Assembly: GCA_036172245.1 (NCBI GenBank)
Contig: JAYWIR010000004.1
Location: forward strand, 5,208,001 to 5,272,000
DNA length: 64,000 nt
Source: Raillietiella orientalis
Lineage: Eukaryota
Reading direction: 5' to 3'
The translations under genes and the position numbers were made by a program. The notes beneath the pieces are model-generated. The model saw only the letters and a list, made by a program, of their open reading frames with translations. It was not told where the DNA came from and searched no databases. How positions within the stretch are numbered: the first letter of the stretch is position 1; each line of letters begins with the position of its first letter. This document shows positions 1-64,000 of the stretch, piece after piece.

Positions 1-1390
1 AATAATTAAAATTTCCAGGACATAAAGGTTATTGCGACATGTTTTTCCATTTACATCATTTTGGACAACGCTTTTCAGTTTTTGAATTTAGGAAGTAAGA
101 TTATCATTCTATAAACTTCCTTCCTTTAATAATGTACCAAATTCATGCTCAGACCTCGAAAAAAATATCTGAGCTCATAAGCGCGAGATACCAATGTAGT
201 TAATCAGTTTCTCGAATAGTTTATTGCTTACAAAGAAGATAGTGTCGAACCCCAATAGGATGCTTAAATCGTGGTGTTTATTTAGAAAGGGGTTATTTAA
301 TTTAGATAACCAAATAACCTGCCATCTTATTCCAGTGATTGTAAAAACTCTAATCTTCCATGAATGTGCTACATAATATGAAGAAAGAAACGAATGATTC
401 AGGGAATTGTCATGATTCACTTCTTTCGTGAATTCCACTAATCATTATTTTGATAGCGAGTAAGATCTAAGATCATGGCAACTCATCAACCGAGACTTTA
501 CCGAACCATTCTCAATTCAACGTTGCAACATGGCAAACGGAGCACTTGCACACCTGTATGAATCCAATTTTTTTCTTCTTTTTTTTCAATATCAAAACGG
601 CAAACTTTTGCATTACAAACTATCATTAAAATGAGAAAAATCATCAAAAAGCAATTCCAACAAACATAAAATTGTGATTTTTAAGAAAACAGAAGAGAAG
701 TTTCAGCTCTGGAATCTCATACGATAAAATATTCAAGTTCGCAAATTCTATGCCCTCTAACTTCAGCGTTGGGCAAAGTGTGGAACAAGATCGTATAGTA
801 ACAAATTTCGAATATGATGTGGGAAAAAATTTTTTTTTTTATTCCTTCATAGTTTAAATGGAAACAAACATATTCAGACTCTATAAAAAAGACAGGAAAA
901 CATTTGGTAAAGTGAAGAAACAATTGTTTGCGTCTTCATTCTATTAAAGTCTGTTTTTAAATATAAATGTTTTATAAATTCGTCTTTTAGTGAGTAAAAA
1001 CAAGAAAAACATTAGGACACACTTCATCATCTATCCAAATCAGCTAGAATCAAAAGTTAATAAGATAATGTAAGATTTAGATATTTACAGCTAGGTCTAA
1101 ATCGTTTTGAACGTTCGCATCAGCGGTCCATATAAGATTTCGGTTAAATTTCCAGTCAAAATACACTAATTATTTAGAAGACTTCAGAAAATTGTCTCAG
1201 ATCAATACACAGTTCTTTATATAGTTCATATATTCAGAAAGTTCCAAGTTTAGAAGATCCATTTCCAAAGATTATTAATTTCTAAATAATGTTTTGAACA
1301 AAGCGATTTCTCAGGACTGTAACCAAATGTACACTACACTCTCACACACACAAATTCCTTATATAATAGAAATTAATGCTAGTTGCTTAC

Positions 1391-1468
1391 TCCATATGCT
1401 CTAAACAATAAATACAGTTCTCTGGGCTTTGCGTCCATAGGCAGTCCGCTGACAAACAGAGTGCGTAC
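1391..1468 (-). CDS. cpo: couch potato / RBPMS-family RRM protein, coding exon 2 (VRTLFVSGLPMDAKPRELYLLFRAYG)
   Basis: Manual translation gives the RNP2-containing start of the Cpo/RBPMS/MEC-8 RRM. The exon has a tttttag acceptor and a GTAAGC donor, is 78 nt and is phase 0/0. It is too short to appear in the ORF track. Confidence 0.95.
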
Positions 1469-4400
1469 CTAAAAATCAGGAAATATGTTTTAATGCAAGT
1501 TATGCACCTCAATGTTCATTTTAAAACATTAATACACAAGAAAATGTATTTAGCACATTTGATGGCACTTCCATAAAGACTATGAGGAAAATGTTGGAAT
1601 CTAATGGAACTTTTTCGCTTATTCGCCTTATTACGAGACTTCCTGATTTGATGATGCATCGCAGCAGCAGACATCTAGAAATCTAGAATATTTATAGCAT
1701 ACACATTTTTGTGCAAATATGGTCAAATAATTTTTACATTGAAAGCTTCATTCCTCGATATCTTACTTGCGAAGTAGAAAATTATTTTGGGGAACAAATA
1801 CATAGGAAATGACATTTCTTAAAATTGAAACGCTGACATTAATTTTGCATAGTTCACTGGGTTTTAGATAATGCTATACCATCTATGTGTAAGTCGCAAC
1901 AAAAATTTACCCTTGAATTATTTACAACATTGTTATTGTTGACATTATTATAAGGAATTTTGGAATAATGAATTTGAAATTATGTATCTATAAGAATAGT
2001 TTCTCGAGGCTAAATGAATTACAAACATAAAAATGAACTCCAAAATAAAAAATAAAAAAACATTCCGTGTTCGCATAAATTGCAAAGCAGAGATTATACG
2101 ATCATACGAGTATATTTAATATGCACATATGGGTAGTTAATCTTTTTGTAAATGAATTATCTCATGAACATCATTCAGCGGTGATGGATGATAAGGGGCA
2201 TCCAAAACATAGGTCTATCTCCTTTTTGGAAGAACGAAAAGTTTGGAGCAAGTAACTCCTTAGAGACGAAAAGAGTATGAGGGTTCGTGAATTTTTTTCG
2301 TTTTTGAATTTATATCTAGTTATCACATACAAAATAAAGAAAGAAAGAACGCAATTCAAGAGCTAGCTCATCTGCAGCATTCAAGGCCGCTACACATGTA
2401 GAACCCGAGGATATGGCATTCTCCATGTTTCGTTTTAGAGCCGAAGCCATTGAGAGAGCGTTTTCCCCAACTACCAGTGTGTGGACGAGCAGCAGAGATT
2501 CAGTGCTTTTCAGAGAGGTGCAAGATTAATGCATCACGCCAATTTTTGAAAAAAATGGAAGAAGACTGATCTAGAACAAAACTCGGGTTGATTCAGAGTA
2601 TAAAGTGTGGTGAAGAAAGAAAACAAAAAAAATTTCTGGTTAAAAAAGACGAGAAAGCAAAAATCTAGGGATGAAAGTATGGTAATAATATATGAGATGT
2701 CATCTATGATTATCTAGATTCTGTAGAACTCTTGTCTTAAACAAACGGCAGGAAAAACAAAACAAAAGAACCACATTTATGTAGATAACATCTCAGATCA
2801 ATAAGGATGGGTCTTGAAACATCAATTACTGTTCCAAAAACATCAAAATGTATTCATAATCTAAGATTATCTTCGAAAACTCAAAAGTTCAAATCAGCTG
2901 ACCAGTATCAACTTTAGTGTTATCTATATATTCAAAGTAGAGCACGCAGGCAGAACGTCTAACGTTCTAAATAAAAACGGAAGAAACATAGCGAAATTCA
3001 TAGGGAAACAACTGTAGTCAATGTTCAATGAGAATAGGTATTTGATTTCAATTTTCTGACTGAAGCAGGAATTAGATAAGGCAGACTTATGAAGAGCAGA
3101 GACAGATACATCAAGGAATATCAGGCAATCGACAAAATTGAATAATCAATCAATTTGTGTACACACAATGATCAAGGAGGTTGATAACGGAGATACCTTA
3201 ACGATCATTTTCATTAGGAAGAATTCTGGTTGATTTTTATCATTCCGCTTGCGCGGTGGTAAGGGCAAAAAACCGACTTCATAAGTATCAAGGGAAGTAA
3301 AGAATCATCGTGCTAGTGTCGTTGAAGATAAAAAAGTTTTGATAAGAGCTAATTGAGTTAAATAATTTGGAAGATACATATAGATCTTAGTTAATGACAA
3401 AAGACAATCTTTTAGATATTAAATTAAAAAATGTTTATGCAGCAGTGAAGTAAAGAGAAGAAAAATCAATCCATTCCTTGAGCTTTGAAGTCGAAATGTG
3501 AATGTCTCCACACTTGTTGTGAAGTGTAAAATGGTCCAGACAACAAATCAAAGGCAAAAAATACAGTCACGGATACATAAACTCCAATATAGGCACAATG
3601 TATAAACCAATTACATTTTAACTTCTCAAATAATTCAACTGTTTTTTGCAGAACATAATTCTTCAAATGAATGAACCAGTAAGTTGAAGTGTCAGGCAAA
3701 AAATCTTATCTACATCACAGAAAACAAATTTCATGGCAAAAAAAAAAGATCGGAAGGCAAACGCGAACTAGGAATGAAAACTTTAGCATGCCAAAAGGTT
3801 GCAAGTCTTCAAAAAAATATGCGGAAACATGCTGAAAAATAGTGAATAGAATATGATTAAAGTATCTATCTATCTATACATGTATATTTCGAAAATTTGA
3901 GGAAGAATAACTAGTGGCCCGTGAAATTGATACGATGGATGCAAAGCGTTCGTTTTTCAGTTTTCATCAATTCTGTATTTGCAAATCTGCTCTAATGGAC
4001 TTGCGAAGGTCATGCATGTTGAGAGAGGAAGCGGTTCTGTACAGAACGAAATAAATCATCTAAAAGATATCCAATTAGTTTTGAAAGTATACAAACAGTC
4101 AGGAAATAGACCCAGACACCTCACTGGCCCGAAACGTACTATTTGTGTGAAGTACGTTTTCCCTGAAACAGGACTTGAAAATCAAGACTCAACTTCATTT
4201 CGCATACTCTAACTGCTAGTAGATGATACTCTTAGTAGCACAGTCCTCGAATTAATACCTAAAATGGATTGTATTATAGGGAATTTACGGTTATTTATTG
4301 CTTTGTATCTCTCAGGTATGATGAGGATGAAGATTTATGTGCGCAAATCAATGTCGATTTTTTTTTTTCCATGAAATTATTTTTCTTCCTTGAACTCTTA

Positions 4401-6998
4401 TTACCAGAGCCACTGTCTGTATTCAGCCCAGTGGAGTAATATTAAGTAACAGCCGTGTAAAATGAAGTGATTCGAAAAATCCAGAGCAGAAATTGCTCAC
4501 ATTGAATTTTCAGACAAAACTGAGACTGAATAATATGAAAACCAGAAATAGGTGGAAACCATAAAAGATTCACAGTAATTTCGTGATCAAATACATGCAT
4601 TAAAATGGGGGAGGGGGATTTGCATGAGTATCATTCTTTCTGTTCTGTGCAGCTTATTTAGATTCAGAGAGGAAACGATCATTACATTAACGGTGAAAGA
4701 TGCGAGACGAACTTTTAGTTGTCACAGATTTCCAAAAGAAAATCGAAAACTCGGGCAAATTTTCCTCTAGCATAATCATAATGCATGAGATGGAATGAAT
4801 CGTCATCTTTTCTTCAAATGCATTTTCTTGTTTAGTCGGGGTGACATGGCTGCATGGGAAAACATCAAGACAACGGATCGGTGGAAGTAGCTGCTTCTGA
4901 AGAAACAACAGAATGGGTTTGTGGTCGGGGAGGACAGTGGATGAACATTTGCGACCAAGGTAACTTTTCAACAGTGTGAGCGCTACAGAAATGCTATCAC
5001 GAGTGAATCAAGTAGGTAGGCTTTTCGAAAAGCACTTCCGCAATGCTTGCAACCACTCAACGGACTTTAGTGGGGAATTCGAGTAAGCATTTGGGCTTGT
5101 TTCGCGACAGCTTTAAGTAACTTTATTGGGTCGACAAAGTAAGAACAGAAAACAATGCAGTGGTCATCATCACAAAATTCTGGCTGTTGACCAAATGAAA
5201 ACAGCAATGAATCATTAAGTGGTGCTTGCTGCCTGTTTTTTTTGTGTGTGTTTTTGTCTTTTTGTAAACAGTTTTGGGATTTTGAATGTCCAATTTAAAA
5301 TATCTAAATTTCTTTGATATTAGGTGTTCTTGCATTTGTATCGTCCTCTATATGATGATAACCTAACAGATAAAAGCAGCAATTATCAACACTAGAAGAA
5401 TACAATGTCATGAATGCATGCCTTAAAATTTCTAAAAATCAGTGAAATCTGAATCTAAGAACGTTTTCCTCATTTCTTAGATCATGTTATCCATATGCTT
5501 CGGCAAGCAGCAATTTGGCCTGCTAAATATTTGAAATCAAACCCACTTCATGGCTGAATGCTAGAATACTATCGGATATGAAAGACTTATTTTATTCTTC
5601 TGTATGTACAGTTGTCTTAGACGGTTGCAATGATCACATTTAGTGATTTGCAAAGTTTACAAATGTTTCGCTTTATTGCTTCGCCATTTTGTTACAGAAT
5701 CACACCAAAAGGAAATATCGATGATAAGGTCTACTGAATTGGAGAGATAAAGATTGTCCATTGTCCAGTACTACTTGGAGCTAAATGTATAATGTGCACT
5801 AGGTTTATCTGATCTATTCACAAAAAGAATTTGTTAATCATAACCGCAAATCATAAACGATAGGAAATCATCTTAATTACATCATAGACGCTGTACTGAA
5901 TACTTTTTTGTTCGGCTTATCTTGTGGTACAGCATGATATTACTTTTCTTTAACAACTTGAAAATCTATCCTCTATTGAATGAGGAAATCGATTTAAAAC
6001 ATTTAGCTAGACTAATGAAATTACAATTATTTGCATTAAAACTCTTGCTTTAGAGAGGGTATTATATAGGTATTTGCAATTAGAGACCCTCAATATCTCA
6101 TTTTGCAGATTTCTATCTCATTTCTATCTCATTTTCTCATTTCGGAAAATGAAACTATCTATATAGAAATAAAAAGCTGGAATTCAGTTTGAGAGGAATT
6201 TAAAAAACACACGGACATTGCTAATGGGGAACACACACACACAAATCAGTCAGTGAAACGAAATGAAAATTTGAAATTATATTGAATTTATCATCTCTGG
6301 TTTTGTTTTCTACAGATTGATTTTGTTTTACTTTCTATTCAGCATAAACGTGAAACATTACAAATTAGTTGATATGAGGACACGATAGATCTTTAAGCAA
6401 AAACGGAATCTTATACGCAAATGGAGAATTAAGAGCCTGAAATCGAACACGGGTTCACAAGGTTACCTTGCTATCGCCGAGTTCAAGCAATCACAAAGCA
6501 ATCTTCACTTTTTATTTGCAGAGCAAAGTTCTCAGAAGCGGTGCAGTCCACTTTATCATAAACCAAATCAAATGAGGACTTAACACAAATATTTGCTTTT
6601 GATTTCAGAATCTCAATTCTCTCAGGAAGTGTACCTGCTAATTTTCTCATAAAATAAAGAATGAGTCGAGTGGATCTTTTTGCCTATGTGTTTTTTCTAT
6701 GATTACTATCTTAATGTTCTAGGCGTATTTTAGCAATGATTACAAACATGTATCATAAATATACAGTGCTGTTGATTTGAAGTGATCCAGAAATGGATAT
6801 TCCTTCAACTCTACATTTCTGACTTAATTTCTTGGTGGCTTCCTCACGGTATATGATCCGTATTTAACAAACTTGCGTATTTCTCATGGGGTTTTTGTTA
6901 CTGAATATACCATTTAAAGAAGAAGGGAAGAAAGAAGAACAGAGTTCATATGTGCTTATGAAACAAAGATGGACGATGCACAAAACTGCTAATATAAT

Positions 6999-7015
6999 GG
7001 GGGGGGGGGGGGGGG
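6999..7015. repeat. G17 homopolymer
   Basis: Run of 17 G in AT-rich intron sequence. Confidence 0.9.
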
Positions 7016-10000
7016 AGAGTCCATGTTGGAACATTTAAAACCTTGAAAAGGCGAAAGTATGAAGGATTTTATCTACGAACGAAGGGAAATAAATTCAAAC
7101 TAAATTAATCAAAAATGAGGCTATCCTTGAATTAGAAGCATTTGGAAAAACCAAGAACGCGTGCACGAACACTTTGATTCTAGAATGAAAAATTGGAAGT
7201 GTGAATAGCACCAATTATTCCGAAAAACCTTTTCGACGAACAGACATCTGCAAGAAGTTTGCATTTGGGTGATCATCATGAAACAGCACGCTGCTTCATC
7301 AAGACAGAAATACAATCCAAACAAAAATAATGCTTTTCCCGAAAATCTACATTGCTTAAAGATGGAACAGAATTTTTGAAAAACTGTTGCTTCCCTGATT
7401 TGGTGCAGTCATTCTCCTAGAATTCATTGCTGGGTTTTCTAAACGCATCTCTCATTGCATACAGTACAACACTTTTTGGGGGATCGTTTTTCTTTTGTTT
7501 TTTTTATCTGCTGTTAAATCTGCAGAAAGTACTCGTGTTCTTTGCATTATCCAGGTTGGAATCGATAAAGATTCCTCCTATTATTATATGAGTCAATAGC
7601 TTATTCTCATCAATATGGATTAGAGATCAGTTTCCTTCATACTTCGATATTATTTTGATGTATGGATTTATGGACTTGAGCTTTAAAAAAATGAAAATAA
7701 AAAAGAAATTATAAACCAGTTATGTTTCAGTTATTTTAAGCAGGTTGCAAAAACTTCAAAATTTTCAGTTTGGAGAACAGTATTGTGCTTTACATGAGAA
7801 TGTTAAAAGCACAATGATAGACTGTCAGCTCGTCACATAAGAAACTAAATGACATTGTAATTCTGTAAACTGCATTCGCACTCCCTACCATTAGCCGAAC
7901 TTGTAAATGAGACTTTTAGTTCTTTAAATGCAAATCAATTTTTCATGAAATTTCCTCCTGGTAATTTTAAAAATGCATGCATTGCAGACATATACATGTT
8001 TAATGCACGTGGCATCTTGCTGCGAACGTTGAATATTTTACCCCATTTTTCCATGTTGAATATCCGAAATTCCCATTCTCTGCATTCTAGCTAACAAGAG
8101 TCCGGTCCGTTATACTGATAATGCATTTAATTGAGCAGTGTTCTGTTTTTTGCTTTACCAATAAAATTCTTAATTTCAAGAGGTTATATGTACAACACGC
8201 TAAGTGATTGATTTTCCTCAAATAAATTTGAAACGAGTTATTTTAAAATATGTTTCAATAAAATTCGTTTCGTGCTCATTCAGAGGTTTCCTTATCAGCT
8301 GAGGCACGCTATGTAATACTCAAAGAAGAATATTGCGTGACATTAACTTTATTAGTCAAATAGCGCTGTCATGGGGGTTTTGTCATTCTTCGGAATGATA
8401 AAGAACGATATGAGAATTCTGAAGGTTAGAATTGCAGTTCCATACGAAATCAGAAATTATTATTCTATTCCAAATTGGCATTGCCGGATGGGTTCATTTT
8501 TGCGTCCAATAAAGTCAAACTCATTTGGCCATACTTTTTAGCCGAGTATTGAAAGGCATGCACGGCTGCTGCGTTTGCGCTTCTTAAAACTGAAAAACTT
8601 GGATTGGCCAGCGTCAAGTAAGAGATCGAAATCCTTGTCTGTTTCCTCAAGCTTTATAATGCAATGATTATTTAAATATCTATACTTTCCAACTTCCTTC
8701 AGTCAATGTATCCTCATGTAATTTATATTTGACTAGTTTTCTCTGCTGTAGTATTTTTTATTTCGGATACAGTAATCAAAATCAATCAGTCATCAAGATC
8801 GCTTCATTCGGAATAGCCACAGACCATTATTTCGGGAGCCGATTACCACATGAAGCAAAAAATCATCAATCACTCAACAAGGAGATCATTTTAAACATGA
8901 ACTCATTTTTCAGCTTTCCAATGCTTCAGAATGCCATACTTCAATTAGCGCTAAAAAGGCGATCATGGAATTTACATTCCATGACAACTATTTATCTTAA
9001 AAAAGCATTCGATTGTCAAAATCGATTTCTTTTGTGCAAATCCAGTGTTTTCTGTTCGTTGATCATCTTCTGAATTTCGAAAGCACTTTTGTATTCTTGA
9101 ATCAAGTCTATCATCCCGCTTTCCTCATGGAACCTAGTGTTTGTTTCTGGTTCTCTAATCAGATCTCCAAGATGCAGATCTGAGTTTTCTGCATTATTCT
9201 GCTAATCCATACGTGAATTTTGGAGGTGAGAAAAGTTGTTCGTGGTTTGAAGCATCGTTTAAAAGGTACCTTTGCAAATAAACCTTGAGATCTCGAAACA
9301 GCGGCACTGATGCTCATTTAATAATAAATGCGCACCATATCAAACGCATATCAAAAGCTCTTTACTTTCTGTTTAGATCTTTTAAAGGGTGCATTCACAA
9401 TAGAAGGAAAAACTGTTTTATTATTTATGAAATATGGCGCTCGATTAAGGGGAGATTTGACACCTAAGACTGACTCTTTAAACTATTTTCCTGATGCAGC
9501 CAAGTATCAAAGTAAGAGGAAAAGTAAATATTGAAATAACATGTGTTTAAATAAAAAGAATTTCACACAAGAAGCTGCCTAGCTATTTCTTAGGAAGATC
9601 ACAAAATTTAATATAAAATCAGTTTATGATTTTTAAAATTCCATAGGCGCAAGATTTAGTATTTAAGATTTATACATCGAATAGGAAGACAGATCCCAGC
9701 CAATGACTTCGAGCTGCATTGTGAGCCTAAGAAAATGCTTATTTGACTGCAGCTCATTTCTTTTGCCACAGAAACGGATTTTGAGGATTAGTAACAAGCA
9801 TTATTACCAAAAGCTTCTTTATCTTTTCTCACAGACCAAATTAAATAGTGCTGCCTCTAAGCAATTGAAAATAACACGAAATCCCTCAAAAGATATTCAC
9901 GGCGATGAGTTGTCGTCGTACGATAGTTGCAGCTGATTATCTTTCCGATTGCAAATTTCTTTAACGAAAACTGCGAAGTTACAAATTCTCTAAAATAAGG

Positions 10001-13000
10001 TTTGCCAGAAAAATTCATTTGCATATCATCAACTCGCGGTAGTTCGTCACTGAACATCAGGGTCTCTCAAGAATGGAATGCATCTCTCATAACTAACTTA
10101 CAGCAAGTTAGTGATGTAGCACATCCGAGACTCCAGAATACCATTAAATGGAAAAGTATTCTTGAAGAGAGATGCAATGTATTTCTTTTTCTTTTCCCTT
10201 TTTTGCTAGTGATCTGTTTTAATCGCGAAAGAAACTCTGAGCTTTCGTTTGACAACACATCCCAAGATCTGCAAGAAAATGATCTCATTTCTCGATGTTT
10301 CTGGATTTTCACGTTTATTTGTTCATGGGAAGATACGAACGCAGCACAAGATCTGAAAAGTCGCTTGCATGCCTTTTGTCGCGTGCGCATTGAGGTGTAA
10401 TTTACCGACTACTTCCATGCCTATTCCCAATTAATTTCAGCCAATTCTTCAGTTCGCATTTTGCTCAATCGCGGAGTGTTTCCGTTTTTAGAGAGACATA
10501 TACAATTTTCCTGAGAACTTAATAAACAAGCGAAGTGGTTTTTCTTTAACATTTCTCAGGTTATCGCAGCTATGATGCACTCAACATCTGTACCATTTAT
10601 TTTCGAGTTTCCATTTCCCTCCTTTTCCATTTGTTTTCTTTAATTTACGTTTCTGATCCTTCTAAAGTAACACAAACAATTTGATCAGGCATCTACGTAG
10701 AGAGAATCGAGCCATGTGTTCTCAGAGTTCCATCTTCTGCTCCAAAATCCACTACACAGTTTCGGGGCATTGCTTAGCATGGTTACTAAGGACATGGCTG
10801 TTTCTTCGAGTTTCTGTTTTGTCGTAGTCATGAGCCGCCCGGTGCCTCTGTTTCCAAGGCCACAAAGTTCGCTCTTGATTGTAATGTGCTCATTCGACAT
10901 ATCGTGAACATTATCGTTTATACTGACCGTACACATGCCGAATGCTATGTGGCCTTTTGTGTGTGTATCAAAACGGAATTTTCATGATTGAACTATTTCT
11001 TTGTTTTATAATACACTATTTTTTTCAGGTATTTCTAATCCTTTCAGAAATTTTGTAGAAAAACACTCCAAATGTTCGGATATCTTCCGAATGTACACTT
11101 ATCAATTGGCAGTCACAACTGGTGCTAGGTTTTATGAAAACTTCGTATGACTTCATTTCAGTGCTTGTGAATTTTCTCATGAATCAGTTTTTTTCTGAAA
11201 CTTTGATACTTGGCTGCATTCTCAATAACTTCTTATGAATTGAAGAATTTTTCTTATGTATACAGTTTGAAGGACTTGAAGAGAGCAGCGTTCGAATCCT
11301 AAGGTTACAAATTTATCTCATTCCATGGACCATGCTTTTGCAAATTATGTTGAAAGTTCGTTCATTTCTAATTACTGGCTCATTTCTAATTCTGATTAAT
11401 TGATCTGATGATTTCAATTGGAATTCTGAGCGGTTTCGTTTCAACTTCCAGAAGTATAAGAATGTTTGAATTCTTTCTAATCCATAGTGCAACAGTCTCA
11501 GTAACTCCAAGACATGTTCTGATCCTTCTTTCCTTTGATGCTCCACTTTTCTCCGGTTCTTCTTTAAAAGTTCCATGCTTACGACGCATGTATCCCACCC
11601 ATTACTTCGTTCTACAACTGTAGTCACAAATGAGTCCAATTTCAGTATGAATTTTTCATTAAAGAATGACGGTGAGACATTTTCGTGGGCCTTTGTTCGT
11701 GTCAATGGATTTCGTTCTTTCTTTTAATTATTCTTGTTATTTTACCGGAACATTATTTTTTTTCCGTCGACGCAGCATATCGATCCGTTTAAATTTATGC
11801 ATTTCAAATGCAAAGCTGAGAGGCGCACAGAAACTGTTTGAATGGCTGGCGAAGTTGCCGGATTGCAGATGCTTGCAACCCATTCGGAACTCTGACCACG
11901 ATCCGGATCCTGCGCATTTGTGAGACTCGGAATGCGCGGGTTTCTATGGAGACCGGTTTCCACATTTCTGGCTTCCCGGCGTGATGCGCGCGTAGGTTCG
12001 TCCCTTTTCATTAGCTCGTCCAGACTCCCTTTCCTGCGAACCGAGTCGCACATTGGTCCAACGCGAGTGAGGAAGTGGTGAGAGCAAGCCTAGGAGGGGA
12101 TTTCTCAAATTGCGTTATTTGACTACGAGCGCAGCAGCTTCTCACGCACCACTCTAGGACCACTCTGTAGAGGGTTGCTGCTTTGCCGTCCATGAGCAAG
12201 GAAATCTAATCATGGCGTTTGGATTGAATCGCCATTCTATTGTTCCATTTTTCTGCGATTCCACAAATTGATTCTTCCTTCGAAGATAGAAATCCGTTAG
12301 CTGCCCAGTTCGCTAGTCCTTGGTATCTCCAGACGTTTTCTTGAGTTTGCGGTTAAAAGGATAGGAATTTTCCCCGCTTCTGTTTTCAATAGTTGTTTTC
12401 AGCATATCGTGAAAATTCGCTCACTAAAATAAGAGCACGTGCTAACTAGGTTGCGCTGTATTTATGCTTCACTTAATGCTTGTAAGCCTTCAATGAGATT
12501 CACTTGATTCTAATTGCTGTTCCCTTGCATATCAAAATAACAAACATTGCTTCAGTCCTCTATTGCAAAGCTGTTGTCATTGAAAGTGGCTATTTTTTTC
12601 GCAAGCTATTTTGTTCTCCTTGACAATATTTAGATTTTTCAAGCCCCAGTCGATCAGCTTTATCTTCGAATCATGGCTACTTTTCTAGTAATCAAGATTT
12701 CGGTGTACTGTCTTTTTCTCAGGAAACTTATTTCAGAATACAAGCCAATTGTCATGGGTATTGTGAATTTCACGGTTTTCCTTATGATCGAATCTTTCCA
12801 AAGTTTATTATTTTCTTTAACTGAAGGTCTTAGGTCTTATACCGATCTACCCTGTTCCTATACATTAGTTACATCTGTAACTTCTTTTTTGAATACAGAG
12901 AGGTTTCGAAAATTTTGCTGCTTCCTTGGAAATATCTGCTCAATCTCTAGTTTCAAATTATTTTTCCTGGCTCACTCCTTTCTTTCTCCTATCAATTTTT

Positions 13001-16000
13001 TCGCAATTAAAAGCACGAGCACTATTTTAATAACAGCAACAGATCAATATGTATCTCCTTTTTGTGATCTAGGCATCAGAAATCAATTACCTTAATGTGA
13101 TTATAGGTAATTTTAAATGGGACGCTGTGGAGAATAGTCACTGTAGATTTAGAATTCCTCTTGGTATCTGTTTCCTACCTTCCCACCATGCTACTTTTAG
13201 TGATCTCTACACGATGTGATTTGCATCATGTTAATTCATGACAATTTTGTTTGTTTTCAATACCTTGCTTGTTTGAATTGTTTATTTGTAGATTTCCCAC
13301 TTATAAGGTCTATGTAACGGAAACTAGAACTCACTGATTTACTGTTATATAGAAATAGAATTTCGTAGGTTTAGATTTAGACTTTTTCCAATTAGGTTGC
13401 CTGCAATCCCTTCGAAACTGAGGTATAATCAGACTGATAATTTAAAAAGATAAGAATCAGTTTTCCCTGATTTTTATTGGGTACGTTAGAGTTCTTGTTG
13501 ACATTTTAAGAGATAATCTATCAGGTCTGGTACAAATTGGAAATTTTATTTTTCTTCAGTTTGGAATTAGACCTTCAGGTACTATTTCCACAAGTGAATT
13601 TTCACTATATTCTCAACTCCTAACCAGTATTGATGAGAACATAATGATCGGAAGAACATCTGACAATTAGAAAGCAAAAGGAAAGTGAAAAATCTCGAAG
13701 ATTCACTTTAAGGCTTTCCAGACGGTCACTGGAAGAATGGACAGATGGCACAGCCATGTTTCTTTAATTATCGAACTTGGAATTCAATTTTTTTTTTTTT
13801 AGAGGAAATAGCTACACACTCTACGTAAACTTTGTAATCAAGAAGCTATGAACTTGAAGTTGCGAAGCATCCACTCTCTGAGTAAAATTAAAATTTTATA
13901 ATTAAATTTGGTGTGTGTGTGTGTTTTTTTTTTCCAACATACAGTGTGGTTTTTTCATACAACAGATTTCGAAAGGAATGCAACCCTTTCTATAGAATTG
14001 GTTTCGTTATATTGAGCAGCATTTGTGAAAATCGAAACCATAAATTTTTTTTTAATGTCACTCTGCTCTCATGATGAAAGAAGCATGGTTAAATTAGTTC
14101 CTTTGTATTCCAGATGAAGGAAAAAAGACTGTCCGTGGAAGAATTCCCGTATCAGTCCTACTGAACGATCTGCTTTGGGGATCAACTGCAAAATTATAAG
14201 TACAACATTCTATTGACGAGACGAGTAAGTACACACTTATAAGTACTAGTTATTAGACGAGAGCAATGACAAGATGAAATGTGCAAGTAAATTCCGGGAC
14301 CATCCTTAAGTGCTTTTGCATGGTGACTCCATGGCATTGGTGAATCTTTTAAGAAGCTTGTTGAGTGACCAAATTGAGAAAGAATCCAAGTAATTGTGCT
14401 GGCATTGAATATAGGCATTTCAAAGCAAAGAATTGTTTTCATTATTATGATTTTATAATTCATGTATATCTACTTGTGTGGTATTAGCGTCCAATCTAGA
14501 ATGTGCACGTGCTTCATGTAAATGCATAATAACGGGTATGCAAGACATACACACACCAAACTACACATTGTATATTGAATATATACGCACCAATGTTTTC
14601 ATTCACTTCAGTTAAGCGATTTATGGAATATTAAGAATACTTTTCCCCATGATTTTCATGTGTTTATTACTGTTTTATCTGAAATTTTTAAACCACTTAG
14701 AAAAAAATTTCCCTTTATTATTAGGGTCTGCAAAACACCGAACACTGCCAGTTGTCACAAACTACGATAAATAGCTAAATAATTTATTCATGAATTACAT
14801 CGGTTTCCCTAGAATGACGTATTTATACTTGCAAATTCAAGTTACAAGAGTTTAAGAACGCGATCTACAAATCCGGTGACATGAGTGAATTTTAATTACT
14901 CTTTCATAATTTTTGCAATTCAAAACGAATTTTACGTTATGGATAAGTTTCTCTCCCTTCACTGGAAATGTTTCCCTCCTATTCACTGAAAAAGCAGATT
15001 AGGAAAACGAAAATCTGAATCGTGGTATCGCAACTGAATGCTCGATTGCTTTGGAAGTAATGAGGAACGGTAATAATATTGGACTCTAAATGATAGAATG
15101 GATCTGTATTTCTTGCCCCTACGTGTCTCCGTTGGAAGGAGGAAAGAGTCGAAATTTTTGTTCATGGCGATTTGAGGAACTTTTGCACAATTCTTTGGTA
15201 AGGAAACACAATGTACGCATCTGTCTTCACAGAGTGGAAACATGGATATGTTTACTTGTGGATATGTTTACACTAAATCGCTCTATATTTGTTAGAATGC
15301 AAATTTTCACTATGTATATTTGAAGCAAGTAATAACACAACCGAGCCACAAGCAGTGTACACTCGAATCATTCAGTGAAATTTCGTACAAGCATAGATTT
15401 CTCTCAAGTCAAACTCACTGAGCAAGGAGTAAAATCCGAAGGCATCCTTCCGGAGGCTCAAATTAAATTAAAGCTAATTAAAAATGAAAATGCGATGTTT
15501 GTAACAGGTTTGTACGTGTAAAGGATTTACGTGACATTGCTGCATATCCGAATCTGGAAACTACGTATTTGTAAGAATCCAAAGATCTTAACTCTTATTT
15601 AATATTAACATATGGCTTGACTAAAAATGTGTCCATAAATGACTCATTCTGCATTGAAATATGTGAATTAATATTAGAACCGCAAATATCGGATATTCAA
15701 GACAACTGATTGATTTCGTTATCTGTTTAAAGGATTTGAATTATTGTGATAATTGTGTTGCAAGTAGAACCCAGTATTTTTAGTGTCTTTAAATTATAAG
15801 ATTTTCCAGGAATTTTAGGTGGCACCCAAAATTTAAACTGATTTTCTTGGATGCAATATGTCAAACCACCGATTCTTGAAAGTTCGTTAACGAACTTGAC
15901 GAACCAAATAGCCATTTACTCTAGTAATTTCAAATGATTCATTGGATATAAATGCTTCTAAATATTCTTTGGTAATTCAAGCAAATGATGAGGATACTAA

Positions 16001-17719
16001 TTCATTGTACTGTGCTTCTGCTACAGTTCACACCTTCGAGGCATACATAATGCAGCACTTTTCTTTGACTGAGTCAGTTAGAAGATTCTAAATAAGACGT
16101 TCACCATTTGAAATTGCTAATAAAAAGAAACCATGTTCTTCATTTCACCAACTCGAGATTCTTCCATCTTAAATCCTTTCTTGCAATTAAAGCTAAGGTC
16201 TTCTTTCTTCTTAATCACGGTAAGACTTTTCACTTAGTTCAACGAATCCTTTTGAATGCTTGGGAGATATTCTGTAATCTCTCGTGTTAGCTCAAAAGAC
16301 AAATTGCTTAGAAATTCTCGGATTTCACTAGTCAATTCTGATGTTACACATTCCTCAATGCTTCTTTAAATAATTGCTCATTTTCATCCATCGATAAATT
16401 TGGAATTGGATTGACACATTTCGATATTAGTACCTTATTTGGTTTCGCGATTATAACTTTTGACAGGACAACAGGATGTTTTCTTGCGCTTTGGGATGTA
16501 GTCCATAGGTAAATTAAGGAGTACTATATTACACTTTTTAGACTTAATCATAAATTTAGTCTAAGGCACATAAGGCACAGTAGAGAACTGTAGAGGATTA
16601 AGAAGTAGTCTCAATTTTAATAAAGCAAACAATAATCCCAGTAATCAAAAGTGTATCCAAGGCAAAAGGAACACAAGCTAAATTTTAACCATTTTCTATC
16701 CATATTCTAAGCAGGTTTTTTAGTGTTCGGATAGTTGCGATGAAACATTAATTCATAATTGTTTCTTCGCGTTCTCTATGGCTTGTCCAAATTCTAGATC
16801 TGTCATCACGTTCTAAAGTCGAGGACAGCAGTTAGAAAAGGCAAAACATGATTTCATTAATTAATAAGGTTTCAGGTCATATTTCTGAGTGGCTACCTCC
16901 GAATTTGGAATCGGCAGGGAATACGGAATGAGCAAGATGCGAACAGTAAGTTCATCCAGCCGCATCAAATGTTTCCAGAGAAAATACACCAAGACGGACA
17001 TACTAATATTCGCTTTAGGCATCCACAATGGAAATTACAATCACCCAAGTCTCAAGGCACACATTTCTTCAATAAATCTAAAGTTCTTGATTCTACTTAT
17101 TTTTTCGATTTATATTTTCGTTCAAGTAATAGAATTTTCATCCGCTTTTAGCTCGGGATGAATCGTGTAAATGATAAACACCTGATTATAAAGCTTGGTT
17201 GAAGTTTTAGATGGCTGTTCAAAAACCTAATCCTTTACGGTTGATCGAATGATTTGGGGACTTGTTATGGAGGAAATATCAGAATGAAAGATGCATAGAC
17301 AAACATGCATAGACACAAACGCACATGTCAGTCCTGAACATCTAGAGAAGACTGTAATATCCTCATCGACATATTTGGAAAAAATCTCGGACTATTTCGC
17401 GCACTTTTCCATCTTATAAGCGCAAGCTAAATTTTAAGTGGGTTCGTGCTTGTGACTCATTGTGCTTGAAACTCATTCATACAAGTGCTTACAAAAACGT
17501 ATGGGACACCAATTTAGGCAAATAAACACATAATCATCTGTAAATCAGAGATATTGACTTTTGAGAAAGTTGCACGCAACGAAAACCAAGCATTCATGGG
17601 TGATTGGAAACAAGGAAAAATGATACGGATGTTAAGAAAAGCATTTACTTCATGTGTTTTTGATTTGAAACAAACACCTCTTATTTCCAATTAATTCATT
17701 TCAGCATATGAGGCGAGAG

Positions 17720-17756
17720 AAAGCTGTCGATTATCACTTTGATAATCGACAGCTTT
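17720..17756. repeat. perfect 17-bp inverted repeat with 3-nt loop
   Basis: aaagctgtcgattatca-ctt-tgataatcgacagcttt; the arms are exact reverse complements. Confidence 0.95.
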
Positions 17757-19715
17757 AGCGAAATAGTGTTTGCAAATCATCTTTAAGCAGGTATATTGAA
17801 ATATAACCTTAGAAAATATCTGGGAGAAAAAAGAACATTAAAAACAAAATGCTCAGCAGCTTGCCATTAATAGACTCTTAACACAACCTGTTTCTCGACC
17901 TTCAAGAGGGATTTTAATAAAGCTGTGTTTTTCGAAATCAGGATTCTGCTCATATCATGACTACTTCTTAGATAGGATTTATAGACGAAATAGAAACAGA
18001 GCTAAAGCATTTCCCGATTCTGTTCTACCGGCATTCTTTGATAACGAAAATGCATTCCTGTAGAAGTGAATTATCATAACTGAGGAATTCCAAAGGAAAC
18101 TGCAAACTACAGAGAGGCAGCTTAACTATCCTGGTGATCAGCTTCGATCTTGAAAACATCAAACAAGTAGTTGGGAAAGGAATGATTAGAACCATTTGCT
18201 TTTCTTGCTTTTCAAATTGCCTTCTCGTTTTCCACCAGATCATCTCTTCGTATTAATATTCGATGTGAAGATCGAAGAGCAGAGGGTCGAACAGAAGGAA
18301 TCACTGATTCAATAAATGAAGGTAGGAAAATTTGAGTGAAAAGGATCGCATGCACTTTTGCGGAAATACTTTAGAAATATCGACACCACGAGCCCTTATT
18401 TTCCTAATCCCAAGTACAATTGCGCATCAAAATTCATGTTAATTAAATTAAAAGTTTTTGAAATTCTGAATTAACATTGCAGATGATACTGTGCCATTTA
18501 AACACATACGATTACCCAAGACATCGAAACAAAAGGGAATCGAAAGCAATGTCAGATCTTCATAATGAGAAGGTAAGTCGCATTTGTCTAAGACCAAAAG
18601 CAAATTCTTGATCTCTCATCATCTTCTGAATTACAGACAGATTCCTCGATAACTGATGAGAACTCGAATAAATTAGCTCCAGAGAACAAAATACACGCCA
18701 AAAATAACTTCAGATCACATAGATTCATAGCGTAAGAATAATGCTCCAAATTTCCAAAACAGCAGAATCTGAATTTCTTTCCAGTATGGGATGAAAGTAA
18801 ACTGAATGAATAAATTTTATATTTCACCGATTGCTAATCGTTTTGTAAAGTTTAAAAAGATCAATCAAGATGTTTTGTGTTTGGAACATTTAGGCACCGA
18901 ATCGAGTCCAGCTAATTTCAGTCCTCATCCCAGAGCTCCCCTTTCAAAACTGAAATATTCAAGTTATTGGTCGAATGTGATGACCGATTCCTCGTTCCAC
19001 AATTAACTGTCGTTCACGAAAAGACATCAGTTGCTCCAAAACTTATATCTGTCTTGGAAAATGTAAACTGCATATTTTATAACTGTATCGGTCTTCTGTT
19101 AGAAGCATATATATCCATAAGTAATAAATATGAATTTTCATTGTTTCAAATCGGAGTCACCTTCTTTCTCTCTCTCTCTATTCAGAATAAAAGCTGGTTT
19201 TATCCTGCAGATCAATTACATGCAAAATTATGCAAATATTAGTTTGAAGTATTGCTTTACTTTGTCTATTTTATTTGCTTCACCCACTTCCATGAGCACC
19301 TCGGACAAAGTGAAGCAAATCATTTAGTTATACTCTTGTGGTTGAAAAAAGAAAAATGCTCTCCATCATGTCTTCATTCAGATTGCCAACCAGTAATCAT
19401 TTTCACTTAATGCACTTAACAATAATAATTCGAATTGATTGCATTCTTCTGTGATTATTAAAATCGTGTTACAATTTCTTTCTTTCTTTATGTAGAAAGG
19501 GTCTATAAGTCTTCTATTTTTTCTCAAGAAATGCACCTATGTTTCCGGACGTTTGCGATGCAAAAGAAATGTTTCATGATCCTTTTTGTGTTTGCGAACA
19601 TAAATAAGGCATCTTGACTCTGTGTAAGGAACTAATTTCCAAGTACTTCCAAGTAGATCTTTTTTTGTTTTCCCCTCCTACAAATTTCTGCTTTACAGCA
19701 TTATACGATGAAGAA

Positions 19716-19890
19716 TTGAGTACTGTAACTTCTCTTTCTGTTCTGATATGCTGATATATATTCGAGAATGAAGAGCTTCCATTGGGCAATACAGTAGCAG
19801 AAAAAATATCAGAAATGGAGATGTGTGTGTACCCAACGCTTGAAATGAATCTGTCTTTTCATCAAGTGACCTTTAAACATTACAAAAATA
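19716..19890 (+). repeat. diverged direct repeat, copy 1 (copy 2 at ~21000-21197)
   Basis: ttgagtactgtaacttctc...tgatatgc...tatattcgagaa...agcttccattg...caatacagtagca.aaaa.atatcagaaatggag...cattacaaaa aligns collinearly with copy 2. Confidence 0.75.
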
Positions 19891-20999
19891 GTCTTTCATT
19901 CTTTACATATATTCTGGCAGCATTGCATCAGAAACAAACAGCTTTTTCTAGAAAATCACTTTATTTGGCAAGTTTGTGCCATGAGTTAAGAGTAAATGAT
20001 GACCCTGTTAGTCGTTTTTGATGTATCCGCTTGAAGTACATGTACAACTCGCCTGTACACTATAAGCACCCATCACGGAAATCATGAAAAGGTACTAACA
20101 AAGAAGATCAGTTTATTCATACAGACATTTGTGAAATCTGAGATGATCTACTTTCTCTTTCTTCTATCTCCTTTCTTCTATTATCATACAAATGAAATGT
20201 TTGCTTTGAATTTTGGAGACTGCAAGAGAATATTTTTGCACTGGGACAGAAAATATATAAATAACCTATTTAATTCTTCTGTCTTCGACGAAAGTGAACC
20301 AATTTATTGAACAATAAATCGCTGTGAGATATGGCTTGTCCAACTCATGCTTTTCGCTTGCAAACTTGCAAAATGAATTGCTCTGTCTCAGTCTGCATTT
20401 TCACTTTCCAAGAGTGAGGTCCTTCATGTTTATTAAAATTCTACATTAGCCGCTTAATTCGTCTCTCTCTTAACGTGTCGCGTCTTGAGTTCAGTTCTTC
20501 TCACATATTTTTCTGTTTTCCAAAGAGCCGCAGCAATTAAGTTCTGCTTGATCCTATGGTTGTATAGGACATATTGCTCAGAACATATTTGCAAGTACGC
20601 AGTGTAATCTGCAAGAGGAGTTTACTTCTCTTTTAGGTATCTGAAAAGAGGATTTGTATGGAGTGTGTAGATTTATCATATTACTTCACGCTTTCCCCCT
20701 TTCAAAACTTCGACTTTCTCATCGAACGTTCTCACTCCATGTAAATCCTCTTTTACTAATTACTGAATTGAAAGTCAGCAACCTTTTAATCTTTGGGATA
20801 TGGTTTCGATGATTTGCAATTTCCTTTCAAAGCAAAGAGTTTGAATTCATTTTTAAGATTCTCTGCTTTAGCTACACGCTTTGATCTCATCCTTTAAGCC
20901 TTGAAATTATTAATATTTTTTCAGCATAGCCACGAACAAATTGTGCACATGTGGGTTATGATTTCCGTTTAAGTTCTCTTTCTGTTTCTCAAAGTAGAC

Positions 21000-21197
21000 T
21001 TGAGTACTATTGCTTCTCGTGCTATTTTGATATGCCAGCATATATTCTAGAACGAGGAGATTTTCGTCAGCTTCCATTGAATCAATGCAGTAGCAAAAAA
21101 CATATCAGAAATGGAGGCATTTATTTGTGCGTTTCGCAGTATGTTTTTGAATATGATCCTTCTATTAGTTCTGATGGATGCATTACAAAACATACTT
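21000..21197 (+). repeat. diverged direct repeat, copy 2
   Basis: ttgagtactattgcttctc...tgatatgc...tatattctagaa...agcttccattg...caatgcagtagcaaaaaacatatcagaaatggag...cattacaaaa. Confidence 0.75.
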
Positions 21198-23184
21198 CAA
21201 GACCAATGAGTTACAGAACCCGTGCTTACTTTCGTCTTTACCAGAGGAGAACATAATTGCGAATACATATTCCGAACATTTCAGAAAAGTGAAACATCTT
21301 TTTAATCTTAATTAAAAAATGCTTTTTTTTTTTTTTACTTCTGTTTTTCAATCTCTCCTTCTGAGGTATTGGGTATGAATACAGGACAATACGTGAATTC
21401 AGTAGTTTAACAGGAATCATGTAATTTATGGTTGCCTTCGCTTTCTGTGGCTTCACTTTCCTTTTTTACGCTTTTGCTCATAATAGCGATAGCATAACAT
21501 TCGAATGACTAATTTGAGTCTAAGGTACTAGTGAATTATCTTTCTCTAGAAAAAGACTGTATCCAGGATGCTTAATATTCTTTAATGTCCACTGTCAGGG
21601 AAAGTCTTTATTTTGTGTAATGAAAGAAATTAGCCTCATTAATCTGGTGAAGACGAATTGTACAGGCTTCGGAGCATTAATCTGTGTAGCTGTTCTTCGA
21701 AATTCATGCAAGACTAGCTCTCGATGTTAAGAATTATGATAAAATTTCCATCCACAGCATCTCTTAATCCATTCACATTCTGGTCGAAGAATAAAGCTAG
21801 GATTCCAAATTTCATTTTATTCCACATGTTGTCCAGTTGATTCATTTTCAGAAGCAAAAATGCTCTGCTATCTCTTGACTGGATGAAACGTGATAATATG
21901 CAAATCTCAAAGCAGGACTCCAACGTTGCAGGCACACATGCATTTCAAATACTTAGAAAGTATAAGTTCTTTTCGTCCACTACGCTTTAATAGTACTGCA
22001 GTGTCTATTTGAATTCTTCAATCATCGTTCTTTAGTATGTTTCTTGTTTAAGTGAAGTGCAAATTAGTATTCACAAAATCCCCTCTAAATAGTTGTTTTC
22101 TACTGGATTCTATCGGTTGTTTACTTCCGGCTTCTCTCTCTTTTTTTTTTTTTTTTTTTGTAAAATTACAACTTTTACGATTCTCTCTCGTTGGGATTTT
22201 CAGCCTCAAGTTCCGCTTTTCAAGAGTGAATATTTTAGACAAAGAATCCATTTAAACTATTGTCTGTAATGCTGTAGATAGTAGGAAAAAAATTTGAAAA
22301 CTCTTTCTAAATAGGAGCACAATTTGCTAATTTTCATGAGAAATGTTTGTGGAATTTTCTCTCGGGAACCAGGGGATGAACAACCATTCCTTAAAGTGAG
22401 CTGTGGTTAGCAGATGAAGGAAAAATAAAAAAATGTTTCGAACTTATTTAGCGTGTTTGAATAATTTGGAATGAACATGGTATTTGGAGTTTCGGATCAG
22501 ATTTTTTTTTTTATTTCTTATTGATTATAGGTTCTTATATTCATTAATATATTTTCTTCCTCGATTTTCATCACGATACTGGAATCATCCTTGAAATCTC
22601 ACCCCCCATTCTCAATCGTAGTATTTTTCATTAGTTGCAGAATAAAGAAACGTATCCATTACATAGCATAACAGTAGGAGAAGACGCTCATCTGAGGAAC
22701 TACAAAGTATACAAAGTAGGTTTGCCAATCTAAATGCTTATCTAGAACTATTCGGTAGTTGCTTGTACAAAAGTGGGAAAAAAGAATAAAGTAAAATTGC
22801 GATTTCCAATAGTATGGATGTGCTCCTTAACGCAAAGGACTGTTTTCTTCTTCTCTCTCTCTCATCTTTTAACCTGCTGTAAGTCTTGAGAAAAACGTCC
22901 TCAACGCTCTCAGAAGAAACAAAAATTAAACTCATCAACGTCATTTCTCTTGAATTCAATACACACGAGAAACAAAATCAACCATGAGGGGAGAGATGAA
23001 ACGTGAGAACGGGAATCGAGTACCAGGAATTCTTTTTGGAAAATCGTTGTTAGCTATAAGCAGCAAGCCTTCCCTACTAGCAAGTCCATTTTCCACAAGA
23101 GGCTGCTGGATTCTTTGATTCCAAAACGAATTTACCTTGGAAACGACTCCATATGACATGTACGGGGCCCATCTTGGATTTACG

Positions 23185-23215
23185 CTGCAAGCGAGTGAAC
23201 TGCAAGCGAGTGAAC
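23185..23215. repeat. perfect 15-bp tandem duplication (ctgcaagcgagtgaa x2)
   Basis: Read directly from the sequence. Confidence 0.9.
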
Positions 23216-25597
23216 GATTACCGGGAAATACGTCAAAATACTTGCTTAGTGATTTCCGGAATGAGTTTCGTCTCGAGGAATTGTAAAGTCAGTTTTTATT
23301 GAGAGGGAATTGAGAAATGGCTTGTGTAGAGACACGCTCAGCTCTGAGATTAACGGTTAATTCGTTTTTCAACATGATTTTCGTAAGCCATGAGTTGCGT
23401 GGGTTCAAGAAGTCGGTTCTTTTTCCTATCGGATTCCTCAGAGATGCATACTATGGAAGAAAAGAATCTGTTGCAGGAATGTAAATATATAATGCAAGCA
23501 TTACATGGAGTGCGAATGCGATGTGCCTGTTTTCCTACACAGTATTCGAAACGTGGAAAGGAGTAGAAGATGATTCATCTATTGATCAAACTCATTGATT
23601 GGGTGTTAGCCTGGAAAGGAAACACCCAAGTTCACCGTGAATTCCCAATATTGAAATCACATTTCCATTCCAGAGTTCCCATCAAAATGTGGAACGCAAA
23701 GCCTGACCCACGATCCCATGCAGCGGAGGGTCTTAACAGCTGTAACAGCGACAAGACGCATCGAAAAAGGACTGTTCCCCCAGTCCAAAGCCAGGAACCA
23801 TGTTTCCGTGTTTGTTCCCGCCTGCCTCTCGGCGATTAAAAAGAGCGCCACGGGAATGACCGGAAGGATCTCGAGTCCCATGTGATGCTTGGAAAATGAT
23901 GATTATCATTTGGGGATCGCTACCAGCGATGGTTCGGCGTTCCAGAATGCAGAGAAAGTGAAAGCGAAAGCCACGGGTGAGACATATCCGGTACGTAAGG
24001 GATCGTCAGCTGTAGAAGGCGATCACCACGGCATGACATCGCAGCGACAACGAATTTACCACCCACTCAAGGCAAGCAGCACCTGGACGGATGGGGGCAC
24101 CTGGTAAAATACCGCAGCAATTAATGCTGCGGAGGATACGGGATGCAGGTGATAGGCTGGCAATATGGGACCGTATGCTGGTTCCACTTTGTCGATTTTT
24201 CGAGTTCCCTTCGCCAAGCAGGAAAAAAAAAAAGAAAACAAAAGATGGAGGAATGAGTTGACGAGCCTCCGGTGTGTTCATCTTCCCCTCCGCATTCAAG
24301 GAGTGCTTGCGAGACTGCTGCAAACGCGCGGTGCTTTGATTTTGTGGATAAGAGCATCAGTCCGAGATCTGTGAGCACCATGTAAGCGTATGACCAAGTC
24401 CCACCACCTAGACGGGAAGCATCCCTTCTGTAGTGAAGGGGACGTAGGGTATGCGGCAAATAGGAAAGTGCTGCCGTTCCTGTTTTGCACGGATTATGGA
24501 AGGGACTCGATCCTTGAGAAGCTTCCGAGGGAAAAACTCGGAATGCAGGAAAAATTCAACGTTCAGTCGTCAAGTTGAGATGAACAAACGCAATAAAAGC
24601 TAATGAGAATGCCAAACGCTAAAGAACCGTATAGCGTTCTCACTGGTACAGGGACGGTTCGGAGGCTGAGTGCAGTCCCAACCGCAGATTTTGGCAACCA
24701 AGAGTGCTCGACGGGTTTCCGGTCACAAACCGTGCAGGTCGATCTTCTTGAAAGCTCGTAAGAGGTGAGCAGCGGCTGTTGAATAAACGAGATGAAAGAA
24801 TGGATGGCAGAGAAAATTGATGCGAATTTAAACTCCTCCTTTTTTTCTCACTTCTGGCCATTAAAGGGCCAAAAAAAAAAAAAAAAAAAACTCTGATCTG
24901 AAAATGGCACTCGAGTAGCTCCAGGAATCGAACTAAGTGAGCTAAGAAAAATTGTTTTCTTTCTTCCCCCCCCCCCCCCCCAAACTCCATTGGAAAAGAA
25001 AGATGACAAAGTTCAGTTAAAAAAAAATGAAATAAAATAAAATGAAAAATTCCGCATGAGCGGGTGGAGGAGGGAAAGGGGGAGGAGGACCAGTTCATCG
25101 AATATTTTGCTAATCTAAGGAATCACCTACGAGTCGCAACCCATGCCTTGCACGTATGGTTATTTTTTTTGCCACTTTTCAAGGCTCATGGGGAATTGCA
25201 ACAGTTTGCCTAAGATTCGGGGTCCGAGGATTCCTCCACCTATTTCCAGGACGAGCAAAAAAAAAAAAAAAAAGGCAAATAAGGGGAAGGCACTCGCGCC
25301 CGCAATCTTCTTACACGGTGCATCCGGACCACCGTGGGATCTCCCCACGTACAGAGCATGGCACCAAAAGAATTGCAGTGGTCACACACACATACGTACA
25401 TCCTTCGCAAAGTGAATGTTTCGCAAAGGATCACTGCCCGGGATGAGCGGGATAAAAAAAAAAAAATTGGCACGATCGGGCCGAAGTTTTGCGGTTTTCT
25501 AGAAGCTTCCGTTGAGTGAGCTGGTTGAATTCTCTCCAGCACACCACACACTCATGCAGGCAGAACAAAATTCACGAAAGAAATTCAGGTGACATAC

Positions 25598-25663
25598 CTC
25601 TTCCTCGGAAGCACCTGTGTGGACACAATCCATGCTTTGACTAAGCTTCGTCTGGATATCCAT
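25598..25663 (-). CDS. cpo: couch potato coding exon 1 ([22 protein letters not shown])
   Basis: Resembles the arthropod Cpo LSQSMDSVNT..EEE motif that precedes the RRM. There is an in-frame TGA 18 nt upstream of the ATG and a phase 0 GTATGT donor matching exon 2. Confidence 0.9.
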
Positions 25664-26399
25664 AGAATCTTCTCTAAGTCAGAGGCAAACGTTCACAAAC
25701 TTTAGTCAAACCGCAGAGGACACATATCATGGATTCAGAAGAATAAATATGGTAAGGGCTAAGATAGGTAGCGAGGAGTTTTTTTTTTCCTTTTCTTCTT
25801 CCCGTTTTCCAGTTCTGATGTTTTATCCCATTAACGGAATCCTCCTCACTACCACTAGCATACTGTGGAGTAATAATTTTTTGGATTACATCCGTAATTA
25901 CGTAGCATTTTTTTTCTTTTTTCTTTCCTTCTTTCTTTCTTTTTTTTTTTTTTTCTACACAAAATGTTTCTAAAAAAAAAAAAAAAAAGTGAACATTACA
26001 GTAATTAGTAAAAAGGGGATGATAGCTGAACCACAAATCTCACGTTTCATTCGTATTCCCGACCGAGGCTATTTTTATATTGGGCCAGAAAAAAAATTTT
26101 TTTTTTTCTTTTAAGGGGAAATCGGAAAAAGGGAAAACAAAAAAGGAAAAGAAACATTCGGAAACGCATTGCAAATTTTCACATTTTCTGACAAACATTT
26201 GCAGATTACAACGGAAACAGAACAGGATTAATGAGAGAACGTTCCTTGCTCAGCAGGGCATTATGAAAAACGGATACACATCTGTACAGTTATACACATT
26301 ATTCCATACTGGCTATTCTGTTGTTGATGCGTTACCTTAGTTACCTATCCAGCTTTATGCTGGAATATCATTTCTATATTTTAACAGTACTCGGGGAGC

Positions 26400-27300
26400 G
26401 AATTTTTTTTTTTTTTTTTTCTTCTTCTTCAGCGGTGGGGAGGAGGGAACGCAATTTTTCCGCGCTTCCCTCGGAGTGCAAAACTTTTAGAGCCGGTGGT
26501 GGTGCACACTGCGAAAATAAATGGAGAGGAGCAAAACTGGCCATTTGGTGTATAATAAGCGATAAGAAGGGGGAGGAGGCGGGGGGGAGGAGGAGGAGGC
26601 GCGCAAAACGGAGCGCGCGTCCGCTGTGGTCGTTCTTGTTTTGTTTTTTTTTTTTTTTGTTGTTGTTGTTTTTTCTTGCTTTCTTCCCTTCCGTTTCCCG
26701 TTCCGGGCGGCGGTGCCCGAGTGGCATTCGCGCGACGAAGGGAGTGACGTGCGCGGTCCGATCTCTTTCCGTCGCCGCAGCTTCCCCTTCCTTCCGCGGG
26801 TGGCGAAGTGAGCGCTCGCAAACCTCTGCTCGACCTATCTTACCCACGAGACAAACGGGCAGTGCGCGCGTTCTATGGGGCCGGGTTTTCATTTTCATTT
26901 TCATTTTTTTTCTTTTTTTTTGGGGGGGGGGGGGTCTCGCTCAGCCTTCTCAATACCTCTCTCTCTCTCTGGACGCGCGGGGATGAGGCAGAGGGGGAGG
27001 CTGGATGGCTGTTGAGCTCACAGGGCAAATCGCCCTCCTTATCGATCCATGGATGTGCTGGAAGGTCCGTGACGGACCGGGGGGGGGTCTACATGGGCGC
27101 ACGAACGTGGGAGAGGGGGCGCTTTCGAGCCGGCCCAGCGCGCGCGCGCGTACACCGCGCAGGGCCGGGGCCTGGCGAAGGGCAAGGCAACCAACAAATC
27201 CCTCCTTCCCGAACAGAGCAGCGAGCGAAAGGGCGGGAAAGGGGGAGGGCGGAGGAGAAGGGCTGCACTCTTAGCGCTCACTCGGGGGGGCACGGGTCGC
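26400..27300 (-). promoter_or_regulatory. probable cpo promoter / 5' region (CpG-rich with long poly(A)/poly(T) tracts)
   Basis: Transition from A/T-tract-rich 5'UTR-like sequence to CpG-dense sequence just upstream of the first coding exon. The TSS cannot be determined from sequence. Confidence 0.4.
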
Positions 27301-29099
27301 GGTGGGCCACCAGGCGTTCATTTCGGGAGAGGCGGCTCTCGGCACGCGCACGGCGCGCGGGCCCCTGTGGCGGCGTGCGCGGGCACACCGTCGTCGTCGT
27401 GGCTCCGAGAGGGCGGTCGGGAAAACGGGGTGGGCGGGTGGGGGCCAAACGGGGTGGCGCCGGGAGTCCGCCTCCCAGCGCCGCCTCGCGACACACAAAG
27501 AACCGTCCGTCTGCTCTGCTGCCGCGGCGGCGGCCGCCTGCCGCCGCGCACCGGATCATCTGCAGCCGCCTCTCCTCTCCTCTCCCAGCTTCCAGCGGAT
27601 CACGGAAGCGGGGAGAAGGGGGGAGGGGGAGGAGGAGCGCGCGCGGACGCAGCGCCCGTGACTGCAGCTTCCGCCGGCGCTCACCTGCGGAGCAGCCCCG
27701 TCCCGCTGGAAGTCGCGCGCGCGCTCGGGAGCGCTGCCGCCGTGCTTTCTTCCCCTTCCCCTCCCTACGATCCGCCTCCCAGGACGAGAGAGACCGGCCG
27801 GGAGGTCTCGGCGGTTTCCTGGCCCCTCCCCTCTCCCTCCCTTGCACCTCCGCGCCCCTCTTCAGATCTGCGGGGGACCGCCGCCAGGGCAACTCCCCTC
27901 CGCGCCTGCCGTTTCCTCGCTTGCGCGCGACGCGCGTGCGTCGTCGCCACGGTGACGGACGGGTAAGCGCGCGGAGGGGAAAAGCGGAGTGGAGAAGGGA
28001 AGAGGGGAGGGAAGAAACAATCCTCCCCCCCCCCCTCCCTCTCCGCCTCCCCTTTCTCGCGGGGATGCCAGAATCATCGATGCAGCGGCGACGGCACTCA
28101 CCGACGCGGTTACCGGCCTGCCGCAGCCGCCCCGTCGTGGTCATGGTTACTGCCGGCAGACTGTCCCTGCCCACGGAGCGTTGCTGACGCCCTCCCCCTT
28201 GCCTCGCCTCGCCTGCCATCGTTTGCTCCCCGTCCGCTGTAGACGGCGGCGCCACAGTCCAGCACATCTGCGCACGCGCGCGCCGGCGCGATGCGGGCAG
28301 GCAGGACGAAAGGTGGGGGACTATCGCCCCACCGTACCCCCCGGCGCTCCCAGAAGCGCCGAGCTGCTGGGAGGAGGGGGCCCGCCCGCATGCGGGCCCG
28401 ACTCCTAGGACGATGCCTGGCGGTCGCGGACGCCCCCTCCCCATCCCCGCACGGCGGCAGGGGAGCAGCCCGCGACGGGCCCTGCGCAGGTAGGAGAGGG
28501 GGGGAGAGAGGCACGCGCACGCTCCCACCGCTCCCGTGCGTGCGTGCGTGCGAGCGTCCCCCCTTCCCCCCTGCGCCGCTTCCGCGTCTCCCAGCCTGCC
28601 GTCACGCACCGCTCTGTCGCGGGCGTCTCCCGCCCTTCCCGGAAGCGCCCCTCCCTCCCCATCCAGCCGCCTCAGCGCTGTCCCCTGCGGGGGTCCCGCA
28701 GGGCATCCGGGCGGCGGCGGGCGCGTGGACGAGCCTGCGCGCCCTCCTACCCCGCCCTCGGGCAAGGGAGCCTATTGGCGCACGCGGGATCGCCCCGCGT
28801 TCCGTTGCCTCGGCGACGGCGGCGGCGTGCCGCGCGCGGGAAGCCGTGGGGAACGAAGCGCGGCTTCCGGTGGGGCCCCGGGAACCCCGTCAGGCGCCGG
28901 GAGCGGTGGTGGCGAACGCCCCCCGGCCCGAGAGGGTCGTACTCCCCGGGGAACGGAGCGCGCTCTCTCGAGGTCGGGGGGCGGGAGGGGGAACGCGCAG
29001 GCCCGGCGGGCTCTCTGCCCTCCGCGCGCCCCATGGAACCCTGAGCGCGGCGCCACCTTGCCACCTTGCGGCTGGCAGCGAGTCGACCCCGGTCGCTGA

Positions 29100-30000
29100 A
29101 ACCGGACGGAGGGGCATTTAGGGGAGTGGTGAGGGTCGAAGGTCAGCTGCGGCCCAAGAGGGCAGATGTTGACTTCCTGGAGTCGCCTCCTGGGCTTGCC
29201 GCCGCCGCACCGAGGGGGCGATGGCGCCGCCGCCAGCTGCGAGCGGCCATCCGGAAACGCCTGCGGCTGCCAGCGGAAGTCGGGAGTTCGCGCTTCCCGC
29301 TCCCACGGTGCCGCGAGGATTCCCCCGTCCCCGGTCGACCCCTTGCGGCCGGGGTACCTCCCGGGAGCGTCCGGCAGGGCGCGTGCCGGCTGGACGCTCC
29401 CGGGCGGAAGCGCCTCCAGCGCGCACGCGAACTGCGCGCCGTAGGGCGCTGCCTCGAGCGGAACACCCCTCCCTCCCTTCCTCCGCCTGATCCCGTGCGC
29501 CTTTCCGGGATGAGGGCGCGAAAGAGACGCCGACGGTTCCCGCTGCCCCTCCCGCGCACGTGCAGGAGGAGCGTCGCCCATACCGGAAGCCCCTCGTTCA
29601 GAGAGGCGGCATCGGCGTCCTCCTGTGACCGGAAGAGGGCCACTCGAAGGGGCCCCAGCACCGGAGGGCCGCTCGGGAGGGAGGGGGCAACCGCCATGCG
29701 CTCCCTCTCGGTCGGGCAGACGCACCGGTCCGTTTCGTGGGAGGCGCGTGTGTTCCTCGCACGTGGACGCGCAGCGGCCGGTGGGTAGGAGGTCCCGAAG
29801 GGCTGGAGGAGGAAGCCGAACGCACTCTTGTGGTTCCTGATCTGCCAGTCCTCTCCTTTCCTCCCGAAACCCACGTGCGCGCCCTCTCTCCCCGCGAGTG
29901 CAGATTACGAGTTCTCGCAGTGGCTCGTCTGTTGACTGGCGGGAGAGCCGCGAGATGGTACTGCTCGTCGCCCGCCTCCCCTTCCCGCCGCCGCCTCCTT
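29100..30000 (-). mobile_element. highly degenerate non-LTR RT remnant
   Basis: Frameshifted motifs appear in the expected order: NHKSAFGFL (like D..KAFD), RGVPLEAAPYGAQFACALEAL (like RGVRQG.PLS..LF...LE.L), and RRLQEVNICPL resembling GRLQEVELKISPF of the copy at 39.9 kb. Confidence 0.4.
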
Positions 30001-31699
30001 TCCTTCGCCTTTTTCCGCGAGAGTGTGGTTCCAAGGGCGCAGGCGAGCCGGGTGCGTGCGTGGACGGGGAGATGGGGGAGGAGAGAGGGTGTGTCTCCCC
30101 CCCAAGACTCACTCTCGCGCCAGCGGGCTCGAATTGCAGGAGACCCCGTGAGTTCGTGGCAAGAGGCGCCGCAGGAGGCGCTCTGTGTGGAGGCTGCCCA
30201 CTCGTCCCCTTCCCCATCGCGAGCCGGTGACCCCTTGACCGCGACCCAGGAGGACACAACCGAGCGAAATGTTCTAGGATTGGAGACCTAGGGCGGGGTC
30301 ACGATCGCAAGCCGCTGGAGCGGGCACTCCGTCGGGACGGCGAGAGGAGGGGAGGAGCGGGGGGGGGAGGAGAAGTGGCGGCGGGAGGGAACTCTGCCGG
30401 GAGGAGGGGCACGTTTCTGGATCAGCCCTTTCCTGGGATGGGGCGGAGGGCCCGCCGCTCGCTGCCCTCTACGCAACGTCCGCTGGCTGCGACCACGGGA
30501 AGGAGCGTCTCTTCTCGACCCCCGGGAGACAGGGTCGCCTCTTACCGCGTGGAGATGGGGAGACCCGCTCAAGAGGCTCCCGGATCGGATTGGACGTACG
30601 CACCTCTTCACCCCTTCGGGGCGTGACCCGCGCGACCTCCGTCCTCTCCCCGCGCGGATTCTGGTGGGGCGCTCTGCACTCCGGCTGCAACGAGTGGCCC
30701 CTTCCGGGACTTCCCCAGCCTGTCCAGTGAAGCGGCATAGGGACAGCGACCTGCCCGCAGCCGCTGCTTACCGGCTGCTGCAGGCCGGGCCCATCGATCG
30801 GCAGCTGCCCGGCGTCGTCGTCCTCTCGCCCCTCTTTTCGCGGCGCTTCCCTCCCGTTTCCGTGACAACCCGCTTCCGCTCCGCCTTCCGTGTCGGGCGC
30901 CGCCGCGCCCCGGCCGCTTGCATGACGGCTCCAGGCCGCTCCTTAGGCGCGCGCGCAGTGCGGCCTGGTGGGAATCCCCAGTCCACCGGGGCGAGGCCCC
31001 CGGATGGGCAAACAAAGCAGTCGCCCACCCCTGTCCTCTCTTTCACGACGTCGGAAGGGAGGTGGGGTGACGAGGCGGGGCAAAAGGCTAGCGCCGCCGA
31101 GGGGGAGGAGACGTCAGGGTCCGGCAAGCGGAACTCAAGCCATTTCGGAGGGTCACGGGTCAAGAAGGACCGGGGGGCATCACGGAAGTAGGGGCCTCTG
31201 GCCGGACGGGGAGAGAAGGGGAAGGAACGCCCGGTATAGTCGCGGATCCCTCGCCGCCGCGGCTGGACGCGTCCCTGCGACACCGCGGCGATAGTCCCAT
31301 GGGGATGGAAATTTCCTTTTGGGAATCCGGGAAGAATGGCAGCGCGAGTGGGCAAGGGCACTGGGGAGCTGGATCGGGAAGGGAGTGCTGGGGGTCGATT
31401 GCGAAGGGAAGACGAGGGGAAGGACATCCCTGCTCACTGAGAACGCTGGAAACCCGAGGGGCAGCTGCTCGGGGCACCTCCGCGGAGAAGTCCCGCAGTG
31501 GCGTCACGCTTTTGGCCTCTGCCCCCGCCGATCTCGTGCTCCTTCCTGGTTTCCGATACCGCACCCTCTCCCCCCTCCTCTTCTCCCCCATCGTCTGCCG
31601 GTCGACCTGCGCCTTCCAGGAGCGGCCGGGCGCAGCGGATGAGTGCTCACGCATCCTTTTGCTTCCTCCGCACTCTTGGAGGCGGGGCGCGCGCCGCTG

Positions 31700-31960
31700 G
31701 ACTTCGCCATCTTCCGGCATAACTGTAAACTGCCGCGAAACTCTAGGGGTTCCCTCCATGCTCTGTCCACTTTCGAAGTTTAGCAATGCCTTTTGCTGGA
31801 ATCCCATGCACCCACCCCCACCCATACCCCACTGTGCCACTGGGATGGCGTCCCAGCCACAATTATGCAAGGGGCAGGAACCAGGGAAGAGAGGTTTTAG
31901 GTTCCGCGTTTCGCACTGCCATCTAACGCCGACTCGGAACTTCTTCCTGCCACCCGCACC
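31700..31960 (+). mobile_element. possible decayed ORF1 (gag-like) zinc-knuckle remnant
   Basis: GVPSML followed by the frameshifted knuckle-like strings CHWDGV/PSHNYARG and RGFRFRVSHCHL; several Cys residues are lost. Confidence 0.25.
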
Positions 31961-32686
31961 TAGACGAAACTCCTCCGTTTCCGTTTCATCGGGAACCGGA
32001 AAAGAGAGGTCGTCCGAGGACCTCCGATATCTCCTCCACATGCTCGCATGCTTCCTTCTCTTCCCCGCCCTTTCTAGCAACGAGGGTCTGCACGGTCCCC
32101 AAGGAGGGAGGCTGGTGAGGAGCAGAGTCCTCATCGCTGACCTCGACCCTTGGATCGATGACCCCCTGCTCTCCTCGGCATCATCCAGTCGAGTGGCCGC
32201 CCGACCACTCGGCTGGGGAAGATGCACGAGGGAGGTGGCAAAGAACCCCTTCCTCTCGGGGTTTATTCCTTTGCAGAGACCTTCGTGACGAAGGGCAGCT
32301 CGTCCGAGGGGCTGCACGGCGACGGGTTCCCAACAAGGGACTTGTGGGGAGGACAAGCCGCCTAATCCCCCGCTACCCCCGAGCCGGACGCGGCGGCGGC
32401 TCCCGTCTGTCTTTAGGGGAAGGCACGGGGATGCCTGCGTCACGAAGAGACCGGGAAATCGGGATGATGAATTTTTCAGGAGGTTCCACGCCGAATGATG
32501 ACGGCGCAGGGATTAGCGTCGGCAGTGATGGCGTGTCCCACTCGCTCTCCCCTAAGCGTTTCTTAAGCAGAGAGCAGAGCAGAGGGGGAGAGAGGGGGGA
32601 GGAGGAGGGGGGGAAGAACTTTCAGGAATGATCGCTGGCGTCCGATTCCTCTAGAGTGAAACGACGAGGAGTCGGGCCCTCTCATG

Positions 32687-32687
<1 letters not shown>

Positions 32688-32724
<37 letters not shown>
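32688..32724. repeat. (CA)n microsatellite
   Basis: Uninterrupted CA run of about 18 units. Confidence 0.95.
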
Positions 32725-32727
<3 letters not shown>

Positions 32728-35599
32728 TGTGCGCGCGCTGCCTTGGTGTGGCGTGATGAGGGCGTCACACACAGCCGGAATGCCGAGCAGCGGCGGCGGC
32801 AGCGGGAAGAAACCTTCGTATCCAGGGCGACGGCCGCGTTCCACCGAAACGCTGCGGAAATCGTGCCGGCACGGAATGGCTTAATCCTTATCTCGGGACG
32901 AAGAGAACCGGGCCGTTCCTGCTGGATTGGATCCTTGGGAGCGCGCTCCTCCCCCTCCTCGCTCCGCAGGCTCCTTCCCTCCGCCCCCTCCCTCTCCCCT
33001 TCCCCCCCTCTCCCCTTCCGACGTATCACGGAAGCGCACGGGCATTTCGAGGGATGGGGGGGAAGGGAAAAAGAGAAGTCGCGAGAGGCATCCGGAGCGG
33101 TAAGGAGCAGGAAAACGGTCCGCCGAGGGTTCGCAGCAGGGGAGAAGGAGGAGGGGGACCGGGAGAGCGGAAGAGAAAGGAATCCCGGAATGAACTCGAC
33201 TCGCTCCTCGTCCTTTGGATGAAAATTTGATGAACGCCGGAGATTCTGCTCGGGCATCGCCACGAAATCGCGTGACAAGTTGGTAGCGGCTTCCGCTCCG
33301 GAGCGCGCGTAGCCGCGAAAGCCCGCTCGCCGCCGCCTCGATGCTCACGCGGTCTCCAAGGAGACCCGCGTAAACACGTCGGGAGCCTCGCATCATCTCT
33401 CGGACGGTCTTCCAACTCAGCAGCGCGAGCTCCGGAATGCCTAGTGGTTCTGGTTCTCTCGAGCCAGGCAGGAGTTTCAGCGAGTTTCTTGCGAAAAGCA
33501 AAGAACCGGAAGGAGAAAGGAGGCAAGATGGTGCGTGCGGGCATCCGGATCAGATTCCCCTTACCCTTAAAATAGATGAGAGGGCTTGGTCACCTTGCCT
33601 CCCGGCCCTGCAGACGTCTCTTTGGACGACGAACCCACCACTTTTTTGGTCTCCCTCGCAACCCAATTTCTCCACGCTCTTTTCCTAACCCTTCCTGTCC
33701 ACCTTCAATCGCAGGAGATCACCCTACAGGGAACACATGGGCTCATCCTGGCCTTCCCTTCTCATCAAGCGGAGGGTCTCCTCCCACATGCGCCAGCCGA
33801 TCCGTCCGGGGGTATCAAGCGTCTCAGACTTGATACCCCTTGATATCAAGCCTGAGACGAACGCAAGGCACAAGGAAGAGGGAAGAGGGAAGGGAAGAAC
33901 AGGGAGATGCCGGCCTCCCTCCTTTTCGGACGATCCCCGGAGTCAATCTGCGAGGGCAGAGCACCATGCAGTCCCCGGATCACATCCCGAGGCAACGACA
34001 GCCCTTTTCTTCCCGGAGTTCCTACTCTTCTCACATTTCCTCCTTCTCTCCTCAGGTGGTCTTCCTGAGTCCCGGGGCTCGTGGCCGCAGCGGGACGCCT
34101 GATGACCTCTGCCCTTGCACCCCTTGCCTGCCACACCCACTCAAGAAGCCTGGCCTAGAGCTCCGCTCGATCTCCTTGACTAGGGGAAAGGGGGGAGAGC
34201 AACTCCATCCCGCGGAGCCGCTCGGCGCCCCGTGCGCCCCTTTCCGATCCAGGACCCGAGGGTCTGAACATTCTCCCGCTCCGAACTCTCTCTTAGGATG
34301 CCCTCGGGGAGGATCCTTCACGTGCCCGGTGGGCGATGTCTGCAGCTTCTTCGCCAGACCCTATTACTTCTTTCTACGCACCAGTCTTTCGGGAAGGGAG
34401 GATCCTCGCCCCACGGGGATCTCGGGCCCTTTGGGCGAGCCTTCCTCTCCCTCCCGTTTTGTTTTCTCCTTGGCGCCGCGAGCTTCTCCTCCTCCCAAAG
34501 GGAGCAGGGGGAAGAGGGGAAGGCAAAGAGGTTAGCGGTAAGGGGAGAGAGGAGGAGGAAGGGAAGGCGGCGACCCCCGACTTGACCAGTTAGGCGTCTC
34601 TGCGAGAGCCAGCCATCTGCTTCGCGCTCCGGGTACGCTGTGTTTCGGTTCGCTGGCCTCTAGATGGGTGGAGCGTCGAGCCGATGAAAGTGGGCTTTTC
34701 CATTTGCAGGGGAAGGGAGCAGAAGAGGAGGAAGAGGCGGGCGTTGAGCTTCGGGTTTCCCTCACAGGCTCCACCCGACCTTACGCGCAGCTTCAGAGAT
34801 TACCACCGTCTCATCAAGGCAAGTCAAAGGCACCGGCCTGCGCGCGGACTCGAGCAAACGGAAGCCATCCTCTCCTGCGTCCGTCGACGGCCAACTTTAG
34901 CCCGAAACCCCGCTGGAGTGCAGTGGCAGCCCCGCATCGAACGATAGCATACTTTTCCGTGATTTTCACCTTTCTCAGGGCATTCATCTGCATTCCCCGC
35001 TCCACACCTCTTTAAGCACGCACCGTCCGAAGACAGACTGGGGACGGCTCTTCAGCCGAAGGCGAAAAGTCAGCTTAACCTTCTGTCTCACCGCGGAGCG
35101 CCACGCTCACCACCAAACCGCCAGCAACCTCCACGCCAACCACCCTGCATCTCAATCTGTCACGATCGTCCCAACCACGAGTCCCATCGCCGTGGAGCCA
35201 CCTCCCGGCGTCGTTCCAGGTCCACCCTCTCCTTCGGACCCGGAATCGGCGCCAAGTCTTCTCCATCACGAGACCTCACCGACGAGGCAGCCGGCACAGC
35301 CTCCCGCCTGTGCCCGCCCCCAGTTCTGGGATCTGCAGCTAACCCCTTCTCTCGCAACCGGGCTCGGCCTTTTTTTTCCGTGTCCTTCGCTGGTGACCCG
35401 CCACCTCACAGCGTGCGGGCCCGACCAGCAGCACGACGACTCGGGCAAACCCTCGCCTCTGGCCCCTGCCCAAGCTCCGCTGCATGGCGACTGAATCTCG
35501 CCCCGGACGACGGAGCAGAATTTTGGATGGCTCTCGTCCTCTGCCAGGACAGTCCCCCCCATCCTGGCAGAAGACACTGGACAGTTCACTCCTCCCGGC

Positions 35600-35930
35600 A
35601 CGATGCGTTGAGAAAAGGGGAGGAGGAGGACCGTTTTTTTAGACATCGTCGGGTGTGGAACGGGACTCTGTCCCTTATGTGAAGCCATCCAACGCATGAG
35701 ATGTTCCCAACTCGGTATGGCTGTAGTCAGTGGGTGCTGACCAGCCGGCCAGTTCCAGCAGTGGACCACTCGTGAAGGACGGAAGTGGTTCTGCAACAGC
35801 ACAATCGGGTCTTCGCCATCCTGGATGCCTGCTAACCTCGTCGTCTTGGTGGCCGCGTTGTTATGGAGCAGCCAGGAGACCCTGGAAGCGGTTTTCAGAA
35901 TAGTCCAGGAGGGAAGGAACGGAGACACGA
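35600..35930 (-). mobile_element. possible LINE ORF2 C-terminal (zf-RVT-like) remnant
   Basis: SWLLHNNAATKTTRLAGIQDGEDP resembles W..LH..L.T..RL.....D..C; downstream sequence appears frameshifted. Confidence 0.25.
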
Positions 35931-38900
35931 CTGAGCAGCCGCCCAGCATGCCTGCGACCGTGCCGAAGGCCTCAGCCGGAGACGCCGGTGCTCGCGCCCC
36001 TCATGTCATGGGATGCGGGGAATGACGTGAAGTGCCACGTGAGCGAGTTGTTCCTCCGCATCGCGCGGAGAAGACAAGACTTGTGACGGTCACCCTTTGA
36101 GCAGAAACTATATGTGGGAGTTATAGACTGGTGTTCCACCAAAAGAGGACCCGGGTCAGTTATCCGACATCCTTGTTATGCCGGCTGCCTTGCCTTGCCG
36201 GTCGCCTTATCGCACCGGCTGCACTGTTGTGCTAGTCTGAGCATAGAAACCGAGGATGTGGGACGCAACCATCTCATTCAACTGCGAGTGTTGCGAACCC
36301 AACTTCTGATATCACCCTTTTTTCAGATGCGCCACGTCCAAGATGAATTCTTCTCATTCTACCAGAGCACATCCGAAACGAATACGAAGAGGAGCTTTCT
36401 GCAAGACGCGGAAGACTTAGAGGTTGAAGGGACAAGGAGACAAGGAGGACAAGGAGAAAAGGCACTAGCACTGACTCCCTCAGAGGTTCTGTGGAATTCC
36501 TCCTGCCTCACGCCCCGCCGGTGTTCGCGAATCCATCTCTTCGTCTTCCCACGTGTGCCGGGGAACCTACGGCTCTCTCGGAGTCTCTATGGCAGCCTTC
36601 TCGGAAGGGTAAGGTCCTCTGTGTTGCACGAAGGCGACGACCCATCCTTTTGGCGCCGCGACGAACCAGACGACGCTCCTATTCCTGGCATGGAGACCTC
36701 GGGTTTTCCGGAAGACTCGGTCTGGCCGGGAGGACCAACCGCGCGCCCTCCCCCCTCCCCCAAAATTCTGCTCCAGGAGCAGCACGTGCGGGAAAGGGAG
36801 AGCGCTCGGCTCGAGAGAAAAGGAACTTCGCACCTGGCCCCGCGGAGGGCCCGCCGCGCAAGCTGCGGCATGGTTGGGTTCTCGATGTCCTGAGATGGCC
36901 CGCTCCCGACGGAAGGGTTTTCTGGGTTCTGAATGCGGTGGTCGGTGGTCGGGGCGAGAGGAATTTCGCCGACGTGGAGAAGTATCAAAACCGGGGAGGA
37001 GGAGGAAGGAAGACGCGACGACAGGGATGACGACGACTGAGACGGCGGCGCCCGTGGCGGATGCTTTCTCCGGGGCGAACCGGACGGGAAGGGAGGTCCG
37101 TCCTCCCTCCTCGTCGCTTCCTTCCTCTTCGAGGCAGCAACGGAGGGGCGTAAGCCGCCGGAGAGTGGCCTCAGGACGCCCTGGATGGAGAATTCACTCG
37201 GGATGCGGGACGCGGTCGAGAGAAGCAGTCCTCGGGTGAGTGCTGCAGCAGCTCCGACGGCGACGAAGTGACAGGGAAGGAGGCCCCTCTCCTTTGATTC
37301 TCGGGGACCGCAACCATTCCCAGCCTCGCGAACCCTCCAGCCCTTAGCGCTGCCCTGAAGAGCATGCGGCGGACTTCCTCGGCGAAGAACCGGGAGTCCG
37401 CCTTAGGTTCCGGAAGAAGCACGGCGGGGTGGGGGTTTCTTTGAGGTTCGCGCGCGCGAGAAGGAGGCATGGAGAAAGTTCGGCTCTCCGTTAATTGGGA
37501 TGACACCGAAATCGCAGCTTCCGGTGGGTTGTCAAGGTGTTTACACTCAGCTCGCCATGCGTAGCAGTCGAGCGCCCTCTCCTCGCTTTCGCGAGCAATT
37601 AGACTTTCGGAACAGCAGACTGCAGGTTGATGAATGATGGTCATACGATGGGGGGGGGGGAGAAGGCTTTACTTTTTGCACTATCAGACTGATGCCTCCG
37701 CATGACGGGTCGTTGTTTCCGGAGGAGGTGGTGGTGGAGATGGTGATCAGGGAAGGGGGCGGCAGATGGTTTCGTGGAGTTGCTTCCATCACCATCTTCC
37801 GGCAGGGCTAAGAACTGCTGCGAGCTGCTGCTGCACGTTCTACTCGCATTCTCAAGGTGCAGTGACGCGTTTTGCTGAACGCCCCCGCATGATGGATGAT
37901 GATGGCCGTGTAGGACGGCCCCTCTTGCTCTCCATATAAAAACCCACCCGTCATCTCACACATCTCACCGTCCTCGTCCGGCATTCATCTTTCGACTCCC
38001 TCGAGCGTTACTCGGCGAGATCACTTCCGGTCCTGACTTCCAAGGACGCTCTTCGGCTCTTGGAGAGAGCCCTTAGGAAACTTCCAGAAAGATGTGTGTC
38101 TGCGCGCTTCCCTCCCCGCTGCTTCCTACAAGGACCTTTCGGGGCGAAAGTTGCAAAGTTCGTCTTAAGCCTCGGTGGGTCTAGTTATCCCTGCCCTCGG
38201 GAGTGCCATCCTGCTTGTGCGCTGTGATTCCCTCTTCCAGGAAGTGGACTCACGACGAGAGTCAGGGACGCCCTGGAGAGGACGACATCTCTGACGCTGT
38301 CCAATCCGGGAGCGGGCGAGCTGCGGCCAGAAAAGAGGGAGTCTGGAGCCGAAGAGAAGGCGGCTCTGCTTCCGAAGAGGAGGTCGCCGCTCTTCGCGCC
38401 TCAGGGTTTTGGCAAGTGACTGCAAGCATCCCCTCCAGGGAATTCTGATCCCTAGGATAAGATTCTTACAGCGCGCCACGCATGGCGAGGACAGGACGGG
38501 GGCGCTTTCCATTCTCTTCTGCTCCTTGTGAGTGAGATCAGCGTGGACGCAAGGGGCGCCCGGCCTGCTTCTGGATTCGAGTCAGGGAAGGCGAGACGAA
38601 ATGGAGGAAGGGAGCAGGGTACCGTGAGAACGGACCCGGCTTTTCACACGGGATGGGTCATCCCCTCCTCTGCCCCCTTTTTGATGCTGTCGTCTGCCAT
38701 ACGGCATCCGCAAAATCCCCCACTGCCTTGGCGCCCGTCAGCGATGCGCCGGTTCTAAACGCCCGGAAGGTGGAATCCACTCACAGGTTAGAGGCCTGCA
38801 CTTCGGACACCATCCGGGCACCCCTATTCGCTTTTCTCCGATTCGAATCGTGGTGAAGTAAATTTGTTGAATCGTCATCAGCAAGCAAGCAAACACACAA

Positions 38901-40887
38901 TCGTTGCCAAGGCAACACTGAAGGCCCCGACTGTCGTTGTCACAGGACGAAAGAAGACAGGGAATGTGGGGAACCTTTGACGACAAGTTCGACATGTGTC
39001 TTTCAAAACGCTGCATTGTTCCCCTGAGCATCTTTCCCTGAGGGAAGTGTCCCGCATCATGAGTACAGGATGGAATGCATGGTCCAGCTCTTCCACGCCT
39101 TTTGATCCCTACTTCTCGTTGCAAGAACCCCATCAAGATTCCCCGTTCAGTCATCTGTAGCACCCTCTGAGGTCTACTAGTCCTCCTGATGAGGGAGGCG
39201 ATATGATCATCTCTCACCGTGGGGGTGAACAGGGGGCCTTACCCTTTTCCCTCGAGGAGTCCCAGGAGGACCTCCGTCCTGGGCGCGGCTTCCGCTTGCG
39301 TCGGATGCAAGGGAAGACTTCAAGGAGATCTTCTGCAGCAGGGAGCGAGGGAGTCGCTCTCCTGCGCGCTCCCCATCGGGAAAATGGCTGATATCAATTC
39401 TGGGACCAGCGGAGCAGCCTCCGCGTTCGGCAACTCGCCGCCGCCGGCGCCTTCGCGAGGAATCAGCCCTCGAAAGCGCCGTCGAACGAATCGAAGCAGT
39501 GACTCCTTGCCCGCATCAGAGGCCATGCGGTTGCAGTCTCTGCGCGTGACACCACCAGATGTCGCCTGAACGACAATCTGAGCCCCTTGCTCTTCAGCAT
39601 TTACTCCGAATTGGCGCTGAGAACATACGGGAAGACTCTGTCTCGCCTGCCACGCTCATGCCCAGGCACACCGGACGTGTCAGAGTATGCGGGCGATCTT
39701 CTGCTGCTTACCATGTCCATCCTGGCGTCGGTGCTCGGAGATTTCTTCGGGCTAAGCTGAGGGACAGAACTAGAGGAGAACAGGGCGAAATCTTCTGTGG
39801 TAGGAGTCGGTTCGGCGTGGACAGGGAAGCTGGACTGGATCCGCTTGGGGATCCCCACGGCTAGGTACCTGAAGTACCTGGGCATCGCGTTGGGAGACTT
39901 CTGCCTGTCAGAAGCATGGTCAGGTCGTCTCCAGGAGGTAGAGTTGAAGATCAGCCCGTTCCTGGAAGGCCAGTTTCTCCTCCCGGAACGGGCTGCGGTG
40001 TGGAATGCGTTCGCAGCTCCCATCCTCCGCCCCTTGCTTTTTGTTTGCCCCGTCTCCCCCCCAGTTGAAGAAGCGAACAAAGGATCTCTTCCGTATCGCC
40101 CTGTGGGACAACGGGAGTCCCCGAGTGAAGCTGCAGGACTTATGCGCTCCGCGTCGGGACGGCGGTCTCGGCCTCCTGTCGATGGAGAGCTTGGAAATCC
40201 AGCTGCGATGGCGCACCATCGCCATCGCAGCGAAGTTGTGGAGCATCCCTTGGTGCGTTCCGGCCCGCCTCCTTGCCAGCCGTGTCTCCAGGACTCAAGG
40301 ACTCGCATCTCATCTTCTGGGCCCCGGCCGGAAGATCAGAAGATGCGGCCTTCTCCTTGGACGCATGGCCACACTGGCCAAGGAGAACGGCTGGATGGTA
40401 TGCAGCCCCGTCAACTCCTCCGCATGGCTGGAGGAATCTGTTGGAACGTGGGCGAAGTTAAATGCCCCGAGAAGTAACAGCTGGAACTGCCTGAGATTCG
40501 GGTCCTACACCCGCTGCACCCTGCGGACCATTCTGGAGTACCCTGAGAGCAGAATGAGGTCTGAGACCACCCCTTTAGCCACGGCGATACCCTTTCTGAC
40601 AAGGGCGCTTCACAGCAGCCGGACACCGAAGTGGCAAGCCCTCTGCCGTATCGCTGGCAGAGAGAAGATGAGCGGTTGGACTACGGGAGAGCTGTCAGAT
40701 GCTACGGTTCCGAGTGTTCTTCCGCGTGGACTTTTGCGATGGGGCGAGCTGCTCGGCATCCAGACGGATGATGACCTGAAGTGGCTCCCAGTGTTAAACG
40801 GATCCAGGATCCTCCCCCTCAATTGGCAAGAGTCGGCGCTCCTGTTGTTGCATTGGGGTCTACCCTGCAACGCCAGCCACTTCCATT

Positions 40888-40900
40888 GGACGAGGGGGAG
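40888..40900 (+). repeat. 13-bp target-site duplication, left copy (ggacgagggggag)
   Basis: Identical to 41548-41560; the two copies flank the antisense LINE fragment. Confidence 0.9.
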
Positions 40901-41547
40901 TTCCCACCCGGTCACGCCGGGGCGTTTATTTCTAAACTCTGTACATTTGCGGTACGAAGCCCGCTACGGCCAATAGATCGTGGGGCCTGCTGGGAAGCCG
41001 GTGCGCAGACCGGCTTGACTCTCCTCGGCAGCAGTGGGGATGTGGAAGAAAACAAAAATAAAAATAAAAAGGAAAACAAAAAAAAGAAACACTTGGGTGG
41101 GCCAGGAAGGGATCACTGTCCGCTGGAGGAAGAGACCATCCTTTCCAGGATTCCCTCGAGGTCCCTCTGCATAGCTCCCAGATGGGACCATCCGATCGCT
41201 ATTCGCAGGTAGCGACCCGCGTGTACGATGGGGTCCCCATCGCTGCTTCCTCTGTTGGCTGCGCTCCACTCAGCCACAATTCCTCGTAGGCAGCATAGCG
41301 CTGCCAGGACTGAGGCTGGTTGCAGGGAGTCTCTCACGAAGAGGAGTCGCACAACGTCTCTGGGGGGACCGCCGACCGGCATCCGGATTCCTTCTCCCCA
41401 CACACTGCACACTCTGTCCCACCTTCCCCAACGTCCAGTGATGGCGGCGCGCGTGGCAGGGAAGACTCCGGTGCAACAGCAGCAGCGCCGTTTCCTGCCA
41501 CTTGAGGGGGTGGATGGACATGTCTATAAATACCGGGGACCAATTTA
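40901..41547 (-). mobile_element. 647-bp 5'-truncated LINE copy of a related subfamily, inserted antisense
   Basis: Encodes PLKWQETALLLLHRSLPCHARRHHWTLG / ECAVCGEKES / LLFVRDSLQPASVLAALCCLRGIVAEWS...DLEGIL, homologous to the host copy. It has its own T-rich 3'UTR, AATAAA (40925-40930) and terminal hairpin, and is flanked by the TSD. Confidence 0.92.
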
Positions 41548-41560
41548 GGACGAGGGGGAG
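41548..41560 (+). repeat. 13-bp target-site duplication, right copy
   Basis: Identical to 40888-40900. Confidence 0.9.
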
Positions 41561-42163
41561 AGTAAACCCTGAGTGTGCGGGGAGAGGGAGTCCCTCCCCC
41601 ACCTGATAGTTGACTGTCCTGCCCTCTGGCCCCTGTGGGAACGTCTCGGAACGACCCTTGGGATACCGGTCAGCGACAACCCCAGTGACGTTTACAGCCT
41701 TCTCTTCGTGCGGGACGCCCTGCAGCAAGCCGCAGCTCTGGCAGCACTTTGCTGCATCCGTGGTATTGTGGCGGCTTGGAGTGAAGTCGAAGATGAAGAC
41801 GCCAACGAGAGGGACGCCATTCCGTATGCTGTTCGCTTCCTGAAGAGAGCTAGCGAATGGTCCCAGTTGAGTGGAATGAAGAAGGACCTCGAGGGCATCC
41901 TGCAAAGCATGGACCCCCTCTTAGTGGTCAGTGATCCCTTCCCGGCCCTCCAAATTCTTTTTTTTCTCTTATTGTTTTACTTTTCTTTTTGTTTTTTCCC
42001 CATTCCCTTCCACTGCGGAGGAGAGCCACGCTGGTCTGCGTCCCGGCGTCCCGGGAGGTCCTGAGAAATGGTGGCCGTTAGTGGGGCCTTGTACCACGTG
42101 TTGTAATGACTATATGAAGAATTTAAATAAACGTCCCGGCGTATCCGGGTGGCAACGCCAAAA

Positions 42164-42600
42164 CCTGGAGGAAGGCGGTTCATGGGGAACTGGTCGCAGA
42201 ACTCTCGGACTGAGCTTTTCAATCTGTCCCAGTCCGAGAGCGTGTGCAGTTGATGTCCTCGCAGAAGGGTGCGGAGATGCTCCGCTGCTCTTGCGAGGCG
42301 CAAGCAGTCCCCTGACAGGCGCCACGCTTGAGAGGCTCTTTCGCGCTTGTGTATCTCGAACACAAGTCGAGGGTGGTCGGACAGCTCTGACGGGAGCGCT
42401 CCACGATTTCCCACCCGTGTGCACAGGTGGTTGTCGAGGAACATGCGGTCTATGCTGTTCGCCGTCTCAGCGTCACCAGCCAAGTTGCTCGTTTACATGG
42501 TTGAGCACATCTCGTTGACCAGGCGTGCTTGTATATCGGACGCACCTGCCAGTATGCGACGTTAAAGTCGTCGGCTATTAGGTGTGCGCACGTACTCCAC
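42164..42600 (-). mobile_element. LINE ORF2 APE endonuclease C-terminal half (pseudogenised)
   Basis: LIADDFN (like GDFN, 42561-42581), NSIDRMFL, ELSDHPRL (SDH at 42373-42381), then WRLS and WDRLKSSVREFC, typical of L1/Tx1 post-APE sequence. Confidence 0.85.
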
Positions 42601-43550
42601 GACCTTCTGCTTCTCCTACCCGGTGGCGAGGCTTTCCGCCGCCGTCGCTGCTGCTGGAGTGGGCAGCTCTTCTACCGCCGACTGCCACGGCTTTTTCGTT
42701 TCCTGCGGTTTGTGTTTCTTCTTCTGCTGGTGTTGGTGGTTTGTTGGGAGGCCCGCGTCGACGACGACGGCAGAGCTGGGGAGCTCCGCGTTCTGCTCCG
42801 CTTTCCTCCTCCTTCTCGCCTCCACTTTCTCCACCCTTCTCGCCCTCGCCTCCGCTTCCCGAAGTCTCCGGGCGACGAGCTAGTCGGAGTACCTCTCGCA
42901 CTCCTTCTTGAGGTGCCCGGTCACTCTGCAGTGTTCACACTGAGAGGGCCTGGTGCAGTACTTCACGTAATGTCCAATCCGGCCGCACTTGAAGCAATGT
43001 GCCTTGGGGCAGGCACCCACGCGATGGCCAAAATCTTTGCAATCTGCACAAGGTGGGCTGCAGGCGGTTGCGCACCTGCACGTCTTGGGAATACTGGTGG
43101 ATGGCGAGGATTCCCGGGATCTTCGCGGCCGCAGATAGCTTCAACTTGACTCCGTGGTCTCCCCGGAGAAAATCTACTCCATTTGGTATTGGAAAACCAC
43201 CTTCTTAACCTCTCCGTATTGGGAGAACTCCCACATGTCTCTCTGGGTGGTGTTGCAGTGAACATCGTTCAGGCTAGACGGCAGTGGTTGACAGCTCTCC
43301 CGATCCCCGCAGCCTCCTTTCGTTGACGGCGATGCCCTTTTCGATGAGGGTCTCCTGCAGCGCCTTGTCCGCGGTGTAGACAGTGAAGCCTGTCGCTGAC
43401 GAAATAGTGGCTCGGAACAAGGAAATGGGAGGGGCTGGTGATGTTCTAGCGTGTGAAGGACGTGTGTCCGGATGGCCTGTGGTCATCCAGACCAGGCCGA
43501 GCTCCTCGCTGGTAATGCTCGCTCGTCACTGTTCCGGTGTCGGTCCGGGT
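42601..43550 (-). mobile_element. LINE ORF1 (gag-like) with three CCHC zinc knuckles, frameshifted and with stops
   Basis: CADCKDFGHRVGAC-CFKCGRIGHYVKYC-CEHCRVTGHLKKEC at 42898-43050 (translated manually), followed by a charged low-complexity tail. Confidence 0.9.
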
Positions 43551-43579
43551 TTTCCCCAGTTCGACTTGTGGTGGAATGA

Positions 43580-45370
43580 ATTTTTCAATATTCATTCATA
43601 CAAGTGTTCTGTGATGTCACTGGTTTTCAGTTTTCACTTTCAGGGTTAGTCTTCGGGCATCGAGTCACTGAGTTTGCGCGGGGAATTCACTCAGTGGACT
43701 ATGTTCCTGAATCCTTCGCAGGATGTAACAGTACGTCCAAGTGGGAAGACGCCCACAGCTTCTGATCCCAATTTCCCTCTTCACTAATCCTTTCAGGATT
43801 TCCACAGCTGGCACAATGTTTATTCCGATCCATATTTTTGCTCTTCTCACAACGATGCTCGTGATAAAGAGGGCGATGGTGATGAGGACCATTGGGTTGT
43901 ATCGAGGAACGTTGCCATTCCTTTCAAACATCCCTGCCAGGATCTCCATCTTGTTCATCCTCTGCAGGTCTATCACCTCCTTCAGCTTGGCCCAGTCCTG
44001 ATGCAGCGTCGGGCAGGTGAGAATCTGGAGTTGGGTTTCCCTGGTTCCACAGTTCTTGCACATCTCGTCCTGCGTGTTCCCTGACCAGTGTCTTTCTCGT
44101 TCGCTCGTCCAGTCGGCAGAAGGCCACTCCGAAGAGCATCTTGGGAAAGAGGACTCCTTTCGACAGGTTTGCCCTCTGCTTCAGGCAAAAGTCGAGTCGG
44201 ACGTATTTTCCAGACTCCTCTCGTTTTTCCCAGGATTTCTTTCCACACGTGTTTCAAAGCCGAGGCGTCACCGATGTGGATTCCCAGGTACTTGATTTCT
44301 TCCACCACTCGGAATCCTGTCTCCGTTAAGGTGGAGAAATCCAGGATTCCGATGGGCAATAGCTAGAATTTCTGGGCGTTGATCTTCAAGCCCAGTCTCT
44401 TTATGGACTCGACGACACCGAGGAACGAATGCTGATCCCTCTCGTCCTTCAGGAAGTAGAGGAGATAGTCCGCATACCCAGGTGCGTCAGTCTGTCGTCG
44501 TGTAGTTGTATTCCTTGCAAACGGCCGCCACAGTGCAACAGTGACGAAACCGCCTCCATGTACACCACGAACAGCATCGGACTAAGGGTGTCTCCTTGGC
44601 GGATTCCCCTCTCCATCCGGATGACTGCCGTATCTTGCCCATTGATGGTTATCTTGCAGTACTGTCCTTCGACATTCTTCTCCACGTAGTCGCCGAAGTA
44701 TTCCGGGTAGCCCAGTTTCCTCAAAATCTTCAGCAGCATGGTCTACGGTATCGAACGTCTCCATATCCGTACAGCCCAGCACCAGGTTGTCGCCGATGTA
44801 GCGACTGTAACCTATGGTGGTCTGGGCACACTTCACGTTGTCAGACATGCTGCATCCGGCCACCGAGCAAGTCTGCATTGGGAAGATGACGGATGGGAGC
44901 GTCTTCCTTAAGCGGTTGGCCCAGATCTCGGCCAACCCCTTTGCATCCGTGTTCAAGATGGAGATAGGCTGCCATTGGGTGACCTTGGTCAGGTCTCCTC
45001 CCTTTGGCAACAGTCTCATCCTGCTCTCGTCGAACGACTAGGGGAGTCTCCGTTCTTCTTGGATGCGAAGCGTCAGCTCGTGAAACAACCGCAGGTAGGT
45101 ATGTAGGTATCGCTGATAGTAGTGCGAGATGGACACGCAATCAGGGCCTGCAGCCACATCCTTGCGGAGTTCTCCGAATGTCTGCTTCACTTCTTCCATG
45201 GAGATTTCCTCTTCTAAGCTTTCTTACTGTTGCCTGGTAAACCTCTTCTGTAGATGTCGAACGAAAACGGCGGTCTTTCGTAGTCAAACATTTGCGTACC
45301 TCGGCATCGACCCGGACCGACACCGAGGTCCGCAAATGTTTGCTGTGAAGGATCGCCTACCCTTTTGAAT
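43580..45370 (-). mobile_element. L1/Tx1-like LINE RT domain plus C-terminal zinc finger and 3' end (pseudogenised, internally deleted)
   Basis: AAGPDC, LLPKGGDLTKVTQWQPISILNTDAK, ANRL, DMETFDTVDH, RGIRQGDTLSPMLF, YADY (~44465-44476), GLKIN, IKYLGI, then CKNCGTRETQLQILTC. The stop is at 43665 and there are several frameshifts. Confidence 0.93.
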
Positions 45371-45481
45371 GATCGACACAGCTCTCTGGCGGACGCTCAC
45401 GAAGTCCGGAGGAAATGAGGAATTTTCAGATTTATCATCCAAATTTTCCAAGGCATTTATTATTAAATTTTATTTATTATT

Positions 45482-45521
45482 ATTTATTATAAAATTTTAT
45501 GAATGAAATTTTATAATAAAT
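45482..45521. repeat. AT-only 16-bp inverted repeat within an A/T-rich patch
   Basis: atttattataaaattt-tatgaatg-aaattttataataaat. Confidence 0.85.
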
Positions 45522-48500
45522 TCGTCAAAATGTTTGAGGTAGAACACTTGGTTCTACCTTTGCGGAATGGGACGTCGCTTCTCGTGTTGGCTGGATGGCT
45601 CCATCTATTGCCTGGCTGAAGAACAAAATGAACGCATTTTCCTCCTGCCCCTAGGACTCTCGAACATTTGTTCCGTGCCCAACACCCTTCCGTTCTCTGA
45701 AGAGGCTTCATCTTGGAGACGCCCCTGCAGCCACGTGGCAGTTGTCTGGATCTAAGTGATCCGGAGCCAGCCTCTGGAAGGGGACGGGATGGTCAGGAGG
45801 TCGCTAGCGAGGCAACGAAACAGCTGGGGAGCTCCCGAGTGCGTGGCGGTCGCTTCCCGAAAAGAGCAACTTCGAGCTAAGGGGAAAAGCCCAGCTGGTG
45901 CTGCTGCCGCTCGCCTGCATCTCCCTGGAGGCCGGCCCCGGTTTCCAGGCAGCCCCACTTGAGAGGCACCCCCTGCCCACTGGCTCCGCGTGCCGGAGGT
46001 GTGCACATTCCACCCTCGCCTCTCCCGAGCGGGGGGTCCGCGCCACCCTCTTTTGGAAGGGAAACGGACCTTCCGGCATCCCTTCCAGGAGGATCCTTCC
46101 ATGTCCTGCGAGCCCACCCTCCTCTCGTTCCTCATTGCTGCCGTCGCTGGCGAGGCAGGGCGGGGCCACCCTTAGACCCCGCGAACACCATGTGCGCGCT
46201 CTCGGGCGGTACCGCAGGGCTCTCTCGAGGCACGGAGGACTCCGAGGGCGGCGGAGCGGTGCTCCAGGGACGTGGCGGCAGTGAAGGGGATGAAAGAGGG
46301 AGGAGTTGAGGGGGAGCGCCCCAGGGCATTCCTCTTCCTCCCGGGGGAAGGGAGAGGAGAGGAAGGAGGCGCTCCCACGAGCGGATGGCTCGTCCTCTCC
46401 CGTAAAAGGTGGAGTTGCCTCTCCTGGGGGTTCCGCGGCGGCACCTGCGGGAGGTGACGCGGAAAAGAGGGGCCGCGTGGCGCGCGCCCTACGTGGGATG
46501 GGACGGGCGGCTCGCTCCCTAATCCCGCGGTCCTCTCCTGCGACTAGGCGGCATCTGATCCCCTTGGGATTCCCCAGGTGGCATAGGAAACACCCACAGG
46601 GTCCCTCCACTTCCTGCCCTTTCGCCAGCGACCCTTCCCTTCCCTTCCCCATCCTTTCCTGTCGGCAGGGGCACTGACGCCGCCCTTCGATGAGAACTGC
46701 GCATCCGCAGGTTCAGCTTGGTTCGCCCTCTGGGAGCGGGTCGGGAGGGTTGCCATTGAACTCCAACGCCTCTAGCAAAGGCATCGGAAACGCGGTTTGA
46801 TCATCAAGAACGGGAAATGCGCTTGAGAGCGATGGAGAGGAGAAGGGGGGGCTTTTTATCTCCTCCCGTAGGTCCCACTCAGCACGCGCGTCCCTCAGAC
46901 GGGATGCCTCCCCTCCGAGCACACGTGCCGGCACAGTCCAAGGCCATCTGCAGCGATGCCCTCGGCGACACCTCCTTGGGCACTGCCCTCTCTGCAGAGG
47001 CCTCAACGACAGCTTCGAGAGACGGCGGTTCGAGCACCCCTGAGAGGGCATCGCCCGCGGAGGGTGACAGAAGGGGATCTTTGAGAGGGAAACAGAAAAG
47101 AGGTCTCTTGATGCCGTCTCCCGGACCCTGGCCCGTCGCACGCGTCCCGACTGGACCCGAAGCGCGCCCGTCATTCCTCTCCCCTGCGCACGCAGGGGTG
47201 GTCTTCGGCGCCGACACTGGAAATGATACTCGCATGGAGGAAGGAAGTCTTGGAGGAAGTAGTCGGCCATGGCTGCCGTTCTGCCTACCCCACCCCACCA
47301 CGAGTCACTGAGGGACAAGCAAACCTTCGTCCGCTCGTAGGGGAAAGGATACAAAGGAGCAAGTCGGTCCCGAGACTTCCTTCTCTCCCTTCTGACCGCC
47401 GGCAATGCACGATGACAACGGCGGCAGCTGCGTGCTCCTCGCGAGTCTTCCCGGCGGCCGCGGTCTGCCATGGACTGTGAGAAACGACGGAGGGCAACCG
47501 TGAAGTCGTCAGAAAGAGGCAGTCTGAGGAAAAAGAGGGGGGAGGAGGGGGAGACGAGCTCAGTTGTCCTGGAGAAGTCGGGGCACCATGTTCCAGAGCT
47601 CCTTTTCCTTCTTCCTCCTTGGAAACAGCTGCATCTGGAGGCTCGTCTGCGGGGTGAGAGGATGAAACAAGCCTGCCCTCGCTGCAGCTGGCTTCCGTCG
47701 GGGGAACGGGGGGTCAGGGAGGGCAATTCTCTAGGTAGGAGACAGTAGAAAGCGTGGAGGTAGTTCTAGCGTAGCGTAGCTGCGTTTCCCTGAGGCGGAG
47801 ACCCATCCCAGAGAAGAGCTTCGCGGACGGGGGGAGGAAGTGGGCTCTGGAGACGCCGCGCCGAAATTGCTCCGAACATCAGGAGCGGTCCTCCGTGAGA
47901 TCGGAAAGTGGCACGGGATCCTTGCCTCGGGGATCGTGCGGAACGGTCGTTCTTAGTTGGCACCCTCTCGGGAAGTTGAGAAAGCATTTGGGGTTCTAGC
48001 CCCGATGCTGTCCGCGGTGCAGCAGCGAGTCCCCATGATCCCTCTGAGGTTCCTCGGAAACCCGCGCTTTGAGAAAGGTTGCGTCGCAGTGGCAGCAGCA
48101 GTGAGCGAAGTGAGGAGGCAGCACCGTCGCAGCTCCATCCCAACGTAGCGCTTGCTCCTTCTTGGTCCGAGTTTGCCGCCTCCAGCTAGCCTAGGAATGA
48201 AGCAACTTCGAGTTCCTCCCACAGCCCGAGGCTTTCCTTTCGGAATCATCTCGGAATCTGCGCGCAGCCCGGGAACTCTACGTCCGCCGAGCGGGTCACG
48301 TGTGCACTTAACGCGTTGCGTTATATGCAGCCCGGCTCGTGCAGGGCTTCCTTCGGAGGAGGATCCTTCTCCCGGGAGTAGGATCTTGGCGGGTGCCTGC
48401 ATTTTCCTCCTGATGTTTGCCTCGGGCGAGCGGAGGGACTTGCCCGGCAGCCGTTGCGAAACGCGAGGTGTCCGTTGTGGAGGGGCTGCATCGAAGATGA

Positions 48501-51500
48501 ACCTCCCGATGGTTCGGCCAAGAAGCTGAACGGATCGCTTTCACCTCAGATTTTGCAACCACCCACATTTTTTCGAGCGCAGGCTTACAGTGCGAATCGT
48601 CGTTCTCGGAAATTCGTCCGCCTCGTTCCTGTCAGGCTGCGGGGGAAGAAAGAGGGCGCGCGTGCCCTACAGGTCTATTTTTAGGAGAGAAACAACGCAG
48701 CGACGCAACAATGCGACGTCGCATAGGCCTGCTGCTGCTACGAAACCGGAGCTCAGTTTCCCTTTGGCGCCTCGTACGGCATCTCCACGTTTCAGTCTCT
48801 ATGCAATGGGCTCACCAAACTTAGCGACGGAGCATGGATGAAGAATTGGCCTCTTTTCTTTTTTTTTTTTTTTTTTTTTTTTTTTTACGTGTGAAAAGTC
48901 ACGACTCATCCAAATTGCTTCGAGCTTGTTTTGTACAAAACCATCTTCCTCAGATAGCAATCGGAACGCTATCGGAATGCTATCTTTCTAGCAAGGTCTC
49001 CATAGTTATGGATGCCTTTGCAAAACATAGCGGTGCTCCTCCGTGAAGGCTTCGTTTCAGAACATGCTTTCACGTAAGGCCAGGGGTCAGTGATAGGGGG
49101 TCGAGCTAACTAGTCGGAGCTACTCACCCACATAACTACCCCTCGCCTATATCTTGAGCACCTATACTTCCTGTTGTGGCTGCCAAGTGTAGTTGCGTGC
49201 TCGTGTACGCTGTGTGTGTTCCTTAAGATAAGCAAACTTTGAGAAGTCAAGGGAAGGAAAGTTTTGCAGCGAGGTTGAGATGGAAACAACTTACCTGCTG
49301 CCAGTTTAATTATCTGCCTTACTGATATGAGAGATTCGAGATCGTTGGCGATGTGTCCAAGTTTGGAAGTATTCTCATTGGTATTTGCACTAGATAAAAA
49401 AAAACAGTCGTCTCCTATTAGTGCAAAGAACCTGATTTATTCGGTTTGGTGGGAAGAGCCATGAAGCTCAGGCAAATCTGAGGGTTTGAAAGCATCACCG
49501 ACGAGTCAGTGATCTCTTTTTGCAATCCGGAACCTATGAGGTACCTTCTGGAGCACGATAAAGTGATGGTTTCATCTCCATTTCACGTGCAACATGCCCA
49601 GAAGCCTAATTGTTAATTTGGGGCCAGTTGAAACTTTTGCTCTTTTGCTCTGGTATTGATGAGCATTCATTCAGAGAATGGAGTGAAAGGAAAGTGAAAA
49701 AAGGAAGAGAGAAGCATGAGAGGAGAGAGAGAGAGAGAGAAAACTTATTTGAGACACATAATTCTCAAGCTTCGAGATTGCTTTCGTCCTAGACTGGAGG
49801 AACTCCCACATTCCATGATAATAATACTTCTCAAAATCTTTCAAGTCTGCTCTCGAAAACGTTCTTCCAACAAATCATGAGAGCAACATAATCGTGATTA
49901 ACGCCATGTAGCTTTTTTCCTGAGTTTCTCGGTTTTTAGAAACAGTAGTTGATGCGTGCATAGAAACTCCTATTCTGATCGCGTCGTTGCATGGACCCTT
50001 TGCAATTGTACGAGTTTCCGATGGTTTTTTTTTTCTCTTTGATAATACTTTTATCTACCCTTTATTGCATTACTGTTGCATACGTTGGTTTTCACTTCAC
50101 CCCAAAATTTCGGCCCTTCATGCGAGTCGCCCTAAATTTCGTGGACTCCCCGACAACTCTTGAATGAATTGTCTTCAACACGAACATTTTTTTTACATAT
50201 TGAACTATCTTGCGCCATTTTTTCAAATACGTTTTTTGTCCTTGAAAAGAAAGTAGGATTAAAAAAACGTCAGCTGAGGAATAGAATTGTGAAACACACA
50301 GAAGTGAAAAGAGTGTGCCCGTGTAGGTAACGGCTTGGTTTTTCCGCATACTTGGAAGCAAACTGATGTCGAATGTAGGATGGCAGCTTTCTGGTACTCA
50401 GACGGTGTACAAATGAAAAGCCTGCTCTGTGCGCATGGACGGAGTGGGTGCATGGAGTGGCATCACCGGGTGGATCAAGTGGAGGCATCTAAAATGGATT
50501 CACCAAGTGAAATCACTTTTAGATCACAGGAAATTCCACGAACGAGCGTACACTGAAGCCGTTTCCCTAAATCCGACCACAGCAGTGTCGTGCACTGCTT
50601 GAGGATTGTGCTCGATATCGGAAAGCGAAACGGGAAAGCCTAAACCAGGGGGTCAAAGATCACGACTCTTTCCTTTAAAGACTTTCATTTACATTCATCT
50701 ACAGCACTCACTTCTCTGCGAATGAGAGGACGAAGCGGTTTGGGAAATAAATTCGAAGAAACGGTGCAAGTTCGAAGCATCAAATGCTAATCGTTATGAA
50801 AATGAAATGTAGCCATGATCACCGAGTTTCTCATTTTTTCCGCATTTCTCGTTTTTTTAATGGTCCCATCTGTCTCACGCCACTTCTTCAATACTTACAG
50901 AGTGCGAAATTCCAAACACATACATATCTCGCTCTATAACCCGCGAAATCTGATGGCGTGAACAATTCGATTCCCCACACGATTCTCTATTACGTGTGCG
51001 GATCGGCTGCATGTACAGTTTGACTAAGTGGGAAAAGTGATTGCGTACACAATTCAACAGTAGTTCCCTTGGAGGTTTCCTCCAGCTCACTTCCATGTCT
51101 GGTTGGGACTTCCCAGCAGCAGGCGTAGAAGTCAAGAGCTCGGGCAGCAACCGATCGGTTTCCCTGCGCAGACTCTGAGAGGCCGAACCACGGGCGGACG
51201 AGAGGGACGAGAAGAACGTGACGTCTCCGTCGTCGTCTTCTCCTTCCCCCGCTCTTGATCTTGAGCTACCTCACCCAGGGTCTCTTTCGCCTCGGAACGT
51301 TCTACCTTTCTACACATGTAGACGGCCTGGGGACAAGATAACATAGGAACGAAATTGTGATTAATCAGTTATGGATGACTGCAGCATCATTTCGTTTCAT
51401 GCGTTGAATTCTTCACAAGAACGTTCGAATCTAGTGTATTTTCTGCCTAGAATGTCAATCCCACATTTCAAAGCATCCATTTTAAAGTCCATGCATCTTT

Positions 51501-54500
51501 GTGATTCATGTAAACTTTACAAATTTGTCTTGGGCGAATACTTGCAGTGACGAGTTTTCATTTTCTATTATATGTACTATGAAAAATGTAAATGAATAGA
51601 ACTTCATGAAAGTAATATAGAGAAAATAAAAGAAAAAAAGAAACGACGTATATAAAGTGAATATTGTTAAACAGATTACGTGCAAGGCGTCTTTTCAAAG
51701 ATATGTGACAAAATAACATTATACAATTATTTACATACATACATATATATATATATATATTTACACAGAAAGACACAAACACTAGCAGATGGCGTTCCTG
51801 AACACATTGCATGCATCTTGTGTACGCGTGAATTTGTCAGTTAGCATACATACACAGTATATGAATACATAACTTAGTTTTTCATATTGAAAAGGTTGAG
51901 AAAAGCAAGAAAGAATATGAGCACAGTGTGGAAACTATTCAGCTTAATATATGGGACTGATTTCATATAAGCGTGATTCTGAAGTGCACATGGTTGTGTG
52001 CTTGATTGCGTTTGATAAAATATGATTTTCTTATGAGACAAACAAATTGTATGAGCATATATGGGCATGTGGATTCATCTGTCTTCTCTCGTTTTTTGGA
52101 TACAACTATGTAAGTAAGTAAATGTTGATTACGCCTCTCATTAAGTGCACTTCATATTCACTCACTGCCAATTTGAACAATTTACATTTTTGCAATGAAA
52201 ATTCCTTTTGGACAATCTCATGATTGTCTAAAAAATTTATATTGTCTACGACATCGAAATCCCACCGCTTACATTGCCAACCCTGTTTGTATTTGTTATG
52301 AAGAGTTCGTTCCCCACACAAAATGTTTACTTTCAAAACCGCTTACGATTTCGGCTGTGGATGTGCATACCGTTTCGGATTTTCAATAAGCATCTTGACT
52401 TGAATGTTAATAGTAGAAGTGAATATTAATGATTTGCATAAAAGCTTGGAAATCTATGAATAAGTGTACGTGTGTCAATGTTTGTTATCAAAGCATCTGC
52501 AATGATAAGTGTTCATTTTTGAATCTTCGCCGAAACTGTTCTCTTATTTAGTCTTATTGAACAGCCTCTGTATTCAAAAGAAAAAAGTCATAGAACCTAG
52601 GTTAGCACCTTAAACCGATTACTGTGATTAGTTGTGTGACGTAGAAAGGAACGGACTTTTGAGGATAGCGGCGTCTTACAATGTTTTACGTGCAAGTCTG
52701 TGCCATCTGTAAAGTTACGGGTAGCTTTTCGCCGTTAAATAATAGTATTCCATTTAGAAAATGATGCTTTCGTTTTTGCCGAACACCAGCGGTGATTTTT
52801 ATGGCGAAACCACTTGCCGTGGGCTTATTTAAAAAGCAGTACTGTACCTCTAACAATTTCTTTCTCGGTGTTTATGAATTCAGTTTCAGTTTCAGTGACT
52901 TAGTAATCTTTTGAGTGGCAGAAATAGGTTGAAAATTTGTTGCGCCTGACCCCGAGTGAGGGAATGCAGTGAATTTTATAATTGCTATGTGTTTCCCATG
53001 AGAATACAGTTTTGTTGATTCAAGTTTGCCTTCTTTCGTCCGTCGTGTTAGGCAATACGTAGTTTGATTTTGTGACTGATTGATTTTCTTTGAATGAATG
53101 AATACAATCATTAGCGAACCGTGATTCCGTGTTATCAGGAGATTGATTGCATTTGGATTTACATGAGTTTTTCATGCTATTAGAAAGATTCGTGACAGTA
53201 TATACTTATCAATGAGATGTGCAGTTCATGTAAAAAATTATTGAACCAGGAGGATTTATATTTCATCATAACTCTGCAGCAGCTAGCGTAATTGTTGTAA
53301 AGTCATCTCTAAAATATCTGTGGTGGTAGTATTGCTCGCTTTATCCCTCATAAACATTTATCAGATTTTTAGAATTGTCTCATTGTGTGAATCATCAGTA
53401 ATGCATTTGAACATTTAGAAAAAATATGGTCTTAAAGAAATGTTTCATAAGACTGAAGGTGGCACAGAACTGAAATATGCTTCAGTTCAATTCCTTGGTA
53501 GTTTGCAAACTCAAATCAACCCTGGATTGAGTCAGCATATGTGAACATGAAACATAGTAAAAAAAAAAAAAAAAAAAAAAAAAATTCATACTTTCACCAT
53601 CAATGCCATGAACTTGCTTATGAGTAATATCCTTATTGTTTTATTTAAACCTAATTCAATCCAGCCATAAGAAATACTCCAGTTAAGATCTGATGGTCAA
53701 AAAATTGTCATATGCTAAAGAAGTGATCATCTCAATTTCAAGAATGAAAACAAAAAAAAAAAAAAAAACCTTTGCAAGGGGATTTATGGAGAGTATTGAA
53801 TATTTTTTTCACAAGATGTTAATATTGCAATCGTAATGATGTCTTTTGTGTTGATGCAAGAATAATCTTGTTATTACTTTTCGGATTTTAATTTTTTCCT
53901 GTTCTTCCCTTTAATTTTCATGTTCATTTGCTGAATTGTAAGCATACATTGTTTCCACAAGTGATGTAGTTATGGTGTTCCAGTTTCTCAGGAGGTTCTT
54001 AGGTATTGCCAGAGGGATTGTAAAGCACAAAAGGAGCATAGGTGAAATCTGTAAACCATATTCAGGTTGTGATCAATAATTACCATGAAGATCTTCGAAT
54101 TTGTTATTAATAATGAAGCATGTTCATTATTGGCTCTCATTCAGTAATTTTGCATGGTCTTGTATGCCTCAATAATGGTTCTGTATGAAAATAGTGTTCA
54201 TTTTGCATTTATCATGAATCAGTACATTGTGAAACAGAATATTCGTATTATTTCATCATTTGTTATAAATAATCTCTAATGCAAAACCTGTTTTTGTGTA
54301 GTGACATTGCAGCCGCAAATACAATACTCAAGCTAACAATTGTCATTGCATCTTATGTTACAGTATTCATGTCACCTTTAAAAATGTGGCACAAATGACA
54401 CTGAACGCAGTTATGGATTTTCTACCAACCTTTTGATGGTATTGCTATTTTGGTATAGCTTCAGAAACTGAGTATTTTTGGTTCAAGTTATAATTTTACA

Positions 54501-55146
54501 AAATTTTGAGTAAACTAGTTTTAAGAACTGATGAAAGTAGTTACTGAATTCAGAATTAAAAGGAATTTGTTGAGTTGTTGATAGCCAAAGTTTTGATTTG
54601 TTTTTGTTCCGAGTGTTGTCTAGATTAATCTCACATAAGAATTGGTGCAATCAGCAATAAAATAATTTGCACTTTCAACAGTGAAAAAAAGAAAAAAAAA
54701 TTTGACATGATGTGTTACTTGCATCTGATTTACAAAAAAGTTAAAACATCTTCAGATTTTTTTTAAAAGCTTTTTTCTTGTTAATGGCACAAGCTTTTTT
54801 GAAAGCTTGTAGAAGTTTTGGTGTGTATGTTTTTGCCTGCCAATATTAAACGGAATATAAATAAATGACACCTAATTCCTTATTTGATAATCATAAGTAG
54901 CTCAATGTATGAACTTCCGTGGTGTAATTTGTATAAAGTTCCATTGAGTGATCAAATGTTTTAATATTAAGGATGAAATACATGCATCCAAGACTTGTGT
55001 CATCAATAAGCAGTATAGAAAAAAAAAAAAAAAAAAAATGGCTATTTGCTTTTGGCCTTATGTAGGTGGGAGTCCTGGAATGACCACAGATATTATTAAT
55101 ACCACCTCTAGGCAGATTGTATGCTTCGATGATGGTTTCCTTGTAG

Positions 55147-55884
55147 GAGCATCATTCACAGCGAGATGGATCCACAAACCAGATACCTGCATCTGCATCG
55201 GGGCATGCTGCAGATTCTGTATCTAGAGCTGGTAGTATTAATGAAGCTGCGCAAGATAATCTGTCAGTGGCTTCTGAGTTGCACTCAGAAACTTATGGCA
55301 GATTGGCTCCTGATGCAATCAATGCCAGCATCATGACTCTCATCAGTTTTGATTTATCTGTTGAGAATTTAAGTCAGCGTGCCAGGAGTAGCCATGAAGC
55401 AAGCTTTGCAGAGGATTTTTCCACAAATGAATCACATCAGGCTGTATCTCACCCCAGTATAGCCTCACAGCACAGACATTGGAGTGATTGCCAGTGCAAA
55501 CAATGCTGCACTTTAAATCAAGGCCCTCATGTACTCTTGTGCTCTCTACTGTGTATGCCATTGGTGATGCTTATAGGTATTCCTGCCAATCTGTATCTTG
55601 GATTGAGGATTTGCTTGGAGTGGCTCCATTCTGCCTGCTTTGGGCATGGGCGTGCTATGCAAATGTTTGGGTGCTCCATTGTGCTATTTATTTTATTGCT
55701 TCCCATTGCTATTTGCTTAAGTGTATATTGTGCTATACTACAACTTTCCTGTGATGCTGTACGTTGGGGACAGATGATCTCAGACTATTTCCATGGAAAT
55801 AATCTGGATCATGGTTTTTTTATGTGGCTACGTAATTCTTTAAATTCAGGACCTATTGCGTGTCGCTTAACAAGTGGATGTTAA
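55147..55884 (+). CDS. TMEM169: TMEM169-like transmembrane protein, main/terminal coding exon (5' end unresolved)
   Basis: GPHVLLCSLLCMPLV, YCAILQLS..W and DHGFFMWL parallel the TMEM169 motifs GPHVVLWTLICLPVV, YAAVVQLSW and EKGFCGWL. The frame is open back to a ttccttgtag acceptor at 55146; AATAAA at 55947-55952. Confidence 0.8.
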   Translation, partial: EHHSQRDGSTNQIPASASGHAADSVSRAGSINEAAQDNLSVASELHSETYGRLAPDAINASIMTLISFDLSVENLSQRARSSHEASFAEDFSTNESHQAVSHPSIASQHRHWSDCQCKQCCTLNQGPHVLLCSLLCMPLVMLIGIPANLYLGLRICLEWLHSACFGHGRAMQMFGCSIVLFILLLPIAICLSVYCAILQLSCDAVRWGQMISDYFHGNNLDHGFFMWLRNSLNSGPIACRLTSGC

Positions 55885-55981
55885 GACAGGATTAGTTAAG
55901 GAGAAAATATACTGCTAGTAATTTAAGTACTCCATGATGTTTACAAAATAAATATATTAGTGCTTATTTAATGCATTGCAC

Positions 55982-56517
55982 TCAAAGAAACGCTGGGTTA
56001 TTATGCTCAATGACACAGCGCCGACAGATTTGCCTTAAGCTACGATAGCCAGAAGGAGTTACAGATGTGCACTCTTGAAGGCTCAGCTGTTGCAGACCTC
56101 TACAGCACAGTGCTACCTGACGCAGACCGTTTTCACTAATTTGTTCACAGCCACGAACACTGAGTCTCTTCAAATTCAAGCATCCTTTTGCCAGAGCATC
56201 CAAACCGCAGTCCGTTATATCACACTTGCCCAAGTCCAAGGCACGTATACGACAGCACTTCTGTGACAAGGCTTCCACTGTTCTGTCGCTAACGGCTTCA
56301 CAACCACGTACGTTTAGGTACCGCAGTTTGGTACAATGTTGGATCAGGTATATAACTCCCGAGTCGGAGACTCTATCACATTTGGCAACGGACAGGTAAC
56401 GCAGGCTGCCTCCAACACTGGCAAGGTGATACAGACCGTAGTCCGTAATTCGGGGACAATCCGATACGCTTAGTTCTTTTAGTTCGTTCAGCAGGCATAA
56501 GTATTGTAATGCAACAT
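55982..56517 (-). CDS. FBXL7: F-box/LRR-repeat protein 7, last coding exon
   Basis: AMN1-type LRRs ending CRRCVIEHNNPAFL*, matching the FBXL7 C-terminus (CKRCVIEHTNPAFF); ttttcag acceptor. Confidence 0.93.
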
Positions 56518-56565
56518 CTGAAAAGTATGTGATATCTGGTGCTCTCGCTATGCTCGATCCATTAC

Positions 56566-56754
56566 CTGTTATGTTTACACAACGTCTTAGGTATAAATAC
56601 TGAAGGTGCGTGCTGAACCTCACCAGCTCTTTTAAGGTGTTATCTTCTATTCGGCGGCAGTCGGTAAGATCGAGGTAATGCAACTGCTGAAGAACTGCCA
56701 CCTCGTTTTTAAGGTACGAGTTTCTTGTAAACAACGAGTTGACTTCAATACATC
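56566..56754 (-). CDS. FBXL7: FBXL7 internal coding exon (189 nt)
   Basis: CIEVNSL...YLDLTDC..IED...LQYLYLRRCVNIT; ttccag acceptor, GTAATG donor, phase 1/1. Confidence 0.9.
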
Positions 56755-56867
56755 CTGGAATACAAGAGCTCAAATTACACAAACTCCTCCGCGTATGCCG
56801 GTTCATTAATTTTTAATCAAATGCGTTCCGCAGACACGGGTGCGACTTTTTACGAGAATCACTTTAC

Positions 56868-57713
56868 CTGCAATGTCTAAATGCTGAAGTTGCTTACATT
56901 CCGAAATTATTTCAGCGACTCCTTTATTGGTTATTTTAACACAGTTTCTCAGTTCGAGCTGTCTCAGCTTGGAGCACTTTTTGGCGATAAATGAGAGACC
57001 TGTGTCCGACAATCTAGAGCATCCGTTTAAAACAACTTTTTCCACCCCTAAGCACAGACGTGTCGCATTTTTTGTGGTCAGTGCCCGAGTGAGAGATTTC
57101 AGAGCCCAGTCGGCGTTCAAGTTTTGTCCTGTTAGCTTGATGGTCGTCCACATGCGCGGGTCCCATACAAGATCACGCCATCTCCGGCTCACACATGCAC
57201 ATACACAAAGCTGATCCGCTGTCAAATATGAGAAAATGGAGTGTAAGAGTTTATCTGGCAACTTGTCGAAGAAAGATTTTTTAATCGTACGATTCGGGAG
57301 TCTCTGGGGGATCTCGGGAGGACGAGGTCTGGGACCGTCATTGGGGCAGCTACTTAAAATATTCATATCTAGCGTTTCCGGGTAACCAGTACATCTCTTT
57401 GGTGTCAGATGAGATCGCGAATGCGATGTACTACTGGACGTCACCAGAGTGTGATATCCAAGATCATGGCTCGGCGAGCCACGATCGCTCAGTTTCACGA
57501 GAGAGCTTGTCACATATGTAGAGGCATCCGTAATTGTATCACACAGTTTGGAGGGAGCAGTATGGATGTGCATCGGATAAATGCATTCACTGGGAGGGAG
57601 GGATTCACACGAATTTCTTGCAAACCGGTAGTAAGACATGTCTGGGGATTCGGAGCTGCTGGACTCGATGCTGTTTTCTAAGTTTCCGGGAGATATTCCG
57701 GAATCAGTACCAT
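56868..57713 (-). CDS. FBXL7: FBXL7 exon with Ser-rich N-terminal region, F-box and first LRRs (846 nt)
   Basis: FDKLPDKLLHSIFSYL...VSRRWRDLVWDPRMWTTIKLTG F-box; strong ctctctctgttgcag acceptor, GTAAAG donor, phase 1/1. Confidence 0.92.
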
Positions 57714-59360
57714 CTGCAACAGAGAGAGAAATGAAACCCTTACTATGTACATTGCAGTTGAAAATGGTCAAGACGCGCCAATTCATGAATTTTTTTTTCT
57801 CCCTCCGGAGAGAGAGAAAAAGTGAGAGAGAAAATACGCGGAAGAGCTGGCACACGAGACCAACTCATTTCTCATAGCACCAAAGTGATCGGTGTGCAGT
57901 CGTTCTGCTCAATTTTAAGAGGTTTCCTTCCGCAAACCGTCGAACTGCTCCGGTGGATTATTTATTACGGAATCGAAACAGCATCTCTTTTCATAAGTAC
58001 ATCACCGGAGCTACTCCCGTTTTTTTTTTTTTTTGTCGGTAGACAGAGTGCTGCGAGCACGACGCAACGACGGTCGGCAAGAAAGTGTCGGAGGCGCTTT
58101 TGCTTCCCGGATCCCGTCTGTGGTAGGAAGTGGGCCTCTCCATCTGCTGTCTTCGAAAACCACGCGAACTGCATGTTCGGAATGAATGGCGCATTAACGA
58201 GAAAAAGAAAAGAAATGCACACTGAAGGCGTGGAGGACGTTATCCTCGGATTCCGCTCCTTAACCCCTGACGGATCCTTGGGAGCACTTGGGCTGAGTAC
58301 CAAAGAAGTCAGACGCAACGATGGGGCAGTGGTAGGTGAAGGGAGGGGGGGGGAAAAAAAAAAAAAAAAATCTTCTTCGCAACTCGCGCGCCGGCTTCGA
58401 GGAGGCTGCGGATTTTCCTCGCAGGCCGCGTGCCGACTCGAAATCGCCTGCGATTGCCTCCTTGCTTCGAACCCGGTTCCGCTGACTCGCGGGCATTCCG
58501 ACAGGAACGCGTCCACCAGAGAACGCGTGCCGCCGAAGGAAACATCCACATCGGCGTCCATCCTCGAGCTGCGTCCGAAGTGTTGCAAGAAGCGTTGCCG
58601 TCTGCCCCACTGCTTCTCGGTTCCGGAAACTTTTCCCATGCGCGAAGCGTCATCCTCGTGTTTTAATTAGGAGCTGCTGCTCGACTTGAATTCCTTACTT
58701 GCATTATGCTGTGAATTTTTACATGTGACGTAATGATTTATTACGCTGCTGCACGAAATATGGGCACTTAACATTCTTTTCGCTACCCTCCACCTATTTA
58801 TTTTTCGTGACCTGTGTTCCGTTTCAGATTTTCAAGATAAATCAGGGTAGTGCCGTGATGACTGCAGTTACTAATTAATAAACAAAAGCTCCCGTGTTTA
58901 CTTCGAATGAGGCCCATCACGTACACCGACTTGGTATATATATATCCTTTTTATTTATTTTTATTTATTTACACGCCCCACCGGCGGAAACTCCCCCCCC
59001 CCCCTCTCCCTCTCTCTTTGGAATGTGTGCACGCATTTCGTGTGTTGCAGTAGTACGGGATGCACACGTCCCCCCCTCTCTCTCTCTCTGTGTGTGTCCA
59101 TTCGACGAGCTTTCGTGAAATGGGAAAAGCCGTGCCAAGGTTCAGACGACTAAACAGCAATTTTCGGAAAATTAATTCCTCTGCTGATCCGTAACTCGCC
59201 GAATTTCGAAACCCTCGCTTCCCGCGCTTGCTAAGAGCACTGCTGCCGACGCCGATCGAAAAGGGGAATCGGGAAGAAGGGGGAGAGAGAGGAGAGGAGA
59301 GAGATGGGGGGGGGGGGGAGCCGGACAGGAGGCGCGATTTTTTTCTTCCCTTCCTCATAC

Positions 59361-59398
59361 CTGAGCTGGCCGAACTCCTACTGTCAGATCCGGCGGAC
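59361..59398 (-). CDS. FBXL7: candidate upstream FBXL7 micro-exon (SAGSDSRSSASS)
   Basis: The CAG|GTATGA donor is phase 1 and joins in frame to give SSASS-D-GTDSG, and there is a possible ctcaccag acceptor. Alternatively the exon extends to an in-frame ATG near 59475. Confidence 0.5.
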
Positions 59399-62300
59399 CT
59401 GGTGAGCAGTGATGAATAAATCAGTGTATTTCCACACAGAGCACCGATTTTGTTTTTCGTCAGTACGGATTTCATCTTACGTTCGAAAACGAAAAGATCG
59501 TCGCTCCACAAACACTCGCTTTGGTGTATCGTCGCAGCAGCTGTTTGAGTATCAAACACCAAACCACATTCGCATTCACTTTCGGGAGCACATGGTCACC
59601 AGAGCAACGCAACGCGAGTAAGTCATGGCAAAAACTCCAGCTGATACGAGGAATGCCTTGCCATCTTAAAGGTCCCATGACAGAAGCAATGGAATGCCAA
59701 GCATTGTGTCAGAGTGGGCGAACGCCAGCTAAAAGCGTCGACTTTCCAACCAAACACGCCAGCAATTTGATTCTCTTTTTCTCGGGGTTCACCAGTGCCC
59801 TAGGCTAAAGGTAAATCTATTCATTGGCATAGCAGAGGCGTCATTATTTTTTACAGCTAGCGGATACATCGGAAACGAAAGGAAAAAAAAAAAAAAAAAG
59901 AAGTATCGCAGAGAATTTTGTGTGTTCCTGAAATTTGATTTAATTCGTGAAGGCGAACCCGGAGTGTTTTCCTTCTCCTTCCTCGAAGATCGAGTCTTGC
60001 GTTTTGAAGACTCAATTAAAAATATCTTGGTCGTAACTCGGATCTCTTTTGTTATCAGCATGCTGTTTTCGACGAAAGCAATCTTTGAAGGCATCTACAC
60101 GTCTTGCTGAGAAGAGAAAAACGCAAGCAGAGGGGAAGGAAGGAAGGAAGGAAAAAAAAAAAAAAAAAAACTTTGGAGACGTTGCCTCGGGAGCTCGCAA
60201 AAGAAGTTCTTATCGTGGCGACGGTCGGGAACAACAGCGGCGACGGGAGACGGCGTCCTTCTTCCAAGAAAATTTCCGCTTCGCGGGCAGCCGAGCAAAG
60301 CGGCGGCGATTCCGCCCCGCGTTTCGTTTTCTTCCCGGATCGGATGACTTCCCGCAGGCTTCTTGCGCGGAAGAATTCGCTGGAGAGGCGACGTTCCGTC
60401 CGGACACCAATATGGATTAGCGTGGTATTCAATCAGCGCTAATGACCTCCCCGGCTAAATTACAAATTGCTCTAATGCCAAGAAACTCCTCGCAATCGGG
60501 TTACGCGCGCAGCTCGCTGCGATTGGTCGGGAGCCACCGACGCACCCAGGACGCGCCCGCCTCGCCACGCAGCGGAGGGGAAGAGGATCCGGGAATCGGA
60601 CGTCGACGGCGGCCGACAGACGTCGGTTCCGCCGCGTCCTGCTCTCCCGGAACGCATGACGCACGTCCAGTGTGTACAGAGAGCGGTTACTACGGTTACT
60701 GTTGTCCGAAATGCCGGGGAGCGCAGAAGAATAAATATTTTTTCCCCCATTTCTCCGTCTCCATGGGTGGTGGGGGACCTCCGTACCCAGGAAGTTCCGT
60801 TTCCCGGCGAGGAGGCATCGACTCTTTCCACTTTGCGATCATGTACAGAAACGCGTTAAATCACAGCATCCCAGCAACTTTTATGTCTTCTCCCTTGGTA
60901 TTGATTTATTGAAAGCATAAATATTATATTCCGCTCAACAATGGGCGGGACGCTTGGCATAGTTGCCGCTTGGGAGCGCTCCGCGCGCGCCCGTCCACCT
61001 CGCCCGCTTGCGCGTGTGACGCGCAGCAAACCCGCGCAGGCAGCCGGGTCCATCCTCGAAGGCCGCGTGCTTGGGAAACGAGCTTGTGCGCGCGTGTGAC
61101 CGAAAGGAGACACGCTGACCCTCCTCCCCCCCCCCTCCCCCTCGGCTTTAGCTTTCTTTCTTTTTTTTCGTTTTTGCGACATCGGGAGGCCACGTGGACG
61201 GTCCGACTGCCTGTGGCAGAGGCGGCGAAATTTATTAGCCTCTCGACGGTACGAACTGTAAGCGTCCGTCGGGCTCACGTCAGCTGAGGCGGGAAATGGA
61301 TCATCCGACTCCGATCCGCGCGTTTGAGGTCGACCGAAAATGAGGCTGCAGATGCGAGAGGCAATGAAAAATCCTGTCACAAGAGTCCCCGCTTCCGCTG
61401 GCGGCGGCCAGCATCCGCGAGCGTGTGGGGAAATCCCCGGGCGAACTGTCGAAACGCCTCGAGTCTGCGGGCGCCCAGGAACACTGGGCGCACTTCCGAT
61501 TACCATAAACACTTCTTCTAAGCAGGCAGGTGCCGGAGTGGCGAGGTGGTCCGAAGACGCAAAGCGGTCACGGCTGCTTCCCGTGGTCCCCGCGATCGCT
61601 CGCGTTTCTCATTCCACGTGGGGAAAAAAAAAAAAAAAAAAAAAAAAAAACAAGCAGGGAGACGTCAGACAAACAAAAGCGGAGGGATCGGAGGCGGCTG
61701 GGCCCCGCATCGGTTTTCACCACGGGTGCACCTGGAGGACGCGTGGGTGCGGGAGCCAGCGGGCGCGGGGATCGTTTCATCTGTCGGGATGGTGATGTAC
61801 ATTCGCTCCGAGGAAAGCGCGGTTCCTGCACTCGAGCGCGCAGTCTTTTGTCGTGTACACGTACAAGACAGAGCAACGCCGCCATGTACACGTCATAGCG
61901 CCATTTGCAGCGAGCGCGCGCTGGCCACACACACACACACACAGTCGATTTTCCCTTCTTCAAAAAGCTTTAAGGTGTTTTTTTTTTTGTTGTGGTTGTT
62001 GTGGTTGTTGTTATTGTGAAACAAGAATCGGTTTCTTTGCGGACATTTTGTTTTGCTGAGGAAACCCAGCGTGCCGAGGCCACGAACTCGAGCGATCCAC
62101 TCTGACTGACGTCGCCACATTAACCTGGAAAAAAGCAAAAGAAAAAAAAAAAAAAAAGAAAAGAAGTGCTACTTGGAACGGTACTTCTGTTTCTTGCACG
62201 TCGCAGGCAACGACGGCGGCCGCGTGCCATGTCCTCGGGACTGTCGAAGTCCCCTCCGAAGGTTCGCTCTTCAAATCACTACTACCACTACTACTATTCT

Positions 62301-62783
62301 CAAATTCGGATCTAACACCCCCCCCCCCTCCAACAGACAGGTACATTCTTTCTCTCCCCCCCCCTCCCTCCTCTCTTCGCTCCTCCTATTCGAGAGAGAG
62401 AGAGAGGAAAAAAAAGAAGAATGCAATAAAAATCAACCGAGGCATTCCAAGCAAACTGAAACGTTCCGGATGGCGACGGGAAAAGAAAGAAAAATGACAC
62501 AGCGTGGTCCGTGAAAAGGCTGATGTGTTGGGCGCTCCAGCCCGCACCACTCCGGGACAGGGAGAGCAGGGATTTCGCGCGCGGGTGGTGGTGGTGGGGG
62601 AGACCATTTGAAAACGCTGCGTTTTCTGAGGAGCGGGAGGAGGGGGAGGGAGGGAAAAACGCTTCCTTTTCCCCTTCTTCCCCTCTGCCTCCCGGGGGAC
62701 TCTCGCTGATTGCATGCTCGCCCGCTAGGTACGCGCCTCGGACGGCGCGCGAACCGCATCGGTTCGCGACGGTGCACACTCGA

Positions 62784-62811
62784 GTGTGTGTGTGTGTGTG
62801 TGTGTGTGTGT
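62784..62811. repeat. (GT)n microsatellite
   Basis: About 14 uninterrupted GT units. Confidence 0.95.
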
Positions 62812-64000
62812 TGCGCGAATCCGGAAGAAGCCAACACGCACACAAATTAAGTGGACGCTCTGGGGATTTCTCCCCGCATCACTCCATTTTCCATGTGGCC
62901 CGCGATTCTTTTTTCCCTGCTTTCCGAAGCGGGCGCTTTGGGGGAGGGAGGGGGGGGGGAGACCATGTGACGTCAAAGAATGGCTGCGTTCGCGTAGCTG
63001 CGCTCCGAGGCGGTGATTACCGTTCTCAATATCGAAGCAAAATACAATTTGTTTTCTTTTGCAGAATTGAGCTTTGCTGTCATGTAGGCTGCGATCAATT
63101 TATTAGTTCATCTCTTTGTATAAATCCTATCTGTTGAGAGCTCTCTCTCTCTCTCTCTCTTTTTTTTTTTTTTTTGTTTGTTTCTTTTTTGCACCTCTTT
63201 ATAAATTTCAGCACCTTTTTTTTTTTTTTTTTTGCTCCCGTGGTTGTCTTCGTCGCGCAAGCTCAATGCGTCGCAGATGTTGTTGAGCACGAAAAAGAGG
63301 AAGCAGCAGCAGCAGAAGAGGAAGAAGACGCGTTTTTTTGCACTCGTCACCTACCAGGCACGCACGCACGCGCGCGAAATGGCGGTGACGTCACTCGATT
63401 GTTGGGGAAAGGAGGGAGGGAAGAGGAGGGGGGGGGGGGTGCCAGCTTCGTGCCGCCGCCCTCAGCGGCGTGCGCATCGCTCTCGCCCAAGTCATCGCTG
63501 CATTTTTGCTTTTTCTCTCCCCGGAGCTCGGAGGTTCCGCAGGAGGTTTTTCCCCGCTTCCCCAAAATTCATCTCCGCATCTTCCTCCGCCTCGTTTCGC
63601 GTCGCTCCTGCGCTGCTCGGAGCAGGGCACGGGACCGGCTGCCATGTCGTTGCCCGACTTTCGTTTTCCGGCGCGCGGAGCAGCTCGGGTGGGGTGGGCG
63701 GGGGAGGCGCAGCGAAGTGCCACGCGTTCGGAGCGGCGCTTTCGTATCGATCGGCCCGCGTTCTCGGCATTCCCGAGGTCCGGTCGAGGCCACCGCCGCC
63801 GCCTCGCGGGGCGAAACCGGCGCCGCGGCCCCTGGGGGCAAAGCACGAAGGCGGGTGGCATCGACGCCCTCTCCCCCTCCCCCTCCCCTTCCCGCGCATC
63901 GGGAGCACCGCCGTCCGCCCATCCCCGTTTCCGGATGTTGCGCAAGCCGGTTCGGTCACCTGGCACCCCGTCCGCCCCCGCAAGCGGCGCTCCGCCCAGG

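Follow-up and report, generated by a model that had tools for sequence, protein, structure and literature searches.

LINE remnants, genes and family identity

The window (the whole 64-kb stretch of DNA that we analysed) has a GC content of 31–39%, except for a block at about 26–50 kb in which it amounts to 58–73%, with a peak of 73% in 28–30 kb. A TMEM169-family ORF is found at 55147–55881 (plus strand; Pfam E-value 3.5e-13), followed by an F-box/LRR gene that consists of two abutting ORFs in different frames (55985–57864, minus strand); among named relatives of the F-box ORF, a beetle protein ranks first (35% identity), by which the genome resembles that of an arthropod, probably one that is poorly covered by databases. 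Apart from the LINE copies described below, the only other repeat revealed by self-comparison of the window is a pair of direct repeats of about 110–120 bp (74% identity; 19712–19820 and 20996–21116) in its AT-rich part. Between 26 and 39.5 kb, long ORFs (up to 508 aa) are observed in all six frames. We rejected the long ORFs of the 73% GC stretch as genes, given that GC1 = GC2 = GC3 and that they have no Pfam matches; the segment has the appearance of GC-rich DNA without coding function.

A LINE on the plus strand, which we refer to as the host, follows in two parts. Its left part (39505–40900) was delineated by tblastn with P0001, a database protein described below, which shares 60% identity with the host over 178 aa (39563–40090) and 47% over 172 aa (40032–40544). 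It contains the late RT motifs (LSPLLF and YAGD), the thumb, and the C-terminal region of ORF2 up to a point just before the Cys motif, and it is interrupted by frameshifts and stops. The host copy lacks its 5' portion; its start can be placed approximately, somewhere in 39505–39563, and no credible host sequence was found upstream of 39563. The right part (41561–42155), delineated by alignments and translations, contains the zinc-knuckle remnant VCGERESLPHLIVDC, the ORF2 C-terminus, and a 3' UTR with a T-rich tract that ends in the terminal motif without a poly(A) tail. Without the insert, the host measures 1991 bp. As for a target-site duplication (TSD) of the host's own, comparison of its 3' flank with its 5' end region gave no exact repeat of at least 8 bp and no near-exact repeat of 9–15 bp.

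Between the two parts of the host lies the insert (40901–41547, minus strand), a 3' fragment of an L1-superfamily LINE that measures 647 bp, is truncated at its 5' end, and was recognised by its alignment with the host (72–76% identity) and by its translations. Its sequence starts inside ORF2, at the equivalent of host position 40777, and takes in the C-terminal region of ORF2 plus about 190 nt of 3' UTR; its 3' end is complete and has the same conserved terminus as the host. The insert has degenerated: it contains a frameshift, and about 67 bp are missing from its zinc-knuckle region in comparison with the host.

Two further LINE fragments, both on the minus strand, follow the host, so that the insertion sits in a nest of LINE debris. 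The first (42156–43500) adjoins the host 3' end and encodes an ORF1 with three CCHC knuckles (zf-CCHC, Pfam E-value 2.9e-06); by eye, we also recognised an RRM-like stretch, the end of the endonuclease (with an 'SDH' motif) and a pre-RT linker, and the pre-RT region of the protein P0019 gave a weak tblastn match to 42396–42187 (E-value 0.008). Most of the endonuclease is missing from this remnant, which stops at the 3' end of the host LINE, and no RT continuation was found beyond the host, at its other side; the host insertion may have been accompanied by a deletion, or the junction may reflect a later rearrangement. The second is a third L1-like fragment (43560–45271) that extends from the RT (RVT_1, E-value 3.7e-05; tblastn match at 44216–45271) to a C-terminal Cys motif (CxxC...H...C), and it shares about 29% identity with P0001. 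At its 3' end it adjoins the remnant with ORF1 in a head-to-tail arrangement, and an AT-rich tandem repeat with periods of 14–27 nt (45455–45520) is located just upstream of it.

Using the 313-aa C-terminal ORF of the host as a query, we exhaustively searched 1.84 billion cluster representatives and retrieved only two proteins: P0001, a 619-aa RVT_1 protein, and P0002, a weak match that carries zf-RVT. Judged via its single close database relative, P0001, the family is an L1-superfamily LINE, since P0001 matches human LINE-1 ORF2p structures (E-values 7e-40 to 5e-39) better than R2 proteins (7e-17 to 1.5e-11). Further relatives of P0001 are all at most 32% identical to it, and many of them have the PF03372 + PF00078 + PF13966 architecture. 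Both copies in the window start downstream of the endonuclease region (PF03372), and P0001 lacks its N-terminus as well; PF03372 is carried by more distant relatives, with identities of at most 30%. The RT fragments of the host taken alone had no match in PDB or Pfam, and a homologous-protein search with the host ORF that was confined to longer proteins returned none. For zf-RVT (the C-terminal Cys/His motif), no Pfam match was obtained at E ≤ 0.1; by eye, a resemblance to the motif of P0002, which bears zf-RVT, is seen in both copies: the host has NPEC(A)VCGERESLPHLIVDC, interrupted by a frameshift, and the insert has ECAVCGEKES.

Within the window, self-blastn, tblastx and nhmmer (using a two-copy profile and the whole host) detected the host and the insert only. 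Protein-guided locus searches in metagenome_contigs, genome_contigs and viral_contigs found no relative, and a search with its 3'-terminal pattern gave 0 matches in the same three collections. The family is poorly known, with only one relative of >30% identity among 1.84 billion cluster representatives. It is GC-rich (about 58%) within an AT-rich genome.

A poly(A) tail is absent from both copies, which end in ...CCGGGTGGSAA and pass directly into the flank or the TSD. By pattern search, both copies were found to share a conserved 3' terminus of 28 nt: in the insert it reads AAATAAACGYCCCGGCGTRWCCGGGTGG and precedes GAA (40904–40931, minus strand), and in the host it precedes CAA (42125–42152, plus strand). 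These are the only two matches in the window, and 25 of the 28 positions are identical between copies that are otherwise 72–76% identical. Such a conserved terminus without poly(A), as read from these two copies, suggests that the RT may recognise a specific 3' end. The terminus contains AATAAA and an inverted repeat (CCCGG-N5-CCGGG) that could form a 5-bp stem. A stem is predicted in both copies and the folds are no better than those of shuffles (z 0.18 and −0.38), so we make no claim of an RNA structure; an Rfam search of the window returned no family.

An antisense LINE fragment flanked by a 13-bp target-site duplication

The 64-kb window contains two exact copies of the 13-mer GGACGAGGGGGAG, one at 40888–40900, where it adjoins the 3' end of the insert, and one at 41548–41560, where it adjoins the 5' end (both on the plus strand). 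Allowing at most one mismatch, the window has four matches where 0.08 would be expected, a number that was reached in none of 100 shuffles. The 647 bp between the two copies are homologous, in reverse complement, to the flanking plus-strand LINE: local alignments between insert and host have 364/507 (72%) and 95/131 (73%) identical positions, and a global alignment with free ends has 480/632 (76%). In the global alignment, the first base of the insert (41547) corresponds to host position 40777 and the last base (40901) to host position 42155. The homology therefore runs from the first to the last base of the insert, and the TSD touches both of its ends, i.e., a duplication directly flanks the element as for a LINE insertion by target-primed reverse transcription (TPRT).

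Deleting the insert and one TSD copy in silico yields ...NASHFHWTRGRVNPECA... in the host frame, the repaired site reading ...LNWQESALLLLHWGLPCNASHFHWTRGRVNPECA... in that frame; the host-frame reading across it, HFHWTRGRVNPECA, is colinear with the insert's own homologue. The zinc-knuckle remnant comes next in the repaired host, but in another frame, because the host has a small frameshift of its own there.

A preliminary description of this locus had proposed a minus-strand fragment of 647 bp bracketed by a 13-bp TSD, and this is what we observe. It had also stated that removal of the insert restores the host; the reading frame is indeed restored, with the caveat that VCGERESLPHLIVDC lies off-frame through the host frameshift. 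The peptides it had quoted, WSPVF..PLKWQETALLLLH for the insert and WLPVL..PLNWQESALLLLH for the host, are both present in the translations, and its remark that the target is GC-rich rather than of the TT/AAAA type holds too, as G or C occupies 10 of the 13 TSD positions.

Judging by the 72–76% identity, the source of the insert is a different subfamily and not the host copy. This divergence also bears on whether retrotransposition was involved at all. An alternative would be that the host underwent local inverted duplication or rearrangement, given that replication template switching can generate inverted repeats, or that the locus is an assembly artefact. The two arms differ by 24–28% and by several indels (one of about 67 bp), whereas the flanking 13-mers are identical; at the divergence of the arms, identity at all 13 positions would have a probability of about 0.014–0.03 (0.72^13 to 0.76^13), so the arms are not a local duplication of equal age. 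Moreover, the inverted segment stops exactly at the conserved 3' terminus of the family, and neither an artefact nor a template switch would yield a perfect, frame-restoring TSD. We consider local inverted duplication of the host unlikely on these grounds, and give hardly any credence to an origin other than retrotransposition.

The event is very probably an ordinary nested TPRT insertion, which left a dead antisense fragment in an older related LINE. In this proposed course, the plus strand would have been nicked at GGGGGAG^AGTAAA, between 40900 and the next host base, by chance inside the ORF2 C-terminal region of an older relative that was already 5'-truncated. The 3' OH at 40900 would have served as the primer on which the RNA of an L1-superfamily LINE was reverse-transcribed; the first-strand cDNA would then be the plus strand, because the sense strand of the insert is the minus strand of the window. 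Reverse transcription would have ended after 647 nt. A second nick, on the minus strand and 13 bp away, would have provided a 13-nt 3' overhang (CTCCCCCTCGTCC), to which the cDNA would have been joined across the staggered break, with fill-in producing the 13-bp TSD. Both the nick position and this order of steps are inferred from the TPRT model.

A duplication of 13 bp fits within the L1-type range: the TSD of human L1 is reported to be about 15 bp (PMC4245944), and TSDs of the poplar LINE Celine are given as 10–30 bp with a mean of 15 (PMC11288735). Provided that the parent element was similar to the host at 40770–40776, microhomology at the 5' joint would not have exceeded 2 nt (GG), and low microhomology at this joint is described as ordinary for 5'-truncated L1 insertions (PMC2912911; PMC1920257). 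The locus thus provides a clean textbook case of a nested 5'-truncated LINE insertion, which can be used to order insertion ages in this transposon nest.

Target sequence and truncation point

The landing of the insert in a relative can be accounted for by the regional setting, because the GC-rich block of 24 kb holds nested LINE debris and a concentration of G-rich targets. The density of GGAGAG is 2.42 per kb in 26–50 kb compared to 0.27 per kb in 1–26 kb, about nine times higher, so any preference for G-rich targets would direct insertions toward transposon debris that is rich in GC. A GC or G-rich target bias of this kind may exist, as suggested by the one insertion site and by a sequence shared between the 3' flanks of both copies. 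The flanks as such differ (CGCCAAAACC for the host and CTCCCCCTCG for the insert); following the terminal AA, in the sense of each element, both begin with C-N-C-C, i.e., CTCC for the insert (40897–40900) and CGCC for the host (42156–42159). With two copies at hand, this shared C-N-C-C could represent the last bases of the element or microhomology at the 3' side, with GGAG-3' and GGCG-3' as the respective primer ends.

Another possibility would be self-targeting, in which a sequence in the ORF2 of relatives, just upstream of the zinc knuckle, is recognised by the family's endonuclease or through annealing of the 3' end of the RNA, analogous to target-specific LINEs of the Tx1 group that recognise other repeats. 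Target specificity has been described for the Tx group of the L1 clade (PMC3747384), and self-targeting would be in line with a target that is not of the TT/AAAA type and with the C-N-C-C at the start of both 3' flanks. The host, however, is one of the two copies and lies at a different sequence, beside the presumed EN-RT linker of another LINE. The insert's own homologue of the insertion site (41424–41442) is uninterrupted, and so are two sites that match the TSD at 12 of 13 positions (47541 and 62636), neither of which carries a copy; a target within its own ORF2 would in addition destroy potential source copies of the element. We regard self-targeting as very improbable.

The preliminary description had further noted that the truncation point of the insert corresponds to a host position close to the insertion point. 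The distance of about 110 bp that it gave is right: the homologue of the truncation point lies 111 bp from the insertion site when measured to the TSD start, and 124 bp when measured to the nick. Its wording that the element had entered a relative almost exactly at its own homologous position is overstated. As a consequence of this offset, the host segment directly left of the nick (40777–40900, plus strand) has its inverted homologue at the 5' end of the insert (41424–41547), an overlap of 124 bp in the global alignment by which the insert runs beyond its homologue of the insertion site. The two segments form an inverted repeat, with a DNA duplex energy of −78.2 kcal/mol compared to −45.1 ± 2.8 kcal/mol for 200 shuffles.

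This arrangement could be taken to mean that homology influenced the truncation, with the cDNA or the RNA template, once past the coordinate homologous to the insertion site, pairing with the neighbouring host and thereby ending reverse transcription about 120 nt later, either by snap-back of the cDNA onto 40777–40900 or by pairing of the RNA with host antisense DNA. The duplex energy speaks for this possibility, as does the fact that the last 124 nt of the insert are the inverted homologue of the 124 nt directly left of the nick, and so small an offset has just ~12% probability by chance. If the insertion point is uniform, the chance of an offset of at most 124 bp in the 1991-bp host fragment is 2 × 124 / 1991 = 12.5%; the true chance is unlikely to be lower, because 5' truncation biases both targets and inserts toward the 3' end, and because the pattern was picked post hoc.

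The strand geometry argues against a role of homology in the joining step. An annealing route for 5' joining has been described (PMC4245944), but homology cannot guide joining by that route here, because the insert is antisense and its cDNA has the same polarity as the 13-nt 3' overhang at the right. The only complementary partner of the cDNA is the plus strand just left of the nick, with which it is covalently continuous. Such a snap-back is thermodynamically possible, as judged from the duplex energy, yet, being intramolecular, it fails to account for the joint seen at the right TSD copy. Pairing of the RNA with the overhang makes two other predictions, an offset near 0 if the overhang–RNA duplex blocked reverse transcription, and a twin-priming inversion if the overhang acted as a primer; neither is seen, the insert being colinear with the host over 0 to 719 host-equivalent nt. 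The parts that would have to pair are just about 73–77% identical, and we found no precedent for homology-influenced truncation in a non-exhaustive literature search. We therefore consider this explanation highly improbable, and the same applies to the broader proposition that the family prefers antisense integration into relatives, with pairing between cDNA or RNA and the host setting the end of reverse transcription.

From the probability estimate and the strand geometry, we infer that the gap of 111–124 bp between the truncation and insertion coordinates is most likely a coincidence, as judged from one event and two copies. The homology-influenced or self-targeting integration put forward in the preliminary description is not supported, given a chance probability of 12%, strands of the same polarity, an offset that is not near 0, a different flank for the host, and the documented nesting of LINEs within their own family in places where elements cluster. 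Some considerations do weigh against an ordinary insertion: it is read from a single event and two family copies, a chance of 12% is not large, the G-rich target and the C-N-C-C flanks make some target or microhomology preference possible, and the inverted 124-bp overlap could in principle pair. If true, homology-guided truncation or self-targeting would be undescribed for LINEs, and recurrent antisense self-insertion with linked truncation points would show that target homology affects TPRT in a way not seen before. A claim of homology guidance is not justified by a single case with a chance probability of 12%.

Comparison with known systems

The head-to-head arrangement of an antisense and a sense LINE segment, with breakpoints close to each other in element coordinates, resembles the products of L1 twin priming. 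There, a single RNA gives rise to both segments, which represent different parts of the element within one shared pair of TSDs (in part after PMC1920257). We rejected twin priming for this locus, given that both arms cover the same 3'-terminal coordinates and are 24–28% diverged, and that the TSD brackets the antisense arm alone.

With the Tx1 group of the L1 clade, the family shares an RT of the L1 superfamily, a putative C-terminal Cys/His motif in ORF2 (recognised by eye here) and insertion into another repeat. Target specificity of the kind known from that group is not seen in the window, where the two copies, which are 76% identical, have two different 3' flanks. The conserved 3' terminus (25/28) is reminiscent of the 'stringent' L1 lineages, which have a conserved 3' end and no dependence on poly(A), and for which a plant example is reported (PMC3747384); an RNA structure in the terminus is not supported here, its folds being no better than those of shuffles.

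Celine elements in poplar centromeres likewise have unique TSDs of 10–30 bp and occupy other transposable elements as well as members of their own family (PMC11288735), and about 7% of the Celine elements in P. simonii are reported to be nested within themselves (PMC11288735). Nesting of Celine follows from the targeting of a chromosomal region, as shown on hundreds of copies (PMC11288735), whereas here a single event is at hand and a regional bias is what its surroundings would suggest.

The 5'-truncated TPRT insertions of L1 elements, as described for human L1 and fish LINEs in cell assays, share with this insertion an intact 3' end, a 5' truncation, a TSD of ~13–15 bp, and microhomology that is slight or absent at the 5' junction (PMC4245944; PMC2912911; PMC1920257). 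Compared to the insertions of human L1 and fish LINEs, the present one has a ...GGGTGGSAA end in both copies in place of poly(A), a G-rich nick site (GGAG^AG, not TTTT^AA), and a family of ~58% GC that resides in an AT-rich genome.
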